Shown: one piece after another, positions 1 through 64,000 of the stretch | Numbering within the stretch: position 1 is the stretch's first letter | How the letters are laid out: every line of letters begins with the position of its first letter | Assembly (NCBI GenBank): GCA_963775505.1 | Contig: CAVZIL010000009.1 | Span: 43,987-107,986 of the forward strand | Length of the DNA stretch: 64,000 nucleotides | DNA from: an uncultured Actinomycetes bacterium | GTDB lineage: Bacteria; Actinomycetota; Thermoleophilia; Gaiellales; Gaiellaceae | Reading direction: 5' to 3' | Program-made: the position numbers and the translations under genes | The notes under the pieces: generated by a model | What the model was told of the DNA's origin: nothing | The model's input: only the letters and a program-made list of their open reading frames with translations | Databases searched by the model: none

Positions 1-758
1 TGACCGAGATCGCCAGGCCGCCGGCGAACCGCAGGCCCGTGATCACGAGCTGGGTCGACCACGAGAAGAGCAGCACCGCCTACACGCGCCTGCGGAAGCA
101 CCTCGCGGACGGCCGCCAGGCCTACGTCGTCTGCCCGCTCGTCTCCGAGTCGGAAACAATCGAGGCGCGGGCGGCCGAGCAGGAGGCCGAGCGCCTGCGG
201 ACGCACGAGCTGCGCGGCTTCCGGGTCGGCGTCCTCCACGGGAAGCTCAAGACCGCGCAGCGCCGCCAGGTGATGGACGCCTTCAAGCGGCGGGAGCTCG
301 ACGTGCTCGTCGCGACGACGGTGATCGAGGTCGGCGTCGACGTTCCGAACGCGACGATCATGATCGTGCAGGAGGCCGATCGCTTCGGGCTCGCCCAGCT
401 CCACCAGCTCCGCGGCCGCGTCGGCCGGGGCGCCGAGCAGTCGTACTGCCTGCTCGTCTCGCGGCCGAAGGAGGAGCTCACGGAGGAGGCCGTGCGCAGG
501 CTGGAAGCCCTCGTCGAGACCTCCGACGGCTTCCGGCTCGCAGAGGTCGACCTCGAGCTGCGCGGCGAGGGCCAGCTCCTCGGCGTCCGCCAGTCGGGGT
601 ACTCGGACCTCAAGTTCGCGCGGTTGGCGAGGGACCGGCGCCTGATCGCCAAGGCCCGCGTCTGGGCGGAGGAGCTCGTCGACGCGGAGGACGCGGTCCT
701 CGAGCCGCTGCGACGGGAGACGGAGAGGCTGGATGAGGATCGTCGCGGGTTCGCGTAA
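1..758 (+). CDS. recG: ATP-dependent DNA helicase RecG, C-terminal part (5' end outside window)
   Basis: The frame is open from the window edge. It carries SF2 helicase C-terminal motifs (VLVATTVIEVGVDVPNATIMIV, HQLRGRVGRG) and is followed by rsmD-coaD. Confidence 0.85.
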   Translation, partial: TEIARPPANRRPVITSWVDHEKSSTAYTRLRKHLADGRQAYVVCPLVSESETIEARAAEQEAERLRTHELRGFRVGVLHGKLKTAQRRQVMDAFKRRELDVLVATTVIEVGVDVPNATIMIVQEADRFGLAQLHQLRGRVGRGAEQSYCLLVSRPKEELTEEAVRRLEALVETSDGFRLAEVDLELRGEGQLLGVRQSGYSDLKFARLARDRRLIAKARVWAEELVDAEDAVLEPLRRETERLDEDRRGFA

Positions 759-1272
759 GGGCGCGCGCATCCTCGCGCCCAAGGGGCTCGACACCCGGCC
801 CACGGGCGACCGCGTCCGCGAGGCCGTCTTCAACCTGCTCGGCCCGGTTGACGGAGCGGAGGTGCTCGACCTCTACGCCGGCTCCGGCGCGATGGGCCTG
901 GAGGCGCTCTCGCGCGGCGCCGCCCGGGTGACATTCGTCGAGTCCGATCGCGCAGCCGCCGAGACGATCCTCCGCAACCTGGACAAGCTGAGGCTGGACG
1001 GCGCGGTCGTCCTCCGGGAAGACGCATGGCGGAAGCTGGCGGCCGACGCAGCCGGAGGCAAGCGTTACGATCTCGTGCTGGTCGACCCCCCGTACGCCAT
1101 GCTCGCGTCAAACCTCCCCATCCTCGCCGCACACCTGCCCTCCGTGCTCGCGCCGGACGGCGTCGCCGTTATCGAGTCCGACGCGCGCGACGAGCCTGAC
1201 CTGCCGCTCCCCAAGCGGACGAGCCGCCGGTACGGCTCCGCCCGGGTGACGGTCTTCGAGGCGTCGAAGTGA
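733..1272 (+). CDS. rsmD: 16S rRNA (guanine966-N2)-methyltransferase RsmD
   Basis: N-terminus RIVAGSRKGARILAPKGLDTRPTGDRVREAVFNLL, SAM-binding DLYAGSGAMGLEALSRGA, and a DPPY motif. Confidence 0.85.
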   Translation: MRIVAGSRKGARILAPKGLDTRPTGDRVREAVFNLLGPVDGAEVLDLYAGSGAMGLEALSRGAARVTFVESDRAAAETILRNLDKLRLDGAVVLREDAWRKLAADAAGGKRYDLVLVDPPYAMLASNLPILAAHLPSVLAPDGVAVIESDARDEPDLPLPKRTSRRYGSARVTVFEASK

Positions 1273-1799
1273 GCGACTCCCAGCCGGTCACCTGCATCTG
1301 CCCGGGGAGCTACGACCCCGTCACGAACGGCCACCTCGACATCATCAGGCGCGCGGCGGGGATCTTCGAGGGCGTCGTCGTCGGCGTCGTACGCGACCCG
1401 CAGCACAAGGCGACCATGTTCTCCGTGGACGAGCGGGTCAGCTTCCTCCGCGAGGCGCTCGCCGACCTCCCGAACGTGCAGGTGGAGGTCTTCTCCGACC
1501 TCGTCGTCGAGTTCGCGCGCCGCTTCGGCGCGCGGACGATGGTGAAGGGGCTGCGCGCCATCTCGGACTTCGAGTGGGAGTTCCAGATGCACCACCTGAA
1601 CCGGAATCTCGCCCCCGAGGTCGAGACGATGTACCTGATGTCAAGCCCGCAGTACAGCTTCCTCTCCTCGAGCGGCGTCAAGGAGGTCGCCTCCTTCGGA
1701 GGCAACGTGGACGCCCTCGTGCCCGAGCCCGTGGCGCGCCGTTTCCGCCAGCTCTTCCCGCAGGGAAGGCCCGGCGCGCCCGTCAGCCCGCAAGAGTAG
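1269..1799 (+). CDS. coaD: Phosphopantetheine adenylyltransferase
   Basis: The GTG start overlaps the rsmD stop (GTGA). It has the CPGSYDPVTNGHLDIIRRA nucleotidyltransferase motif. Confidence 0.9.
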   Translation: MSDSQPVTCICPGSYDPVTNGHLDIIRRAAGIFEGVVVGVVRDPQHKATMFSVDERVSFLREALADLPNVQVEVFSDLVVEFARRFGARTMVKGLRAISDFEWEFQMHHLNRNLAPEVETMYLMSSPQYSFLSSSGVKEVASFGGNVDALVPEPVARRFRQLFPQGRPGAPVSPQE

Positions 1800-1810
1800 A
1801 CTCATTGCCC

Positions 1811-2302
1811 ATGGACGTACTCGTGCTCATCGACAAGCTCGACGACCTCGTGCACAACGCGAAGGCCGTTCCGCTCACGGATCAGGTCCGCATCGACCGC
1901 GAGGAGATCTACGACATCCTCGACCAGATGCGGGCGACGATCCCGGAGGAGATCAAGCAGGCGCGCTGGATCGTCAAGGAGCGGCAGGAGATGCTGGCGG
2001 AGGCCAAGCGCGAGGCCGACAGGATCCTCGGCGAGGCGCGCGAGCAGGCCGTGCGCGAGGCGTCCCAGACCGAGATCGCCAAGCTGGCCGAGCGCCAGGC
2101 GCAGGAGATCGTCGAGGAGGCCCGCCGCCAGGCGCGCGAGACGCGCCTCGAGATGGAGGACTGGGCCGACTCGATCCTCTCGACGCTCGAGGTGAACCTG
2201 GACAAGTTCCTCGGCGCGGTGCGCCGCGGTCGCGAGCGCCTGCACGAGCGCTCCCAGGAGACGGTCGTCGCCGACCTGGCCGACGACCAGCAACCCGTTT
2301 AG
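1811..2302 (+). CDS. Coiled-coil protein (DivIVA / ATP-synthase-b-like), function unknown
   Basis: ATG at 1811 inside the longer ORF 1574..2302. The product MDVLVLIDKLDDLVHNAKAVPLTDQVRIDREEIYDILDQMR is followed by a long charged helical region. Only this 3' part has coding-like composition. Confidence 0.5.
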   Translation: MDVLVLIDKLDDLVHNAKAVPLTDQVRIDREEIYDILDQMRATIPEEIKQARWIVKERQEMLAEAKREADRILGEAREQAVREASQTEIAKLAERQAQEIVEEARRQARETRLEMEDWADSILSTLEVNLDKFLGAVRRGRERLHERSQETVVADLADDQQPV

Positions 2303-2344
2303 CGTCGCCTGAGCTCACCTGTACTCGTTCGCTACGGTGAACGG

Positions 2345-2854
2345 GTGACCACGTTCAACCTCCGCAACGTCAAGCTACGCCCCGGCGAGCAGTTCCGGGA
2401 TGCGGTCGAGGTCGAGCTCGGGCCGCTCGAGCTGGGCGGCCAGCGCTATGTCCCGGTGCCCGAGCGCCCGGAGGCCATGCTCGAGCTCACGCAAACGAGC
2501 TCGGGGCTCGTCCTCGAGCTCGAGCTGACGACGCGCGTCCTCGGCCCCTGCATGCGCTGCCTGGCCGACGCGGGGCTGGACGTGCACGTCGCCGCCCGCG
2601 AGTACCAGGCCACGAGCCCGGGCGAGTCGGACGAGCTGACGACGCCGTACATCGCAGACTCGAAGCTCGACCTCTCGGCCTGGGCCCACGACGCCGTCGC
2701 GCTCGCGCTCCCCGACAAGATCCTCTGCCGCGAGGACTGCGCTGGCCTCTGCCCGCTCTGCGGCCGCGACCTGAACAAGGAGCCGCACGAGCACGAGGGC
2801 GAGGAGATCGATCCGCGCTGGGCGGCGCTCTCCGAGCTGCGCGACCGCCTGTAG
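2345..2854 (+). CDS. yceD: DUF177 / YceD-family protein (23S rRNA accumulation protein)
   Basis: Sits immediately upstream of rpmF, which is the conserved synteny. It has Cys clusters (CMRC ... CREDCAGLCPLCG) typical of YceD. Confidence 0.75.
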   Translation: MTTFNLRNVKLRPGEQFRDAVEVELGPLELGGQRYVPVPERPEAMLELTQTSSGLVLELELTTRVLGPCMRCLADAGLDVHVAAREYQATSPGESDELTTPYIADSKLDLSAWAHDAVALALPDKILCREDCAGLCPLCGRDLNKEPHEHEGEEIDPRWAALSELRDRL

Positions 2855-2896
2855 GCACAGGGCCCCCGGGCGCTCTCGCTATACTCAGCCGCCGCG

Positions 2897-3085
2897 ATGG
2901 CCGTTCCGAAGCGAAAGACCTCGAAGTCGCGCCGCGACAAGCGCCGGGCGAACCACAAGGCGTCGATCCCGACGCTCGTCGAGTGCCCGCAGTGCCACCA
3001 GCCGAAACGGCCTCACCACGTCTGCCCGACCTGCGGCACCTACCGCGGCCGCGAGGTCGAGCCCCTCCGCACGACGGCGCCCTAA
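2897..3085 (+). CDS. rpmF: 50S ribosomal protein L32
   Basis: [21 protein letters not shown] plus the zinc-ribbon CPQC...CPTCG. Confidence 0.95.
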
Positions 3086-3127
3086 GTGCCTCTCCAGGCA
3101 CAGCAGCAGCACCTGAAGAGGCACTAG

Positions 3128-4120
3128 ATGCCGCCCGTCCGGGTCGCCGTCGACGCCATGGGCGGCGATCGTGCACCGGAGGAGGTCGTCGCGGGCGCGC
3201 GCGCGGCCGCCTCCGCCGACGTCGTTCCGGTCCTCTTCGGCCCGCGCAACGTGCTCGAGCCGCTCGCCGACGGCCTGGAGGTCGTCCACGCCGAGCAGGT
3301 CGTCGCCATGGACGAGAAGCCGGCCGACGCGGTGCGCGAGAAGCGCGAGAGCTCGCTCTTCCTCTCCTGCCGTGCGGTGTGCGACGGCTCCGCGGACGTG
3401 GTCGTCGGCGCCGGAAACACCGGCGCGATGCTCGCCGCCGGCCTCCTCGAGATCCGCCGCCTGCCGGACGTCCACCGGCCCGCGATCGCCGTTCCCATTC
3501 CGTCGCTCGGCGGCCCCTCGATCCTGATCGACGGCGGCGCGAACGCCGACGCGCGGCCCGAGCACCTGGTCCAGTTCGCCCACATGGGCGCCGTGTTCGC
3601 CGAGGAGGTCGCTGGGCTTCCGAGCCCGTCGGTGGCGCTCCTTTCCATCGGCGAGGAGCCCGAGAAGGGCAACAGGCTCGTGCGCGAGGCCCACGCGGAG
3701 CTCGCCGAGGCGCCGGGCCTTCGCTTCATCGGCAACGTCGAGGGCCGCGACCTCCTCCGCAAGGTGGCCGACGTGGTCGTCTGCGACGGGTTCACCGGCA
3801 ACATGGCCCTGAAGCTCCTCGAGGGCACGATTCAGACGACGCTGCACGCCTTCAGGGACGAGATCACCGCGTCCGCGCGCGGCAAGCTCGGCGGGCTTCT
3901 CATCCGTCCGGCCGCGCGGGCCATGCGCACGCGGCTCGATCCCGACACGTACGGCGGCGCCTATCTCCTCGGCCTGCGCGGGCTCGTCGTCATCGCGCAC
4001 GGCAACTCGTCGGCCGCCGCGATCGCAAACGCGGTGCGCTACGCGGCGCGCGGGGTCGCGGGCGGTGTCGTCGACCGCGTCGCCGAGCGCCTGGCGGCGC
4101 GCGTCCAGGCAGTGAACTGA
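3128..4120 (+). CDS. plsX: Phosphate acyltransferase PlsX
   Basis: RVAVDAMGGDRAPEEVVAG, GNTGA, CDGFTGNMALKLLEG and HGNSS motifs, with rpmF-plsX-acpP synteny. Confidence 0.9.
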   Translation: MPPVRVAVDAMGGDRAPEEVVAGARAAASADVVPVLFGPRNVLEPLADGLEVVHAEQVVAMDEKPADAVREKRESSLFLSCRAVCDGSADVVVGAGNTGAMLAAGLLEIRRLPDVHRPAIAVPIPSLGGPSILIDGGANADARPEHLVQFAHMGAVFAEEVAGLPSPSVALLSIGEEPEKGNRLVREAHAELAEAPGLRFIGNVEGRDLLRKVADVVVCDGFTGNMALKLLEGTIQTTLHAFRDEITASARGKLGGLLIRPAARAMRTRLDPDTYGGAYLLGLRGLVVIAHGNSSAAAIANAVRYAARGVAGGVVDRVAERLAARVQAVN

Positions 4121-4196
4121 ACGCCGCAAAGCGTGGTAGCATCCGGCGCCGTTCACGCTGGGTGTCCGAATCAGAGAAAGGCAGGAGAAAACCGAG

Positions 4197-4442
4197 ATGG
4201 CAGCTTCGCGCGAAGAGATCGCCGAGCGGGTGAAGGACGTCCTTGTCGAGCAGCTCGGGATCGAGGAGAGCGAGATCGCGGAGGAAGCCTCGTTCCAGGA
4301 AGATCTCGACGCCGACTCGCTCGACCTCGTCGAGCTCATCATGGAGCTCGAGGACCAGTTCGGGATCAAGATCTCGGACGAGGATGCCCAGCAGATCCAG
4401 ACCGTCGGGCAGGCAGTCGACTACATCTCCACCCACCAGTAG
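4197..4442 (+). CDS. acpP: Acyl carrier protein
   Basis: [21 protein letters not shown], with the phosphopantetheine Ser in DSLD. Confidence 0.95.
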
Positions 4443-4470
4443 CCAGGGGACGGGGGGCGAGCTCCTCGCT

Positions 4471-5124
4471 CTGATCCAGGCGCTCCCGGGCGAGCGCCTA
4501 CGGCACGCCTTTACGCACGCCTCCTGGGCCCCGAGCCGGGCGGACTCGTACGAGCGCCTCGAGTTCCTCGGCGACAGCGTGCTCGGGCTGGCGATCGCGG
4601 AGGAGCTGTACGACCGCTTCCCCAACGAGGCGGAGGGCCGCCTTGCCAAGATCCGGGCGCATGTCGTCTCCCGCCAGAGCTGCGCCATCGTCGGCAAGCG
4701 CCTGGGGCTGGGGGAGCTGTTCGCCGGCCACGCCGGTGCGGTGGACCCGGACGAGCTCCGGCGCCTCGCGGCGAATCGCAACGTGCTCGCAGCACTCGTC
4801 GAGGCCTGCCTGGGCGCTCTGTACCTCGAGCACGGTTTCGAGGCCATCCGGGTGCCGATCGTCGAGGCCTTCCAGGAGCGCATCGACTACGCGCTCGAGG
4901 GCCACGTCGACTACAAGACCGAGCTCCAGGAGGAGCTCGCCCGGCGCGGCCTCGCGGTCACCTACACCGTGGTGACCGTGGACGGGCCACCGCACGACCG
5001 CAGCTTCACGTGCGCCGCCACGATCGAAGGCGAGGTCGTCGGCACCGGCCAGGGAGCTTCGAAGAAGGCGGCGGAGCAGATCGCCGCCCGCCAGGCCCTC
5101 GAAACGCTTGCCGGCGAAGAGTAG
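4471..5124 (+). CDS. rnc: Ribonuclease III (start codon unresolved)
   Basis: FTHASW...ERLEFLGDSVLGLAIAEELY signature plus a C-terminal dsRBD (KTELQEELARRG...GASKKAAEQIAARQALE). After the acpP stop there is no in-frame ATG/GTG/TTG. The options are CTG at 4471 or ATG at 4384 or 4243 overlapping acpP. Confidence 0.8.
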   Translation: MIQALPGERLRHAFTHASWAPSRADSYERLEFLGDSVLGLAIAEELYDRFPNEAEGRLAKIRAHVVSRQSCAIVGKRLGLGELFAGHAGAVDPDELRRLAANRNVLAALVEACLGALYLEHGFEAIRVPIVEAFQERIDYALEGHVDYKTELQEELARRGLAVTYTVVTVDGPPHDRSFTCAATIEGEVVGTGQGASKKAAEQIAARQALETLAGEE

Positions 5125-5127
5125 GAG

Positions 5128-6087
5128 TCAGTTCTCGAAGAGCAGGGAGGCGCCGATCGCGCCGCCCAGGTCGCCGAGCGCGGCCGGCAGCATCGCCGGC
5201 GGCCTGTCGTCGACGAAGAGGTGCGGCTGCATCGCCTCGGCTATCCGCTCGACGTACGGCTCTCCCAGCCGCGTTCCGAGCCCACCGCCGATGACGACGG
5301 CCTCCACGTCGAGGAGGTTCACGGCGGAGGCGATGCCCGCACCCAGGGCCGTGACCGCCCGGTCGATGAGCGTCGTCGCCATGTGGTCGCCGTGGTGGAG
5401 CGCCGCGGCCCACACGCCGCTCGTCAGCCGTTCGCGCCCGCGCTTCTTCATCAGGTGGAAGAGGTCGGTCTTGTGCCCGCGGTCGTGGAGCTCCCGCGCC
5501 CGCGCCTCCATGGCGCCTCGCCCCGCGTAGGCCTCGAGACAGCCACTGCGGCCGCAGGGGCAGCGCGCGCCACCGCGCTTCACGACCATGTGCCCGATCT
5601 CTCCGGCGGCCCCGCGGCCGAGCCAGAGCTTCCGGTCGAGCACGATGCCGCCGCCGACGCCCGTGCCCCACCACACGCCGAGGAACGAGGAGTACGGCCG
5701 TCCGGCACCCAGCTCGAGCTCGCCGAGGACGGCGACCTGAACGTCGTTGTCGATCCGGACCGGGCAGTCGAGCGCGTCGGCGAGCGCGGCCGCGAGCGGG
5801 AAGGGCTCCTCCCAGTCGGGGAGGTTCCGCGCGTGCGCGACCGTGCCGGAGTCGTGGTCGACTGCGCCGGGCGAGCCGACGCCGGCGCCGCCGAGCTCCT
5901 CGACGGCCACGCCGGCCGAGCCCGCCGCCTCCTCGACGGCCCCCGCGATCGCGGCCGTCACCGCCGGAGGGCCGCCATCGGTGGGCGTGGGGTGGCGCGC
6001 CTGGCCGACGACGGCGTGGTCGGGACCGACCACGACCGCCTGGATCTTCGTCGCCCCGAGATCGACGCCCGCCCTGAAGGTCGGCAT
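5128..6087 (-). CDS. ROK-family sugar kinase (glucokinase-like)
   Basis: The VDLGATKIQ N-terminus, DNDVQVAVLGE, GEIGHM and the CPCGRSGCLEAY zinc motif. ATG at 6087 overlaps the stop of the upstream SDR (ATGA). Confidence 0.8.
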   Translation of the reverse strand: MPTFRAGVDLGATKIQAVVVGPDHAVVGQARHPTPTDGGPPAVTAAIAGAVEEAAGSAGVAVEELGGAGVGSPGAVDHDSGTVAHARNLPDWEEPFPLAAALADALDCPVRIDNDVQVAVLGELELGAGRPYSSFLGVWWGTGVGGGIVLDRKLWLGRGAAGEIGHMVVKRGGARCPCGRSGCLEAYAGRGAMEARARELHDRGHKTDLFHLMKKRGRERLTSGVWAAALHHGDHMATTLIDRAVTALGAGIASAVNLLDVEAVVIGGGLGTRLGEPYVERIAEAMQPHLFVDDRPPAMLPAALGDLGGAIGASLLFEN

Positions 6088-6860
6088 CAGCGGCGCAACC
6101 GAATCGCGTTCAGATCGTCCGCGACGATCTGCTCGGCACGCGCCGCGACATCGTCGACGTCGTCGTGCTCCGCGTGGAGATAGCGACCCGAAAGCGCATC
6201 GAGCCGGCCGGAGGCGAGCGCGCGCACGAGACGGGGCGCGAGCTCCGGCGGCGTCCAGGGCGCGTCGTCGCCGAAGGTGTCGCCGATCAGCTCGGTGCGC
6301 ACGAGGCCCGGGCTGATCGAAAAGACGGGGATGCCGTGCGGCTCGAGCTGGGTCGCGAGCGTCTCGCTGAAGCGGTGCACGGCGGCCTTGCTCGCGCTGT
6401 AGGCGGTCGAGCGGCTGCCGGGGAGGTACGCGGCGCCGCTGGCGACGTTGACGATGCGGCCGCGGCCGCGCGCGATCATTCCCGGGATCGCCGCGCGGCA
6501 GCACAAATAGACCCCGAGCACGTTGACCTCGAGGACGTGCCACCACTCCTCGGGCTCGAGCTCCCACGCGGACTCTTCCCAGAGCGCGATTCCCGCGTTG
6601 TTGACGAGGAGGTCGAGAGGGCCGAGCTCCTCCTCGGTTCGGGAGACCATCCGCTCGACGTCTCCGCGGTCGGAGACGTCGGCCTGGATCGCCAGGCCGC
6701 CGGTCTCGGCAGCTGTCGTCTCCACCTGCTCCAGCGTCCGCGCGGCGGCGGCCACGCGCGCGCCCGCGGCGGTCAGTTCGAGCGCTATTCCACGGCCGAT
6801 GCCGCGCCCGCCGCCCGTGACGAGCGCGACCTGCCCGGCGAGCTCCGCGTCGGAGGCCAT
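6087..6860 (-). CDS. Short-chain dehydrogenase/reductase (SDR)
   Basis: TGGGRGIGRGIA cofactor motif, NNAG, and the YSASK catalytic motif. Confidence 0.8.
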   Translation of the reverse strand: MASDAELAGQVALVTGGGRGIGRGIALELTAAGARVAAAARTLEQVETTAAETGGLAIQADVSDRGDVERMVSRTEEELGPLDLLVNNAGIALWEESAWELEPEEWWHVLEVNVLGVYLCCRAAIPGMIARGRGRIVNVASGAAYLPGSRSTAYSASKAAVHRFSETLATQLEPHGIPVFSISPGLVRTELIGDTFGDDAPWTPPELAPRLVRALASGRLDALSGRYLHAEHDDVDDVAARAEQIVADDLNAIRLRR

Positions 6861-6887
6861 CCTGCGGGGATCCTACGCTGCCCGGGA

Positions 6888-6995
6888 TGAGCGTCACTCG
6901 CCTATGGCTCGTTCCCGTGGGGGAAACCGTGTTTCCCCACGGGCCCCCTTCTTTGAGCAGTGAGGGAACCTCCCGGTTCCCTCACACACCCTCCC
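6888..6995. repeat. Intergenic double-hairpin repeat, family A, copy 1
   Basis: About 90% identical to 15929..16039. Hairpin 1 is CCCGTGGGGGAAAC-cgt-GTTTCCCCACGGG. Hairpin 2 is GTGAGGGAACC-tccc-GGTTCCCTCAC. Confidence 0.8.
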
Positions 6996-7015
6996 CACGC
7001 TCAACGGCACGGAGC

Positions 7016-7660
7016 GTGCCCTTGAGCGTCGAGGACGAAAAGCGCCTCGCGGGCGAGGCCGCCGCCGCGTTGGTCGAGGACGGGATGCTCGTCGGGCTCG
7101 GCACGGGCTCCACGGTCGCCTACTTCCTCGAGGCGCTCGCGCGCCGCAGGCTCTCGCTGAGATGCGTCGCGACGTCGCTCCAGACCGAGACTGCGGCACG
7201 CGAGCTGGAGCTTGATGTCGAGCCGTTCGATGAGCTCGAGCGCCTCGACCTGGCCGTCGACGGCGCCGACCAGGCTGCGCCGGACGGCTGGCTCGTGAAG
7301 GGCGGCGGCGCCGCGCACACGCGGGAGAAAGTCGTCGCGGCCGCCGCCGACCGCTTCGTCGTCATCGTCTCCTCGGACAAGCTCGTCCCGGCGATCCGCC
7401 CGCCGGTCCCGCTGGAGATCCTCTCGTACGGTGTACGGGCCACGCTCGCGCATGCGGCCCCGGCGGAGCTCCGCGACGTGCCTCCGAGCCCGGACGGCGG
7501 GCTCATCGCCGACCACACGGGCCCGGTGGGCGATCCGGCGGAGCTCGCCGCCCGCCTGTCCGCGACACCCGGGGTCGTCGAGCACGGGCTCTTCCCGCCT
7601 GAGCTGGTCTCCGAGATCCTGGTCGCGCGCGGGGGGAACGTCGAGCGCCGAGCCCTGTAA
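7016..7660 (+). CDS. rpiA: Ribose-5-phosphate isomerase A
   Basis: GLGTGSTVAYFLEAL, DGADQ and KGGGAAHTREKVV motifs. The likely start is GTG 7016 (or TTG 7022). The upstream part of ORF 6887.. is the family A repeat. Confidence 0.85.
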   Translation: MPLSVEDEKRLAGEAAAALVEDGMLVGLGTGSTVAYFLEALARRRLSLRCVATSLQTETAARELELDVEPFDELERLDLAVDGADQAAPDGWLVKGGGAAHTREKVVAAAADRFVVIVSSDKLVPAIRPPVPLEILSYGVRATLAHAAPAELRDVPPSPDGGLIADHTGPVGDPAELAARLSATPGVVEHGLFPPELVSEILVARGGNVERRAL

Positions 7661-7694
7661 CGCACGCGCGCCCGTGCGAGACTAAGCTCGCGAC

Positions 7695-8297
7695 ATGGCC
7701 TTCGTCACCCGCGGCTTCCGCGGCCGGCGCGATGCCGGCGACGACGGGCGCATCCCGCCCGGCCAGTACGAGACCCACGACTTCCCGGTGCTCTCGGCGG
7801 GACCGACGCCGCACACGCCGCTCGAGAGCTGGAGCTTCACTATCTCCGAGGGCGGGGAGGAGCTCGCCCGCTGGAACTGGGAGGACTTCCGCGCGCTCTC
7901 GAGCGAGACGATCACGCGGGACATCCACTGCGTCACCAAGTGGTCGAAGCTCGACACGACGTGGGAGGGCGTCTCCGTCGAAACGCTTCTCGACGGAATC
8001 GAGACCGACGCCGCCTACGTCACCGCTTGGTGCGACGGCGGCTACACGACGAACCTGCCGCTCGAGGACGTCACCGGCGGCAAGGCCTGGGTCGCCTTCG
8101 GCTACGAGGGCGAGCCGCTCGACCCCGAGCACGGCGGCCCCGCTCGGCTGCTCGTCCCGCACCTCTACTTCTGGAAGAGCGCCAAGTGGGTGCGGGGACT
8201 CCGGCTCATGGACGAGGACGAGCCCGGCTTCTGGGAGACGCTCGGCTACCACCTCTACGGAGACCCGTGGCGGGAGCAGCGCTACTGGGGCGACTAA
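7695..8297 (+). CDS. Sulfite-oxidase-like molybdopterin oxidoreductase
   Basis: RDIHCVTKWSKLDTTWEGV, GGPARLLVPHLYFWKSAKWV. This family usually partners with a ferredoxin reductase and DUF6510. Confidence 0.8.
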   Translation: MAFVTRGFRGRRDAGDDGRIPPGQYETHDFPVLSAGPTPHTPLESWSFTISEGGEELARWNWEDFRALSSETITRDIHCVTKWSKLDTTWEGVSVETLLDGIETDAAYVTAWCDGGYTTNLPLEDVTGGKAWVAFGYEGEPLDPEHGGPARLLVPHLYFWKSAKWVRGLRLMDEDEPGFWETLGYHLYGDPWREQRYWGD

Positions 8298-8309
8298 GGG
8301 CTCGGCGCG

Positions 8310-8435
8310 GAATGACGCACGATCCCGCCTGGCCGCGCTGGGCGGCCCGAGGCCGCGTCCTCGGTCGCGCCCATACCCCTCCTGGTATGAGCGCTCCTTG
8401 CGTCCTTGCCTCGAACCACCCATCGCACCCAGTCG
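8310..8435. repeat. Intergenic structured repeat, family B, copy 1
   Basis: Core GCGTCCTCGGTCGCGCCC..GAGCGCTCC.TGCGTCCTTG..CATCGCACCC is shared with 9478..9606. It has the internal hairpin GCGCCCATACC/GGTATGAGCGC. Confidence 0.7.
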
Positions 8436-8478
8436 GGGGGCCATCATCCCGCTCCGAACCCTGACCCCGCTCCGTTGG

Positions 8479-9192
8479 TTGTTGGCGGAGGTCCAGGAGC
8501 TCGTCCCCGAGACTCCGCGCGTCACGAGCCTCATCCTCGACGTCCCCGGCTGGGCCGGCCACCGGCCCGGGCAGCACGTGGACGTCCGCCTGACGGCCGA
8601 GGACGGCTACCAGGCGCAGCGGAGCTACTCGATCGCCACGCCCGCCGACGGCGAGCGGATCGTGTTGACGGTGGAGGAGCTCGAGGACGGCGAGGTCTCG
8701 CCGTTTCTCACGGAGGAGCTGCGCCCCGGGGATCGCTTCGAGCTGCGCGGGCCGATCGGCGGCTACTTCGTCTGGGACGGTTCCGCCGCCGGTCCGCTCC
8801 ACCTGCTTGCCGGCGGCTCCGGAGTCGTCCCGCTCATGGCGATGCTTCGGCACCGGGCCGAGACGGAGCTCGCCGTCCCCGCCACGCTGCTCTACTCGTC
8901 GCGGACGCTCGACGACGTCATCTACCGGGAGGAGCTCGACCGGCTGGCAGCGGCCGATCCGGGGCTGCGCGTCGTGCAGACGCTCACGCGGGCGCAGCCG
9001 AAGGGGTGGGAGGGCTACGCGCGGCGCATCGACGGCGAGATGCTCGCCGAGGTCTTCGGAGAGGGCGTCGAGGCGCGTGCGTACGTCTGCGGCCCGACTC
9101 GCTTCGTCGAGGTGGCGGCCGACGGCCTGGTCGCCATAGGCTACGACCCTGGCCGCGTCCGCACCGAGCGGTTCGGCCCGAGCGGCCCCTGA
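8479..9192 (+). CDS. Ferredoxin reductase-like FAD/NAD(P)-binding oxidoreductase
   Basis: RSYSIA FAD motif, GPIGGYF, and LLAGGSGVVPLMAML NAD motif. The start is uncertain (TTG 8479 or 8482, or CTG 8461). Upstream ORF sequence is the family B repeat. Confidence 0.8.
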   Translation: MLAEVQELVPETPRVTSLILDVPGWAGHRPGQHVDVRLTAEDGYQAQRSYSIATPADGERIVLTVEELEDGEVSPFLTEELRPGDRFELRGPIGGYFVWDGSAAGPLHLLAGGSGVVPLMAMLRHRAETELAVPATLLYSSRTLDDVIYREELDRLAAADPGLRVVQTLTRAQPKGWEGYARRIDGEMLAEVFGEGVEARAYVCGPTRFVEVAADGLVAIGYDPGRVRTERFGPSGP

Positions 9193-9193
9193 C

Positions 9194-9472
9194 ATGGAGA
9201 CGGCAGACCTGAAGCTGGACGGCAACGCACTCGGAGGCGCGCTCGGCGAGGTGTTCGTCGCGGAGATCACGGTCGCCCGCTCGACGTGTGCCTCGTGCGG
9301 GGCGGTGCGCGAGATCGGCGCGCTCGCCGTCTACGTGCAGGCGCCCGGGGCGGTCGCGCGCTGCCCGGGCTGCGACGCCGTGCTCCTGCGCGTCGTGCGC
9401 GCCGAGGGCCGCATCTGGCTCGAGTTCCAGGGCGTCAGCTGCCTCGAGCTCGGCGCCCCCGGCGAGTACTAG
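9194..9472 (+). CDS. DUF6510-family small Cys-rich protein
   Basis: LDGNALGG...CASCG...CPGCD pattern. It sits one base after the ferredoxin reductase stop, which is the conserved three-gene context. Confidence 0.7.
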   Translation: METADLKLDGNALGGALGEVFVAEITVARSTCASCGAVREIGALAVYVQAPGAVARCPGCDAVLLRVVRAEGRIWLEFQGVSCLELGAPGEY

Positions 9473-9477
9473 GAGGG

Positions 9478-9606
9478 CTTGACGGAACGCAGCCTGCGCC
9501 GCCGGGCTGCGCTGCTCGCCCCGAAGACTGCGTCCTCGGTCGCGCCCGTAGCCTCCGGCTACGAGCGCTCCCTGCGTCCTTGTTTCGGAACGACCATCGC
9601 ACCCCG
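9478..9606. repeat. Intergenic structured repeat, family B, copy 2
   Basis: Same core as 8310..8435. The hairpin is GCGCCCGTAGCC/GGCTACGAGCGC, with paired (compensatory) differences relative to copy 1. Confidence 0.7.
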
Positions 9607-9669
9607 GCGGCGAGCGACGTCCCGCCAATCCCTCCTAGCCCGTCCGTCCGCATCGTCAGACTTCGGAGC

Positions 9670-11838
9670 CTGTTCCTGCGAGCGGTCAAGATCCGCGGCT
9701 TCAAGTCGTTCCCGGATCCGGTCGAGGTGCGCCTCGAGCCGGGCGTCGCCGTCGTCGTGGGTCCCAACGGCTCGGGGAAGTCGAACATCGCCGACGCGAT
9801 CGTCTGGGCTGCGGGAAGCCTGAGCCCGAGCGAGCTTCGAGCCGAGAAGCCCGACGACGTCCTCTACGCGGGCTCGAAGGAGCGGTCGGCTGCCGACTGG
9901 TGCGAGGTCGAGCTTGTCTTCGACAACGAGGACGGCGGCGGGCCGCTCGACGTCGCCGAGCTCTCGGTCCTGCGGCGCGCGCACCGGGAGGGCGACGGCG
10001 AGTACCTCGTCAACCGCGCCCGGGTGCGGCGCACCGACATCGTCGAGCTGCTCGCGGACATCGGCCTCGCCGGCGAGCGGCACTCGATCATCTCCCAGGG
10101 CCGAGTCGAGGAGATCCTCGTCTCGAAGCCCGAGGAGCGGCGGGCCCTCGTCGAGGAGGCGGCCGGGCTCGGGAAGTTCAAGCGCCGGCGCCACCGGGCC
10201 GAGCTCAAGCTCGCCCGCGTCCAGGTGCAGGTGGAGCGTGCCCGCGACCTGGAGGACGAGGTGCGAAAGCGCCTGCGGCCGTTGGCGCTGCAGGCGAGCG
10301 CCGCGGATCGCGCGCAGAAGCTCGGAGTCGACATCGACAAGCTGAAGGCGCGCCTCGCCGCCGCCGAGCTGGAGGCGATCGACGCGCGCCTGGCCGAGGT
10401 CGACGAGCGCCTGGCGGAGGTCGGCCAGGAGAAGCGGCGGCGTGACGAACGCCTCGAGGGGGTTCTCGCGGAGAGGCGCCGGGCGGAGGACGAGCTTGCG
10501 GAGGCGGCCGGCCGCCACGAGCAGGCCACCGCTGCGCTCTACCGGCTCCGGAGCGCGCTCGAACGACTGGAGCTGCGTCGCGAGCGGGCGGAGGAGACTG
10601 CCGCCGCCCTGCGCGCCGACGCGGACCGTCCAAGGCTGCCGTCCCCGCGCAGGCCCCCGAGCTACGAACGGGCACTCGCCGCCGCAGGCGCGTGGGCGCC
10701 CGAGCGCCTGGAGCTCCCGGACGCCGTGGCGCGGCTCCAGCGCGCGCAGGCCGAGCGGCGCGACGCGCTCGTCGCTCTCTCGGGCGGCGAGAGCTGGTTC
10801 GCGGCTGACTCGGCGGCTGCCGCCCCTCCGCCGGAGGGGCCGAGCCGTGAGGATCTCCTGCGGAGGCTCGCCGAGCAGGCGGAGCGGGCGGCGGCCGTCC
10901 TGCAGGACGCCGGCGCCCGTGCGGTCCGGCTGGAGGCTCCGCTCAGAGCCCGGGTCGACGCGGGCGGGAGCCGCGCCGGCGAGCTCGGCGACGAGCTGCG
11001 GCGGCTCGGAGGCCTCGAGGCAGAGCTCCGGCTGGCGGCGACCGAGGCCGCGGAGCGCATGTCAGGGGTGGGAATCGAGCGAGCGCGCCTCGAGGCCGAG
11101 CGGGAGGAGGTCCTGCGTCGCGTGCCCGAGGACGCCGAGGCCGAGGCGCTCACGGAGGAGGAGGCCGAGGAGCTGCGGGCGCAGCTGGCCAGGCTCGAGC
11201 GGCGGCGTGAGGCGCTCGGCCAGGTGAACCCGCTCGCGGCCGAGGAGCACGCCCGTGAAAAGTCGAGGCTCGAGGAGCTCACGGTTCAGCGCGAGGATCT
11301 CGAGCGGTCGCTCGCCGAGCTCGAGTCGCTCCGCGACGAGCTCGCCGAGACCGTCGAGCGGCGCTTCGAGGAGACCCTGGGCGAGGTGGAGCGCCACTTC
11401 GAGGAGGTGGCGGCGACGCTCTTCCCGGGCGGCAGCGGCCGGATCGCCCGCGTCGACGACGAGGAGGGAGGCGAGCCCGGGATCGAGATCGAGCTGCAAC
11501 CTGCCGGCAAGCGGATCACCAGGCTCTCGCTGCTCTCGGGCGGGGAGAAGGCGCTGGGGGCGATCTCGTTCCTCTTCGCCCTCTTCCTCGCGCGGCCGTG
11601 CCCGTTCTACCTCCTGGACGAGGTCGAGGCGGCTCTCGACGACGCGAACATCGGACGGTTCACGGAGCTTCTGCGCAGATTCTCGGACCGTGCGCAGTTC
11701 ATCGTCGTCACCCACCAGAAGAGGACGATCGAGGCCGCGGATATCCTCTACGGCGTGACGATGGGCGCCGACGGCATCTCGCAGGTCGTCTCGAAGCGGC
11801 TGGCGACCGCGCCGCAGGCCGAGGCTCTCAGCGCGTAG
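9670..11838 (+). CDS. smc: SMC-family chromosome partition ATPase, short form without recognisable hinge
   Basis: N-terminal head (FLRAVKIRGFKSF, GPNGSGKSNIADAI), coiled coils, and C-terminal head (LSGGEKALGAISFLFALF, FYLLDEVEAALD), with smc-ftsY synteny. The conserved N-terminus begins at CTG 9670. The next in-frame canonical start is TTG about 9580, inside the repeat. Confidence 0.8.
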   Translation: MFLRAVKIRGFKSFPDPVEVRLEPGVAVVVGPNGSGKSNIADAIVWAAGSLSPSELRAEKPDDVLYAGSKERSAADWCEVELVFDNEDGGGPLDVAELSVLRRAHREGDGEYLVNRARVRRTDIVELLADIGLAGERHSIISQGRVEEILVSKPEERRALVEEAAGLGKFKRRRHRAELKLARVQVQVERARDLEDEVRKRLRPLALQASAADRAQKLGVDIDKLKARLAAAELEAIDARLAEVDERLAEVGQEKRRRDERLEGVLAERRRAEDELAEAAGRHEQATAALYRLRSALERLELRRERAEETAAALRADADRPRLPSPRRPPSYERALAAAGAWAPERLELPDAVARLQRAQAERRDALVALSGGESWFAADSAAAAPPPEGPSREDLLRRLAEQAERAAAVLQDAGARAVRLEAPLRARVDAGGSRAGELGDELRRLGGLEAELRLAATEAAERMSGVGIERARLEAEREEVLRRVPEDAEAEALTEEEAEELRAQLARLERRREALGQVNPLAAEEHAREKSRLEELTVQREDLERSLAELESLRDELAETVERRFEETLGEVERHFEEVAATLFPGGSGRIARVDDEEGGEPGIEIELQPAGKRITRLSLLSGGEKALGAISFLFALFLARPCPFYLLDEVEAALDDANIGRFTELLRRFSDRAQFIVVTHQKRTIEAADILYGVTMGADGISQVVSKRLATAPQAEALSA

Positions 11839-12794
11839 TGCGCACCTGGGCGGAGTTCCTCGGCGACCAGGAGAACGCCTCCCTCGCGGACGAGGAGAGC
11901 CGTCGCGGCTGGTTCGGGAGGCTGCGCGACTCGCTCAGCGCCAGCCGTCAGGCTCTGACGCGCGAGCTTCTCTTCGACCCCAGCGACGAGGAGGCCTGGG
12001 AGCGGATCGAGGAGGCGCTGATCGCGGCCGACTGCGGCGTGCCGGCCACCGTCGAGATCGTGAGGCGGCTCGAAGAGCGTGAGCCCGCGAGCCAGGCCGA
12101 CCTCGTCGACGGCCTCGAGGAGGTCGTGGCCGAGCTCGTCACCGTCGAAGGACAGGGGAGGCTCGGCCTCGACGGGCGCCCGACGGTCGTCCTCGTCGTC
12201 GGCGTCAACGGCACGGGCAAGACGACGACGATCGGCAAGCTCGCGCACCGGCTCCAGGAGTCCGGACGCTCGGTCGTGCTGGCCGCGGCGGACACCTTCC
12301 GCGCCGCGGCGGAGGAGCAGCTCGAGATCTGGGCGGAGCGGGCCGGGGCAGACTTCGTCGGCTCCCAGCGCGGCGCCGACCCCGCGGCGGTGGCCTTCGA
12401 CGCCATCTCCGCGGCCGAGGCCCGCGGGCGCGACGTGGTCGTCGTCGACACGGCGGGACGCCTGCACACGCAGACGAACCTGATGGAGGAGCTCGCCAAG
12501 GTCCGGCGGGTGATCGGGCAGCGGCTGGAAGGCGCCCCGCACGAGACGCTGCTCGTCCTCGACGCGACCACCGGCCAGAACGGCGTGCGCCAGGCCAAGC
12601 TCTTCGACGACGCGGTCGGCCTGACGGGCGTCGCCCTGACCAAGCTGGACGGGACGGCGAAGGGCGGCGTCGCGGTCGCGGTGAGCCACGAGGTCGGCCT
12701 GCCCGTGAAGCTCGTCGGCGTCGGGGAGAGCCTGGACGACCTGCAGCCGTTCGACCCCGAGGACTTCGCCCGAGCCCTGGTCGGCCGCGGCTGA
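11838..12794 (+). CDS. ftsY: Signal recognition particle receptor FtsY
   Basis: The GTG start shares one base with the smc stop (TAGTG). Motifs GVNGTGKTTTIGKLA, DTAGR and TKLDGTAKGG. Confidence 0.9.
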   Translation: MRTWAEFLGDQENASLADEESRRGWFGRLRDSLSASRQALTRELLFDPSDEEAWERIEEALIAADCGVPATVEIVRRLEEREPASQADLVDGLEEVVAELVTVEGQGRLGLDGRPTVVLVVGVNGTGKTTTIGKLAHRLQESGRSVVLAAADTFRAAAEEQLEIWAERAGADFVGSQRGADPAAVAFDAISAAEARGRDVVVVDTAGRLHTQTNLMEELAKVRRVIGQRLEGAPHETLLVLDATTGQNGVRQAKLFDDAVGLTGVALTKLDGTAKGGVAVAVSHEVGLPVKLVGVGESLDDLQPFDPEDFARALVGRG

Positions 12795-12854
12795 CCCACT
12801 CTCGGCACGAATCGGCGCCCCACACGCGCGGAGTCCGACGATAGCGTTGATTCA

Positions 12855-12872
12855 GGGGGGCCTCGACCCCCC
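12855..12872 (+). terminator. G6/C6 stem-loop downstream of ftsY (weak terminator candidate)
   Basis: GGGGGG-cctcga-CCCCCC lies 60 nt after the ftsY stop. There is no U-tract. Confidence 0.25.
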
Positions 12873-12962
12873 AGCGGATGCATCCGCCGGTGATACGGCC
12901 GTACCGCGGCCGCCCCTCGGCATGGGCTAGCGAAAACCCGCGGCTACACTTCCCGCCGGCTC

Positions 12963-14300
12963 ATGTTCGACACGCTGTCCGACAAGCTGCAGGGCGCGCT
13001 CGGCGATCTCCGGGGGCGCGGTGTCCTCACCGAGGAGGACCTCTCGCGAGCGATGCGCGAGATCCGGCTCGCGCTGCTCGAGGCGGACGTCAACTTCAAA
13101 GTCGTCAAGGAGTTCGTGACGCGAGTGCGCGAACGCGCGACGGGCGCTGCGGTCACGAAGAGCCTCAAGCCGGGCGAGGAGGTCGTCAGGATCGTCCACG
13201 AGGAGCTGACGGAGCTCATGGGGTCGGGCGGCTCCAAGCTCGCCTTCTCGGGACGGCCGCCGACGGTGATCCTCCTCGCCGGCCTGCAGGGATCGGGCAA
13301 GACGACCGCCGCGGCAAAGCTCGCTCTGCTCCTGCGCAAGCAGGAGGGGCGCTCGCCTGCGCTGGTCGCCGCCGACCTGCAGCGGCCTGCGGCGATCGAC
13401 CAGCTGGAGCAGCTCGGTAGGCAGATCCAGGTCCCCGTCTACCTGGACCGAACGACGAAGGACGCGGTGGCGGTCGCGCGCCACGGGCTCGAGCAGGCGC
13501 AGGCGCAGGGACGCGACGTCGTCGTCGTCGACACCGCGGGGCGCCTCCAGATCGACGAGCCGCTCATGGAGGAGCTGGCGGCGGTGCGCAAGACCGTGAA
13601 GCCGCACAACGTACTCCTCGTCCTCGACGCCATGACGGGCCAGGAGGCCGTCGCGGTCGCCGAGGCGTTCCAGGAGCGCGTCGACTTCGACGGCGTCGTC
13701 CTGACGAAGCTCGACGGGGACGCCCGCGGCGGCGCGGCCCTCTCCGTCAAGGCGGTCACCGGCAAGCCGATCAAGCTCGCGTCCACCGGCGAGAAGCTCG
13801 ACCAGCTCGAGTACTTCCACCCCGACCGGATGGCGTCGCGGATCCTCGGCATGGGCGACGTGCTCACGCTGATCGAGAAGGCCGAGCAGGCCGCCGAGGC
13901 GGACGAGCAGGAGGAGATGGAGCGCCGCCTCCGTGCCGGGCAGTTCACGTTCGAAGATTTCCTCCAGAGCTACCGGATGATGCGGCGCATGGGCCCGCTC
14001 AAGTCGATCGTCGGGCTGGTCCCGGGGCTGGGCAAGCAGCTCCAGGGAGCTGACGTGGACGACCGGGAGCTGAGCAAAGTCGAGGCGATCGTCCTCTCGA
14101 TGACGGTGGAGGAGCGCCGCCGACCGGAGCTCATCAACGGGTCGCGCCGGGCCCGGATAGCGAAGGGGAGCGGCACGACCGTGCAGCAGGTGAACCAGCT
14201 GCTGAACGCGCGTAAGCAGATGGCGAAGATGGTGAAGCAGATCGGGAAGGGGAAGACGCCCAACCTGCAGTCGATCGCGGCCGCCCAGAGGCGTCGCTAG
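12963..14300 (+). CDS. ffh: Signal recognition particle protein Ffh
   Basis: [34 protein letters not shown], and a Met-rich M domain. Confidence 0.95.
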
Positions 14301-14316
14301 AGAGAGAAAGGACCGA

Positions 14317-14556
14317 ATGGCAACTCGCATCAGACTGGCCCGCGTGGGCTCCAAGAAGAACCCGATCTACCGGGTCGTCGTCGCCGACGCGCGCTCGCCG
14401 CGCGACGGGCGCTTCATCGAGATCGTCGGGCGCTACAACCCGCAGACGGACCCGTCGACGATTTCCCTCGACGCCGAGAAGATCCAGGAGTGGATCGGCA
14501 AGGGCGCGCAGCCGAGCGACTCGGTCAAGCGCCTCATGAAGGCCCAGGGAATCTAG
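14317..14556 (+). CDS. rpsP: 30S ribosomal protein S16
   Basis: [35 protein letters not shown]. Confidence 0.95.
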
Positions 14557-14566
14557 GCCGTACCCC

Positions 14567-14803
14567 ATGGAGGAAATGCTCGAATACCTCGCCAGAAACC
14601 TCGTCGAGAGACCTGACGAGGTGCGGGTCGAGCGCACCGAGCGCGACGGGGCGGTCGTGCTCAGGCTTCACGTCGCCGAGGAGGACATCGGCAAGGTGAT
14701 CGGCCGCCAGGGACGCATCGCCAGGGCGCTGCGGACGCTCGTGCGCGCAAGCGGCGGGCGCCGGCACGAGCGCGCGCTGCTCGAGATCGTTGACGCCCGC
14801 TGA
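14567..14803 (+). CDS. KH-domain RNA-binding protein (YlqC-like)
   Basis: VIGRQGRIARALRTLVRA KH motif, at the conserved position between rpsP and rimM. Confidence 0.85.
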   Translation: MEEMLEYLARNLVERPDEVRVERTERDGAVVLRLHVAEEDIGKVIGRQGRIARALRTLVRASGGRRHERALLEIVDAR

Positions 14804-15263
14804 CCGCTGGGTCGCCGTGGGCCGGGTCGGTCGTCCGCACGGCCTCGCGGGAGCGTTCGTCGTCGAGCGGGCAAGCGAGGATCCCGCTCGTTTCGCGGAA
14901 GGCGCGACCGTCTACGCCGGCCGCGAGCCGGTCACGGTCGTCGAGAGCAAGCGCTCGGGCGGACGGCTCGTGGTCCGTCTCGATCGGAACGTCGCGCGGG
15001 GCGCCGCGCTCGAGGTTCCCGCGTCCGAGCTGCCTCCGGCAGGCGCGGGCCGGTACTACGTCTTCGAGCTCGTCGGCCTCTCGGTCGTCGAGGAGGGCGG
15101 GAGGGTGCTGGGCCTCGTGGAGGACGTGACGCCCGGCGTGGCGAACGACGTCCTCGAGGTGGAGGGAGGGATCGCGCTGCCGCTGGTGGAGGAATGCGTT
15201 CGCGCGGTCGATCTCGAGGAGGGCCGGATTCTGATTGCGCCCGGTTTCGTGCCCGAAAGCTAA
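14790..15263 (+). CDS. rimM: 16S rRNA processing protein RimM
   Basis: The TTG start overlaps the KH gene end. VAVGRVGRPHGLAGAFVV N-terminus and a PRC-barrel C-terminus. Confidence 0.85.
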   Translation: MTPADRWVAVGRVGRPHGLAGAFVVERASEDPARFAEGATVYAGREPVTVVESKRSGGRLVVRLDRNVARGAALEVPASELPPAGAGRYYVFELVGLSVVEEGGRVLGLVEDVTPGVANDVLEVEGGIALPLVEECVRAVDLEEGRILIAPGFVPES

Positions 15264-15274
15264 TCTCGCAGCCG

Positions 15275-15931
15275 ATGCAGATCGACGTCTTCACACTGCT
15301 TCCACACGCCTTCTCGTGGCTGACCGAGCAGCGTCCGGTCGCAGCCGTGCTGGGCTCCGAGCTCGATCTGCGCTTCCTCAACTACCGCGACTACACCCCT
15401 CTCACCGGGGGGCAGGTCGACGACGAGCCGTACGGCGGTGGGGCGGGCATGGTGCTGCGCGTCGACGTCGTCTGCGCCGCACTCGAGGCCGTCTACGACG
15501 AGCCCGACGGCCGCCGAGTGCTCGCCTTCTCGCCACAGGGGCGGCAGCTCGACCAGGCTCTCGTCGACGAGTTGGCCGGCGAGGAGGCCATGACCCTGCT
15601 CTCCGCGCGCTTCGAAGGCTTCGACGAGCGCATCCTGGAGTACGTCGCCACCGACGTCGTCTCGATCGGGCCGTACGTCCTCTCCGGCGGCGAGCTACCG
15701 GCCATGGTCCTCCTGGACGCGGTGGCCAGGCGCCTCCCCGGCGCCATCCGGGAGGAGAGCGCCGCCGTCGAGAGCTTCTCCGCCGCCCTCGAGGGCGGCT
15801 TCGAGTACCCGCACTACACGCGGCCGGCCGAGTTCCGGGGCTGGCGCGTGCCCGAGGTGCTCCTCTCGGGCAACCATGCCCTCATCGAGACGTGGCGGCG
15901 GGATCGAAGCAGGGAAAGGACGCTCTCGTGA
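15275..15931 (+). CDS. trmD: tRNA (guanine37-N1)-methyltransferase TrmD
   Basis: MQIDVFTLLPHAF start at ATG 15275, PYGGGAGMVL, and LSGNHALIETWRR. Confidence 0.9.
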   Translation: MQIDVFTLLPHAFSWLTEQRPVAAVLGSELDLRFLNYRDYTPLTGGQVDDEPYGGGAGMVLRVDVVCAALEAVYDEPDGRRVLAFSPQGRQLDQALVDELAGEEAMTLLSARFEGFDERILEYVATDVVSIGPYVLSGGELPAMVLLDAVARRLPGAIREESAAVESFSAALEGGFEYPHYTRPAEFRGWRVPEVLLSGNHALIETWRRDRSRERTLS

Positions 15932-16039
15932 GCGTCGCTCGCCTCCGGCTCGCTCCCGTGGGGGAAACGCATGTTTCCCCCACGTGCCCCCTTCTTCGAG
16001 ACAGTGAGGGAACCTCCCGGTTCCCTCACACACCCTCCA
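15929..16039. repeat. Intergenic double-hairpin repeat, family A, copy 2
   Basis: Aligns with 6888..6995. It has the same two hairpins (GTGGGGGAAAC/GTTTCCCCCAC and GTGAGGGAACC/GGTTCCCTCAC). Confidence 0.8.
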
Positions 16040-16064
16040 CTGCTCATAGGCCAAGGATCGGCCT

Positions 16065-16664
16065 ATGAGCGGCCCGCTCGACCGCGTGACCTCGTCGCTG
16101 CCGCAGCCCTGGGACACGGTTGTCGACTGGGCGGTGACGATCGCGATCGCCGTCGCGGCCGTGCTCGCGATCAAGACGTGGGTCGTGAACCCGTACCGGA
16201 TCCCCTCGTCCTCGATGGAGCCGACCCTCCACTGCGCAGAGCCGGCGGCCGGCTGCCAGGCCGGTGCCTCCGACCGGGTGCTCGCCAACCGCTTCATCTA
16301 CCGCTTCCGCGACCCGAGCCGAGGGGACATCGTCGTCTTCGACACCCCCGAGCGCGCGGTGCGGCGCTGCGGGGCGGGCGGGACCTTCGTCAAGCGCCTC
16401 GTCGGCCTCCCTGGAGAGCGCATCTCGAGCGCGCAGGGCGTCGTCTACATCGACGGAGAGCGCCTCGACGAGCCGTACGTGAACGGCGGGCCTCCCGGGC
16501 CGGACTTCCGGGAGCGGGTGCTGGGAGCCGACGAGTACTTCATGCTGGGCGACAACCGTGGTCAGTCCTGCGACAGCCGAAAGTGGGGACCCGTGACGCG
16601 GGACGACCTCATCGGGCCCGTGTTCGCCATCTACTGGCCGCTCACCCGGCTCGGTCTCTACTAG
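16065..16664 (+). CDS. lepB: Signal peptidase I, copy 1
   Basis: N-terminal TM, the PSSSMEPTL catalytic Ser box, GDIVVF, KRLVGLPGE and GDNRGQSCDSR. Confidence 0.9.
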   Translation: MSGPLDRVTSSLPQPWDTVVDWAVTIAIAVAAVLAIKTWVVNPYRIPSSSMEPTLHCAEPAAGCQAGASDRVLANRFIYRFRDPSRGDIVVFDTPERAVRRCGAGGTFVKRLVGLPGERISSAQGVVYIDGERLDEPYVNGGPPGPDFRERVLGADEYFMLGDNRGQSCDSRKWGPVTRDDLIGPVFAIYWPLTRLGLY

Positions 16665-17278
16665 CAGAGGCCTGGGAGGCCGTCTTCTTCCGCCGCAAGC
16701 TCGAGTCGCTCCCTGCCCCCTGGCCGACGGTCGTCGACTGGGCGCTGACGATCGCGCTCGCGGTCGTCGCCGTGCTCGCGATCAAGGCGTGGGTCGTGAA
16801 CCCGTACCGCATCCCGTCCTCCTCGATGGAGCCCACGCTCCACTGCGCGAGACCGGCACAGGGCTGCCAGGCGGCCAGGTCGGACCGGGTGCTCGCCAAC
16901 CGCTTCGTCTACCACTTCTCCGACCCCGAGCGGGGCGACATCGTCGTCTTCGAGACGACGCCCGAGGCCGAGAGGGTCTGTCCCGGGCCCGGGGGCGTGT
17001 TCGTGAAGCGCCTGGTCGGTCTCCCCGGCGACACGATCGAGGTTCGTGACGGCCAGCTGTACCTGAACGATGTTCCCCAGCCCGAGCCGTACGTCAACGG
17101 AACGGACGCGGGCGGAAACTTCGGGCCGGAAACGGTTGGCGAGGACCAGTACTTCATGATGGGAGACAATCGCAACGACTCCTGCGACAGCCGGCGCTGG
17201 GGCACCGTTCCGCGGGAGAACCTCATCGGCCCCGTGTTCGCGCGCTACTGGCCGGTCCAGCGGATCGGCTTCCAGTGA
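16583..17278 (+). CDS. lepB: Signal peptidase I, copy 2 (tandem paralogue; start uncertain)
   Basis: Same boxes (PSSSMEPTL, GDIVVF, KRLVGLPGD, GDNRNDSCDSR). The only canonical in-frame start is GTG 16583, 82 nt inside copy 1. CTG 16634 is an alternative. Confidence 0.8.
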   Translation: MGTRDAGRPHRARVRHLLAAHPARSLLAEAWEAVFFRRKLESLPAPWPTVVDWALTIALAVVAVLAIKAWVVNPYRIPSSSMEPTLHCARPAQGCQAARSDRVLANRFVYHFSDPERGDIVVFETTPEAERVCPGPGGVFVKRLVGLPGDTIEVRDGQLYLNDVPQPEPYVNGTDAGGNFGPETVGEDQYFMMGDNRNDSCDSRRWGTVPRENLIGPVFARYWPVQRIGFQ

Positions 17279-17326
17279 GAGCGTGCGTTCGCTAGCATTC
17301 CCGCGCGGCCTCGGGCCGCCCTTTTC

Positions 17327-17677
17327 ATGACCACGCCGATCGACATCCTCGAGCGCAAGCAGCTGCGCGACGACATCCCGCAGTTCAAGGCGGGCGACAC
17401 GGTGCGCGTTCACTTCCAGGTGATCGAGGGACAGCGCCGCCGGGTTCAGGTCTTCGAGGGCATCGTCCTCAAGCGCCAGGGCGCCGGCGTGCGCGAGACC
17501 TTCACGGTCCGCAAGAACTCCTTCGGCGTCGGCGTCGAGCGGACGTTCCCGCTCCACTCGCCCAAGATCGACAGGATCGAGGTGGCCGCGATCGGCGACG
17601 TCAATCGCGCCAAGCTCTACTACTTGCGCTCGAAGGTGGGCAAGAAGGCGCGCGTGCGCGAGAAGCAGCGGACCTAG
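17327..17677 (+). CDS. rplS: 50S ribosomal protein L19
   Basis: [33 protein letters not shown]. Confidence 0.95.
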
Positions 17678-17680
17678 TAG

Positions 17681-17712
17681 TTCGAGAACGGCCGCAAGCG
17701 GCCGTTCTCGAA
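17681..17712 (+). terminator. Perfect 15-bp stem-loop directly after rplS
   Basis: TTCGAGAACGGCCGC-aa-GCGGCCGTTCTCGAA starts 4 nt after the rplS stop. There is no clear U-tract, as is common in high-GC genomes. Confidence 0.6.
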
Positions 17713-17864
17713 GGGGCGCACTCTTCCGGCGGACGCTCGCACGAACAGCCGCCCTCCTCGCCAAGCAGAGGCACATCGACAACCGTGCCGTGTTCCACGC
17801 TGTTCTGTACCGGAAGGGGCCTCCCCGGGCGTGCGCATCGTCCGCCCGCGCTATTCTCGGGCCC

Positions 17865-18548
17865 GTGGCGACCATCCGCCGCCCGGGCCGCAAGCTCCTC
17901 GCCTTCGACCGCCGCTTCGACGTTCGCTTCGTCGCCGGCGCCGACGAGGCCGGCCGCGGGAGCCTCGCGGGTCCGCTCGTCACGGCGGGCGTCCTCCTCG
18001 ACTACGAGCGCCTGCGCGACCACGCCGTCCGCCCACTCGCCCTGCTCAACGACTCGAAGCAGGTCGACCCCGCCCAACGCGAGGAGCTCTTTCGGGCGGT
18101 CGCGCGGTGCGCAACCCGGATCGCGGTCCGGGTGATTCCGCCCGCGGCGATCGACCGCGACGGGCTGCACCGGTCCAATCTCCGCGGCCTGCGAGAGGCG
18201 TTGGCGGCGCTCTCGCCGCCTGCCGAGGTGTGCCTGGTGGACGGCTTCCGCCTCGGCCCGCTCGCGCCGGACCACCGGGCGGTCGTCGACGGGGACACGA
18301 AGAGCGCGGCGATCGCCGCCGCCTCGATCGTGGCGAAGGTCGTGCGGGATCGCGCGATGCGGCGCCTCGACGCCGTGTACCCGAACTACGACTTCGCCTC
18401 GCACGTCGGCTACATCACGCCGGGCCATTCGGCGCTCGTGCGCCGCCTCGGGCCGAGCGCGATCCACCGCCGCTCCTTCGACGCCCGCTGCTATGCGGAG
18501 CTCGAGAACGAGGCCGAGGCCGAGCTCGTCACGGCGGCTCGGGCCTGA
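17865..18548 (+). CDS. rnhB: Ribonuclease HII
   Basis: AGADEAGRGSLAGPLV, DSKQ and ASIVAKVVRD motifs. GTG 17865 is preferred over the longer ATG 17790 ORF. Confidence 0.85.
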   Translation: MATIRRPGRKLLAFDRRFDVRFVAGADEAGRGSLAGPLVTAGVLLDYERLRDHAVRPLALLNDSKQVDPAQREELFRAVARCATRIAVRVIPPAAIDRDGLHRSNLRGLREALAALSPPAEVCLVDGFRLGPLAPDHRAVVDGDTKSAAIAAASIVAKVVRDRAMRRLDAVYPNYDFASHVGYITPGHSALVRRLGPSAIHRRSFDARCYAELENEAEAELVTAARA

Positions 18549-18861
18549 GGCCGAGCGGCGCGTCCGCCGCCACTACCGTCTGCGCGGGTACCGGATTCTC
18601 GCGACGAACGCCCGCGCCGGCGGCTACGAGCTCGACATCGTCGTGCGGCGCGGCCGGACGGTGGTGATCTGCGAGGTGAAGGCGCGCAGCGGATTGGCGT
18701 ACGGCAGTCCGCTCGAGGCCGTCGGACCCGAGAAGGCCCGCCGGGTCAGGCAGGCCGCCGAGGCCTGGCTCGCGCTTCGGCCGGAGCTGGCCGATCTCGA
18801 CGTGCGCTTCGAGGCCGTCGCGGTCAGCGGCCGGCGCATCGAGCGCGCTCCGTTCGATTAG
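18493..18861 (+). CDS. yraN: YraN-family (UPF0102) endonuclease-like protein
   Basis: GPEAERRVRRHYRLRGYRILATN...GYELDIVV...VICEVKAR core. The start is uncertain because ATG 18493 overlaps rnhB by 56 nt. Confidence 0.7.
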   Translation: MRSSRTRPRPSSSRRLGPEAERRVRRHYRLRGYRILATNARAGGYELDIVVRRGRTVVICEVKARSGLAYGSPLEAVGPEKARRVRQAAEAWLALRPELADLDVRFEAVAVSGRRIERAPFD

Positions 18862-18915
18862 CGCAGACTCGGCGCGATCCCGTGCGCCACGTGTGCGCCG
18901 GTCCGCCGTAGCGTC

Positions 18916-20376
18916 GTGCGGGTGCTCGCGCGCGCCGTCACCCATGCCCTCGTCGGCCTCGAGGCGAGGCGCGTCGAGGTTGAGGCCCACCTCCAGCGAG
19001 GCGTGCCCGCGTTCGCCATCGTCGGCCTGCCGGACAAGGCCTGCCAGGAGGCAAAGGAGCGCGTGCGCTCGGGCATCACGAGCGCGGAGCTCGAGTGGCC
19101 GGGCCGGCGGATCACGGTCAACCTGGCGCCGGCCGGGCTGCGCAAGGAGGGCTCCGGCTACGACCTTCCGATCGCGCTGGCCATCCTGGCGGCGTCTCAC
19201 CAGATCCCGCCGGCGACCCTCGCCGAGCACGCCGCAGTGGGCGAGCTCGCGCTCGACGGGCGTCTGCGGCCGGTTCCGGGCGCCATCGTCGCTGCCGAGG
19301 CGGCGAGGCGGGCCGGCCTGCCGCGGCTGCTCTGCCCGCGCGAGTCTGCGCCGGAGGCTGCTCTGGCGGGCATCGAGCCCGTGCCCGTTCGCCACCTCGC
19401 CGAGGCCGGCGCGTACCTGCAGGGGCGTTTCCGTCCCGAGCCCGTCGAGCCCGCGAAGCCTTCGGAGAACGGCTCGTGGCCGGACCTCGCGGACGTGCGC
19501 GGGCAGGAGCGGGCGAGGCGGGCGCTCGAGCTCGTGGCGGCGGGTCGGCACAACCTGTTGCTCGCCGGCCCGCCCGGGACCGGCAAGACGATGCTCGCCC
19601 GCCGGCTCCCTTCCCTGCTGCCGTCCTTGCTGCTCGAGGAGGCGCTCGAGGTCACCCGCATCCATTCGGTCGCGGGCGTCCTCCCGGCGGGGCATCCGTT
19701 CGTCGATCGGCCTCCCTTTCGCGCCCCGCACCACACGGCGTCGGCGGCCGCGGTCGTCGGCGGCGGCCCGGGGCCGCGGCCGGGGGAGGTCAGCCTGGCG
19801 CACCGCGGCGTGCTCCTCCTCGACGAGCTGCCGGAGTTCCACCGCCCCGTGCTCGAGGGGCTGCGCCAGCCGCTCGAGGACGGAGTCGTCGCCATCGCGC
19901 GGGTCGGCGGCCAGGCCGTCTTCCCGGCCCGGTTCGTGCTCGTCGGGACGATGAACCTGTGCCCGTGCGGCGCCCGCGGCGACCCGGCAGTCGAGTGCAG
20001 CTGCTCCCCGCAGAAGCTCGCCGCCTACGGCATGAAGCTCTCACGCGCGCTGCTCGACCGTTTCGACCTCGTCGTGCACATGCCACGCCCGCGTGGACGG
20101 GAGCTCGACGCGGTACAGCAGGAGCCGTCCGCCGACGTCAGGGCACGCGTCGAGCCGGGTGCGGAGCGGCTGCGGCACGAGCGGCCTCGCCTCGGCCCGG
20201 ACGCCCGCGCACTGCTGGCACGGGCGGTGGACAGCCTGCCGCTCTCGGCGCGCGGGCGGGCCCGCGTCATCCGTGTCTCGGCGACCGTCGCGGCGCTCGC
20301 CGGTGCGGGCGCGATCGAGCCGCAGCACGTCGCCGAGGCGCTCTCCTACCGGACGCCACGCGAGCTTTCGCCGTGA
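18916..20376 (+). CDS. comM: YifB/ComM-family Mg-chelatase-like AAA+ ATPase
   Basis: Lon-like N-domain (IVGLPDKACQEAKERVRSGI), Walker A GPPGTGKTM, GVLLLDELPEF, and a Cys cluster NLCPCG. Confidence 0.85.
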   Translation: MRVLARAVTHALVGLEARRVEVEAHLQRGVPAFAIVGLPDKACQEAKERVRSGITSAELEWPGRRITVNLAPAGLRKEGSGYDLPIALAILAASHQIPPATLAEHAAVGELALDGRLRPVPGAIVAAEAARRAGLPRLLCPRESAPEAALAGIEPVPVRHLAEAGAYLQGRFRPEPVEPAKPSENGSWPDLADVRGQERARRALELVAAGRHNLLLAGPPGTGKTMLARRLPSLLPSLLLEEALEVTRIHSVAGVLPAGHPFVDRPPFRAPHHTASAAAVVGGGPGPRPGEVSLAHRGVLLLDELPEFHRPVLEGLRQPLEDGVVAIARVGGQAVFPARFVLVGTMNLCPCGARGDPAVECSCSPQKLAAYGMKLSRALLDRFDLVVHMPRPRGRELDAVQQEPSADVRARVEPGAERLRHERPRLGPDARALLARAVDSLPLSARGRARVIRVSATVAALAGAGAIEPQHVAEALSYRTPRELSP

Positions 20377-21242
20377 GGTACGAGTCGGTCGCGAGAGGCC
20401 GAGCGGGGTATCCGCCGCTGCTCGCCGAGCTCCACGATCCTCCCGCGCGCCTTCTCCTGCGCGGAGGCCCGCCGGAGATCCTCTCGCGCCCCGCGGTCGC
20501 GATCGTCGGGGCACGCAGCTGCTCCCGCTACGGAGCCCAGGTGGCGCGCGACGTCGCTCGCGAGCTCGCTGCCGCCGGAGTCGTCGTCGTCAGCGGGCTC
20601 GCCCGCGGGATCGACGGCGAGGCGCACCGCGGGGCGCTCGCCGCCGGGGGCCTGACGGTCGCCGTCCTCGGCTGCGGCATCGACCGGGACTACCCGCGCG
20701 CACACGCGGAGCTCGCACGCCGGATCGCCGAGAGCGGTCTCGTCGTCTCGGAGTACCCGCCGGGGGTCGAGCCGGCCCCGTGGCGATTCCCCGCCCGGAA
20801 CCGCATCGTCGCCGGCCTGGCGCGGGCGACCGTGGTCGTCGAGGCGCGAGAGCGTTCCGGAGCCCTCATCACCGCCGATTTCGCGCTCGAGCTCGGCCGG
20901 GACGTGTTCGCCGTGCCGGGCGAGATCACATCCGGGCTCTCGAGGGGGACGAACGACCTGATTCGGCAGGGTGCGACGCCCCTGCTGACGGTCGACGACG
21001 TCCTCGAAGCGCTCGGCCTCGAGCCGGCGGCGCCCAAGCCGCCTGCGAGCCTCTCGCCCGAGGCGGCCGCGGCGCTCGCGGTCCTCACCGACGGCGCGGC
21101 AGCCCTCGACGAGCTGGCGCGGGCCACAGGCCTCGGGAGCCCGGAGATCGCAGTCGCGCTGACGGAGCTCGAGCTGGCAGGGCTCGTCGCGGGAGGCGAC
21201 GGCCTCTACCGCGTCACCCGGGGAAGGAGTCCGGGCTCGTGA
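20373..21242 (+). CDS. dprA: DNA-processing protein DprA
   Basis: The GTG start overlaps the comM stop (GTGA). Motifs AIVGARSCSRYG, SGLARGIDGEAHRGAL and RNRIVAGL. Confidence 0.85.
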   Translation: MRYESVARGRAGYPPLLAELHDPPARLLLRGGPPEILSRPAVAIVGARSCSRYGAQVARDVARELAAAGVVVVSGLARGIDGEAHRGALAAGGLTVAVLGCGIDRDYPRAHAELARRIAESGLVVSEYPPGVEPAPWRFPARNRIVAGLARATVVVEARERSGALITADFALELGRDVFAVPGEITSGLSRGTNDLIRQGATPLLTVDDVLEALGLEPAAPKPPASLSPEAAAALAVLTDGAAALDELARATGLGSPEIAVALTELELAGLVAGGDGLYRVTRGRSPGS

Positions 21243-22122
21243 CGGCTCTCGTGTGCAGGTCGTCGTCGATGTTGCGGCCGGTGACGACGAGGACGACGGC
21301 GCCGTCGACGTCCGCCAGCTGGGGGAGGGCGGCGAGCGCCGCGGCCCCCGCGCCCTCGACCCGGATCCCTGCGTCCGCGTAGGCGCCGACCGCCTGTGCA
21401 AGCTCGCGCTCGGAAACGAGGAGCATGCGGCTGGCAACATCGTCGAGCACGTCCACCGCGAGCGGGATCGCCACCCTGACGGCGAGCCCGTCGGCGAAGG
21501 TCGCGGATCTCTCGCTCGTGGCGACCGTGCCCGTCCGCCAGGACTCGACCATGACCGGCGCCTCCCTCGCCGCCACGCCCACTCGGAGTGTCTCCGGTGC
21601 GCGCGCCGTGAGGCGGAGGCCGATACCTCCGAAGAGCGCGCCGTTCCCGACCGGCGTCACGACTGCGGCCGGGGCATCCTCCAGCTGGTCGACGATCTCC
21701 TCCGCGATCGCGCCGTAGCCCTCGTACTGGGCCGGCTCGGCCCCGTCCTCGAAGAGCGGGAGCCCTGCGGTCTCCGCGTGGCGGCGGGCCTCGTCCTTCG
21801 CCTCGTCCATGTCGGCGCCGACGAGCCTGATCTCGGCTCCCAGCTCGCGGATCAGTGCGAGCTTCGCCTCCGCGGCGCTCTCGGGTGCGTAGACGATCGC
21901 GTCCAGCCCGAGGCGCTCGGCAGCCCATGCCGTCGCCGCGCCGTGATTCCCGGTCGAGGCGGTGACGACCGTTCGGGCGCCCGCTTCCCGGTAGCCGGTC
22001 ACGACGGGGAGCGCGCCCCGCCACTTGAACGCCCCGAGCTCATGGACGTCCTCCCGCTTGAGGAAGAGCGTGCGGTCGCCGGCGAGCGACGCGGGCGCGG
22101 GCTCGAGCGGCGTCTGCGTCAT
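21214..22122 (-). CDS. PLP-dependent fold-type II enzyme (threonine/serine dehydratase-like)
   Basis: KREDVHELGAFKWRGA (PLP Lys) and ASTGNHGAA. It is the last gene of the ADH-Fae-enolase operon and overlaps dprA convergently by 29 nt. Confidence 0.75.
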   Translation of the reverse strand: MTQTPLEPAPASLAGDRTLFLKREDVHELGAFKWRGALPVVTGYREAGARTVVTASTGNHGAATAWAAERLGLDAIVYAPESAAEAKLALIRELGAEIRLVGADMDEAKDEARRHAETAGLPLFEDGAEPAQYEGYGAIAEEIVDQLEDAPAAVVTPVGNGALFGGIGLRLTARAPETLRVGVAAREAPVMVESWRTGTVATSERSATFADGLAVRVAIPLAVDVLDDVASRMLLVSERELAQAVGAYADAGIRVEGAGAAALAALPQLADVDGAVVLVVTGRNIDDDLHTRAVTSPDSFPG

Positions 22123-22126
22123 GCGG

Positions 22127-23236
22127 TCAGCCTACGCGGTAGCGCTCGACCGCGTCCCCGTCGAGCTCGACGCCGAGCCCGGGCCGGTCCGGGACCGTCA
22201 GGAAGCCGTCGGCATCCGGGAGCACGGGCTCGGCGAGCATGAAGTCACGCCGCTCGGCCGTCCACGAGGGCGGGTCGTGAGGCAGCTCGAGGTACGGCCC
22301 GCCGCCGACGCCGGCCGTGAGGTGGAGGTTGGCGAGGAGCCCGATCCCGTTCGTCCAGGTGTGCGGCGTAAAGCGCAGGCCCTCGGCGCGGACGCGCGCC
22401 GCGAGCTGCCGCGCGCGGAGGATCCCCACGGCGAGGACGGCGTCGGGTTGGTACACGTCCAGGGCGCCGGCGGCGAGGTACCGCTCCAGCTCGGCCGTCG
22501 TCCGAGCCAGCTCGCCGCCCGCGATCGGCAAGCCGCTCTCCTCCCGCAGCCGGGCGAGACCGGCGACGTCGTCCCGGCCGAGCGGCTCCTCCAGCCACGT
22601 GATGTCGAGCTCCCGCAGGTGGGCGGCCAGGCGGCTCACGGCCTCGAAGTCGAGCAGGGCCGTCGAATCCCCCGGCAGGCGCCAGGCCTGGTTCAAGTCG
22701 ACCATGATCGCCATGTCCGGCCCGGTCGCTTCGCGAACGGCGGCAACGGCGGCGAGCCCCTCCTCGACGCGATCCGGCGCGATCCGCAGCTTGAGCGCGC
22801 GGAACCCCTCGGCCTGAAGCTCGAGCGCCGATTCGGCCCGCCGCTCGGCGGGGAGCAACATTCCCGTGGACGCATAGGCCGCTACGCGCTCGCGCGACTC
22901 GCCGAGCAGGCGCGAGACCGGCACCCCGGCTGCCTTCCCGGCGAGATCCCAGAGCGCCGCCTCCAGCGGCCAGTACCGTCCGGCGTGGAACGCGATCGTC
23001 TCGAGCACGGCCACGTGGCGCTCGAGGTCGAGCGGGTCGCGGCCGACGAAGAGGTGCTCGTAGCGCTCGAACCCGTCCATCGTGTCCCCGGAGCCGATTC
23101 CCGTGAGACCTTCGTCGGTCTCGACGACCACGAGCGTCGCCTCGAGGGCCCGCCGCGGCTCCGGGTCCCAGGCGGCCTCGAACGGCGGCTCGAGCGGATA
23201 GCGGAGGCGGCGGAGGCGGATCGCCGTGATCAGCAC
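22127..23236 (-). CDS. Enolase-superfamily enzyme (mandelate racemase / muconate lactonizing family)
   Basis: VVVETDEGLTGIGSG capping domain, ALWDLAGKAAGVPVSRLLG, KLRI, MVDLNQAW and LEEP metal-ligand pattern. The GTG start is at 23236. Confidence 0.75.
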   Translation of the reverse strand: MLITAIRLRRLRYPLEPPFEAAWDPEPRRALEATLVVVETDEGLTGIGSGDTMDGFERYEHLFVGRDPLDLERHVAVLETIAFHAGRYWPLEAALWDLAGKAAGVPVSRLLGESRERVAAYASTGMLLPAERRAESALELQAEGFRALKLRIAPDRVEEGLAAVAAVREATGPDMAIMVDLNQAWRLPGDSTALLDFEAVSRLAAHLRELDITWLEEPLGRDDVAGLARLREESGLPIAGGELARTTAELERYLAAGALDVYQPDAVLAVGILRARQLAARVRAEGLRFTPHTWTNGIGLLANLHLTAGVGGGPYLELPHDPPSWTAERRDFMLAEPVLPDADGFLTVPDRPGLGVELDGDAVERYRVG

Positions 23237-23238
23237 GG

Positions 23239-23748
23239 CTACCGCCGGAAGAACGGGTTCTCGGGCTCGCTGCGGACGGCGAGGAGGTCGTCGATCCCCG
23301 GCCGGCCGGCAACGGAGCTCGCGAGCGCTTGGCGGGTCGCCTCGAGATTCCCCGCGTACACCGCCTCCTCGTCGTCGGCCGCCCAGTCCACCCAGACGGC
23401 CGCAATCAGGAGCAGGTCGTCCACAGCCGCAGCAGGGATCGTGCCGTCGGCGACGGCGTCGAGGACGCCCCGCGCGACTCCTGCTTGCGCCGCGCCCCAC
23501 GTGAGGGCGGCGTGACGATCGCCCCGCACGTCCGCCTTGTTGACGAACAGCGTCAGCGGCTTGACGGGGTAGTTCGGCCTGACGACCACTATGAAGGGGA
23601 CGTGGCCCTGGCGCGGGGTCGCGAGCGCGGTCGCCCAGGCGGTCTCCACCGGCCCGCCCTTGCGGCCCAGCACGGTGTTCACGTGCGCGGCGTCCGGCCC
23701 GCTCCCGGCGAAACCCTCGCCGACCAGCGTCCGCTCGGCGAAGCTCAG
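23239..23748 (-). CDS. fae: Formaldehyde-activating enzyme (Fae) homologue
   Basis: Collinear with my recollection of methylotroph Fae: LVGEGFAGSGPDAAHVNTVLGRKGGPVETAW ... PNYPVKPLTLFVNK ... WGAAQAGVARGVLDAVADGTIP. The conserved N-terminus needs CTG 23748. The first canonical start (GTG 23682) would delete it. Confidence 0.75.
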   Translation of the reverse strand: MSFAERTLVGEGFAGSGPDAAHVNTVLGRKGGPVETAWATALATPRQGHVPFIVVVRPNYPVKPLTLFVNKADVRGDRHAALTWGAAQAGVARGVLDAVADGTIPAAAVDDLLLIAAVWVDWAADDEEAVYAGNLEATRQALASSVAGRPGIDDLLAVRSEPENPFFRR

Positions 23749-24842
23749 AAGCGAATCACCCCTCGCGCTACCTCACCGGCGTTCATGGCGGCGAACCCCT
23801 CGTTGATCCCGTCCAGGGTGAACGTGCGCGTGACCAGCGCGTCCAGGTCGAGCCTGCCGTCCATGTACAGGTCGAGGACGAGCGGCATGTCCTGGTGTGG
23901 ACGGCACGAGCCGTAGAAGCTCCCGGTGACGACCTTCTCCTCCCGCGGCAGATCGGAAGCGGGCAGGTCGGCGGTCGCGCCCTCCGGCGGCAGGCCGACG
24001 GCGACGACGAAGCCGCCGCGGCGCACGGCGCCGTAGGCCTGTGCCACGACGCCCGGCGCGCCGGCCGTGTCGAAGGCGTAGTCGGCTCCCCGCCCGTCGG
24101 TCAGCTCGCGCGCGAGAGCGGCGACGTCCTCGGCGCCTGGGTCGACGGCGTGCGTCGCGCCCAGGGCGAGAGCGGTCCTCCGCTTGAACGCCACGGGGTC
24201 GGCAGCGACGATCGCCTGCGCTCCCGCGAGCTTGCAGCCGAGGATGGAGGAGAGCCCGACCCCTCCGGCCCCGTAGACGACGGCGACGCTCCCGGGCTCG
24301 ACCCGAGCGCGGAGCACGGCGGCGCCGAAGCCCGTCATCACCGCGCAGCCCACGAGCGCCGCCACCTCCAGCGGAACGTCCTCCCGGATCGGCACGCAGC
24401 AGATCTCGGGCACGACGCAGCGCTCTGCGAACGTCGAGAGGAAGCCGTAGTGGTAGATCGGCTTGCCGTCCTGGGAGAGCGCCAGCGACCCCCCGGGCAG
24501 CGTCCCCGCGAACATGTCGGCCATCGCCATGTCGCAGAGAACGCCCCGCCCGCGGACGCAGTAGAAGCACTTCCCGCACGAGGGGAGCCACGAGAGGACG
24601 ACGTGGTCGCCGACCGAGACGTCGGTGATTCCCTCCCCGAGCGCCTCGACGATGCCCGCTCCCTCGTGGCCGGGAACGACAGGAAGCGGGTTCGTGGTCG
24701 CACCCGTGACCACGTTCCAATCGCTGTGGCAGATGCCGCTCGCCGCGAGACGGACCGCCACCTGGCCGGGGCCGGGGTCGGCGAGGTCGACGTCCTCGAC
24801 CTCGAGCGGTCGGTTGATCTCACGGAGCACGGCGGCGCGCAC
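23745..24842 (-). CDS. Zn-dependent alcohol dehydrogenase (class III / formaldehyde-dehydrogenase-like)
   Basis: GICHSD, PGHEGAGIVE, structural-Zn Cys cluster CGKCFYCVRGRGVLC, GAGGVG, and C-terminal GVIRF. Confidence 0.85.
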   Translation of the reverse strand: MRAAVLREINRPLEVEDVDLADPGPGQVAVRLAASGICHSDWNVVTGATTNPLPVVPGHEGAGIVEALGEGITDVSVGDHVVLSWLPSCGKCFYCVRGRGVLCDMAMADMFAGTLPGGSLALSQDGKPIYHYGFLSTFAERCVVPEICCVPIREDVPLEVAALVGCAVMTGFGAAVLRARVEPGSVAVVYGAGGVGLSSILGCKLAGAQAIVAADPVAFKRRTALALGATHAVDPGAEDVAALARELTDGRGADYAFDTAGAPGVVAQAYGAVRRGGFVVAVGLPPEGATADLPASDLPREEKVVTGSFYGSCRPHQDMPLVLDLYMDGRLDLDALVTRTFTLDGINEGFAAMNAGEVARGVIRF

Positions 24843-24881
24843 GGCGCGATTCTACGAGCCCGAAGGGGTTACGCTCGACCG

Positions 24882-25981
24882 GTGCGGATCCAGGCAGCCG
24901 TGCTCCGAAAGGTTGGACAGCCGGTCGAGATCGTCGACGTCGAGCTCGAGCCGCCCCACGAGGGGGAGGCGCTGGTCCGGATCGCCGCGTGCGGCGTCTG
25001 CGCGAGCGACCTCCACGTCGTCGACGGCGACCTCCCCGAGCCGCTCCCTCTCGTCCTCGGCCACGAGGCCTCCGGCGTGGTGGTGGACACCGGCCCCGGG
25101 GTCGCGCGCGTCCGCCCGGGCGACCACGTGGTGCTCGCGCTCGTTCCCTCGTGCGGCGACTGCGAAGAATGTCGGCGCGGGCGGCCCAACTTCTGCGAGC
25201 TCGGCGGGCGGATGGCGGCCGCCGGGACCTTGGCCGACGGCACGTCGCGGCTCTCCTGTGGCAGCGAGGAGCTCCACCACTTCAACTCGGTGTCGTCGTT
25301 CGCGGAGTACGCGGTCGTTCCCGAGTCGGTCGCCGTCCCCATCCGGCAGGACGTGCCGCTGGACACCGCCGCGCTCGTCGGCTGCGCGGCCCTGACAGGT
25401 TGGGGGGCGGTCACGAGGACGGCAGCGGTCGAGCCGGAGGCGAGCGTCGCCGTCTGGGGCTGCGGCGGCGTCGGGCTTTCGGTCATCCAGTCCGCTCGCC
25501 TGGCCGGAGCGGCTCCCATCGTCGCGGTCGACACGCGTTCGGAGAAGCTGGAGCTCGCAGAGAAGCTGGGCGCGACGGCGACGGTCCTTGCGCGGCCGAC
25601 CGCAGAGACGGCCCGGCGCGTGCGCCACCTGACGGGCGGCGGCGTGGACTACGCCTTCGAGGCGATCGGGCGGGAGGAGACGATTCGTGAGGCGTGGGAC
25701 GCGCTTCGTCCCGGCGGCACGGCCGTCGTCGTCGGGCTGCCGCCGAAGGGATCGGCCGTCACGATCGACACCTGGGGCTTCATCAACGAGAAGACGATCA
25801 AGGGCTGCTTCCTCGGCTCCGCGAAGATCGACGACGACGTTCCCCGGCTCCTGGACCTGTACGCGGCGGGGGACTTTCGCCTCGACGAGCTCGTCACCCA
25901 GCGCATCGCCCTCTCCGATCTGCCCGATGCCTTCGAACGCCTTCGCCGGGGGAGGGCGTCCGCCGGCTCGTCGTCTTCTGA
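24882..25981 (+). CDS. Zn-dependent alcohol dehydrogenase paralogue, frame disrupted 12 codons before the natural stop
   Basis: GVCASDLH, GHEASGVV, CGDCEECRRGRPNFC and GCGGVG. The family C-terminus GEGVRRLVVF* is in the -1 frame after the G5 run at 25948-25952. The main frame reads through to 26375. Confidence 0.75.
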
Positions 25982-26079
25982 GCCGCTCGGCACGGACTCG
26001 GCACTCTTTCGCGCACCACGGGTACGGGTTTCCGCTGTACGCTCGAGAGCGGGTGGTGGGAGAGGGGTGCCCCTAAAGG

Positions 26080-28137
26080 TTAAGCGGGCCCGCGACCCGG
26101 CCCGGAGGGGTGCGCCGTCTGCAGGACGCGCAGCTCATCCAGCGGGATGTGGCAGCGCAGCATGTGTCCCGGCTCGACCTCCGCGAGCGGAGGCTCCTCG
26201 CGCTCGCAGATCTCTCCGAGCTTCCTGGGGCAGCGCGTGTGGAAGACGCAGCCGGACGGCGGCGCGGCGGCGCTCGGGATCTCTCCTTCCAGACGGATAC
26301 GCTCGCCCGCCTCGCCCTCCAGCGTCGGCACCGCCGAGAGCAGCGCCTCGGTGTACGGATGATGCGGCGCCGTGAAGACCGTCGCGGCCGTTCCGACCTC
26401 CATCAGACGGCCCAGGTAGAGGACGGCGATCCGATCGGCCAGGTAGCGGACGACGCCGAGGTCGTGGGAGATGAAGACGTACGAGACCCCCCGCTCGATC
26501 TGCAGGTCGACCAGCAGGTTGAGTATCGCCGCCTGGACGGACACGTCGAGGGCCGAGGTTGGCTCGTCGCAGACGACGAGGCGCGGCTCGCCGGCGAAGG
26601 CCCGGGCGATGGCGACGCGCTGCTTCAGCCCGCCCGAGAGCTGAGCCGGACGGGCGCCGAGCAGCCGCTCGTCGAAGCGAACCGCTTCCGCAAGCGCGTG
26701 CACCCTGGCGTCGCGGTCCTCGCCTCGGAGGCCGAGGAGCTTCGTCAAGGCCCGCGCGAGTATTCGCCTGGCCGAGAAGCGGCGGTTGAGGGCAGAGTCA
26801 GGGTTCTGGAAGACGACCTGTAGCGCCCGCACCTCGGCGGTGCTCCGGTCGCCCAGAGCAGCCGCGAGCGCTTCGCCGTTCAGCTCCACGAGGGTTCCCG
26901 GGTCGGGAGGCGTGAGGCCGAGGAGGACGCGGGCGAGCGTCGTCTTGCCGCTTCCCGACTCGCCCACGAGGCCCAGCGTCTCCCCCGTCTCGACCTGAAG
27001 AGTGACGCCGGCGAGCGCGTGCACGTCGTGGCCCTCCTGGCGAAAGGTCTTGGCCGCGTCGGCGATCCCCAGGAGCGGGGCGCCGCGGGCGTCTCGGGCG
27101 GCGCTGCCCCCGAGACGGGCCTCCGGTGCGTGCGGCAGCTCGTGGGCGTCCTGCCAGAAGTGGCACCGGCTCGTGCGTCTCGCCGACACGGGGTGCAGCG
27201 GCGGCTCCTCCTCCCGGCAGATCTGCCGCGCGAGCCCGCAGCGGTCGGCGAACACACAGCCGGGGAGCTCGGCCCCAAGCTCCGGCAGCAGGCCGGGGAT
27301 CGTGTCGAGTTGCCGCTCGCTCTTTGCCGCGCCCCGGCGCGGGAGGCAGCGCAGCAGGCCGACGGTGTACGGGTGGCGCGGATCGTGGAACACCTCGCCG
27401 GCAGGGCCCTCCTCCACGAGACGGCCCGCGTACAGCACGCCGACGCGGTCGCACATCCGCCGCACGACCGCGAGGTTGTGGCTGATGAAGAGGACGCTGG
27501 TCCCTAGCTCCTCGCGCAGGCTTGCGACGAGGTCGAGTACCTCCGCCTCCACAGTCGCGTCCAGGCCGGTCGTCGGCTCGTCGAGGACGAGGAGCGTGGG
27601 ATCGCACGCCAGCGCCATGGCGATGACCGCGCGCTGCTGCATCCCGCCCGAGAGCTGGTGCGGATACCGGCGCATGACGCTCGCAGGGTCGGCGATCTGC
27701 ACCCGGGCGAGCATCTCGCGTGCACGCTCGGGTGCCTCGGCGGACGCTGCGCCGGCCACCACGAAGGCCTCAGCCACCTGGTCGCCGACCCTGAGCGAGG
27801 GGTTCAGGGCGGCGCCGGGGTTCTGGTAGACCATCGAGACGGACCGGGCGCGGTACCGGCGCACGTCCCGCTCGGACATGGCCAGGAGGTCGAGGCCCCC
27901 GACCCGAATCGAGCCGCCGGTCACCCGTCCGTTCCGCGGCAGGTAGCGCATGACCGCGAGCGCGGTCGTCGACTTTCCGCACCCGGATTCTCCCACGAGC
28001 CCGTACGCCTCGCCGACCGCGATCGTCAGCGACACGCCGCGCAGGACCCGACGCGGCCGCCCGCGCACGTCGAACGCGACCTCGAGGTCGTCGAGCTCCA
28101 GCGCGAAAGGCGCGGCGGTGACGGGCAGCGCGCTCAT
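26080..28137 (-). CDS. ABC transporter ATP-binding protein with two fused ATPase domains (DppD/DppF-like)
   Basis: Two Walker A motifs (GESGCGKST, GESGSGKTT), two LSGG signatures, and oligopeptide C-terminal domains. ATG 28137 overlaps the permease stop (ATGA). Confidence 0.9.
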   Translation of the reverse strand: MSALPVTAAPFALELDDLEVAFDVRGRPRRVLRGVSLTIAVGEAYGLVGESGCGKSTTALAVMRYLPRNGRVTGGSIRVGGLDLLAMSERDVRRYRARSVSMVYQNPGAALNPSLRVGDQVAEAFVVAGAASAEAPERAREMLARVQIADPASVMRRYPHQLSGGMQQRAVIAMALACDPTLLVLDEPTTGLDATVEAEVLDLVASLREELGTSVLFISHNLAVVRRMCDRVGVLYAGRLVEEGPAGEVFHDPRHPYTVGLLRCLPRRGAAKSERQLDTIPGLLPELGAELPGCVFADRCGLARQICREEEPPLHPVSARRTSRCHFWQDAHELPHAPEARLGGSAARDARGAPLLGIADAAKTFRQEGHDVHALAGVTLQVETGETLGLVGESGSGKTTLARVLLGLTPPDPGTLVELNGEALAAALGDRSTAEVRALQVVFQNPDSALNRRFSARRILARALTKLLGLRGEDRDARVHALAEAVRFDERLLGARPAQLSGGLKQRVAIARAFAGEPRLVVCDEPTSALDVSVQAAILNLLVDLQIERGVSYVFISHDLGVVRYLADRIAVLYLGRLMEVGTAATVFTAPHHPYTEALLSAVPTLEGEAGERIRLEGEIPSAAAPPSGCVFHTRCPRKLGEICEREEPPLAEVEPGHMLRCHIPLDELRVLQTAHPSGPGRGPA

Positions 28138-29012
28138 CGCTCGAAGGCCTGGGTCAGGCCGTCGGCGATCAGGTTCACACCGACGACGAGGGTGGCGATG
28201 GCGAGGGCGGGGAAGAGCGTCGGCCACCAGTCGCCTGCGCTCAGGAGCCCGTAGTGCTCGAAGATCTGGAGGCCCCAGTCCGGCGCGGGCGGCTGGATGC
28301 CGGACCCGAGGAACGAGAGCGTGGCGATGGTGAAGATCGCGTAGCCGAGCCGCACCGTGAACTCGACCAGCACCGGACCGAGCACGTTCGGCAGAATCTC
28401 GCCGAAGAGGACGTACGGTGCGTGCTCGTTCCGCAGGCGCGCGGCTTCGACGTACTCGAGCTCCCGTTCCGAAAGGACGGCGGCGCGCACGGTGCGTGCG
28501 ATGATCGGCGTGAAGACGACTCCGATGACGAGGATCACCGTCACCCGCGAGGGCCCGAGCGCGGTCAGCGCCAGCAGGCCGATGACGACGACTGGGATGG
28601 CCAGGAACGCGTCGACGACGCGCATGATCGCCTCGTCGGTGAAGCCGCGGAAGTAGCCGGTGACAAGCCCGAGCGCCGTGCCGAGCACCGTGCCGACCAG
28701 CGTGGCGAGCAGGGCGACGATCAGGATGTCTCGGGCGCCTACGATCACGCGCGAAAAGATGTCTCGCCCGAGGCGATCGGTGCCGAACCAGTGCTCGGAC
28801 GACGGCGGCTGGAGCTTGTTGAGGATGTCGTCGGCATAAGGGTCGTCGGGAACGACGGCCGGGCCGAAGACTGCGCAGAAGATCCAGAAGGCGACGATGA
28901 CCGCGCCCGTCAGGAACGTCTTCGAGCGGAGGACGATCCGGATCCGCTCGCGCCTTGACGCCCGCGCCGAGTCGTGAACGACGATCGGGGCGATCTCGTC
29001 GACCGTGCTCAT
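28134..29012 (-). CDS. ABC transporter permease (DppC/OppC-like)
   Basis: N-terminal OppC-type extension (HWFGTDRLGRDIFSRV), an EAA-like loop, and six predicted TM segments. ATG 29012 overlaps the upstream stop (ATGA). Confidence 0.9.
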   Translation of the reverse strand: MSTVDEIAPIVVHDSARASRRERIRIVLRSKTFLTGAVIVAFWIFCAVFGPAVVPDDPYADDILNKLQPPSSEHWFGTDRLGRDIFSRVIVGARDILIVALLATLVGTVLGTALGLVTGYFRGFTDEAIMRVVDAFLAIPVVVIGLLALTALGPSRVTVILVIGVVFTPIIARTVRAAVLSERELEYVEAARLRNEHAPYVLFGEILPNVLGPVLVEFTVRLGYAIFTIATLSFLGSGIQPPAPDWGLQIFEHYGLLSAGDWWPTLFPALAIATLVVGVNLIADGLTQAFER

Positions 29013-30005
29013 GGCAGCGAGGCCTCCACCGGCAGTTCGAGCGGCTCGACGACGTCCTCGCCCCCGTAGCGGATGCGCGGGTTCAGGTAGGCGTAGGAGA
29101 GGTCGGCGACGAGCGTTGCCAGGAGATAGACGATCCCGATCACGAGCACGGTGCCCTGGAGCAGCGGGAAGTCCTTCTGGTCGGCCGCGCGGAAAATCAG
29201 CCGTCCGATGCCTGGGTAGTTGAAGATCAGCTCGATCGCAACCAGGCCGCCGATCAGGTATCCGGTCTGCGTCGCGACGACGGCGATCGTCGGCAGGAGA
29301 GAGTTGCGGAGGACGTGCCGGCGGATCACGGTTCGGCGCGGCAGCCCCTTCAGCACGGCCGTGCGTGTGTAGTCGGCGTCGAGCGCCTCGACGGTCCCGG
29401 CGCGCGCCATCCGGGCCAGGTAGCCGAAGAGGACGAAGACGAGGCAGAGCGCGGGCAGGATTAGGTACTCGACCTGCGTCAAAAAGCCGGCTCCCGGAGG
29501 CGCCAGCGCCGTCACGGGGAGCACGTCGAGCCAGATCCCGAACACGAGGATCATGACCACCGCCCAAACGAAGTCGGGGATCGCCGAGGCCGAGAGGCCA
29601 CCCACGGAGATGGACCGATCAGCGGCCCGTCCCTCGTAGAGCGCGGCGGTGACCCCACCCAGGATCCCGAGCGGAACGACCAGCAGAAAGGCCAGAAACG
29701 CGAGCTTGGCCGAGTTCCAGAGCGCCGGCCCGATTATCTCGTCCACCGGTCGGCGGAAGGCGTACGACTCGCCCAGGTCACCCTGGAAGATGCCGGCTAT
29801 CCAGTCGCCGTAGCGGACGAGGACCGGCTCGTCGGTTCCGAGCTGCTCGTTGAGCGCCGCGACGGTTTCCGGGGCGGCGGTCGGGCCGAGGATGCTGCGC
29901 GCGACGTCGCCCGGCATCACCTCGCGAGGCGACGAAGACGATCACGCTCAGCAGCCAGAGCGTGACGAGGGCGAGCGCGATCCGCCTGAGAATGAAGCGC
30001 CCCAT
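29009..30005 (-). CDS. ABC transporter permease (DppB/OppB-like), N-terminal frame disruption
   Basis: TM1 (MGRFILRRIALALVTLWLLSVIVFVAS) is in ORF 29778..30005. The rest (MPGDVARSILGP...) is in ORF 29009..29920. The two frames meet at about 29919-29927. Confidence 0.8.
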
Positions 30006-30031
30006 GGCGGGCCGCGTCCTGTCGGCCCTTC

Positions 30032-31717
30032 CTACGTGACGAATCCCGCCTGGCTCAGGTCGAAGTGGCCCATGCCGGTCGGCTCGACCCCCTCGACGCT
30101 CTTCGTCCCCGCGAGGTGGTAGTAGAAGTAGGGGAAGATCGCAGGCGTCTCGTCGAGGAGCAGCTCCTGGATCTGCTTGGCGACCGCGCGCTGCGAGTCG
30201 AGGTCGAAGGCGCCGACGTAGTCGGCGAGGAGCGCGTCGAACTGCGGGTTCTTGAAGTGCGGCGCGTTCCAGGGTCCCTTGCTGCCGAGCGCCGACGAGA
30301 GGAACACGTTCGGAACGCCCCGGTGTCCCCAGTCGGTGATGCCGAACGGCGAGTCGAGCCAGCGGGAGCCGCCGTAGGTGTAGTCGCCGTAGTAGGCCCC
30401 GTCGTCGGTGATCTGCAGCTCGACCGTCACCCCGATCGCCTCCGCCGCGTTCTGTACGAGCACGGCCAGGTCGGGGATCTCGAAGCCCTGCCAGCTTTCG
30501 AGCTTGACGCTGAAGCCGTCGCCCATCCCGGCGTCGGCGAGGAGCTGTCTCGCCTGCTCGACGTTGATCTCGCGTTGCGGCACCGACGGATCGGTCGAGG
30601 GGAAGACCGGTGCGAAGGGGCTGTCGTTGCCGAGGTCAGCCTTACCCTCGAAGAGCCCGTCGACCAGCGCCTGCCGGTCGAGGGCCAGGGCCATGGCCTG
30701 CCGTACCCGCTTGTCGGTGAACGGCTCCTTGTCGACGCGCATGTGGATCTTCCGGTGCTGCGCGGCGCGGATCTCGATCACCGTGACACTCGGATCCTCG
30801 AGCAGCGCCCCGCCGCCGGCGACCGAGAAGTTCGAGACGATGTCCACCTCGCCGCCCTGGAGCGCGAGCACGCGGGCCTGCTCGTCCTCGTAGAACCTGA
30901 CCTCGCTCGCGTCGGCCAGCGGCGTCCGGCTCGTGTCCCAGTAGTCCGGGTTCTTCGCGTAGGTGACCCCGACCTCGGGCGTGTAGGTCTCCAGCATCCA
31001 CGGCCCGGTTCCGATGAAGGTCGACTCCCAGTCGCCCGTGAACGTCTTGGGAAGGATGATGAGGTTGTAGTTGTCGGAGCTGACCAGGTAGGGGAAGTTG
31101 CCGTTCGGGGCGTCGAGCGTGAACTCCACCGTCGAGTCGTCGGCGAGCTGGGTGTTCCCCGCCGACAGGACGCCGGTGAGCGCCGACAGCGCGTTGGACT
31201 CGTTGCCGAGGTGGTACTCGATCGTGGCGACGACGTCCTCCGCGCTGAGAGGCGTCCCGTCGTGGAAGGTCACGCCCTGCCGGATGGCGAACGTCCAGAC
31301 GCTTCCGTCCTCGTTCGGCTCCCAGCTCTCGGCGATACGCGGCTGGAGCATCAGCTCGTCGTCGGACCACGCCAGGTACTCGCCCGACTGGCCGAGCACC
31401 GCGAGCCCTCCCTCGTCGCCGACCGTGAGCGGATCGAGGGCGCCGGCGGGCGAGATGAGGGCGGTGCGGAGCGTGCCGCCCGCCTGCGGGGCCGCGCCGG
31501 TCGTGTCGGTGGCGCCGGTGGCCGAAGCGTCGTCGTCGTCCCCGCCGCAGGCCGCGGCGATGAAGGAGAGCGACGACAGGGACAGCCCCAGGACGGTCCC
31601 CCGGCGGACGAACTCCCGGCGGTTGATCTTTCCGGCCGTGAGCTCGTCGATCAGATGGTTCTCTACCTCGCTGCTCGTCTTGCGAAACTCGTCGACACGA
31701 TGCTGCTTGGCATCCAT
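30032..31717 (-). CDS. ABC transporter substrate-binding protein, family 5 (peptide/nickel type), Tat/lipoprotein signal
   Basis: ATG 31717 is preceded by GGAGAGG. It has a RREFVRRG twin-Arg motif and an AACGG lipobox, followed by an SBP_bac_5-like body. Confidence 0.9.
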   Translation of the reverse strand: MDAKQHRVDEFRKTSSEVENHLIDELTAGKINRREFVRRGTVLGLSLSSLSFIAAACGGDDDDASATGATDTTGAAPQAGGTLRTALISPAGALDPLTVGDEGGLAVLGQSGEYLAWSDDELMLQPRIAESWEPNEDGSVWTFAIRQGVTFHDGTPLSAEDVVATIEYHLGNESNALSALTGVLSAGNTQLADDSTVEFTLDAPNGNFPYLVSSDNYNLIILPKTFTGDWESTFIGTGPWMLETYTPEVGVTYAKNPDYWDTSRTPLADASEVRFYEDEQARVLALQGGEVDIVSNFSVAGGGALLEDPSVTVIEIRAAQHRKIHMRVDKEPFTDKRVRQAMALALDRQALVDGLFEGKADLGNDSPFAPVFPSTDPSVPQREINVEQARQLLADAGMGDGFSVKLESWQGFEIPDLAVLVQNAAEAIGVTVELQITDDGAYYGDYTYGGSRWLDSPFGITDWGHRGVPNVFLSSALGSKGPWNAPHFKNPQFDALLADYVGAFDLDSQRAVAKQIQELLLDETPAIFPYFYYHLAGTKSVEGVEPTGMGHFDLSQAGFVT

Positions 31718-31877
31718 GTGCCTCTCCTTCCCCGGTGCAGGTCCGGCGGGTAGCGCCCGCTTATAGCTCATCGCCGTGACAGCGTCAATCGCGTCCGCGG
31801 CGGGTCGTTTCGACCTCTGTCGTGAGTCCACACGGTCGCTGATGTAGACGGAATCCTCCGGTCGGAAGTTTGCCGAC

Positions 31878-32510
31878 CTACCGGTCGAGCCTGCGCACGG
31901 CACGCCAGACCTCGGGCCCGCCGTAGTCGATGTAGCGCGTTCTCGTCAGGTAGAGCTCGCCGTCCTCGAGGATTCCTCCGGGCAGCCTGCCCTGGTGGAG
32001 CCGGATCTCGTGGTAGTTGCGCGGGGAGATCTCGACGGCCTCCCTGTGCACCGGATTCTCGCCCCATTTGGCCGGCCCGTCGGGATCTGTGAAGAGGATG
32101 AGGTTTCCGTAGGCGCCTTTGACCAGCTCGAGGTCGTAGTAGCTGAGGAGGCCGTGCGCCGCGTATGCGCTCATGCCCGCGACGAGCCTCTCCTCGAGGT
32201 CGAAGAGCAGAGTCGTCTGGGCATCCTCCCGCGGCCGTCCGAAGAAGCCGACCACCAGGAGGTCGCGGGCGCCGATGAGCGCCCGCGTCTCGGGCACGAC
32301 GAGCAGATGCCGGAGCCCGGCGGCGTCCGTCTCCCGGATGATCACATCCCTTCGGCTCTCGAACGGCTCGTCGCACCATGCGCGTGCACGCTCGCGCTCG
32401 TGGGCGAGCAAGAAACGTAGGGCGTCCTCCTCCCGCTCCGTGTGGCTCGGGTCGGCGAAGGGCCTGCCGGGAACCTCTTCGTCGGGGCCCAGCTCGATCT
32501 CGTTGCCCAT
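31878..32510 (-). CDS. Conserved hypothetical protein
   Basis: Coding-like composition, located 32 nt downstream of the HAL-like gene on the same strand. I recognise no domain. Confidence 0.5.
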   Translation of the reverse strand: MGNEIELGPDEEVPGRPFADPSHTEREEDALRFLLAHERERARAWCDEPFESRRDVIIRETDAAGLRHLLVVPETRALIGARDLLVVGFFGRPREDAQTTLLFDLEERLVAGMSAYAAHGLLSYYDLELVKGAYGNLILFTDPDGPAKWGENPVHREAVEISPRNYHEIRLHQGRLPGGILEDGELYLTRTRYIDYGGPEVWRAVRRLDR

Positions 32511-32542
32511 TCCTGGAACCTAGCGCAGCGGCGCGGCGCAGG

Positions 32543-33976
32543 TCAGGAAATCAGGGCTCCCTTCCGTATGAGGCCTCGGACGGGCTCGAGGTCGGGCAAG
32601 AGCGTGTCGCCCTCGGCGAGGAACGGGACGATCTCACGCACCCGGGCGTATGCAGCGGCGGTGCCGCTCCCGAGGTGGGCCGGCTCACGGAGGTCAACGG
32701 CCTGGGCCGCGACGACGAGCTCGATCGCGACCACCGACTCGCCCAGCGCGACCATCTCCGCCAGCCGTCGAGCAGCGAGCGGGGCCATGGTCATCCGGTC
32801 CTCGATCCCCTCCGCCTGCGTGGTCGTCACCAGCTCGTACGAGACGGGCTGAGCGAGGAGGCGCGCCTCCGCGGTCAGCGCCTGCGCCGTGATCCCGTAT
32901 TCGCTCAGCGAGTTCTCGGCCAGGCCCTGCCGCGGCGCGAGCCCGTCCGGAAGGCCGCTGAGCGGCCCGTGGAGGAGCTTCAGCAGCCGCTCCGCCGAGC
33001 CCGTGAGCGTGGGGGCGAGGGCGATGCGGAGGAAGTCGAGGGCTGCGGCCAGCGGGAGGATCTCGAAGTTGGCGACCGAGACGATGCGATCCTCGGCGGG
33101 GACGACGAGCGGATTCTCCTGGGACGCGTTCAGCTCGATGGCGAGCTGGCCGCGCGCGAAGGAGAGCGCGTCCCGCAAGGCTCCGTGGAGCTGGGGAAGA
33201 CCGCGGAAGGAGAGCGGATCCTGGAGGTTTCGCGCGGCACCGGGCTCCCAGAGCGAGCTTCCCTCGAGGAGCGCCCGCAGGCGGGCCAGCGACTCGGCGA
33301 GGCCGGGATAGGGACGCACCTCGGCGATGGCCGGGTGCAGCAGCGTCAGGTTGGCCGCAAAGGCCTCCAGGTCGAGTGCCCCCGCGACGTCCATCGCCTC
33401 GAGCAGGCGGTCCGCGTCGGCGATCGCGAGCGCCGCCATGCCCGTCGAGAACGCGTTCGAGTTGACGAGCGCGAGCGCCTCCTTCGCCTCCAGCTCCACG
33501 TCCGCAAAAAGGCCGTGCGCGAGGTCGGCCATCGCGGGAAGGTCGGCCTGGCCGAGTGAGCCGAGAAGCCGGACACGGGGATGCTCGCGCCCGTTCAGGG
33601 CGTCCACCAGCCGCTCGGCGAGCTCGGGCCGAACGCCGGGGGTGCCGCTCGCCAGCGCGTTCGCGAGCCGGAGCATCGTCGCGCGCACGATCTCGGCGGA
33701 CGCGTCCGGGCCGACGCCGACCAGGTGGTTCGCGACCAGGGCCCGATTGAACGCACCAACCTCCTCGGCGCGGACCGGGACCTTCTTCTTCGCGCCGACC
33801 CCGGTCGTCATTCCGTAGACGGCGTCGCCGCGCTCGAGCGCCCGCTCGACGAGCGTTCGGATCGCGCGCATCCGCTCGACGGCGGCGGGGGCGAGGGCCA
33901 CGTCGGCGCCCTCGCGCGCGACCGCCACGAGCTCACCGATCGTGAGGCTGCGGCCGTCGAGCACGACGGTCGTCAA
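32543..33976 (-). CDS. Aromatic amino acid / histidine ammonia-lyase-family protein lacking the MIO triad
   Basis: HAL/PAL fold motifs (YGMTTGVG, NSNAFSTG, QDPLSFRG, NASQENPL, QAEGIEDRMT). The ASG position reads GSLGQADLPAM. The TTG start overlaps the upstream stop (TTGA). Confidence 0.8.
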   Translation of the reverse strand: MTTVVLDGRSLTIGELVAVAREGADVALAPAAVERMRAIRTLVERALERGDAVYGMTTGVGAKKKVPVRAEEVGAFNRALVANHLVGVGPDASAEIVRATMLRLANALASGTPGVRPELAERLVDALNGREHPRVRLLGSLGQADLPAMADLAHGLFADVELEAKEALALVNSNAFSTGMAALAIADADRLLEAMDVAGALDLEAFAANLTLLHPAIAEVRPYPGLAESLARLRALLEGSSLWEPGAARNLQDPLSFRGLPQLHGALRDALSFARGQLAIELNASQENPLVVPAEDRIVSVANFEILPLAAALDFLRIALAPTLTGSAERLLKLLHGPLSGLPDGLAPRQGLAENSLSEYGITAQALTAEARLLAQPVSYELVTTTQAEGIEDRMTMAPLAARRLAEMVALGESVVAIELVVAAQAVDLREPAHLGSGTAAAYARVREIVPFLAEGDTLLPDLEPVRGLIRKGALIS

Positions 33977-35076
33977 CCCCAGACCTCGGCGGCTGTGTCG
34001 GCGATCGTCGCGAGCTTCGCCTGCTCGTCCTCCAGCGAGAGCGCGTTGCCGACGACCGATGTCGCGAAGCCGCACTGCGGCGAGAGGGCGAGCCGCTCCA
34101 GCGGCACCACGCCGGCGGCCTCCCGGATCCGGCCGGCGAGCTCGGCGACCGTCTCGCGCCTCGGCGTCTTCGTCGTTACGAGCCCAAGCACGCAGATCGC
34201 GTCGTTCGGGACGTGCGCCAGCGGCTCGAAGCCGCCGGAGCGCGCGTCGTCGTACTCGAGCAGGAGGCGATGGGCGCTGAGCCGAGGGAAGAGCCGCTCC
34301 GCGAGCCAGTCGTAGCCGCCCGCCACGAGCCAGCGGCTCGCCTGGTTCCCACGGCAGAGGTGGAAGCCGAAGGTCACGCCGGGATGATCGCCCATCACGA
34401 GGTTGTCGAGGTCGCTGCCGAAGTCGAGCCAGCGCTCCGCCGGCCACCCTCTGCTCTCGTAGAAGGCCCTGTACCGCTCGTCCAGGAGCAGCGGGTAGTG
34501 CGGCGCGTCGAGCTGAATGTACGTGGCCCCGAGCTCGACGAGCTCCGCCACCTCCTCCCTGAGGATCTCGGCGACATCCAGGAGGAAGGCATCGAGCGTC
34601 GGATAGGCGTCGCGGGAGCGCTCGGGGTCGTAGAAGTTCGCGAACAGACTCGGGCTCGGGAGCGTGACCTTCAGGACGCGGTCGGTGCGGCCGCGCGCGT
34701 ACGCGAACTCCTCGCCGGAGAGCGACCGCCGCCGCCGGAGCGGCCGCACGACGGCGATCGGAGGGCGCTCGACCGTGAGGTCCCCGAGCTCCTCGGAGTG
34801 CCAGTCGCCCCAGAGAAACGCGTCGAGGTCCCACTCGCCGAACCCCTCGACCGCCGTGGGGACCTGGCTCTGGAACGAGAGCCGGCGCATCTCGCCGTCC
34901 GTGACGACGTCGAGGCCGGCGTCCTCCTGCAGCGCCAGCGCTTCGTCGACGGCCCGGTCCTCGACCTCCTTGAAGGCGGCGCGGGCGAGCTCGCCGGCCT
35001 CGAGCCGCCGCCGGGCCTCCAGCAGGGCGGGTGGCCTGAGCAGGCTCCCGACGACGTCGGTGCGGGCGTCGAGCAC
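33973..35076 (-). CDS. Cobalamin-independent methionine synthase (MetE C-terminal domain)-like protein
   Basis: Family pattern VVTDGEMRR, YIQLDAP, and Zn ligands in FHLCRGN and SPQCGF. The GTG start is at 35076. Confidence 0.8.
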   Translation of the reverse strand: MLDARTDVVGSLLRPPALLEARRRLEAGELARAAFKEVEDRAVDEALALQEDAGLDVVTDGEMRRLSFQSQVPTAVEGFGEWDLDAFLWGDWHSEELGDLTVERPPIAVVRPLRRRRSLSGEEFAYARGRTDRVLKVTLPSPSLFANFYDPERSRDAYPTLDAFLLDVAEILREEVAELVELGATYIQLDAPHYPLLLDERYRAFYESRGWPAERWLDFGSDLDNLVMGDHPGVTFGFHLCRGNQASRWLVAGGYDWLAERLFPRLSAHRLLLEYDDARSGGFEPLAHVPNDAICVLGLVTTKTPRRETVAELAGRIREAAGVVPLERLALSPQCGFATSVVGNALSLEDEQAKLATIADTAAEVWG

Positions 35077-35136
35077 TGAGGCAGCGTAGTCGGAGCACCG
35101 ACCGCTAGCATTCCGGCGCGCGGGGACGCGCCTCCG

Positions 35137-36310
35137 ATGAAAGACATCCTCGTCCTCGCCCCGCAGGAGCGGGATCTCAATGCGATTCGCGCCGCCGGCC
35201 TGGAAGAGCGGTACGGCGTCGACTTCGTCGGCTCCGACCTCGACCAGCTCGAGTCCTTCGACCCGGTCGGCTTCCTCGCCGAGGCCGAGCGCGCTGACCG
35301 CGGACGGGGTCGTGGCGACCAAGGACTCCTCGGCGCTCCTGGCTTCGGTTCTCGCCGAGCGTCGCGGCCTGGCGGGGCCTCGTCCCGAGGCCGTCCTCCG
35401 CATCCAGCACAAGCCGACCGCCCGCGCCGTGCAGCGGCAAGTCGCTCCGGAGGCCACGCCGCGCTTCGCGCTCCTCGACTCGCGGCCGCCGCTTCCCTTC
35501 CCGTTCTTCGTCAAGCCCGTGGTCGGCCGGCTCTCGCAGAACGCCTATCGCATCGATATGGCCGACGACCTCCTGGAGCTGCAGGCGGCGGGCGCCGACG
35601 TCGGCCGGTACGCGGAGATCGTCGAGCTCGCAGGCGGCGATCCCGCCTTCGTCACCGGGTTCCTCGCCGAGGAGCTGCTCGCCGGCGCCGAGGTCACGCT
35701 CGAGGGATACGTTCACCGGGGGCGGGTGACCGTGGTCGGCGTCACGGACTCCGTGAAGTACCCGGGCACGCTCAGCTTCGAGCGCTTCGAGTACCCGAGC
35801 GCCCTGCCGGAGGACCGCCTGGTCGAGCTCGCCGATGTCGCGGCCCGTGTCCTCCCGGCGCTGGCGTTCGACGACGGCTTCTTCAACATCGAGTTCTTCG
35901 TCCCCGAGACGGGGACGGCGAAGATCATCGAGGTCAACGGGCGCATCGCCTCGCAGTTCGCCCCGCTCCTGCTCGCGCTGCACGGGCGCTCGAGCTACGA
36001 CGCCCTCTTCCGTCTCGCGCTCGGCGAGGACCCCGAGTGGTCGGTCGGCCCCGCGGACGGGGTGGCGATCAGCTATGCGCTGCGGGCGTTCGAGGACGCG
36101 CTCGTCGAGGTCGTCCCGGAGCCCGAGCCCGACCTCGAGATCCTCGTCCAGCCGGGGCTCCGCCTGTCCGAGCAGGGCGTCAACGACTCGCAGAGCTACC
36201 GGCTCGCCATCTTCACCGGGTTCGGCGAGACGCGCGAGGAGGCGGTCGCGCGCGTCCGCGAACGGGCGGCGGCGCTCAGCTTCCAGCTGGCGCCGGCGCT
36301 TCCTCGCTGA
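35137..36310 (+). CDS. ATP-grasp domain protein, frame disrupted near codon 52
   Basis: The N-terminal 52 aa (MKDILVLAPQERD...FLAEAER) are in frame 35137. The ATP-grasp body (FFVKPVVG, EELLAGAEVTLEGY, FFNIEFF, IIEVNGRI) is in frame 35180. The junction is at about 35290-35295. Confidence 0.7.
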
Positions 36311-37755
36311 CCGCCGGCGCCGGCTCCCCGCGCGCCTCCCGGTTCGAGATCCAGAACGCGCCGACGGCGGCGCCGGCGAACGCCAGTGCGGCGGCGACGA
36401 TCATGCCGGCCCGGAACCCGTCCACCGAGGCATCTCGCAGCTCCTGCGCGGTCTGGTCCATCGCGAGCGGGACGGCGCCGGGCACGTCGGTGCGGTCGTC
36501 GAAGACAAGCGAGATCACAAGCCCGATCACGGCAACGGCGATGAGGCTGCCGAGGCGCGAGACCGTCGAGTTGACGCCGGAGGCGATACCCGCGTACCGC
36601 TCGGGCGCCGACTTGAGCGCGGTGGCGGTGATGGGCGCCACCATCATCGCCAGGCCGAAGGAGAACAGCAGGAGCCCGGCGATCCCCCAGGTCCAGAACT
36701 CCGACTTCGTGTCGACGACGGCGAAGACGAGCGTCCCCAGCCCGATCAGGGCGGGGCCGACGGTCAGGTAGAGGCGCGGGCCGTGCCGGTCCGCGAGCGT
36801 GCCGAAGCGCGCGGCGAGAACGATCAGGACGAGGCTCGCCGGGATGTTGAGCAGCCCGGCCTCGAAGGGGGTGAAGCCGAGGAACTGCAGGTAGATGGTG
36901 AAGAACACGAAGAAGCCGTAGAGGCCCCCGTAGACCAGGAAGGTCTGCACGTTCGCGGCCGCGAAGTTCCGCTCGCGGAAGAGCGCGAACGGGAGCATCG
37001 GCTCGTCGACCCGCTTCTCGACGACGACGAAGGAGGCCAGGGCCGCGATCGCGATCACGAACGCCCACCAGAGGCCGCCGAAGCCCCGATCGGCGCCCTC
37101 GACGAGGCCGTAGGTGAGGAAGCCGAAGCCGGTCGCGGCGAGCGCTGCGCCGGGGAGGTCGAGCCTCCCCCTCCGCGCCGACTCGCCCTCGTCCTCGCGA
37201 CCGAGCAGCGCGAGGAAGACGGTCGCCGCGGCGAGCGGCAGGTTGAGGAGGAAGATCCAGCGCCACGACACCCACTCGACGAGCGCGCCGCCTGCGGGAG
37301 GCCCGAGAATCGTGGCCACGCTCGTGAAGGAGGTCCAGAGCCCGATCGCCCGCCCCGCGTCCGCGCCGTATGCGGCGCGCAGGAGCGCCAGCGAGTTCGT
37401 CGTCAGGAAGGCGCCCGCCACCCCCTGCAGGGTCCGGGCGACGATCAGGACGGCTTCGTTCGGGAGCGGCGCCGGCGAGCAGCGAGGCGAGCGCGAAGCC
37501 CGCCGCTCCGGCGATGAACGCGCGCCGGCGCCCGTAGCGGTCGCCGATCGCGCCGCCGACGAGGTAGAGCGCGGCCAGCGCGAGCGAGTACGAGAGGAAG
37601 ACCCACTGCTGCCCCGTGAGCCCGAGCCCGAGGTCCTCCTCGATCGTCGGGAGGGCCACGATGACGACGCTCACGTCGATGAACGCGAGCGACGAGCCGA
37701 GGGTCGTCGCAGCGAGCGTCAGCCGCTTGCGCGCCTCGAGCCCGAGCGTGTCCAC
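36276..37755 (-). CDS. MFS transporter, DHA2 (EmrB/QacA-like) family, frame disrupted after TM4
   Basis: The N-terminus (LAFIDVSVVIVALPTI, GDRYGRRR) is in ORF ..37755. The rest (ARTLQGVAGAFLTTNS...) is in ORF 36276..37421. The frames meet at about 37461-37464. Confidence 0.8.
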
Positions 37756-37777
37756 GGGCTGAGGATACGCTGGAAGG

Positions 37778-38353
37778 GTGATTCGCGGAGCGCTCGCAGG
37801 GGTGGTCGCCGCGGCAGTCTGGGCGGCGGCCGAGCCGGCCGTCGCGCGGCTCGTGCGCGCGCCCGCCGGCTACTCGGACCTGCGACTCCTCGGCGCGCCG
37901 CTGACGGGCGACGGTGCCCGCTGGCGCGAGGTCGGCCTCGCCGTTCACCTCGCGAACGGCGCCGTGTTCGGGACGCTCTTCGCCGCCGCCGGGGGACGCG
38001 GGTGGAAGCAGGGCCTCGCGGCGGCGCAGGCGGAGAACCTCGCGCTCTGGCCTGCGATGGCCGTCGTCGACCGGGTCCATCCCGATCGGCGGAACGGGAC
38101 CTGGCCGTCCCTCGTCGGCAACGGCCGCGTCTTCGCCTACGAGGCGGTCGTGCACGCGCTCTTCGGCCTCGTGCTCGGGTGCACTCGCCCGCAACTAGAC
38201 TTGCCGGCGTGGAGACCTGGCTGGCGATCGCCTCCCGGCGCGAGGTGCGGGACTACGCCGACACGCCGCTCCCGGACGAGGTCGTGCGGCGGATCCTCGA
38301 CGCCGGCAGGCTCGCGGGCAGCGCCCAGAACCGCCAGCCGTGGCGCTTCCTGA
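37778..38353 (+). CDS. Small hydrophobic protein, function unknown (3' end uncertain)
   Basis: GTG start with hydrophobic segments. The ORF runs 145 nt into the nitroreductase gene. An alternative frame stops at 38198, just before that gene, so the true end may differ. Confidence 0.4.
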   Translation: MIRGALAGVVAAAVWAAAEPAVARLVRAPAGYSDLRLLGAPLTGDGARWREVGLAVHLANGAVFGTLFAAAGGRGWKQGLAAAQAENLALWPAMAVVDRVHPDRRNGTWPSLVGNGRVFAYEAVVHALFGLVLGCTRPQLDLPAWRPGWRSPPGARCGTTPTRRSRTRSCGGSSTPAGSRAAPRTASRGAS

Positions 38354-38721
38354 TCGTCGAGAGCCCCGAGCTGCGCGAGCCGCTCGCCGACCTCGTCTTC
38401 GAGCCCGGGAACGTCCGCGGCGCGCAGCTCGTCGTGGCGATCGTCGTCGCGGGCAAGGGCCCGGTCTCCTTCGACGCCGGGAGGTGCGCCTCGAACATGC
38501 TGCTGGCCGCCTGGGACCAGGGCGTGGGCTCGTGCCCCAACGGCACTTCCGACCGGGATGCGGTCTCCGAGCTGCTGGCCCTCCGGGAAGACGAGCACGC
38601 GGCGACCGTGCTCACGTTCGGCTACCCGGCGAAGCCGCGCGACCCGGCCGCCCGCACTGCCGACGAGTGGAGCGCGCGCGCGAATCGCAAGCCGCTCGAC
38701 GAGCTCGTCGAGCGCGTGTGA
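38209..38721 (+). CDS. Nitroreductase-family protein
   Basis: RREVRDYADTPLPDEVVRRILDAGRLAGSAQNRQPWRF signature. The GTG start is at 38209. Confidence 0.8.
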   Translation: METWLAIASRREVRDYADTPLPDEVVRRILDAGRLAGSAQNRQPWRFLIVESPELREPLADLVFEPGNVRGAQLVVAIVVAGKGPVSFDAGRCASNMLLAAWDQGVGSCPNGTSDRDAVSELLALREDEHAATVLTFGYPAKPRDPAARTADEWSARANRKPLDELVERV

Positions 38722-39143
38722 CGAACCCCGAGGAGACCTCCGTCGCCGTCGGGGCGGCCATGTGGGCCCGCGACCGCGCCTCGCAGGCGCTCGGAATGTC
38801 TCTCGAGGACGTCCGGCCGGGCTACGCACGCGTGCGGATGGCGGTGCGACCGGACATGCTCAACGGGCACGGGACCTGCCACGGAGGGATCATCTTCGCG
38901 CTCGCGGACTCCGCCTTCGCCTTCGCGTGCAACTCGCGCGACGTGGTCACCGTCGCGTCGAGTTGTGCGATCGAGTTCCTCGCGCCGGTGCGCGAGGGCG
39001 ACGAGCTCGTCGCCGAGGCGCAGGAACGCGCGCTCGAGGGCCGGAACGGCGTCTACGACGTCGACGTCCGCCGCGTGGGCGGCGAGCTCGTGGCGACGTT
39101 CCGCGGCCGCTCGGCGGCGACCAGAGGCCGCGTCCTGGAATAG
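38718..39143 (+). CDS. PaaI-type hotdog-fold thioesterase
   Basis: The GTG start overlaps the upstream stop (GTGA). NGHGTCHGGIIFALADSAF motif. Confidence 0.8.
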   Translation: MTNPEETSVAVGAAMWARDRASQALGMSLEDVRPGYARVRMAVRPDMLNGHGTCHGGIIFALADSAFAFACNSRDVVTVASSCAIEFLAPVREGDELVAEAQERALEGRNGVYDVDVRRVGGELVATFRGRSAATRGRVLE

Positions 39144-39204
39144 CAGGCGGCATCCGGCCGGATCGTCAAGATGCTCCCTTCGGTCCTCGTCCCAGGAGGC
39201 TCGC

Positions 39205-39918
39205 ATGGACACCTGGCGAAAGTACGCAGCGGAGCTGCTCGGCACCTTCGTCCTCGTCTTCGGCGGCACGACTGCCATCCTCGCTGCGGGGACGTCCGAT
39301 GCGCGGCTGGTCATCATCGCGTTCGCGTTCGGGCTCGCCCTGCTCGCCGGTCTCTACGCCTTCGGCGAGGTCTCCGGCGGCCACTACAACCCTGCGGTCT
39401 CGCTCGCCATGTTTCTGGACGGACGCCTGTCGAGCGGCGACCTCGTTCGCTACTGGGTCGCACAGTTCGCGGGCGGGGTTCTCGGCTCCCTCGTCCTCCT
39501 GATCGCGACGAGCCGGCTCGCGGTCAAGGCGACAGCAACCGTTCCGGACCCACAGCTCGGCGTCGGCACGGCGTTCCTGATGGAGTTCGTCTTCACGGCG
39601 ATCTTCGTCTCGGTCATCCTTCAGGCCAGTGTCAGCGGGCAGTTCGGCGGGACGGCCCTGGTAGCCATCCCGCTCTCGCTCGTGGCGGTGCACCTGGCCG
39701 CAATCCCGTTCAGCGGGGCGTCGGTGAACCCGGCGCGCTCGTTCGGCCCGGCGCTGGTCGGGAACCAGTGGACGGACTTCTGGATCTACCTGATCGCCCC
39801 GCCCCTCGGAGCCGTCCTCGCCGTGGGGGTGCACAAGTACGTTCGCGGCGGCATCGCCGGACGGCCGGAGGCGCCGGTCGCGGAGGTGCTGCAGGAGCCG
39901 GATCGCCCGGCAACGTAG
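39205..39918 (+). CDS. MIP-family channel (aquaporin/glycerol facilitator)
   Basis: AGGAGG 6 nt upstream of the ATG, two NPA boxes (GGHYNPAVS, ASVNPARS), and six TM segments. Confidence 0.9.
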   Translation: MDTWRKYAAELLGTFVLVFGGTTAILAAGTSDARLVIIAFAFGLALLAGLYAFGEVSGGHYNPAVSLAMFLDGRLSSGDLVRYWVAQFAGGVLGSLVLLIATSRLAVKATATVPDPQLGVGTAFLMEFVFTAIFVSVILQASVSGQFGGTALVAIPLSLVAVHLAAIPFSGASVNPARSFGPALVGNQWTDFWIYLIAPPLGAVLAVGVHKYVRGGIAGRPEAPVAEVLQEPDRPAT

Positions 39919-39922
39919 GGGG

Positions 39923-40814
39923 TCAGGCGCCGCCGCGCCGCTTCAGCGTCACGAAGACGAGGAAGAGCATCAGCGCCGCCCCGGCGGCGAAGGGAAGGAC
40001 GCCGCTGAGCCCGAGCGAGCCCCCGTCGCCGTCCCCGAGGTTCGAGCCGACGGGCGGGCTGTTGCCGGTGAGCTCGGCGGGACGCGGTCTCCGTCGCGGT
40101 CTCCGCCGACTCCGTGACTTCGGGCTGGGTCGGCGCGGTTGCCTCGCCCGCCGCCGGCTCGCGCGGCCCCTCGGCGGCGAGCGGGATGTAGCGCCGGACG
40201 AGCCTGACGAGAGCGACCGCACCGGGGGCGTCGAGATGGATGCCGTCGCCGTGCGACTCCGAGAACCAACCCGGGTGTCCGCGCGAGTACTTGTTCCAGT
40301 TGGCGAGATAGAGGCGGGGGTGGCGTTCCCGGGCCTGCCTGATGATGCGGTTGATCCTCCGGTAGTCGGGGCGAGGGGTCGAGAGGTTCACCCAGACGAC
40401 CCCCTCGACGCCGCGGTCGATCGCCGCCCGCATCACCCGGTCCAGGTGGCGGCGGTACGTCGTCGAGGAGTCGTTGTAGCCGACGTCGACCACGAGCACC
40501 GTCCCGAGGTCGGTGTCGTAGTGCCGGATCGTCTCGAGCGTCGTCCTCGGGTAGACACCCGGCGGGTACGCGCAGCTCGGCGCCACGAGACGCCGGCAGA
40601 CCCGTAGATCGCGGCGGACGTCGTGCCCGCGTGAGAGCAGGCGCTTCGCCTTGCGGCTGAACTCGATCGCTGCCGCCTTCGAGTCGCCGATGAACGTCAG
40701 CTTGACGGCCCCGGCCGACCCGGCCCCGGGCCCCAGCGCCGTCAGAGCAGCGAGCAGGACGACGAGGAGAAGCGGTCCAGCGACCCCCGAGCGCGCGCGC
40801 ATGCAAAAGAGCAT
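39923..40814 (-). CDS. Secreted SGNH/GDSL-like hydrolase with C-terminal membrane anchor, frame disrupted before the anchor
   Basis: Signal peptide, FIGDSKA block I, GYND, and DGIHL block V. The C-terminal anchor (GVLPFAAGAALMLFLVFVTLKRRGGA*) is in ORF 39923..40222. The frames meet at about 40079-40085. Confidence 0.65.
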
Positions 40815-40924
40815 AGACCCGGCCCGTGCAGGCGTCGTCGGCGCGAAAGGCGATCCTGGCAAGCCGTTACGCTTGACCCACCCGGCCCTCCGCGGCGCGA
40901 TCCGAGGCCCGGCACCCCACTGCC

Positions 40925-42349
40925 GTGCTCTTCCCGACCGCCACCTTCGCAATCTTCTTTCTGGTCGTCCTGCCGCTCTCGTGGCTGCTGATGCCCTGGG
41001 TGCACCGCTGGCGGCCGTTCATCGTCGGTGCCAGCTTCGTCTTCTACAGCTGGTGGGACTGGCGGTTCGTCTTCCTGCTCGCGGGCTCGATCCTCTGGAA
41101 CCAGCTCATGGCCGCCCGGATTCACCAGGCGGCCGGTCAGGCGGGCCGCCGGAAGATGCTCCTGTGGCTCGCCGTGGCCGGGAACCTCGCAGTCCTCGGC
41201 TACTTCAAGTACTACGACTTCTTCGTCAGCTCGACCGAGAACCTGGCGACGCTCGTCGGCCTCGACATCCCGCTCGAGGTTCGCACGATCGTCCTTCCGG
41301 TCGGGATCTCCTTCTACACGTTCATGGGGATCAGCTACGTCGTCGACGTCTACCGCGGCGACACCGAGCCGACCACCCTCGAGAAGTTCGCCGTCTACCT
41401 CTCGTTCTTCCCGCACCTCGTGGCGGGGCCGATCGTCCGCCCGAACGAGCTGATCCCGCAGATCGACGCGCCGCGCTCTCCGCGCCGGGTCGACACGAGC
41501 CGCGCCTTCTACCTGATCGCCGCCGGGCTCTTCAAGAAGGTGGTGATCTCGAGCTACCTCGCCGGCAACATCGTCGACGAGGTCTTCGCCAACCCGGACC
41601 AGTACTCGTCGCTCGAGATCCTGATCGCGATCTACGCCTACGCGGTGCAGATCTACGCCGACTTCTCGGGCTACACGGACATCGCCATCGGCATCGCGCT
41701 CCTGCTCGGCTTCACATTCCCGCAGAACTTCGACTCTCCCTACGCCGCCGTCTCGATCCAGGACTTCTGGCGGCGCTGGCACATGACGCTGTCCCGCTGG
41801 CTCCGCGACTACCTCTACATCCCGCTGGGAGGAAGCCGCCGCGGCGTGGCCATCACCTACCGCAACCTGCTCCTGACCATGCTGCTCGGCGGGCTCTGGC
41901 ACGGCGCGGGGTGGACCTTCGTCGCCTGGGGCCTGATCCACGGCGTCGGGCTCTGCGCCGAGCGCTTCTGGCGGGAGCGGCACGGGACGAAGCCCGAGGA
42001 GACCTTCACCTGGGTCGACTATTTCTGGCGTCGCCTCGTCACCTTCCACGTCGTCTGCTTCGCCTGGATCTTCTTCCGCTCAGAGACGTTCGGCGTGGCC
42101 TGGGACATGATCACCGGACTCTTCACCCGCTGGGGCCAGGCCTCGCCGCTCGTCACCGGGCCCGTCCTCCTGGCGATCGCCGTCGGCATCGGCTCGCAGT
42201 ACCTGCCGCCGCGGGTGCCGCGCGCGATCCTCGCCGTCTTCTCGCGTCTGAACGTGGTCGCCCAGGCCGCCGTGCTCGGGGTCGCGCTCATGGTCACCCA
42301 GGCCCTCGGGCCCCAGGACGTGGCACCCTTCATCTACTTTCAGTTCTGA
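40925..42349 (+). CDS. MBOAT-family membrane O-acyltransferase (AlgI/DltB/PatA-like)
   Basis: Polytopic protein with FSGYTDIAIGIALLLGF, FWRRWHMTLSRWLRDYLYIPLGG, and the catalytic His region LLGGLWHG. Confidence 0.85.
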   Translation: MLFPTATFAIFFLVVLPLSWLLMPWVHRWRPFIVGASFVFYSWWDWRFVFLLAGSILWNQLMAARIHQAAGQAGRRKMLLWLAVAGNLAVLGYFKYYDFFVSSTENLATLVGLDIPLEVRTIVLPVGISFYTFMGISYVVDVYRGDTEPTTLEKFAVYLSFFPHLVAGPIVRPNELIPQIDAPRSPRRVDTSRAFYLIAAGLFKKVVISSYLAGNIVDEVFANPDQYSSLEILIAIYAYAVQIYADFSGYTDIAIGIALLLGFTFPQNFDSPYAAVSIQDFWRRWHMTLSRWLRDYLYIPLGGSRRGVAITYRNLLLTMLLGGLWHGAGWTFVAWGLIHGVGLCAERFWRERHGTKPEETFTWVDYFWRRLVTFHVVCFAWIFFRSETFGVAWDMITGLFTRWGQASPLVTGPVLLAIAVGIGSQYLPPRVPRAILAVFSRLNVVAQAAVLGVALMVTQALGPQDVAPFIYFQF

Positions 42350-43479
42350 TGGCCGTCGAGAGCGACAGGGCACGTGAGGTCGGGCCCCGCGGTCCGCTCG
42401 GATCGCCGACCGAGGAGGGACGACGCTTCTCCACCGCGTCCCGCGCGCTTGCCGTCACCGCGCTGGCGCTCTTCCTCGCCACTCTCCTGAACGCTCAGAG
42501 CATCTACAAGTCCGTCTACAACCAGCCCGAGGGGACTCAGCGAGAGGTAGCCCTTGCATTCGCCGGGCCGTTGCGCGAGGTGAGCATGGCCCTGCGGCTC
42601 GACCGGCCGCGAGCGTGGGTCGAGAGCGCGATCGGGCGGGAGCACGCGACCATCGACACCGAGATCGTCCTACCGCCGCCTCCGCCCGCCGTCACGACCC
42701 CGGTTGAGGGGCCTGGTAGCGGGTCGTCGGCGCTGCCGACCGGGGAGAGGGCACCGGCCCCGGCGTCGCCTGCCGAGCCCGAGAAGGTCGCGTTCTCGCC
42801 CCAGAGGAAAATGCGTCTCTGGGTCGCGGGCGACTCACTCATCATTACGCCCGGCTACGCCGTCTACCGCGCCCTAGGGCGGAACGCGGCCGTGGAGAAG
42901 GTGGGGGACGTCGACGGCCGGGTGGCCACCGGTCTGACCCGGCCCGACGTCTTCAACTGGTTCCGCCACGTGACCGAGCAGGTCGAGAAGAGGACGATCC
43001 ACACCGTCGTCTTCTGCTTCGGGGGCAACGATGACCACGACCTGATGACCGGACTGCCGAAAGGAGTGTCGCTGGACGGGTTCGGGGGCCCAAAGTGGAC
43101 GAAGGAGTACCGTCGCCGCGTCGGCGGCCTGATGGACATCGTCAACCGGGCCGGCGGGTTCGTCGTGTGGCTCGGCCTGCCGGTCACCGACGACGCCGCC
43201 CAGTCGCGCCGCTGGCAGATCCTCAACCGCGCCGCGCTTGCGGAAGCGCAGCGGCGCCCGAACACGGTCGCCTACGTCGACATGTACGGACTGCTCTCCA
43301 GGGACGGCGAGTTCGCTTCGTATCTGCGAAACGAGGACGGCGAGCTCCTGAAGGTACGGGCGCCCGACGGCGTCCACCTCGAGCGGGCCGGAGGCGACAT
43401 CGTCGCCACGGAGGTCGCCCGCCGGGTGCGGGAGGTCTACGACCTCTCGAGCTGGCGCGATACGGCGGATGGAGGCTGA
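42349..43479 (+). CDS. DUF459 / SGNH-like partner of MBOAT (membrane-anchored)
   Basis: The ATG shares one base with the MBOAT stop (TGATG). N-terminal TM, Pro-rich linker, VAGDSL block I, GGND, and DGVHL block V. Confidence 0.75.
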   Translation: MAVESDRAREVGPRGPLGSPTEEGRRFSTASRALAVTALALFLATLLNAQSIYKSVYNQPEGTQREVALAFAGPLREVSMALRLDRPRAWVESAIGREHATIDTEIVLPPPPPAVTTPVEGPGSGSSALPTGERAPAPASPAEPEKVAFSPQRKMRLWVAGDSLIITPGYAVYRALGRNAAVEKVGDVDGRVATGLTRPDVFNWFRHVTEQVEKRTIHTVVFCFGGNDDHDLMTGLPKGVSLDGFGGPKWTKEYRRRVGGLMDIVNRAGGFVVWLGLPVTDDAAQSRRWQILNRAALAEAQRRPNTVAYVDMYGLLSRDGEFASYLRNEDGELLKVRAPDGVHLERAGGDIVATEVARRVREVYDLSSWRDTADGG

Positions 43480-43512
43480 TCGCGCCCGCCGGCCCCAGTT
43501 GCAAAGTGGGAC

Positions 43513-43540
43513 TTGCAACGACCGGCGGACGGCGGATAAT
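43513..43540 (+). promoter_or_regulatory. Candidate sigma-70-type promoter of the SIR2/STAND pair
   Basis: TTGCAA (43513-43518), a 16-nt spacer, then GATAAT (43535-43540), in a locally AT-richer gap. The -35 element lies in the right arm of inverted repeat GTTGCAA-n8-TTGCAAC (43498-43519). Confidence 0.4.
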
Positions 43541-43587
43541 GAACTGTTGGCGACACCACGCCCACGCCCGAGCAGAGGGGAGGCACA

Positions 43588-44547
43588 CTGCTCGACGAGC
43601 CGCTCCACGTCCACTACAACGCCGTTGTCAAAGGGATGTTCGAAGGGCGAGTCGTTCCCCTGCTCGGGGCCGGCGTCAATCTCTGCGGTCGTCCCGAGGG
43701 AATGGTCTGGAAGTACGGGGATCCCAACCACATGCCGAGCGGCGACGAGCTGGCCGACTTTCTGGCCGACTACTTCGAGTTTCCGTCGGCGGGCCGTCCC
43801 GACCTCGCACGCGTCTCGCAGTATGCAGCCGTGATCCAGGGCTCCGGGCCGCTCTACGAGGAGCTGCATCAGGTGTTCGACAAGGACTATCCGCCGACGG
43901 GCCTTCACGCCTTCCTCGCCGCGCTGCCGTCGGTTCAGCGCGAGCGCCTCCCCGCCGCGAAGTACCAGCTCATCGTCACGACGAACTACGACGATGCGCT
44001 GGAGCGGGCGTTCAAGGCTGCGGGTGAGCCCTACGACGTCGTCACCTACGACGCCGAGGGTGAGAATCGCGGCAAGTTCGTCCACTGGCCGCACGGCGGC
44101 GAGCCTCGGTTGATCGAGCGACCGAACGAGTACACGGACATTCCCCAGACCGAGCGGACCGTGATCCTCAAGATGCACGGAGCGATCGATCGCGCAGATC
44201 CGGACCGGGACAGCTTCGTCATCACGGAGGACCACTACATCGAGTACCTCGCGCGCTCGGACATCTCGAACCTCGTCCCCGTGACCATCGCGGCCCGACT
44301 CCGGCGAAGCGCGTTCCTCTTCCTCGGCTACCGCATGCGGGATTGGAACCTGCGGGTCATTCTGCATCGAATCTGGGGTGAGCAGCGCCTGAGCTACAAG
44401 TCGTGGGCGATTCAGCTGGAGCCCGAGGCGATCGAGCAGGAGTTCTGGAGCAAGCGCGGCGTCGACATCCTGCGCGTGAGCCTCGAGGACTACGTCGAGG
44501 GTCTCCGTGAAGCTGTCAAAGCTCCGTTGGGAGCGGGCGTCGGCTGA
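43588..44547 (+). CDS. SIR2_2-family (sirtuin-like, predicted NADase) protein
   Basis: LLGAGVN, TTNYDDALE, ILKMHGAID, FVITEDHYIEY and FLFLGYRMRDWNLR. CTG 43588 lies behind GAGGGGAGG; the conservative start is ATG 43636. The stop shares a base with the next gene's ATG. Confidence 0.8.
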   Translation: MLDEPLHVHYNAVVKGMFEGRVVPLLGAGVNLCGRPEGMVWKYGDPNHMPSGDELADFLADYFEFPSAGRPDLARVSQYAAVIQGSGPLYEELHQVFDKDYPPTGLHAFLAALPSVQRERLPAAKYQLIVTTNYDDALERAFKAAGEPYDVVTYDAEGENRGKFVHWPHGGEPRLIERPNEYTDIPQTERTVILKMHGAIDRADPDRDSFVITEDHYIEYLARSDISNLVPVTIAARLRRSAFLFLGYRMRDWNLRVILHRIWGEQRLSYKSWAIQLEPEAIEQEFWSKRGVDILRVSLEDYVEGLREAVKAPLGAGVG

Positions 44548-47500
44548 TGGCCACCGCCGCCTTGGCCAAGCCCACAGAGGCCGAGCGGGCCGCTCCGCTC
44601 GAGCCGTACAAGGGGCTGGCGCCATACCTCGAATCCGACTCCGATCTCTTCTTCGGCCGGGAGCGAGAAACGGAGATCATCTGCGCCAACTTGATGGCGG
44701 CCCGGTTGACGCTGCTCTACGGAGAGAGCGGCGTCGGGAAGAGCTCCGTCCTGCTTGCGGGAGCCGCCCACCAGCTGCGTGAGGAAGCGCGCCGGTACAG
44801 AGAGGAGCACGGACGCCCCGATTTTGCCGTGGTCGTCTACCGGACGTGGCGCGACAACCCGGTGGAAGGCCTCATCGCCGAGATTCGCCGGGCTGTGTCC
44901 GAGCTGATCGCGGACGACGACGCGGCCGAGAGCCTGGAGGGCGGCACCCTTGCCGACCTTCTCCGTGCCGCCGCCGATCGCCTGGACGGCGACGTTCTCG
45001 TCATTCTCGACCAGTTCGACGAGTACTTCCTCTACCACGGAACCGAAGACGGAGAGGACACGTTCGCCGTTCAGTTTCCGCAGGCGGTCAACGAGGGGGG
45101 CCTGCGCGCGAACTTCCTCGTCTCCATGCGCGAGGACACCGTCGCGAAGCTCGATCGCTTCAAAGGCCGTATCCCCTTCCTCTTCGACAACCGTCTTCGG
45201 ATCGACCACCTGGGCATCGGGGCAGCCCGTGAGGCGATCGAGCGCCCGATTGCCGCGTTCAACGAAAGGGCGAATCTGCCTGACAAGGTCGAGATCGAGC
45301 CGGCGCTGGTCGAGGAGATCCTGAGACAGATCGGCGGGCGGGATGTTGCGCTGACGCCGGCCGGAGCGGTCGAGGTGAGCAAGGCCCCGACGGCTTCGAA
45401 CGGAGATCGAGTCCAGGCCCCATACCTCCAGATCGTCCTGAGGCGGATCTGGCTCGAGGAGGTCAAGGAAGGATCGAGCGTGCTGCGCGCGGACACGCTC
45501 GAGCGTCTCGGCGGCGCCGAGAACATCGTCCGTACGCGGTTTGCCGAGGTGATGGGCTCGCTGACGCCGAGCGAGCGCGAAACGGCGGCCGATGTCTTTC
45601 GCTTCCTCGTCACCAGATCCGGCACGAAGGTCGCCCACTCGGCGGCCGACCTCGCCGATTTCACCGACCTCGACGAGGGCCAGGTCGCGGCCGTCCTCGC
45701 GCACATGGCCGATCAGGACATACGGCTGCTGCGCCCCGTTCAGCCGGCGTCCGGGGCCGAGGACGGGACGCGCTACGAGATCGCGCACGACATCATCGGG
45801 CCCGCGATCCTCGCGTGGCGTACGCACTACGAGCAGGAGAAGCGCCAGCACCGCGAACGACGGAAGACGCGCATTTGGGCGGGGACGGCGCTCGCCTCGT
45901 TGCTCCTGTGCGCCGGCGTAGCGCTTCTCGGGATCTGGGCCTGGCAGCAGAAGGAGGAGGCCGACGACGCGACCGTGCAGGCCGATGCGGCCGAGCTTGC
46001 CGCGCGAGCGCGGGCGGTCCGGAACGAAGATCCTGCCCGGGCCGTCGGACTTGCGCTCGAGGCGCTGGAAGCAAACGAGAAGAGCGGCCAAGCGGAGGAC
46101 GTCCTCCGCGAAGCTCTACCCGCGTTCCGCGCGCGCCGCATCATCAGCGATGTCGGGGATCCCGCGGCCGCTGCGATCAGCGGCTCTGCGGGGCGGCCGC
46201 TGCTAGCGCTTCCGACGGAGGATCAAGCCATGCGCATCGTCGACGCCGAGACCGGAGAGGACGCTTCGGTCCTTGCTGAGCCGGGCGACGTCTTCACCTC
46301 GTCGTTCAGCGCGGACGCGAGTCGGCTCGTCACGACACCCCTAGGCGGCACGGCCACCCTCTGGGACACCGAGAGCGGCAACGAGATCAGCCGCCTGCCT
46401 GGAGCCGACACGGTCTATGTAGTGGCGTTCGATCCGTCGGGGAACTCCATCGTCGGAACGGACCTCGACGGAGGACTGAATCTCTGGAACGGAGAATCGG
46501 GCGCGCAGCTCGACCAGAAGGACGCAACTTCCGAGGGCGGGGTCGTCTGGAGCCTGAGCTTCAGTGATGACGGAAGCCGACTCGCCACCGTGAGCTCGGA
46601 TACCACAGACAACGTCCGCCTGTGGTTCGTGTCGGCCACGGGCCTTCAGGAAAGCGGGAGGATTCCGACTGCCTTCGAAGGGCAGGAAGGGGCCGAGCGG
46701 GAAGCGGACGCGACGTCCGTCCCCTTCACGGCGGCTGCGCTCGACCCGGCGGGCACGCGCCTCGTGACTGCGGACGAGAATGGGCGGGTGCAAGTCTGGG
46801 ATGCAGCGACCCGCGCGCCGGAACGGATGCTTGCAGGAGCCGTGGGTGAGACGTCGGACCTCGCCTTCAGCCCAGACGGAAAGCTCGTCGCGGCCGCTCA
46901 GGACAAGGTCGTGCGCGTGTGGAGGGTTGCGACCGGGGAGCGTCTGGCAGAGATGCAGGGACACCAGGACTGGGTCAACGTGGTGGAGTTCCGGCCCGAC
47001 GGCGAGAACGTCCTGAGCGCCAGCTCGGACGGCACAGCGCGCGTGTGGGAGGCGCGGACCGGGCTTCCCGTTCTCGAGCTGAGGGGCCACCACGGGGCGA
47101 TCGTCATGGTGGACTACCTGGCGGGCGAGAAGCTGGCGGCGACGGTGAGCGAGGATGGAACGGTGCGGACCTGGGACGTCGAGACCGGGATCGAGCTGCG
47201 CGGCCATCGCGATTGGGTTCTAGACGCGACCTACAACTCGGACGGCACGCTCTTGGCGACGGTCGGCTCCGACGGGCGGCTGGTCACCTGGGACCCGATA
47301 ACCCACGAGCGCCAAGATGCAACGGAGGCGGGCCTCAGTTCGAGCGCGGTGAACACCGTCGAATTCAGCCCCGACGGGCGAATCCTGACCGGAGCGGACG
47401 ACGGGACCGCCGCCCTCTGGGATCCCGAGACCCTCGACTACGACTCACAGGTCTACCACGGGGACAGAGTCACCGGGGCGTCGTTCAACCCGGACGGCGA

Positions 47501-48152
47501 TCGCATCGTGACGTCGAGCACCGACGGGACAGTCCGCGTCTGGGATCCTGCAGAGCCGGACGAGCAGCTCTTCGACCTGCAGGCGGCCGGCCTGGAGCAG
47601 ACGACTCACGACGGTCCCGTGCTCGACGCCCGCTTCAGCCCTGACGGGACTCGGATCGTGACCGTCGGCGCCGACGAGCTGGCCCGCGTGTGGTCGAGTG
47701 ATGGTCGCGAGCTCGGGAAGTTCGAAGGTCACGACGGAATCGTGTGGCGGGTTTCCTTCAATCCCGACGATCCAGAGCTGGTCGTGACCGGCAGCCGGGA
47801 CCGGACGGCCCGAATCTGGAACACCGAGGATCCGAGCGAGCAGATCGCGAAGATCGAGCAGCCGGAGGCCGTGACAAGCGTCGCGTTCAGCCCCGACGGA
47901 GAGCTGGTCGTCACCGGCAGCCCAGGGGGCGTGACCCGGGTCTGGGACTGGAGACCCGTGAAGCTCCTGGCTGTAATGCGCATGCACGGCGACTACATCA
48001 ACTCCGCTGAGTTCAGCCCTGACCAGAGGCTCATCGTTACGGCGAGCGACGACCGCACGCTGAAGCTCTATCCCTGTGAGGTCTGCGCGGGGCTCGAGAC
48101 GCTCGAGCGCATGGCGCGAGAACAGACCGCTGCCTTGCGCCCGGCCCCCTAG
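44547..48152 (+). CDS. nSTAND-type P-loop NTPase - single TM helix - WD40 repeat protein (1201 aa)
   Basis: PYKGLAPYLESDSDLFFGRERE leader, Walker A GESGVGKSS, and Walker B LVILDQFDE. The TM helix IWAGTALASLLLCAGVALLGIWAW (nt 45873-45944) has RERRKTR before it and QQKEEADD after. About 14 WD40-like blades follow (VRVWD, ARVWE, ARIWN, TRVWD) and a CEVC tail. Confidence 0.85.
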   Translation: MATAALAKPTEAERAAPLEPYKGLAPYLESDSDLFFGRERETEIICANLMAARLTLLYGESGVGKSSVLLAGAAHQLREEARRYREEHGRPDFAVVVYRTWRDNPVEGLIAEIRRAVSELIADDDAAESLEGGTLADLLRAAADRLDGDVLVILDQFDEYFLYHGTEDGEDTFAVQFPQAVNEGGLRANFLVSMREDTVAKLDRFKGRIPFLFDNRLRIDHLGIGAAREAIERPIAAFNERANLPDKVEIEPALVEEILRQIGGRDVALTPAGAVEVSKAPTASNGDRVQAPYLQIVLRRIWLEEVKEGSSVLRADTLERLGGAENIVRTRFAEVMGSLTPSERETAADVFRFLVTRSGTKVAHSAADLADFTDLDEGQVAAVLAHMADQDIRLLRPVQPASGAEDGTRYEIAHDIIGPAILAWRTHYEQEKRQHRERRKTRIWAGTALASLLLCAGVALLGIWAWQQKEEADDATVQADAAELAARARAVRNEDPARAVGLALEALEANEKSGQAEDVLREALPAFRARRIISDVGDPAAAAISGSAGRPLLALPTEDQAMRIVDAETGEDASVLAEPGDVFTSSFSADASRLVTTPLGGTATLWDTESGNEISRLPGADTVYVVAFDPSGNSIVGTDLDGGLNLWNGESGAQLDQKDATSEGGVVWSLSFSDDGSRLATVSSDTTDNVRLWFVSATGLQESGRIPTAFEGQEGAEREADATSVPFTAAALDPAGTRLVTADENGRVQVWDAATRAPERMLAGAVGETSDLAFSPDGKLVAAAQDKVVRVWRVATGERLAEMQGHQDWVNVVEFRPDGENVLSASSDGTARVWEARTGLPVLELRGHHGAIVMVDYLAGEKLAATVSEDGTVRTWDVETGIELRGHRDWVLDATYNSDGTLLATVGSDGRLVTWDPITHERQDATEAGLSSSAVNTVEFSPDGRILTGADDGTAALWDPETLDYDSQVYHGDRVTGASFNPDGDRIVTSSTDGTVRVWDPAEPDEQLFDLQAAGLEQTTHDGPVLDARFSPDGTRIVTVGADELARVWSSDGRELGKFEGHDGIVWRVSFNPDDPELVVTGSRDRTARIWNTEDPSEQIAKIEQPEAVTSVAFSPDGELVVTGSPGGVTRVWDWRPVKLLAVMRMHGDYINSAEFSPDQRLIVTASDDRTLKLYPCEVCAGLETLERMAREQTAALRPAP

Positions 48153-48844
48153 GCCTTGTCGATCGCCTTCTGAAACCGGACTCCTTCCTCGTCGAGCGTC
48201 GTGATCAGCTCGACGAGGTTGTGCTGGAGCTCGCGGAGGCGCGGGCTCGGCTCGTCCGCCACGGCGTCGACGTCGCGGCGAAGCGACTCGAACCACCGCT
48301 CGAACGCCGAATCGGCGCTCTTCTCGACGAAGGTCGCGTAGCCCAGGCAGAGCCGCTCCCCGTCTTCGACCACGATCATCCGCTCGCCGATCGCGTTTTG
48401 CTCGCCGCGCCAGATCATGAACGGCCGGCCAAGCTCCGCGCGATCGGACGCGAACGTCTCACGGACGTCGTGGAGGAGCATCGACACGCGCCGAGTCGAC
48501 GCTTCCTCCTGGAACCGGAGGAACTGCACCTCTCTGCGAAGGATCTCGGTCCACGCGAAGTACTGCCCGATGAGGTAGAGCGTGTGGTCGACGGCGTACT
48601 GGCGACTGCCCTCCCGGTCGGTCGCGTAGTACTTCCCCAGGAAGTCCTGCCGCAGGATGTTGTAGAGGCGTGACTGCAGGTCGTAGGCGGCGAGGATGAG
48701 CGGCTCGCGGTACTTCGCGAGGATCTCGCTTGCCTTCTGCTCCTTCTCCGTGCGGGCAAGCTGGATCTGTCCGTACAGCGACAGACTCGCGCTCAGCATG
48801 GCACCGAGGAGCGCGATGATCGCGACGATGATCGCCGCATCCAT
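48149..48844 (-). CDS. Membrane-anchored hypothetical protein
   Basis: N-terminal TM (MDAAIIVAIIALLGAMLSASLSLYG) followed by a roughly 200-aa soluble helical domain with no motif I recognise. The start may be 48844, 48853 or 48880. The stop overlaps the STAND stop in the palindrome CTAG. Confidence 0.55.
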   Translation of the reverse strand: MDAAIIVAIIALLGAMLSASLSLYGQIQLARTEKEQKASEILAKYREPLILAAYDLQSRLYNILRQDFLGKYYATDREGSRQYAVDHTLYLIGQYFAWTEILRREVQFLRFQEEASTRRVSMLLHDVRETFASDRAELGRPFMIWRGEQNAIGERMIVVEDGERLCLGYATFVEKSADSAFERWFESLRRDVDAVADEPSPRLRELQHNLVELITTLDEEGVRFQKAIDKA

Positions 48845-48939
48845 CGGAGCCATCATCCCAGGAGACCTCGCCCCAGGCAACGCCCCGACAACTCGCCGTC
48901 GGCGAGGGACCGCCCGAGGCGGTGTGCATAGTCCCGGGG

Positions 48940-50844
48940 ATGCGCGTCGTCGCCCTCATCGCCGCCCTCGCCTCGGCGCTCGCCCTTCCCGGTCTCGCCG
49001 GCGCCCAGGCGGAGGAGGAGCTGGCCGAGCGGTACGCGCCCGTCGTTCGGCTCGTGGAGCAGGATGAGGAGTGCGGGCCAGGCGAGCCCTACGACCCGAT
49101 CGACATCGACGCGATCCTCGATGAGGACACGGTCTCGCTGCGAGGCCCGTGGCGCAGCAACGACCTCGTCACGATCGCTCCGTCTGCCGACGATCTCGGC
49201 CGCGGGCTCTACGAGTACAACCTTGACTTTCCCGGCGACGCCCTGAACCCGGGCTGCGACTACGAGCGCTGGGCTCGACGCATCAGCGAGGGCACCGAGC
49301 CGACCGTCTACGCCCACGTCGCGCTGGAGGCAGCCCATCCCGGCAGGCTCGGGCTCCAGTACTGGTTCTACTACCCGTTCAACGACTGGAACAACCTGCA
49401 CGAGGGCGACTGGGAGATGATCCAGATCGTCTTCCCGGCGGGGAGCGCCGAGGACGCCCTCGAGACGGAGCCGCTCGAGGTCGGCTACAGCCAGCACGAG
49501 GGCGCCGAGCGAGCCGAGTGGGGGGAGGAAAAGCTCGAGCTCGTCGACGGCAGCCACCCGGTCGTCTACCCGGCAGCGGGCTCGCACGCGAACTTCTACT
49601 CCGAGGGCCTCCACCTCGGGCGCTCGGGCGAGCAGGGAGTCGGCTGCGACGACACTACCGGCCCGCACGAGGAGCTTCGGCCGGCCACGCTGACGATCCC
49701 GAGCGACCCCTCGGCGGCGCAGGCTGCCTTCCCGTGGATCGCCTTCGAGGGTCGCTGGGGCGAGCGCCAGCAGGCGTTCTACAACGGTCCCACCGGGCCG
49801 AATCTGAAGACGCAGTGGGCTGAGCCGGTCACCTGGGCGGAGGACTGGCGCGACCGCAGCTACGCCGTGCCGGCGGGCGGCGCCTTCGGAACCGACGCGA
49901 CGGACTTCTTCTGCAGCGCGGTCGAGGCCGGGTCGAACTTCGTCGTCCGCGCGGTGGACAACGGCGTCCGGCTCGCGCTCGTGCTCGGCGTCCTCGCCGC
50001 CGCGCTGATCTTCCTGGTGACCCGGACTTCGTGGCGGCCGTCCACGCCGCTCAGCGCACGCCGCCGACGCTCGTGGGGCCAGACCTTCACGGCCTCGTGG
50101 CGCCTCTACCGGCTGCGCCCGAAGCTCTTCCTCGGGATCGGGCTCGTCGTCATCCCGATCTCGGTCGTCATCACCGGGCTCCAGATCCTGCTCTTCTCGG
50201 CGACCTCGCTCGTCGGGATCGACCCCGACGGGGAGGGCGGCGGCTTCCGAGTCGGCCTCGGCGTGTGGCTCGGGACGGTGCTGACGCTCCTCGCCCTCGC
50301 CCTCGTCCAGGCCGCGTGCGCCCGGGCGATCGCCGAGATCGACGCCGGAAAGGAGATCGGCGTCCGCGAGGCGTACCGCCTCGCGTTCGACAGCGTCTGG
50401 GAGCTGCTCCGCGCGTTGGCGGTCGCCGTCGCGGTCGTCACCGTGCTCAGCGTCTCGATCTTCCTCCTGCCGATCGCGATCTGGCTCGCCGTCCGCTGGG
50501 CGCTGATCGTCCCCGTCGTCGAGCTCGAGGAGCACGGCGGACTCGCCGCGCTGCGCCGGAGCGGATGTCTCGTCCGCCTGCAGTGGCTCAAGGTCGGCAC
50601 CCTCGTCGTCGCCGCGGCGGCGCTGGCGATCGTGATGGGGCCGTTCCTCGGCGCGCTCCTGATCCTCCTCGTTGACGCTCCGTTCGGGCTCGTCAACGTC
50701 CTGGCCGGCCTGATCTACGCGGTGGCGATGCCGTTCGTCGGCATCGCGACGACGTACGTCTACTACGACACGCTCGTCCGCGAGCGCATTGACGAGGCCG
50801 AGCCGCCGCCGACGGTGCTGCCGGCGGAGATCCCGACGTCGTAA
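48940..50844 (+). CDS. Exported Vps62/DUF946-like domain fused to a polytopic membrane domain
   Basis: Signal peptide MRVVALIAALASALALPGLAGAQA. The YAPVVRL...YWFYYPFNDWNNLHEGDWEMIQIVF...GSHANFY pattern resembles Vps62-like proteins. The C-terminal 250 aa or so have several hydrophobic helices. Confidence 0.6.
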   Translation: MRVVALIAALASALALPGLAGAQAEEELAERYAPVVRLVEQDEECGPGEPYDPIDIDAILDEDTVSLRGPWRSNDLVTIAPSADDLGRGLYEYNLDFPGDALNPGCDYERWARRISEGTEPTVYAHVALEAAHPGRLGLQYWFYYPFNDWNNLHEGDWEMIQIVFPAGSAEDALETEPLEVGYSQHEGAERAEWGEEKLELVDGSHPVVYPAAGSHANFYSEGLHLGRSGEQGVGCDDTTGPHEELRPATLTIPSDPSAAQAAFPWIAFEGRWGERQQAFYNGPTGPNLKTQWAEPVTWAEDWRDRSYAVPAGGAFGTDATDFFCSAVEAGSNFVVRAVDNGVRLALVLGVLAAALIFLVTRTSWRPSTPLSARRRRSWGQTFTASWRLYRLRPKLFLGIGLVVIPISVVITGLQILLFSATSLVGIDPDGEGGGFRVGLGVWLGTVLTLLALALVQAACARAIAEIDAGKEIGVREAYRLAFDSVWELLRALAVAVAVVTVLSVSIFLLPIAIWLAVRWALIVPVVELEEHGGLAALRRSGCLVRLQWLKVGTLVVAAAALAIVMGPFLGALLILLVDAPFGLVNVLAGLIYAVAMPFVGIATTYVYYDTLVRERIDEAEPPPTVLPAEIPTS

Positions 50845-50880
50845 TCGCGTCCCCCTGGATGACGAGTCCTGGGCGAAGCG

Positions 50881-51408
50881 CTAGAGCTTTGCCACCGTGT
50901 CGCCGACCCGCACCGTGCCCGGGGTCACGACGCGCGCGTTCATTCCGCGGAGTCGCAGCTCGCGGCCTTCACCTTTGTTGACGAGCTTCACCGCATCCGA
51001 CCCGAACCGCGCGCTGAACTTGGCGCAGCCCGTGTGCGGCACGTCGCTGACCTCGATGACCGCGTCGCCGACCGCGAGCTGTGTGCCGGGAGGGAGGTTC
51101 TCGACGCTGAGGTCGAGGTCGACATAGAGCTGGTCGCCGGCAAGCGGCCACCGCTCGCGGCCTCGGGCCACCAGCTGCGCGAGGCGCGAGTTCATCAGCG
51201 TCAGCTGGGAGTCGTTCGTGGGCGACGAGCCCAGGTGCCACCGGTCGCCGACGAGCCCGACGACGAGGTCGAGCTCGCCCTCCACGAGCACCTCGCGCTC
51301 ATCGACTGCCGGCCGGCGGACGATGAGCTCGAGCGTCCCGCGGTCGAGCGGAGACGAGCGGACGTGCTCCAGGCCGGCAGTGAGCTCGACGGCGGTCGCG
51401 TGCTCCAT
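50881..51408 (-). CDS. MOSC domain protein
   Basis: C-terminal PHTGCAKFSARFG...GMNARVVTPGTVRVGD pattern. Confidence 0.8.
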   Translation of the reverse strand: MEHATAVELTAGLEHVRSSPLDRGTLELIVRRPAVDEREVLVEGELDLVVGLVGDRWHLGSSPTNDSQLTLMNSRLAQLVARGRERWPLAGDQLYVDLDLSVENLPPGTQLAVGDAVIEVSDVPHTGCAKFSARFGSDAVKLVNKGEGRELRLRGMNARVVTPGTVRVGDTVAKL

Positions 51409-51418
51409 CGCCCGAAGC

Positions 51419-52042
51419 CTAGTCTGCGGACGGGTGGACGAGCGGGACGGCCCCCTTCCATCCGGTGCCGAGCACCGTGACGAGCGAAGGAGGCGTGATC
51501 AGGCGCACCGCGCCGTCGCGGGGGCCCGGTCGCGGAGCCGTATAGCCGGCCGGGGTCCAGGCCCGTAGCCGTTCGCCAAGGACGAGCAGCGGCTCGCGCT
51601 CGACAAGCACAAAGGCGCCGTCCGGGAGCTCGCTGAGCTCGGCCTCGTGCAGGCGGCGCTTCCTGGAATTCGTGTCGAGCCGCTCCTCCTGGAGCTGGGC
51701 GTCGACCGCGTCAGCGGCCACCTGGCCCGGATGGAGCTCCTGCCAGATCTCCGAGAAGCGGAGGTAGTCCTCCCGCCGGCACAGCGCGCAGGGGCGGTGG
51801 CCGGCCGCGAACGCCGTCGCCTCGTCGAGGAAGAAGAGCTCGGTGAAGAGCCCCGGCTGGAGCAACGGCCCGCGTCGCCAGCCCTTGAACTCGAGCCGGC
51901 AGGCGATCCAGCGCCTGGTCGGGAAGCGGCGGCGGATCCGCCCGGTCGCGTCGTGCAGGCAGCCGCGGTTCCCGTAGACGAGCCCGCGGGCGGGGTGCGC
52001 GATCAGCTCGCCGAGCGGCGTGACCCGGTTCTGGAGCGCCAT
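51419..52042 (-). CDS. Hypothetical protein with Ada-like GxRPCxxC motif
   Basis: ATG at 52042. AFAAGHRPCALCRRED resembles the Ada-type metal-binding motif. Otherwise unassigned. Confidence 0.5.
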   Translation of the reverse strand: MALQNRVTPLGELIAHPARGLVYGNRGCLHDATGRIRRRFPTRRWIACRLEFKGWRRGPLLQPGLFTELFFLDEATAFAAGHRPCALCRREDYLRFSEIWQELHPGQVAADAVDAQLQEERLDTNSRKRRLHEAELSELPDGAFVLVEREPLLVLGERLRAWTPAGYTAPRPGPRDGAVRLITPPSLVTVLGTGWKGAVPLVHPSAD

Positions 52043-52105
52043 TGCCGCAGGGTAGGGGAGAGGCGCTCGACGGGCCGCCGGTGTGTGAAAAGCTCTAGGC
52101 CGCCC

Positions 52106-52891
52106 ATGCAGTCCGGCAAGCCGCAGACCCCCGTGACCCACATCGCGCAGGCCTACCCCGACCGGGTGGAGGTACGCGGCCGCGACCTGACCGGCGACCT
52201 GATGGGAAGGCTCAGCTTCACGGAGTACTTCCACCTCCTCCTCACGGGGCGCGAGCCGACCCCGGAGCAGCGCGACTTCCTCGACGTGCTCCTCGTCGCC
52301 ATCGCCGAGCACGGGATGATGCCGACCAACGTCGCGGCCCGCATGACGCTCGCCGCCGATCCAGGCTCGCTGCAGGGCGCGGTGGCGGCGGGGATCCTCG
52401 GTGCGGGGCCCGTGGTTCTCGGCACGTCGGAGGAGTGCGCGCGGTTGCTCGCGGCGGCGCAGCAGCGAGTCGAGGCGGGCGCCGGCCCGGCACGGGTCGC
52501 CCAGGAGATGGTCGCTGAGCTCCGCGCGTCCGGTGAGAAGGTGCCCGGGTTCGGGCATCCGGTCCACCGGCCGCTTGACCCGCGCGCCGAGCGCATCCTC
52601 GAGCTCGCGGACGCGCGCGGGGTGAGCGGGCCCCACGTCCTGCTGGCGCGCTGCTTCCGCGACGCCGTCGCCGAGGCCCGGGGGAAGCCGCTGACGATGA
52701 ACGTCGCGATGCCGAGCGCCGCGGTGATGCTCGATCTCGGCTTTACGCCCGCCGCTGTCAAGGCGGTGCCGATCCTGGCTCGAACGGCCGGCCTGCTCGC
52801 TCATCTCGCCGAGGAGCGAGAGCATCCGATCGGCTTTCTCCTTGCGGCGAAGGCGGAAGAGTCGATCGAGTACGAGCCGTCTCCGGAGTGA
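52106..52891 (+). CDS. Citryl-CoA lyase-like protein (citrate synthase superfamily, short form)
   Basis: ATG at 52106. AEHGMMPTNVAARM and VPGFGHPVHRPLDPRA are citrate-synthase-type motifs. Confidence 0.7.
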   Translation: MQSGKPQTPVTHIAQAYPDRVEVRGRDLTGDLMGRLSFTEYFHLLLTGREPTPEQRDFLDVLLVAIAEHGMMPTNVAARMTLAADPGSLQGAVAAGILGAGPVVLGTSEECARLLAAAQQRVEAGAGPARVAQEMVAELRASGEKVPGFGHPVHRPLDPRAERILELADARGVSGPHVLLARCFRDAVAEARGKPLTMNVAMPSAAVMLDLGFTPAAVKAVPILARTAGLLAHLAEEREHPIGFLLAAKAEESIEYEPSPE

Positions 52892-54198
52892 TGCTGGAGC
52901 CCGAGGTCGAGACCCTGCCGTGGGCCAAGCAGCTCGCCGCGGACGACGTCAGCTACCGCGCCCAGCTTGCCCACCTGTTCGAGCGCTCGGCCTTCTATCG
53001 CGACAAGCTGGCGGCTGCGGGCTTCGGCTCCGCGCCGTCGGCGGGCGGCCTGGCGGACATCGGACAACTGCCCCTGACCGAGAAGGCGGAGCTCAAGGAG
53101 ACGCACACGTCCGAGAACCCCTTCGGCACGCACCTCTGCGTGCAGCCGTCCGAGATCGTCCGCATCTACTCGACGAGCGGCACCACGGGCACGCCGAGCT
53201 ACATCCCGCTCACGGCGAGCGATCTCGAGAACTGGGTGACGGGCTCGGCGCGGAGCTACGCGGCCTCGGGCGTGGCCGCCGGCCACCGCATCGTCTCGAC
53301 GTACAACGCCGGGCCCTTCGTCGCCGGTGCGGCGCTGGCCGCGTTCGACCGCATTGGTCTCTGCCACATTCCCGTCGGCACCGGGAACACGGAGCGGCTG
53401 GTGCGGGCGATCGAGGTCCTCCAGCCTGAGGCGGTCGTGCTCACGCCCTCCTACGCTGCCCACCTCGTGGAGTGGGCTTCGGACCGCGGTGTCGACCTCC
53501 GCAGCTCGAGCGTCGAGCGGGTTCTCGTGGCCGGGGAGCCCGGCGGCGGCGAGCCGGCCTTCCGCGCGAAGCTCGAGGAGGGCTGGGACGCACGGGTCAC
53601 GGAGGCGATGGGGATCGGAGACATCGGCGTCTCGCTCTGGGGGGAGTGCGAGGAGCAGGACGGCATGCACCTCGGCGCCCGCGGCTTCGTCCATCCGGAG
53701 CTGATCGAGCCCGAATCCGGCGAGGCGCTCCCGCTGGAGGACGGCGCGACGGGCGAGCTCGTGCTGACGCACCTCCGCCATCGTGCGGCACCGCTCCTGC
53801 GCTTCCGCACGCGCGACCACGTGGAGGTGCGGGCGAGCCCCTGCGCCTGCGGTCGCACGGGCCCCCGCGTTCGCTGCGTCGGGCGCACCGACGACATGCT
53901 CATCCTCAGGGGCGTCAACGTGTTCCCGTCGGCGATTCGCGCGGTCGTGAGCGCGTTCGGGCCCGAGGTCAGCGGCCATGTCCTCGTCAGGCCCCGAACG
54001 GCGGGCGTCAAGCAGGAGCCGCCGCTCCCGGTCGCCGTGGAGCTCGCGCGGGGAGAGGCGGGCGATCCGTTGCTCGCGCAAGCAATCTGTGACAGGATCC
54101 GCGACGTGCTCGTGGTCCAGACGCGCGTGGAGCTCGTGCCCTGGGGTGCCTTGCGGCGGAGCGAGTACAAGTCGACGCTGGTCGACCGGTCGCCATGA
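52888..54198 (+). CDS. Phenylacetate-CoA ligase-family adenylating enzyme (PaaK-like)
   Basis: LPLTEKAELKE and the YSTSGTTGTPSY AMP-binding motif. The start overlaps the upstream stop. Confidence 0.8.
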   Translation: MMLEPEVETLPWAKQLAADDVSYRAQLAHLFERSAFYRDKLAAAGFGSAPSAGGLADIGQLPLTEKAELKETHTSENPFGTHLCVQPSEIVRIYSTSGTTGTPSYIPLTASDLENWVTGSARSYAASGVAAGHRIVSTYNAGPFVAGAALAAFDRIGLCHIPVGTGNTERLVRAIEVLQPEAVVLTPSYAAHLVEWASDRGVDLRSSSVERVLVAGEPGGGEPAFRAKLEEGWDARVTEAMGIGDIGVSLWGECEEQDGMHLGARGFVHPELIEPESGEALPLEDGATGELVLTHLRHRAAPLLRFRTRDHVEVRASPCACGRTGPRVRCVGRTDDMLILRGVNVFPSAIRAVVSAFGPEVSGHVLVRPRTAGVKQEPPLPVAVELARGEAGDPLLAQAICDRIRDVLVVQTRVELVPWGALRRSEYKSTLVDRSP

Positions 54199-54779
54199 GG
54201 AAGATCCAGACCCAGGGGGTCCACCACATCACGATCAACGGCGCCGACCGGCGGACCGCGATCGACTTCTGGGAGGGCGTTCTCGGCATGCCCTTCATGT
54301 TCGAGCAGCCCAACCTCGACAACGAGGCCGAGAGCCACCTCTACTTCGACCCCGGCGACGGGCGCCTCATAACCGTCTTCACGAACGAGGAGCGCGCGGC
54401 CGACCCGAACCCGACGCCACGCGAGCCCGGCTTCGTGCACCACCTCGCGTTCGCGCTCTCGCAGGCGACGTTCAGGCAGGTGGTCGACCGCCTGGACGAG
54501 CGGGGGATCAAGCATTCCGGCGTCAAGGATCGCGGCTTCATGGACTCGGTCTACTTCGAGGACCCGCTGGGGCTGTTGATCGAGCTGGCGTCATATCGCT
54601 TCGAGCCGCCGTATCCACACACCCACGCCGAGGTCCTGCTCGAGGCTCACAAGCTGCGAGTCGAGCAGGGCGACTACAACATCGCCGAGGCGCATCTCGC
54701 GGACGCGATCGAAGAGCTCGTCCGGCGCTCCCGGGAGTCGCTCTCCGACGATCGGGCGCCGAAGAACCCGTACCGCTAG
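54195..54779 (+). CDS. VOC-family (glyoxalase/dioxygenase fold) protein
   Basis: GVHHITINGADRRTAIDFWEGVLGMP, HHLAF and YFEDPLGLLIEL. ATGA overlap with the CoA ligase gene. Confidence 0.8.
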   Translation: MRKIQTQGVHHITINGADRRTAIDFWEGVLGMPFMFEQPNLDNEAESHLYFDPGDGRLITVFTNEERAADPNPTPREPGFVHHLAFALSQATFRQVVDRLDERGIKHSGVKDRGFMDSVYFEDPLGLLIELASYRFEPPYPHTHAEVLLEAHKLRVEQGDYNIAEAHLADAIEELVRRSRESLSDDRAPKNPYR

Positions 54780-54793
54780 GAAAGGAGGGCCAC

Positions 54794-55477
54794 GTGGCCG
54801 CCAACACTCTCAGCATCCTCAAGCCGAGCGTCAACAACCTCACCGTGCGGATCTTCGTCCGCGCCGCCGACCTCGACTACGACGAGCTCGACGTCTGGGG
54901 CAAGAAGTCGACGCCGGAGTTCCTCGCCAAGGACCCCGCCGACCTGACGCCGCTCCTCGAGGAGGAGGGCCTCCCGAAGGGCGCGCTCTGGGAGAGCTGC
55001 GCGATCATGCAGTACCTCTGCAACAAGCACGACCTCGACCAGTTCTACCCGCGAGATCCGGGCGAGCGCGCCATGGTCGACAGCGCGATGTTCTACCTGA
55101 TCGGGACCCTCTACCCGCTGATCGCGCGGGCGACCTACCCGGCCCTCGGGTTTGGGCAGTACGCGGGCGAGGTCGCGACGGCCGACGTTTCGGACGAGCT
55201 CAAGGAGCAGGCGCGCACGGACGCGGAGGCGGCGCTCGAGAAGCCGCTCGAGGTCTACAACACCTTCTTTCTCGCCGGGAAGCCTTTCATCGGAGGCGAC
55301 CGGCCGTCGATCGCGGACATGCGCTTCGCCGCCACGCTCGAGTTCCTGCGCGCGATCGACTACGGGTTCCCGGCATGGGCGGAGGAGTACCTCACCCGGA
55401 TGGAGGAGGCGCTGGGCGAGGCCTACACGGAGCCGGCCGCGGACGTGCGCGGCTACGTCGAGTCCGTGAAGTCGTAA
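54794..55477 (+). CDS. Glutathione S-transferase-family protein
   Basis: GTG 54794 lies behind AAGGAGGG. It has an N-terminal thioredoxin-like part (ESCAIMQYLC) and a C-terminal GST helix bundle (SIADMRFAATL). Confidence 0.75.
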   Translation: MAANTLSILKPSVNNLTVRIFVRAADLDYDELDVWGKKSTPEFLAKDPADLTPLLEEEGLPKGALWESCAIMQYLCNKHDLDQFYPRDPGERAMVDSAMFYLIGTLYPLIARATYPALGFGQYAGEVATADVSDELKEQARTDAEAALEKPLEVYNTFFLAGKPFIGGDRPSIADMRFAATLEFLRAIDYGFPAWAEEYLTRMEEALGEAYTEPAADVRGYVESVKS

Positions 55478-55565
55478 AGCGGTGAGAGCGACGGGCCGCA
55501 GGTCCGATGAGTTTGCGGCCCGCCGACGGTCATCAGCGTGAGGAGACCCACGCGAAGGAGCCCAA

Positions 55566-56108
55566 ATGAGAAAACTCGTCGAGTCGACGTTCATGACCCT
55601 GGACGGAGTGATCGAGTCTCCCCAGGAGTGGAGCCCGCCGTACTGGGACGAGGAGCATGCCGCCTACGCCCGCAAGCTGCTCTTCGCGGCCGACGCGCTC
55701 CTGCTCGGCCGCGCGACGTACGAGAGCTTCGCGCAGGCCTGGCCTGCGAGGAGCGGCGATGAGTACACCGACCGCATCAACGCCATGCCCAAGTACGTCG
55801 CGTCGCGCACGCTGCAGGAGGCGACCTGGAACGCGACGGTCATCCAGGGAGACGTCGCGGATGAGGTCGAGCGGCTCAAGCGGGAGCCCGGCGAGGACAT
55901 CCTCAAGTTCGGGACGGGCGAGCTCGACCGGCCGCTTCTGGCGAACGGCCTGATCGACGAGCTGCACGTCTGGGTCTTCCCGGTGCTCGTCGGGAAGGGT
56001 CAGGGGCTGATCGACGGGATCGAGACCACGCACCTGAACCTCGTCGAGACAACGAGGTTCGCGAGCGGCATCGTCGTGCTCACCTACGCTCCGAAAGAGC
56101 CCGAATGA
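55566..56108 (+). CDS. Dihydrofolate reductase-family (RibD C-terminal domain) protein
   Basis: TLDGVIE, LLGRATYESF, KYVASRTL and DELHVWVFPVLVGKG. Confidence 0.8.
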   Translation: MRKLVESTFMTLDGVIESPQEWSPPYWDEEHAAYARKLLFAADALLLGRATYESFAQAWPARSGDEYTDRINAMPKYVASRTLQEATWNATVIQGDVADEVERLKREPGEDILKFGTGELDRPLLANGLIDELHVWVFPVLVGKGQGLIDGIETTHLNLVETTRFASGIVVLTYAPKEPE

Positions 56109-57490
56109 CCCGGCGAGACGGGGTCGCGGCGCAGGTCGACGTGTCCCTCGCGGAGCTGCGAGGCTCGGTCGCGGGAGATGTCATCGGCGCCGAGGATCCC
56201 GGGTACGACGCCGCTCGGCTCTGCTTCAACGCCATGGTCGATCGTCGGCCGGCGGTCATCGTGCGATGCCTCGGAGCGGCCGATGTCGCCACGGCCTTCG
56301 ATTTCGCTCGTGCCAACGACCTCGAGGTCGCCGTGCGCGGCGGCGGCCACAACCCGGCCGGTCACTGCGTTCTCGACGGCGGGCTCGTGATCGACCTCTC
56401 GCAGCTCAACGGGGTGGTGGTGAAGCGCGAGGCGCGCATTGCGTCTGCCGGGGGCGGCTCGACCTGGCTCGATTTCGACGCGGCGACCCAGGCCCTCGGC
56501 CTCGTTACCCCGGGAGGCGTGGTCGGTTCCACCGGCGTCTGCGGGCTCACGCTCGGCGGCGGAATCGGCCACCTGACGGCGCAGCACGGGCTGACGTGCG
56601 ACAACCTCGTCGGCGCCGAGCTCGTCACGCCCGCGGGAGCGGTGATCGACGTGGAGCCCGACAGCGAGCCCGAGCTGCTCTGGGGCCTTCGCGGGGGAGG
56701 CGGCAACTTCGGGGTGGCGACCCGGCTGAAGTTTCGTCTTCATCCGCTCGACAGCGTCGTCGGCGGCCTGCTCACGTTCGCCGGAGGCGGCGTACGGGAC
56801 GCGCTCCGCCGCTTCAGCGATGTCGTCGCCGGGTCACCACGCGAGCTGAGCTGCCAGGCGGTCCTCTCGACCGACGAGGAGCTGACGCCGATCCTCGTCG
56901 TCGCGCCGTGCTACACGGGCCCGGCCGCGGAGCCGGAGGAGCTCCTCGCCCTGCGCGCGGGACCGGGCCTCGTCGAGGACACCGTCGGTGCACACTCGTT
57001 CCTCGAGCAGCAGCGGGTCTTCGACTCGCCGTACGGGGAGAACAGGCATTACTGGAAGGGCCACTTCGTGCGGGAGCTTCCCGACGAGCTGATCGACGAG
57101 CTCCTCCAGCGCGTCGTCGCGCTCGGACGCCCGCCGGGCGGGATCCTGATCGAGTCGCTGCACGGCGCGCCGAAGGGGCCCGAGGCCCCGGCCGGAGCGC
57201 TCGGCTTCCGCGGCGCCGCCTTCAACGTGAGCGCCACGGCGACATGGCAGGACGCCGCCAACGACAACCAGCACATCGCATGGGCGCGAGAGACCGCGAA
57301 GGCCCTCGAGCCCTGGTCGATCGGCGGCGGGTACGTCAACTACATGCAGGCGGACGAGCCGATCGAGCGCGTCGAGGCCGCGTTCGGCGCCGAGTCGTTC
57401 CGGCGCCTGCAGGGACTCAAGCGGCGCTGTGACCCGGAGAACGTCCTCCACCGCAACCAGAACATCCCGCCGGACGACGCGCCGCGGTAG
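56105..57490 (+). CDS. FAD-linked oxidase (FAD_binding_4 plus BBE-like C-terminus)
   Basis: VAVRGGGHNPAGH, GGGIGHLT, LWGLRGGGGNFGV and C-terminal DPENVLHRNQNIPP. ATGA overlap with the upstream gene. Confidence 0.8.
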   Translation: MTRRDGVAAQVDVSLAELRGSVAGDVIGAEDPGYDAARLCFNAMVDRRPAVIVRCLGAADVATAFDFARANDLEVAVRGGGHNPAGHCVLDGGLVIDLSQLNGVVVKREARIASAGGGSTWLDFDAATQALGLVTPGGVVGSTGVCGLTLGGGIGHLTAQHGLTCDNLVGAELVTPAGAVIDVEPDSEPELLWGLRGGGGNFGVATRLKFRLHPLDSVVGGLLTFAGGGVRDALRRFSDVVAGSPRELSCQAVLSTDEELTPILVVAPCYTGPAAEPEELLALRAGPGLVEDTVGAHSFLEQQRVFDSPYGENRHYWKGHFVRELPDELIDELLQRVVALGRPPGGILIESLHGAPKGPEAPAGALGFRGAAFNVSATATWQDAANDNQHIAWARETAKALEPWSIGGGYVNYMQADEPIERVEAAFGAESFRRLQGLKRRCDPENVLHRNQNIPPDDAPR

Positions 57491-57498
57491 GTCTCACG

Positions 57499-58665
57499 TC
57501 AACCCTGGAGCTCCGCCAGCCGCCGCTCGAGGAAGCGCCTCTCCGCGTCCGAGTGGACGAGCTCGAGCGCGCGGTCGTAGGCGGCGCGGGCCTCCTCGAG
57601 GCGCTCCAAGCGTCGGAGCAGCTCGGCGCGCGTCGCGTGCAGGTAGTGGTAGCGGTCGAGCTCCAGGCTCTCGACGAGGACGAGCGCGCCCTCGACGTCG
57701 CCCGCCTCGGCCACGGCGACCGCTTGGTTCAGCTCGACCACCGGTGAGCCGGTGAGGCGGGCGAGCTCGCCGTACAGGGCTGCTAGTTGCGGCCAGTCCT
57801 GAGGCTCGTCGAGGTGGAGGCTCGCGATCGCTGCCTGGAGCACGTAGGGACCGCGGCCGCCGAGCGCCAGCGCGCGTTCGAGCGCGACGCGGCCTTCGGC
57901 GATCTCGTCGACATCCCAGAGCGAGCGGTCCTGATCCTCGAGGAGGACGATCGCGTCGTTGGCGAAGCGGGCCTCGCGCCGGGCGTCGTTCAGGAGCATG
58001 AGCGCCAGCAGCCCGTGGGCCTCGGGCTCGTCGGGCATCAGCCCGGCGAGCGCCCGGCCGAGCCGGATCGCCTCGCCCGCGAGCTCTCCGCGGCCGCCGT
58101 AGCCCTCGTTGAAGATCAGGTAGACGACCGCGAGCACCGCGGCCAGCCGGTCGGGCAGCAGGTGTGGCGGGGGGACGCGAAACGGAATCCCGGCGGCCTT
58201 GATCTTCTGCTTTGCGCGGACGAGCCGCTTGGCCATCGTCGCCTCGGGAACGAGGAAGGCGCGGGCGATCTCGTCCGTCTCCAGCCCGCCGAGCGTCCTC
58301 AGCGTGAGCGCCACCTGGGCGTCGAGCGCGAGCGCGGGATGGCAGCAGGTGAAGAGGAGTTCGAGCCGCTCGTCGGGGATCGTCGTGTCGTCCACGTCGT
58401 CCTCCCTGGCCTCCGGCACCTCGAGCAGGTGGGTCTTGGCGGCGAGCGTGCGGTCGCGGCGGATCCGGTCGATCGCCCGGTTGCGCGCCGTCGTCACCAG
58501 CCAGGCGCGCGGGCTGGCGGGGGTGCCCTCGGCAGGCCAGCGCGCGGCCGCGATGGCGAACGCCTCCTGGGCGGCTTCCTCGGCGAGGTCGAAGTCGCCG
58601 AGGAAGCCGATCAGGGCTGCGAGGACGCGCCCCCACTCGTCGCGGAAGGCCTGCTCGAGCGTCAC
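57499..58665 (-). CDS. ECF sigma factor with C-terminal TPR-like extension (ECF42-type)
   Basis: Sigma-2 region ([16 protein letters not shown]) and sigma-4 region ([31 protein letters not shown]), followed by a roughly 200-aa extension. The GTG start overlaps the DGPF gene stop (GTGA). Confidence 0.8.
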
Positions 58666-59021
58666 CGTTCCACGATCGGGCGAACCTCGACCGCGCCGCC
58701 CATGCGGGCAGCGGGCACGCGGCCCGCGAGCTCGATCGCGGCGTCGAGGTCGTCGGCCTCGAAGAAGAAGTAGCCGCCCAGCGCCTCCTTGACGGCGACG
58801 AAGGGCCCGTCCGTGGTCAGCGTCTTGCCGTCCTGCACCCTCACCGTCGTCGCGGTCTGCGGCGGCTGCATCTGCGCGCCCGGGCTCACGCCGGGCGTCT
58901 CGTTGATCGCCTGGTACGCGGCGTAGACGGCGCCCTGCTCCTCCTCGGACAGGCGGGCCCACTCGTCCGGCGTGTACGGCGTCGGGGCGTCTCCCTGGTG
59001 GATCAAGAGCATGTACTTCAT
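58662..59021 (-). CDS. YCII-related / DGPF-domain protein
   Basis: [10 protein letters not shown] ... [41 protein letters not shown] lies upstream of the ATG. Confidence 0.8.
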
Positions 59022-59089
59022 CGCTTCCTCCTTCGGGATGGTCGCCTCAAAGACGAACGGCCGGCGAGCCAAAGGACAGCTGAAGCACG

Positions 59090-59662
59090 CTACCTCTCGC
59101 GGCGCCGGGCCAGGACGATCCCCGTGCGCCAGCCCGGGGCGCGTCCGCCGGGCGGAGGCGCGATCGTCTCGACGTCGAGGCCGCTGCCCGCGATCAGCCA
59201 GGAGATCAGCGAGTTCGAGTTCCACATCTCGCCGGCGCGCAGCTCGTCGCGGCCCCAGACGGGAGTGGGCACCTGCGGCACGAGCGCGAGCAGTCGCCGC
59301 GCGCGGCCGGGATCGTCGCTGAGGCGGCGGGGGCTGTCCACCGCCTCGTCGACGTCCGGGATCACGCCGTTTTGCCAGCGGCGCACCTCGTACCGGAAGA
59401 TCCTGAGCCGGCGCGCCGCCCGGGCGCCGACCGGCCCCTCGGCGACGACCCCCCGCGCGGCGGCGGCGCCACGTGGGACCGGCGCCATCTCGATCACGAA
59501 CCGCCCTTCGGGCACGCCGACCTCGAGCGCCGAGTGGTAGAGGTCGCGGCGATCTCGCCGCTCCAGCCGCGCCGCGACCGCCTCGAAGATCCTCCCGTTG
59601 AGGCGAACCGAATGGCCGCCGGCGCCGAGCGGCAGCCAGAAGAGGTCGATGCTAGAAGTCAC
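59090..59662 (-). CDS. Conserved hypothetical protein
   Basis: GTG start with product MTSSIDLFWLPLGAGGHSVRLNGRIFEA... and coding-like composition. Function unknown. Confidence 0.5.
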   Translation of the reverse strand: MTSSIDLFWLPLGAGGHSVRLNGRIFEAVAARLERRDRRDLYHSALEVGVPEGRFVIEMAPVPRGAAAARGVVAEGPVGARAARRLRIFRYEVRRWQNGVIPDVDEAVDSPRRLSDDPGRARRLLALVPQVPTPVWGRDELRAGEMWNSNSLISWLIAGSGLDVETIAPPPGGRAPGWRTGIVLARRRER

Positions 59663-60138
59663 GCATCACCAGAGAGGAATCGTTTCCGATCCGGCTCGCG
59701 AGCGCAGCCGACGCGCCGGCCTTCGCAGGCCTGCTGCACGCGTTCAACGTCGAGTTCGACGAGCCGACGCCGGACGCGGACGTGATCGCCGGGTGGGCCG
59801 CGCCGCTGCTCGAGCGCGGGGAGGTCACCGTGCTCTTCGTCGGTGAAGGACCGGACGGCTTCGCCCAGCTTCGCTTCCGCCCGTCGCTCTACACGGGTGC
59901 CCTCGACGCCCACCTCGAGGAGCTCTACGTCGTCCCCGAGCGGCGGGGACGGGGGCTCGGGCGGGCTCTCCTCGAGGCGGCGATGGCCCATGCGAGGGAA
60001 CGCGGTGCCGCCCACATCGACCTCGGCACGAGCGAGGACGACGTCGCCGCGCGAGCCCTCTACGAGAGCGCCGGGTTCACGAACCACGAGGGCAGGCCGG
60101 ACGGGCCGCGGATGCTGTACTACGAGCGCGACCTGTAG
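59649..60138 (+). CDS. GNAT-family N-acetyltransferase (5' end unresolved, possible frame disruption)
   Basis: GNAT motif A is LYVVPERRGRGLGRALLEAAMAHARERG. The conserved N-terminal strand (IRLASAADAPAF) lies upstream of the first canonical start (GTG 59782) with no in-frame ATG/GTG/TTG. ATG 59649 is in another frame that meets it at about 59686-59690. Confidence 0.6.
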
Positions 60139-60149
60139 GCCGCCTCGCG

Positions 60150-61139
60150 CTACACGGCGATGACGACCTTCCCTCTGGCATGGTGTGCCAGCATGTGGGC
60201 GACCGCCTGCCCGGCATCGCCGAGCGGGTAGACCTTGTCGATGACGATCCTGACGTCGCCGGACTCGAGGAGTGTTGCGAGGGCTTCCAGGTTCTCGCGG
60301 TTCACGACGCAGGTGACGAACCGCACGCTGGTCGAGCCCTTCCCCATCAAGGCCGCCCGCGCCATCCTCGGCAGTCCCGCGAACATGCCTCCCGTGTTCC
60401 CCACGCTGTTCGGAATGAACGTTCCGGTGGGCGTCAGCACGCGGGCCGTCGCCGACGGACGGTGGTTCAGCACGTTGTCGAGGACGACGTCGTAACGCCG
60501 CTCATCGCGGGTGAAGTCCTCCTTCGTGTAGTCGATGACGTGATCCGCGCCCAGGGACCTGAGCAAGTCGAGGTTCCTGGTGCTGGACACGCCGGTGACC
60601 TCGGCACCGAGCGCCTTGGCGATCTGCACGGCGAACGTCCCGACGCCCCCCGACGCGCCGTTGATCAGAACTCGGGTTCCTGGTCCGAGGCTGCCCACGT
60701 CGCGCATGGCGATCAGCGCGGTGAGGCCCGACATGACCGATGCTGCGGCGTGCTCGAAGGTGAGCCCGGCGGGCTTCATGATCAGCTGAGGCGCGGGAGC
60801 GACCGCGAGCTCCGCAAACGTGCCCGGCGTCGCGAGGGCATCGGCCCACGACGACCCGAACACCTCGTCACCGGGCTGGAGGTCGGCCACGTTCCTGCCC
60901 ACGGCCTCCACGACCCCGGCAACGTCGGTTCCCCGTACAGGCGTCCGCGGTCGCCGGAGCCCTGATCGCAGACGGAGGATGTACGGGACTCCGGTCACCG
61001 TGATCCAGTCCGGTGTGTTCACGCTGGTCGCCCGCACCCGGATCAGGACGTCGTCGTCGCCGACCGGCGGTGGGTCTCGCTCTGCCAGCCGGAGTACCCG
61101 CTCGGGCGCTCCGTACCGTTCCTGGACGATGGCCTTCAC
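60150..61139 (-). CDS. MDR-family NAD(P)H quinone oxidoreductase / zinc-type alcohol dehydrogenase-like protein
   Basis: VLIRVRATSVNTPD, GTDVAGVVEAVG and INGASGGVGTFAVQIAK. Confidence 0.85.
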   Translation of the reverse strand: MKAIVQERYGAPERVLRLAERDPPPVGDDDVLIRVRATSVNTPDWITVTGVPYILRLRSGLRRPRTPVRGTDVAGVVEAVGRNVADLQPGDEVFGSSWADALATPGTFAELAVAPAPQLIMKPAGLTFEHAAASVMSGLTALIAMRDVGSLGPGTRVLINGASGGVGTFAVQIAKALGAEVTGVSSTRNLDLLRSLGADHVIDYTKEDFTRDERRYDVVLDNVLNHRPSATARVLTPTGTFIPNSVGNTGGMFAGLPRMARAALMGKGSTSVRFVTCVVNRENLEALATLLESGDVRIVIDKVYPLGDAGQAVAHMLAHHARGKVVIAV

Positions 61140-61807
61140 GGCGCGTCAGGCCGTCGCGAGTCCTCCTCGAAGAGGCCGGTCTGGTACGCGAGCACGACGG
61201 CTTGCACGCGGTCGCGGAGATTGAGCTTCTGAAGGATGTGGGTGACGTGTGTCTTGACGGTCGTCTCGCTGATGTAGAGCTCTTGTGCGATCTCCCCGTT
61301 CGAAAGGCCGCCGGCGATCAGGCGAAAGACCTCTCGTTCGCGCTCACTCAGGTCGTCGAGCTCCTTCGGAGGGGCGGGCCGGGGCATGCGGGCGAACCTC
61401 TGGATCACCCGCTTGGTGATCGTGGGTGAGAGAAGCGCGTCGCCGGCGGCGACAGTGCGGATCGCGCCGATCAGCTGTTCGGGAGAGTCGTCTTTGAGGA
61501 CGAAGCCGCTCGCTCCTACTCGCAGCGCCTCATAGACGTACTCATCGAGGTCAAAGGTCGTGAGGATCAGGATCCGAGCATCCCGGTCCTTGGCGAGGAT
61601 GCGTCGAGTCGCCTCGAGCCCGTCGAGCTCGGGCATGCGGATATCCATCAGGATGACGGCGGGATCGAAGCGGGCGGCCTTGTCTACGGCCTCGAGCCCG
61701 TTGCTCGCCTCCGCTACCACTTCGACGTCCTCCTCACCGGCGAGCAGCATGCGAAAGCCGGCGCGGACCATCGACTGGTCGTCGGCCACGAGCACACGGA
61801 TCGTCAT
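61136..61807 (-). CDS. NarL/LuxR-family response regulator
   Basis: Receiver domain (VLVADDQ, ILMDIRMPELDG) and HTH (LSEREREVFRLIAGGLSNGEIAQELYISETTVKTHV). ATGA overlap with the kinase stop. Confidence 0.9.
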   Translation of the reverse strand: MTIRVLVADDQSMVRAGFRMLLAGEEDVEVVAEASNGLEAVDKAARFDPAVILMDIRMPELDGLEATRRILAKDRDARILILTTFDLDEYVYEALRVGASGFVLKDDSPEQLIGAIRTVAAGDALLSPTITKRVIQRFARMPRPAPPKELDDLSEREREVFRLIAGGLSNGEIAQELYISETTVKTHVTHILQKLNLRDRVQAVVLAYQTGLFEEDSRRPDAP

Positions 61808-62995
61808 CGCTGGTCTCGGTCGAGCGGGAGGCGCGTGCTGAGGACGAAGCCGCCTCCGGTTGCTGTTCCTGCGCTCATCTCGCCGCCGTAGATCTTGACG
61901 CGCTCGCGGATGCCGACGAGCCCGTGCCCGAGGCCATCGCTTGTCGCGCTGCCCTGGCCGTTGTCGCGTACCTCGATCCCGAGCTCGTGCTGCCCATAAC
62001 GGAAGGTCACATCCGCGTCGCTGGCGTGCGCGTGCTTGAGCGCGTTGGTGAGGCCCTCCTGAACGATGCGATAGGCAGAGAGGTCGACCCCTCGCGGGAG
62101 CGGGAAGGGCTCGCCATCGACATGAAGCTCGACGGGCAGTCCGGCCCGGCCGATCTCGTCCAGCAGTGAGTCGAGGCCGTCGAGGCCGGGCTGGGGCGAG
62201 AGCTCGGCCTCGTCCCCGTCGCGGCGCATGGCGGCCAGGAGACCGCGCATCTCGGCAAGCGCCATGCGGCCGGCGCGCTCGACGTCCCTGAGCGCGTCGC
62301 GGTCCTCGGCCAGCGCATCGGGGAGCTGGTGTCGAACGGCGCCGACCCGGAGCACCATCACGCTGACGGCGTGCGCGACGATGTCGTGGAGCTCGCGCGC
62401 GATCCGCGCGCGCTCCTCCGCCACGGCGACGCGTGCGGCCGCCTCGCGCTCGCTGTTCCGCCTGGGCCGCGCGGAGCTCCGCCGCCTCGGCCTTCTCTGC
62501 ACGCTCGCGCAGGGCGAAGCCGGCGGCCCAGGCGATCCCGAAGTCGACGGGAATGAAGATGAGCTCCGCGGTCAGGTGGCCGGGGATGTTGTAGACGACG
62601 GTCGTGATGCTGCCGAGGACGATCGCCAATCCGGTCCAGGCCAGCCTGATGTCGCGCACGTTCCCGAGCAGGAACGCCGACGCCAGTCCGACGGGGAACA
62701 GGCTGACCATGAACGGGATCAGAATTGGGTCGACGAACGACAGTGCAGCCGCGATGAGCCAGTACGCCGCGGGACCGGCGAACGGGAAGCGCCGGCGGGC
62801 GAAAAGCGGGAGCACCAGGCACGCCACGGCAGGCACCGAGAACCACAACGCCGTGTCAGGCGCGCCGGGCGAGTTTCGTCCGATAACGAGCTCGAGCATG
62901 GCTGCGACGGCCAGGGCGCCGATCAGCAGCTCGAACCAGTACTCGCGCCCGACGTAGCTGATTCTGCTTCGGCTCACGAGCTGAACGTATCGCAC
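61804..62995 (-). CDS. Sensor histidine kinase (HisKA_3 / DesK-LiaS type), frame disrupted between TM region and H-box
   Basis: The TM-rich N-terminus is in the frame of ORF ..62995. The H-box ARELHDIVAHAVS and the HATPase region (VRDNG, GHGLVGIRERV) are in ORF 61804..62502. The frames meet at about 62450-62455. Confidence 0.8.
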
Positions 62996-63172
62996 GGTCG
63001 GACGAATCGCCTCCTACCCGAGTAGGAGCCGGGCTCGTCGGCGGGTCGGAGTTCGAATCGTCGGCAGGTGCAGGCTCGAATCCGGCTTTGCGACGACGTT
63101 TTCTCGACGCCGCGCTCTTAGCGTCGGGGCATGCAATCGCGCCACCAAGCGCCCGGACGAGAAGGAGGAGCC

Positions 63173-63373
63173 ATGAGCCCCACCGCACGGCAGACCCGCG
63201 AGCTCGCCGCCCGCGAGAGCGACGGCATCCACGTCCTCTTGCTCTGGCACCCGCGCGAGAACACCCTGACCGTCTCGGTCGAGGACGCGCGTCTCGGAGA
63301 TCGCTTCCAGCTCGCGGTCCCGCCTGAACGCGCCCTCGATGCCTTCTACCACCCCTTCGCCCATGCCGCGTGA
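63173..63373 (+). CDS. Small conserved hypothetical protein
   Basis: ATG 63173 lies behind GAAGGAGGAG and is 37 nt upstream of the MMPL gene. Product MSPTARQTRELAARESDGIHVLLLWHPRENTLTVSVED... Confidence 0.4.
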   Translation: MSPTARQTRELAARESDGIHVLLLWHPRENTLTVSVEDARLGDRFQLAVPPERALDAFYHPFAHAA

Positions 63374-63410
63374 CGAGGGCAGAAGTCGCCCTCCTGAAAG
63401 GAGAACCGTC

Positions 63411-64000
63411 ATGTTCCGCACGAACCACGGCAATCAGTCCCACAACGTGGCGGCCCGGATGGGTCGCTGGAGCGCCGACCACTGGAAGACAGCGACGTTC
63501 GGGTGGTTGGCGTTCGTCCTCGTCGCCTTCGCTCTCGGCGGCATGACGGGGACGAAGACGATCGATCCGAACGCCGCCGGCCCGGGCGAGTCCGGCCGGA
63601 TGGACCAGATTCTCGAGGCCGGCTTCAAGCAGCCTGCGGCCGAGAGCGTCCTCGTCCAGAGCAGCTCGCTCTCCGCCGCCGACCCCGCCTTCACGGCGGC
63701 GGTCGAGGACGTCGTCGCGCGGGTCTCGAAGCTCGATGCCGTCCAGAACGTCCGCTCGCCGCTTGATCCGGCCAACGTCGGTCAGATCTCCGCCGACGGC
63801 CGCTCCGCGCTCGTCGAGTTCGAGATCCGTGGCGCGAAGGCCGACGCGGCCGAGAAGATCGACCCGGTTCTCGCCCAGGTCGCGGCTGCGCAGGAGGCGC
63901 ATCCGCAGCTCTTCATCGGGGAGTTCGGGTACGCCAGCGCGGCCAAGGCCGTCGAGACCGCGTTCGAGGAGGACCTCGGGAAGGCGGGCGTCCTGTCCCT
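63411..64000 (+). CDS. MMPL-family RND-type transporter, N-terminal part (continues beyond window)
   Basis: ATG 63411 lies behind AAAGGAGAA. I translated the frame and it stays open to the window end. MGRWSADHWKTATFGWLAFVLVAF is followed by a periplasmic-loop-like sequence. Confidence 0.75.
   Translation, partial: MFRTNHGNQSHNVAARMGRWSADHWKTATFGWLAFVLVAFALGGMTGTKTIDPNAAGPGESGRMDQILEAGFKQPAAESVLVQSSSLSAADPAFTAAVEDVVARVSKLDAVQNVRSPLDPANVGQISADGRSALVEFEIRGAKADAAEKIDPVLAQVAAAQEAHPQLFIGEFGYASAAKAVETAFEEDLGKAGVLS

Follow-up and report, generated by a model that had tools for sequence, protein, structure and literature searches.

An NLR-like ATPase of an uncultured Gaiellaceae bacterium probably spans the membrane, with a WD40 sensor outside and a predicted NAD-cleaving SIR2 partner inside

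A pair of overlapping genes was identified in a 64,000-nucleotide stretch of DNA from an uncultured Gaiellaceae bacterium (here called the window; positions are counted from its first nucleotide). Judging from its sequence and those of its relatives, the larger product is an NLR-like ATPase and probably a membrane-spanning protein whose WD40 sensor faces outward, a predicted NAD-cleaving SIR2 partner remaining inside. We assign a probability of roughly 60% to the reading that the pair constitutes a STAND (NLR-type) switch that spans the membrane like a receptor and acts through a separate SIR2 protein as its effector. The architecture has already been catalogued as nSTAND1+TM+BetaPropeller, and the only feature that this copy adds is its pairing with SIR2.

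The upstream gene (positions 43636 to 44547, plus strand) encodes, from the ATG at 43636, a 303-amino-acid SIR2_2-family protein (Pfam PF13289; E value, 3.7e-26), a predicted cytoplasmic NADase effector, and its stop overlaps the start of the STAND gene in an ATGA. The STAND gene (44547 to 48152, plus strand, as are all of the elements within it) is a single open frame of 1201 codons for amino acids and has full-length homologues at 44 to 67% identity. Its nSTAND1 NTPase module (residues 20 to 426; 44604 to 45824) matches Pfam PF20703 with an E value of 2.7e-44 and a score of 152.8 bits, compared to a cutoff of 27.1, and covers profile positions 1 to 346 of 379. The P-loop and the acidic residue are intact in the Walker A (GESGVGKSS, residues 59 to 67) and Walker B (ILDQFDE, residues 153 to 159) motifs, and G62, G64, K65, S67, D155, and Q156 are invariant in alignments of 50 to 60 homologues. 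The AF2 model of the module has pLDDT values mostly above 90, and its best Foldseek matches are Apaf-1 and ORC/Cdc6. Behind the module lie a basic juxtamembrane stretch, RQHRERRKTR (residues 433 to 442; 45843 to 45872), which is the putative positive-inside determinant on the basis of K+R counts, and a single predicted transmembrane helix (residues 443 to 466; 45873 to 45944), based on hydropathy, the Hessa sum, the AF2 helix, and its conserved position. These are followed by a post-membrane helical linker (residues 467 to 526; 45945 to 46124), which in the AF2 tail model comprises the rest of a long helix and two short helices (H2-25, H30-43, and H48-60; pLDDT, >90). The motif A472...DP...S..LA..A is conserved in the linker in homologue alignments, and in distant kinase-fused paralogues, the helix is followed by a comparable helical segment that is polar and rich in Arg and Ala (QR..A...). 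The predicted extracytoplasmic sensor is a WD40 region (residues ~529 to 1175; 46131 to 48071) with a Pfam WD40 E value of 3.8e-89 and 9 scored repeats; the WD40 Pfam matches listed fall between residues ~580 and ~1180. The AF2 tail model (pLDDT, 94.3; pTM, 0.90) has about 60 strands at residues 529 to 1175 and hence about 15 WD40 blades, which probably form two beta-propellers. Just ahead of the last helix is a C-terminal CxxC (48075 to 48086), the two cysteines of which, Cys1177 and Cys1180, each show ≥90% conservation across 41 relatives with WD40 tails; the only other cysteines of the whole STAND protein are Cys46 and Cys455.

In the model that we infer for how the pair senses a ligand, activates SIR2, and acts in immunity, the nSTAND1 NTPase (residues 1 to 442) would fold in the cytoplasm, and segment 443 to 466 would act as a type II signal-anchor, the preceding Arg/Lys cluster being held inside. 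The helical linker and the ~15 WD40 blades in their two propellers would be exported to the extracytoplasmic side, where an outside ligand could bind to them, the candidates being an envelope damage product, a molecule secreted by another cell or present on its surface, or, at adsorption, a phage particle or ejection protein. The signal would then travel along a continuous 77-residue helix and license nucleotide-dependent oligomerization of the NTPase at the inner membrane face, and the oligomer would activate the cotranslated SIR2 protein, so that NAD+ is cleaved and the cell is arrested or killed.

In 78 of 80 related loci, from at least eight phyla, the STAND gene is directly preceded by a SIR2 homologue that lies on the same strand and ends where the STAND gene begins. 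The features of a defense-type SIR2_2 gene with predicted NADase activity are present in the copy described here: Asn117 (in VTTNYD) and His181 (hKhHG) correspond to the catalytic Asn and His, and His181 aligns to the catalytic positions KomC His146 and DSR2 His171, which are the positions mutated in the deposited structures KomC(H146N) and DSR2(H171A). PADLOC matched the gene to ThsA, Dsr2, and PDC-S25-type SIR2 models, and the closest solved relatives by sequence are KomC, DSR2, and a 278-amino-acid chain deposited as an NAD-dependent deacetylase. The pairing of SIR2 with nSTAND1-TM seems to be the undescribed part of the system; no explicit statement on nSTAND1 sensor topology or on such a pair was found in the main texts retrieved.

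No PADLOC model matched the STAND module, the sole match of the protein being via WD40 to a HEAT-ARM candidate; neither the whole STAND protein nor its residues 1 to 520 matched Avs in PADLOC 2.0.0, and NCBIfam gave only generic propeller or Dsr2 fragments. Assignment of the STAND part to a known defense system was rejected on these grounds. The window also lacks a classical defense island around the pair, and the upstream neighbors are presumably envelope O-acylation genes, as annotated from sequence alone. Downstream lies a convergent gene (48149 to 48880, minus strand) for a 243-amino-acid protein that has a hydrophobic helix at its N terminus and may be an accessory component; it has no Pfam match and resembles the DRT-associated TM protein RTasTM of PADLOC (E value, 4.2e-7). 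Its homologues are found beside seven other SIR2-STAND loci in varying positions and orientations, and nothing else recurs as a conserved third gene in the window flanks. The GC content of the locus is 0.65 to 0.69, compared to ~0.70 to 0.745 in most of the flanks. Of 201 genomes of the class, only 11 had strong matches, and the one other genome of the same genus searched had none; the family as a whole comprises 2613 clusters at 50% identity (E value, ≤1e-30) in at least eight phyla.

The same topology could serve a nonimmune, outside-in signaling receptor comparable to the actinobacterial receptor Ser/Thr kinases, in which the STAND switch responds to a cue from the envelope or the environment by regulating NAD metabolism or a sirtuin-type deacylase or ADP-ribosyltransferase. 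Paralogues in the same class join the nSTAND1-TM-WD40 chassis to an N-terminal Ser/Thr kinase or to an OmpR/BTAD DNA-binding activator module, outputs that are regulatory rather than suicidal, and these kinase- and SARP-fused paralogues, which we count against the receptor model, point to ordinary signaling as much as to immunity. Also counted against that model are the lack of a defense island in the window, the lack of a PADLOC model for the STAND part, and the ~20 to 25% of SIR2 partners at other loci in which the catalytic Asn or His is no longer present. However, the SIR2_2 partner is nearest to KomC and DSR2 (together with the chain deposited as a deacetylase) and not to housekeeping sirtuins, and the patchy occurrence among close relatives, the GC dip across the locus, the recurrence of the RTasTM-like gene nearby, and the extreme variation of the tails, of which at least 38 unrelated types occur in relatives, were all counted as accessory or conflict character. 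On balance, we consider an ordinary signaling role for the pair unlikely.

The membrane-spanning reading depends on the segment encoded by positions 45873 to 45944 (plus strand), which was originally predicted to be a 24-residue apolar stretch with RQHRERRKTR before it and QQKEEADDA after it. Our translation agrees: residues 443 to 466 of the ORF at 44547 to 48152 read IWAGTALASLLLCAGVALLGIWAW. Their Kyte-Doolittle 19-residue mean is 2.12, compared to 1.02 for the runner-up, and they form the only segment of the protein that reaches the threshold used here for membrane-grade hydropathy (a 19-residue mean of ≥1.6). The Hessa insertion energy sum is -0.87 kcal/mol for this segment and +7.5 for the next best, no other segment being negative. 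The STAND protein is rich in Ala, Leu, and Val (the GC content of the window is 71%), and when its residues were shuffled, 10% of the shuffles had an equally high hydropathy peak and 2.3% had 24 consecutive residues with no D, E, K, R, H, N, or Q. The evidence for the helix from the lone sequence is thus only modestly significant, and since shuffles match the run in 2 to 10% of cases, which we count against the receptor model, the argument is based on conservation and not on the single sequence. In the AF2 model, one continuous 77-residue helix (residues 414 to 490; pLDDT, 82 to 95) runs through residues 443 to 466 and is not packed against the NTPase.

The predicted helix was borne out by comparison: it occupies the same position in ~97% of more than 300 relatives that span 25 to 67% identity and many phyla. 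It was found at the equivalent place in all 120 close homologues, in 116 of 120 further representatives of 50%-identity clusters, at 75 of 80 genomic loci, and in 15 of 15 distant paralogues. The position is kept while the sequence varies; the segment is 19 to 31 residues long (median, 22), uniformly apolar, and not amphipathic, and an aromatic residue is frequent at its C-terminal end. Some relatives have polytopic variants with five to eight helices at the same position. The helix had been described as inserted between the two modules, as if peculiar to this protein, a view that did not hold: it is an ancestral, near-universal nSTAND1 trait, included in the nSTAND1+TM+BetaPropeller listing. 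Nor does the helix correlate with the SIR2 partner, since it is also present in kinase- and SARP-fused paralogues that lack SIR2; for the same reason, given also the BTAD-fused paralogues, a tie between the TM segment and SIR2 was ruled out.

The 15-residue flanks of the helix contain seven Lys and Arg residues on the N-terminal side and one on the C-terminal side. The corresponding means for the 120 homologues are 6.3 and 2.96, the N-terminal value being the higher in 114 of them; a positive-inside bias is also seen in 13 of 15 distant paralogues, and the means for the kinase-fused paralogues are 6.3 and 3.6. With its single span of ~20 residues and more Lys and Arg on the N-terminal flank, the protein has the sequence features expected of a type II bitopic membrane protein. 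The kinase and OmpR/BTAD modules of the paralogues must be cytoplasmic, and they are on the N-terminal side. CAP, SH3_3, PD40/DPPIV_N, RHS, dCache_1, and Ig-like domains are typically extracytoplasmic in bacteria, and among the tails that relatives carry after the helix are CAP (E value, 2e-16), SH3_3 (3e-11), PD40 plus DPPIV_N (1e-21), RHS (3e-13), dCache_1 (1e-8), Ig-like ASH/DUF1573 (2e-14), and Peptidase_C39_2 (3e-13). The TM-less relative P0241 has a cytoplasm-type tail (M17_N plus CHAT). These observations support an N-in/C-out orientation of the nSTAND1-TM-WD40 protein; it is from sequence statistics alone that we infer the membrane insertion and orientation of the helix. A second helix that would bring WD40 back to the cytoplasm was rejected because the extra "helices" of long proteins lie hundreds of residues downstream, within the propellers; in relatives, WD40 tails always follow exactly one helix and never a two-helix hairpin.

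Classical WD40 and STAND sensors are cytoplasmic, and we know of no G-beta-type WD40 propeller that has been experimentally documented outside the cytoplasm in bacteria. The helix could accordingly be a membrane tether or self-association element, lying on or dipping into the cytoplasmic leaflet or buried in an oligomer, with the WD40 part in the cytoplasm as in Apaf-1 and Avs. In addition to the modest significance of the run in shuffling, this is favored by relative P0037, in which an FHA domain, normally cytoplasmic, stands behind the helix and speaks against an exported tail, and by relatives without the helix. There are four of the latter (L014, L050, L085, and P0241), which, like the FHA tail, we count against the receptor model. 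The three with genomic context (L014, L050, and L085) all retain SIR2; L014 and L050 also keep WD40 tails, suggesting that this sensor type can work in the cytoplasm. Helix-less homologues with SIR2, which the original prediction had regarded as evidence against itself, therefore do exist, but these three are few, and ~97% of relatives keep the helix. In a tree that was used solely to show their scatter, and is unrooted because the motif filter removed the kinase-type outgroups, the TM-less rows are scattered singletons, the deep branches being weakly supported. Four further relatives, which were not counted as helix losses, have a Gly/Ser/Trp-rich 21-residue apolar segment near the threshold; it falls short in L025 and L062 and narrowly passes in L030 and L032. 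A listing of sensor types includes WD40 and does not mention membranes (PMC12803255). Against a tether, however, the segment is apolar throughout, not amphipathic, and too short for a reentrant hairpin; its Arg/Lys-rich N-terminal flank and the frequent C-terminal aromatic residue are signal-anchor features; extracytoplasmic-type domains and five- to eight-helix polytopic variants occur behind or at the same place in relatives; and AF2 leaves the helix unpacked. We regard a cytoplasmic WD40 part as improbable.

It is very improbable that the helix is a latent effector, shielded at rest and exposed on activation, that the STAND oligomer would insert as a bundle to perforate the membrane, with SIR2 as a second effector: segments this hydrophobic would be captured cotranslationally by SRP, and the helix is flanked on both sides by large folded parts instead of being terminal and is exposed, not shielded, in the AF2 model. 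In favor of such a role, TM effectors that perforate membranes, such as SLATT, are common in conflict systems (PMC7159879), and P0193, L083, P0222, and P0235 end soon after one to three helices. Some short forms, however, are broken or truncated genes; that of L076, the broken frame of which continues in another frame, was rejected as a genuine variant.

To our knowledge, all characterized STAND/NLR immune sensors, whether bacterial (Avs and bNACHT), plant, or animal, read cytoplasmic signals, and we know of no experimentally characterized transmembrane NLR in any domain of life. If the WD40 propellers lie outside, a bacterial NLR-type switch is used as a transmembrane receptor, which might come into action while the genome is entering or even earlier and would be coupled to NAD+ depletion; if the immune receptor reading is also true, the pair of SIR2 and nSTAND1-TM-sensor would be a true transmembrane NLR. 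The question of topology covers thousands of genes in at least eight phyla. Tentatively, and with considerable doubt, such pairs may represent a widespread, unnamed class of innate immune receptors that convert an external threat, via STAND oligomerization, into the destruction of NAD+.

Among known systems, the nSTAND1 conflict systems share with the protein described here the NTPase family PF20703 and the order of parts. nSTAND1 was named by Kaur et al. (2021; PMC8195603), the supplement of which contains "nSTAND1+TM" 412 times and "nSTAND1+TM+BetaPropeller" 278 times; in agreement with the latter, helix 443 to 466 directly follows the NTPase/winged-helix module and is followed by the propeller. 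The clade studied here is a divergent nSTAND1 branch, scoring 153 bits against the Pfam model compared to ~430 for the kinase-fused paralogues. Its effector is a separate upstream SIR2, whereas theirs is a fused caspase, TIR, or EAD, and SIR2 directly beside nSTAND1+TM was not found in the part of the 2021 supplement that was retrieved. An example in that part is EACC1 followed by CASPASE+nSTAND1+TM+BetaPropeller (PMC8195603), and EACC1 has been described as a "membrane-associated two-gene system" that acts near the membrane (Kaur, Burroughs, Iyer & Aravind 2020; PMC7159879). Unlike in that system, there is no EACC1 gene here, the upstream gene is SIR2_2 rather than the small, single-TM EACC1, and the protein begins with nSTAND1 at residue 20, with no N-terminal caspase or cNMP cyclase. 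Sensor topology is not discussed in the main texts of PMC7159879 and PMC8195603.

Avs/AVAST, especially the SIR2-STAND fusion Avs5, and bacterial NACHT proteins likewise have a STAND NTPase with a C-terminal repeat sensor and a patchy distribution, and by analogy with Avs5, SIR2 would be the NAD+-depleting output. However, Avs and bacterial NACHT proteins are soluble chains that include the effector and recognize phage proteins inside the cytoplasm; instead of the effector fused N-terminally in one soluble chain that characterizes Avs, there is here a predicted membrane helix between NTPase and sensor, and the predicted SIR2 effector is supplied in trans by a separate gene. The Apaf-1 apoptosome, the best Foldseek match, also places WD40 propellers in tandem behind a NOD-type NTPase, with 7 + 8 blades compared to about 15 here, but Apaf-1 is a soluble protein that begins with a CARD and whose NOD leads to the propellers without an intervening membrane helix. 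Mycobacterium tuberculosis PknD, the propeller of which is reportedly of the NHL type, differs in its output, which is phosphorylation, and has neither a STAND switch nor SIR2. Mycobacterial receptor kinases combine an intracellular kinase with an extracellular beta-propeller, and the bitopic N-in/C-out arrangement of PknD, with a cytoplasmic signaling domain and an extracellular beta-propeller (PMC1847690), is the one predicted here.

Some of the STAND targets diversified by a DGR in Thiohalocapsa also have a sensor that is predicted to be periplasmic (Dore et al., PNAS 2024; PMC10907252), similar to the extracytoplasmic sensor predicted here. Those targets are NACHT or nSTAND1 proteins with C-type lectin/FGE sensors diversified by the retroelement, whereas neither a DGR nor an FGE domain is present here. 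Receptor-like type II single-TM NTPases are known from ParA immune systems, namely, PCTM and the TIR-ParA "receptor-like subtype" (bioRxiv 10.64898/2026.10.19.760177). Their NTPase is a SIMIBI ParA, unlike the AAA+-like STAND considered here, and their effectors are SLATT, caspase, TIR, and CPPC-4h, none being SIR2. Nevertheless, they share with the predicted layout of the nSTAND1-TM-WD40 protein a constant cytoplasmic NTPase, a TM segment, and a variable extracellular sensor (SH3, Ig-like, TPR, and others; bioRxiv 10.64898/2026.10.19.760177), and in both cases the effector gene is located directly upstream.

The STAND gene (44547 to 48152, + strand) encodes a 1201-aa protein in which Pfam identified an nSTAND1 STAND NTPase (residues 20 to 426; 152.8 bits versus a cut-off of 27.1) and, in the C-terminal half, WD40 repeats. 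A SIR2_2 gene lies upstream (43636 to 44547), its stop overlapping the STAND start codon. The only segment of the STAND protein with membrane-grade hydrophobicity is the predicted transmembrane (TM) helix at residues 443 to 466 (45873 to 45944, + strand; translated as IWAGTALASLLLCAGVALLGIWAW), with a Kyte-Doolittle 19-mer mean of 2.12 (runner-up, 1.02) and a summed Hessa insertion energy of -0.87 kcal/mol (runner-up, +7.5). Its 15-residue flanks hold 7 K+R on the N-terminal side and 1 on the C-terminal side, and translation, hydropathy, and these charges reproduce the helix, coordinates, and flanks of the original prediction. The protein is rich in Ala, Leu, and Val, and simple residue shuffles gave an equal hydropathy peak in 10% of cases and an uncharged 24-residue run in 2.3%; this one sequence alone does not prove much about a membrane helix. 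Cys455 (45909 to 45911), in the middle of the helix, recurs in many of the nearest homologues (LLCAGVA, LACAGVA, AACAAVA, LGCLVLV, and others) and is absent from more distant ones.

A homologue search with STAND residues 1 to 520 yielded 1247 relatives among 8000 candidates scored, and a hydrophobic 19-mer with a mean of at least 1.6 was counted as a helix. All 120 relatives among the matches listed (44 to 67% identity) have one at residues ~420 to 490, directly behind the NTPase. When 1.84 billion cluster representatives were searched exhaustively with phmmer, 24,597 matched at E ≤ 1e-3 and 2,613 at E ≤ 1e-30; the helix was found in 116 of 120 new representatives, 24 to 98 residues (median, 44) past an invariant YEIxHD motif. 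The threshold was also reached in 75 of 80 genomic loci (L numbers) from Chloroflexota, Actinomycetota, Acidobacteriota, Cyanobacteriota, Pseudomonadota, Thermodesulfobacteriota, Verrucomicrobiota, and Rokubacteria, and two of the other five have a Gly/Ser/Trp-rich apolar 21-mer slightly below it. The amino acid sequence of the helix is not conserved among relatives; what is kept is hydrophobicity, length (median, 22 residues), and an Arg/Lys cluster in front, and the helix frequently ends in an aromatic residue such as Trp. The helix is real, and it very probably spans the membrane.

The original prediction described the helix as inserted between the NTPase and the WD40 sensor; it is neither peculiar to this protein nor tied to the SIR2 partner. 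Strong STAND matches occur in only 11 of 201 genomes of the same class, and the gene is absent from the single further genome searched within the genus. Distant paralogues from the same-class search (25 to 31% identity) have no SIR2 neighbour and carry the helix at an equal relative position, with mean K+R flanks of 6.3 versus 3.6 and the N-terminal side higher in 13 of 15, so the helix is an ancestral nSTAND1 trait. The SIR2 partner is also present at loci without the helix.

The same chassis is found in giant paralogues (loci L117 to L122) of six genomes of the class (G145, G154, G055, G109, G133, and G061), which have kinase or transcription-activator outputs and in no case a SIR2 neighbour. 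The Pfam scan covered four of them: two are Pkinase-nSTAND1-TM-WD40 proteins (L117 and L119; ~1550 to 1600 aa), one is Pkinase-nSTAND1-TM with no WD40 match (L121; 1005 aa), and one is OmpR/BTAD-AAA_16-nSTAND1-TM-WD40 (L118; 1680 aa). Their nSTAND1 scores are ~420 to 430 bits. L120 and L122 have kinase-like N termini.

Given membrane insertion, an N-in/C-out orientation would be close to forced. Among the 120 relatives in the matches listed, the mean K+R per 15-residue flank is 6.3 on the N-terminal side versus 2.96 on the C-terminal side, and the former is richer in 114. Independently, the Pkinase and DNA-binding modules of the paralogues speak for a cytoplasmic N-terminal side. The tails behind the helix are swappable: about two thirds of relatives have WD40, and at least 38 unrelated groups make up the remainder, among them TPR, polytopic domains with 5 to 8 helices, and very short tails. 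Single relatives carry CAP (P0134; Pfam E, 2e-16), bacterial SH3_3 (P0072; 3e-11), PD40 plus DPPIV_N (P0161; 1e-21), RHS repeats (P0197; 3e-13), dCache_1 (P0210; 1e-8, below Pfam's cut-off), Ig-like ASH/DUF1573 (P0236; 2e-14), Peptidase_C39_2 (P0077; 3e-13), or FGE-sulfatase (P0145; 6e-26), domains that are mostly extracytoplasmic in bacteria. Relative P0241, which has no TM helix, instead bears a Peptidase_M17_N plus CHAT tail of cytoplasmic type. No two-helix hairpin was found in front of the WD40 tail among the relatives' WD40 tails. In locus L076 (uncultured Actinomycetes MAG, CAVQDQ010000003.1, 5980 to 9358), the STAND frame ends 29 residues past the helix and tblastn similarity to the WD40 part goes on downstream; either the copy is frameshifted or interrupted, or the assembly is in error.

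AlphaFold2 modelling of residues 1 to 620 (60-sequence alignment; pLDDT, 88.7) gave a single unbroken helix, 414 to 490, which extends from the basic stretch across the apolar core into an acidic continuation and does not pack against the NTPase. The top Foldseek matches, the Apaf-1 apoptosome and ORC/Cdc6, are those expected of a STAND NTPase. The tail model (pLDDT, 94.3; pTM, 0.90) has three juxtamembrane helices, ~60 strands, and a terminal helix; the strands make up ~15 blades, so the WD40 region probably forms two propellers. A CxxC motif immediately ahead of the last helix (residues 1177 to 1180; 48075 to 48086) shows conservation of 90% or more among 41 relatives with WD40 tails and could be a disulfide or metal site if the tail is exported.

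Against an outside sensor stand the four relatives that truly lack the helix (loci L014, L050, and L085 and protein P0241). Helix loss with SIR2 kept, which the original prediction regarded as adverse, does occur in L014, L050, and L085; L014 and L050 also retain WD40 tails and have a charged, coiled segment where the helix would be. In an unrooted tree with weak deep support, each helix-less relative is a single row amid helix-bearing neighbours, which suggests separate losses. Pfam also places an FHA domain behind the helix in one relative (P0037), and FHA is among newly recognised immune sensor domains (2026 preprint, bioRxiv 10.64898/2026.10.19.760177).

At 78 of 80 loci, a homologue of this SIR2 on the same strand runs up to the STAND start (E-values of 1e-18 or better, the weakest being contig-truncated copies). 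The window SIR2 has Asn117 within VTTNYD, and its His181 aligns to KomC His146 and DSR2 His171, the positions substituted in the deposited structures (H146N and H171A). Among 77 partners (L007 to L086), 75% retain the catalytic Asn and 81% the catalytic His, so an inactive SIR2 is probable in a sizeable minority of modules.

We give a probability of about 0.6 to the whole model, in which an outside sensor, a STAND switch, and a SIR2 NADase output form a conflict system. A conflict system fits the patchy distribution, the hypervariable tails, the SIR2_2 effector, the GC dip, and a recurring RTasTM-like gene. GC is 0.65 to 0.69 across 43000 to 49500 (the SIR2, STAND, and RTasTM-like genes) versus ~0.70 to 0.745 in most of the flanks, a drop that fits a horizontally acquired patch. 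The RTasTM-like gene (48149 to 48880, - strand), downstream of and convergent with the STAND gene, encodes 243 aa with an N-terminal hydrophobic helix, has no Pfam match, and matches PADLOC RTasTM (DRT-associated TM protein; E, 4.2e-7). Seven other SIR2-STAND loci (L013, L027, L035, L040, L043, L055, and L075) have a homologue next to them, on either side and in either orientation relative to the pair, and the gene could encode an accessory component or be a defence gene that travels with the pair. Ordinary outside-in signalling is kept alive as a role by the paralogues fused to kinase or SARP modules, the housekeeping neighbour genes, and the probably inactive SIR2 copies at other loci.

The pairing of SIR2 with nSTAND1-TM was not found in PADLOC 2.0.0 or in the accessible portion of the Kaur et al. 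2021 supplement (PMC8195603). The architecture itself is already in print: supplement file 1 holds 'nSTAND1+TM' 412 times and 'nSTAND1+TM+BetaPropeller' 278 times, in agreement with an ancestral helix, and the accessible portion includes EACC1 followed by CASPASE+nSTAND1+TM+BetaPropeller. The EACC1 pair is a membrane-associated system (Kaur et al. 2020, PMC7159879), and the main texts of both papers contain no discussion of the sensor side of the membrane. The SIR2-paired clade and its outside-facing reading would be variants of a printed architecture. Close functional analogies come from receptor Ser/Thr kinases that have extracellular propellers (PMC1847690) and from receptor-like type-II ParA immune NTPases, whose effector gene lies upstream (bioRxiv 10.64898/2026.10.19.760177).
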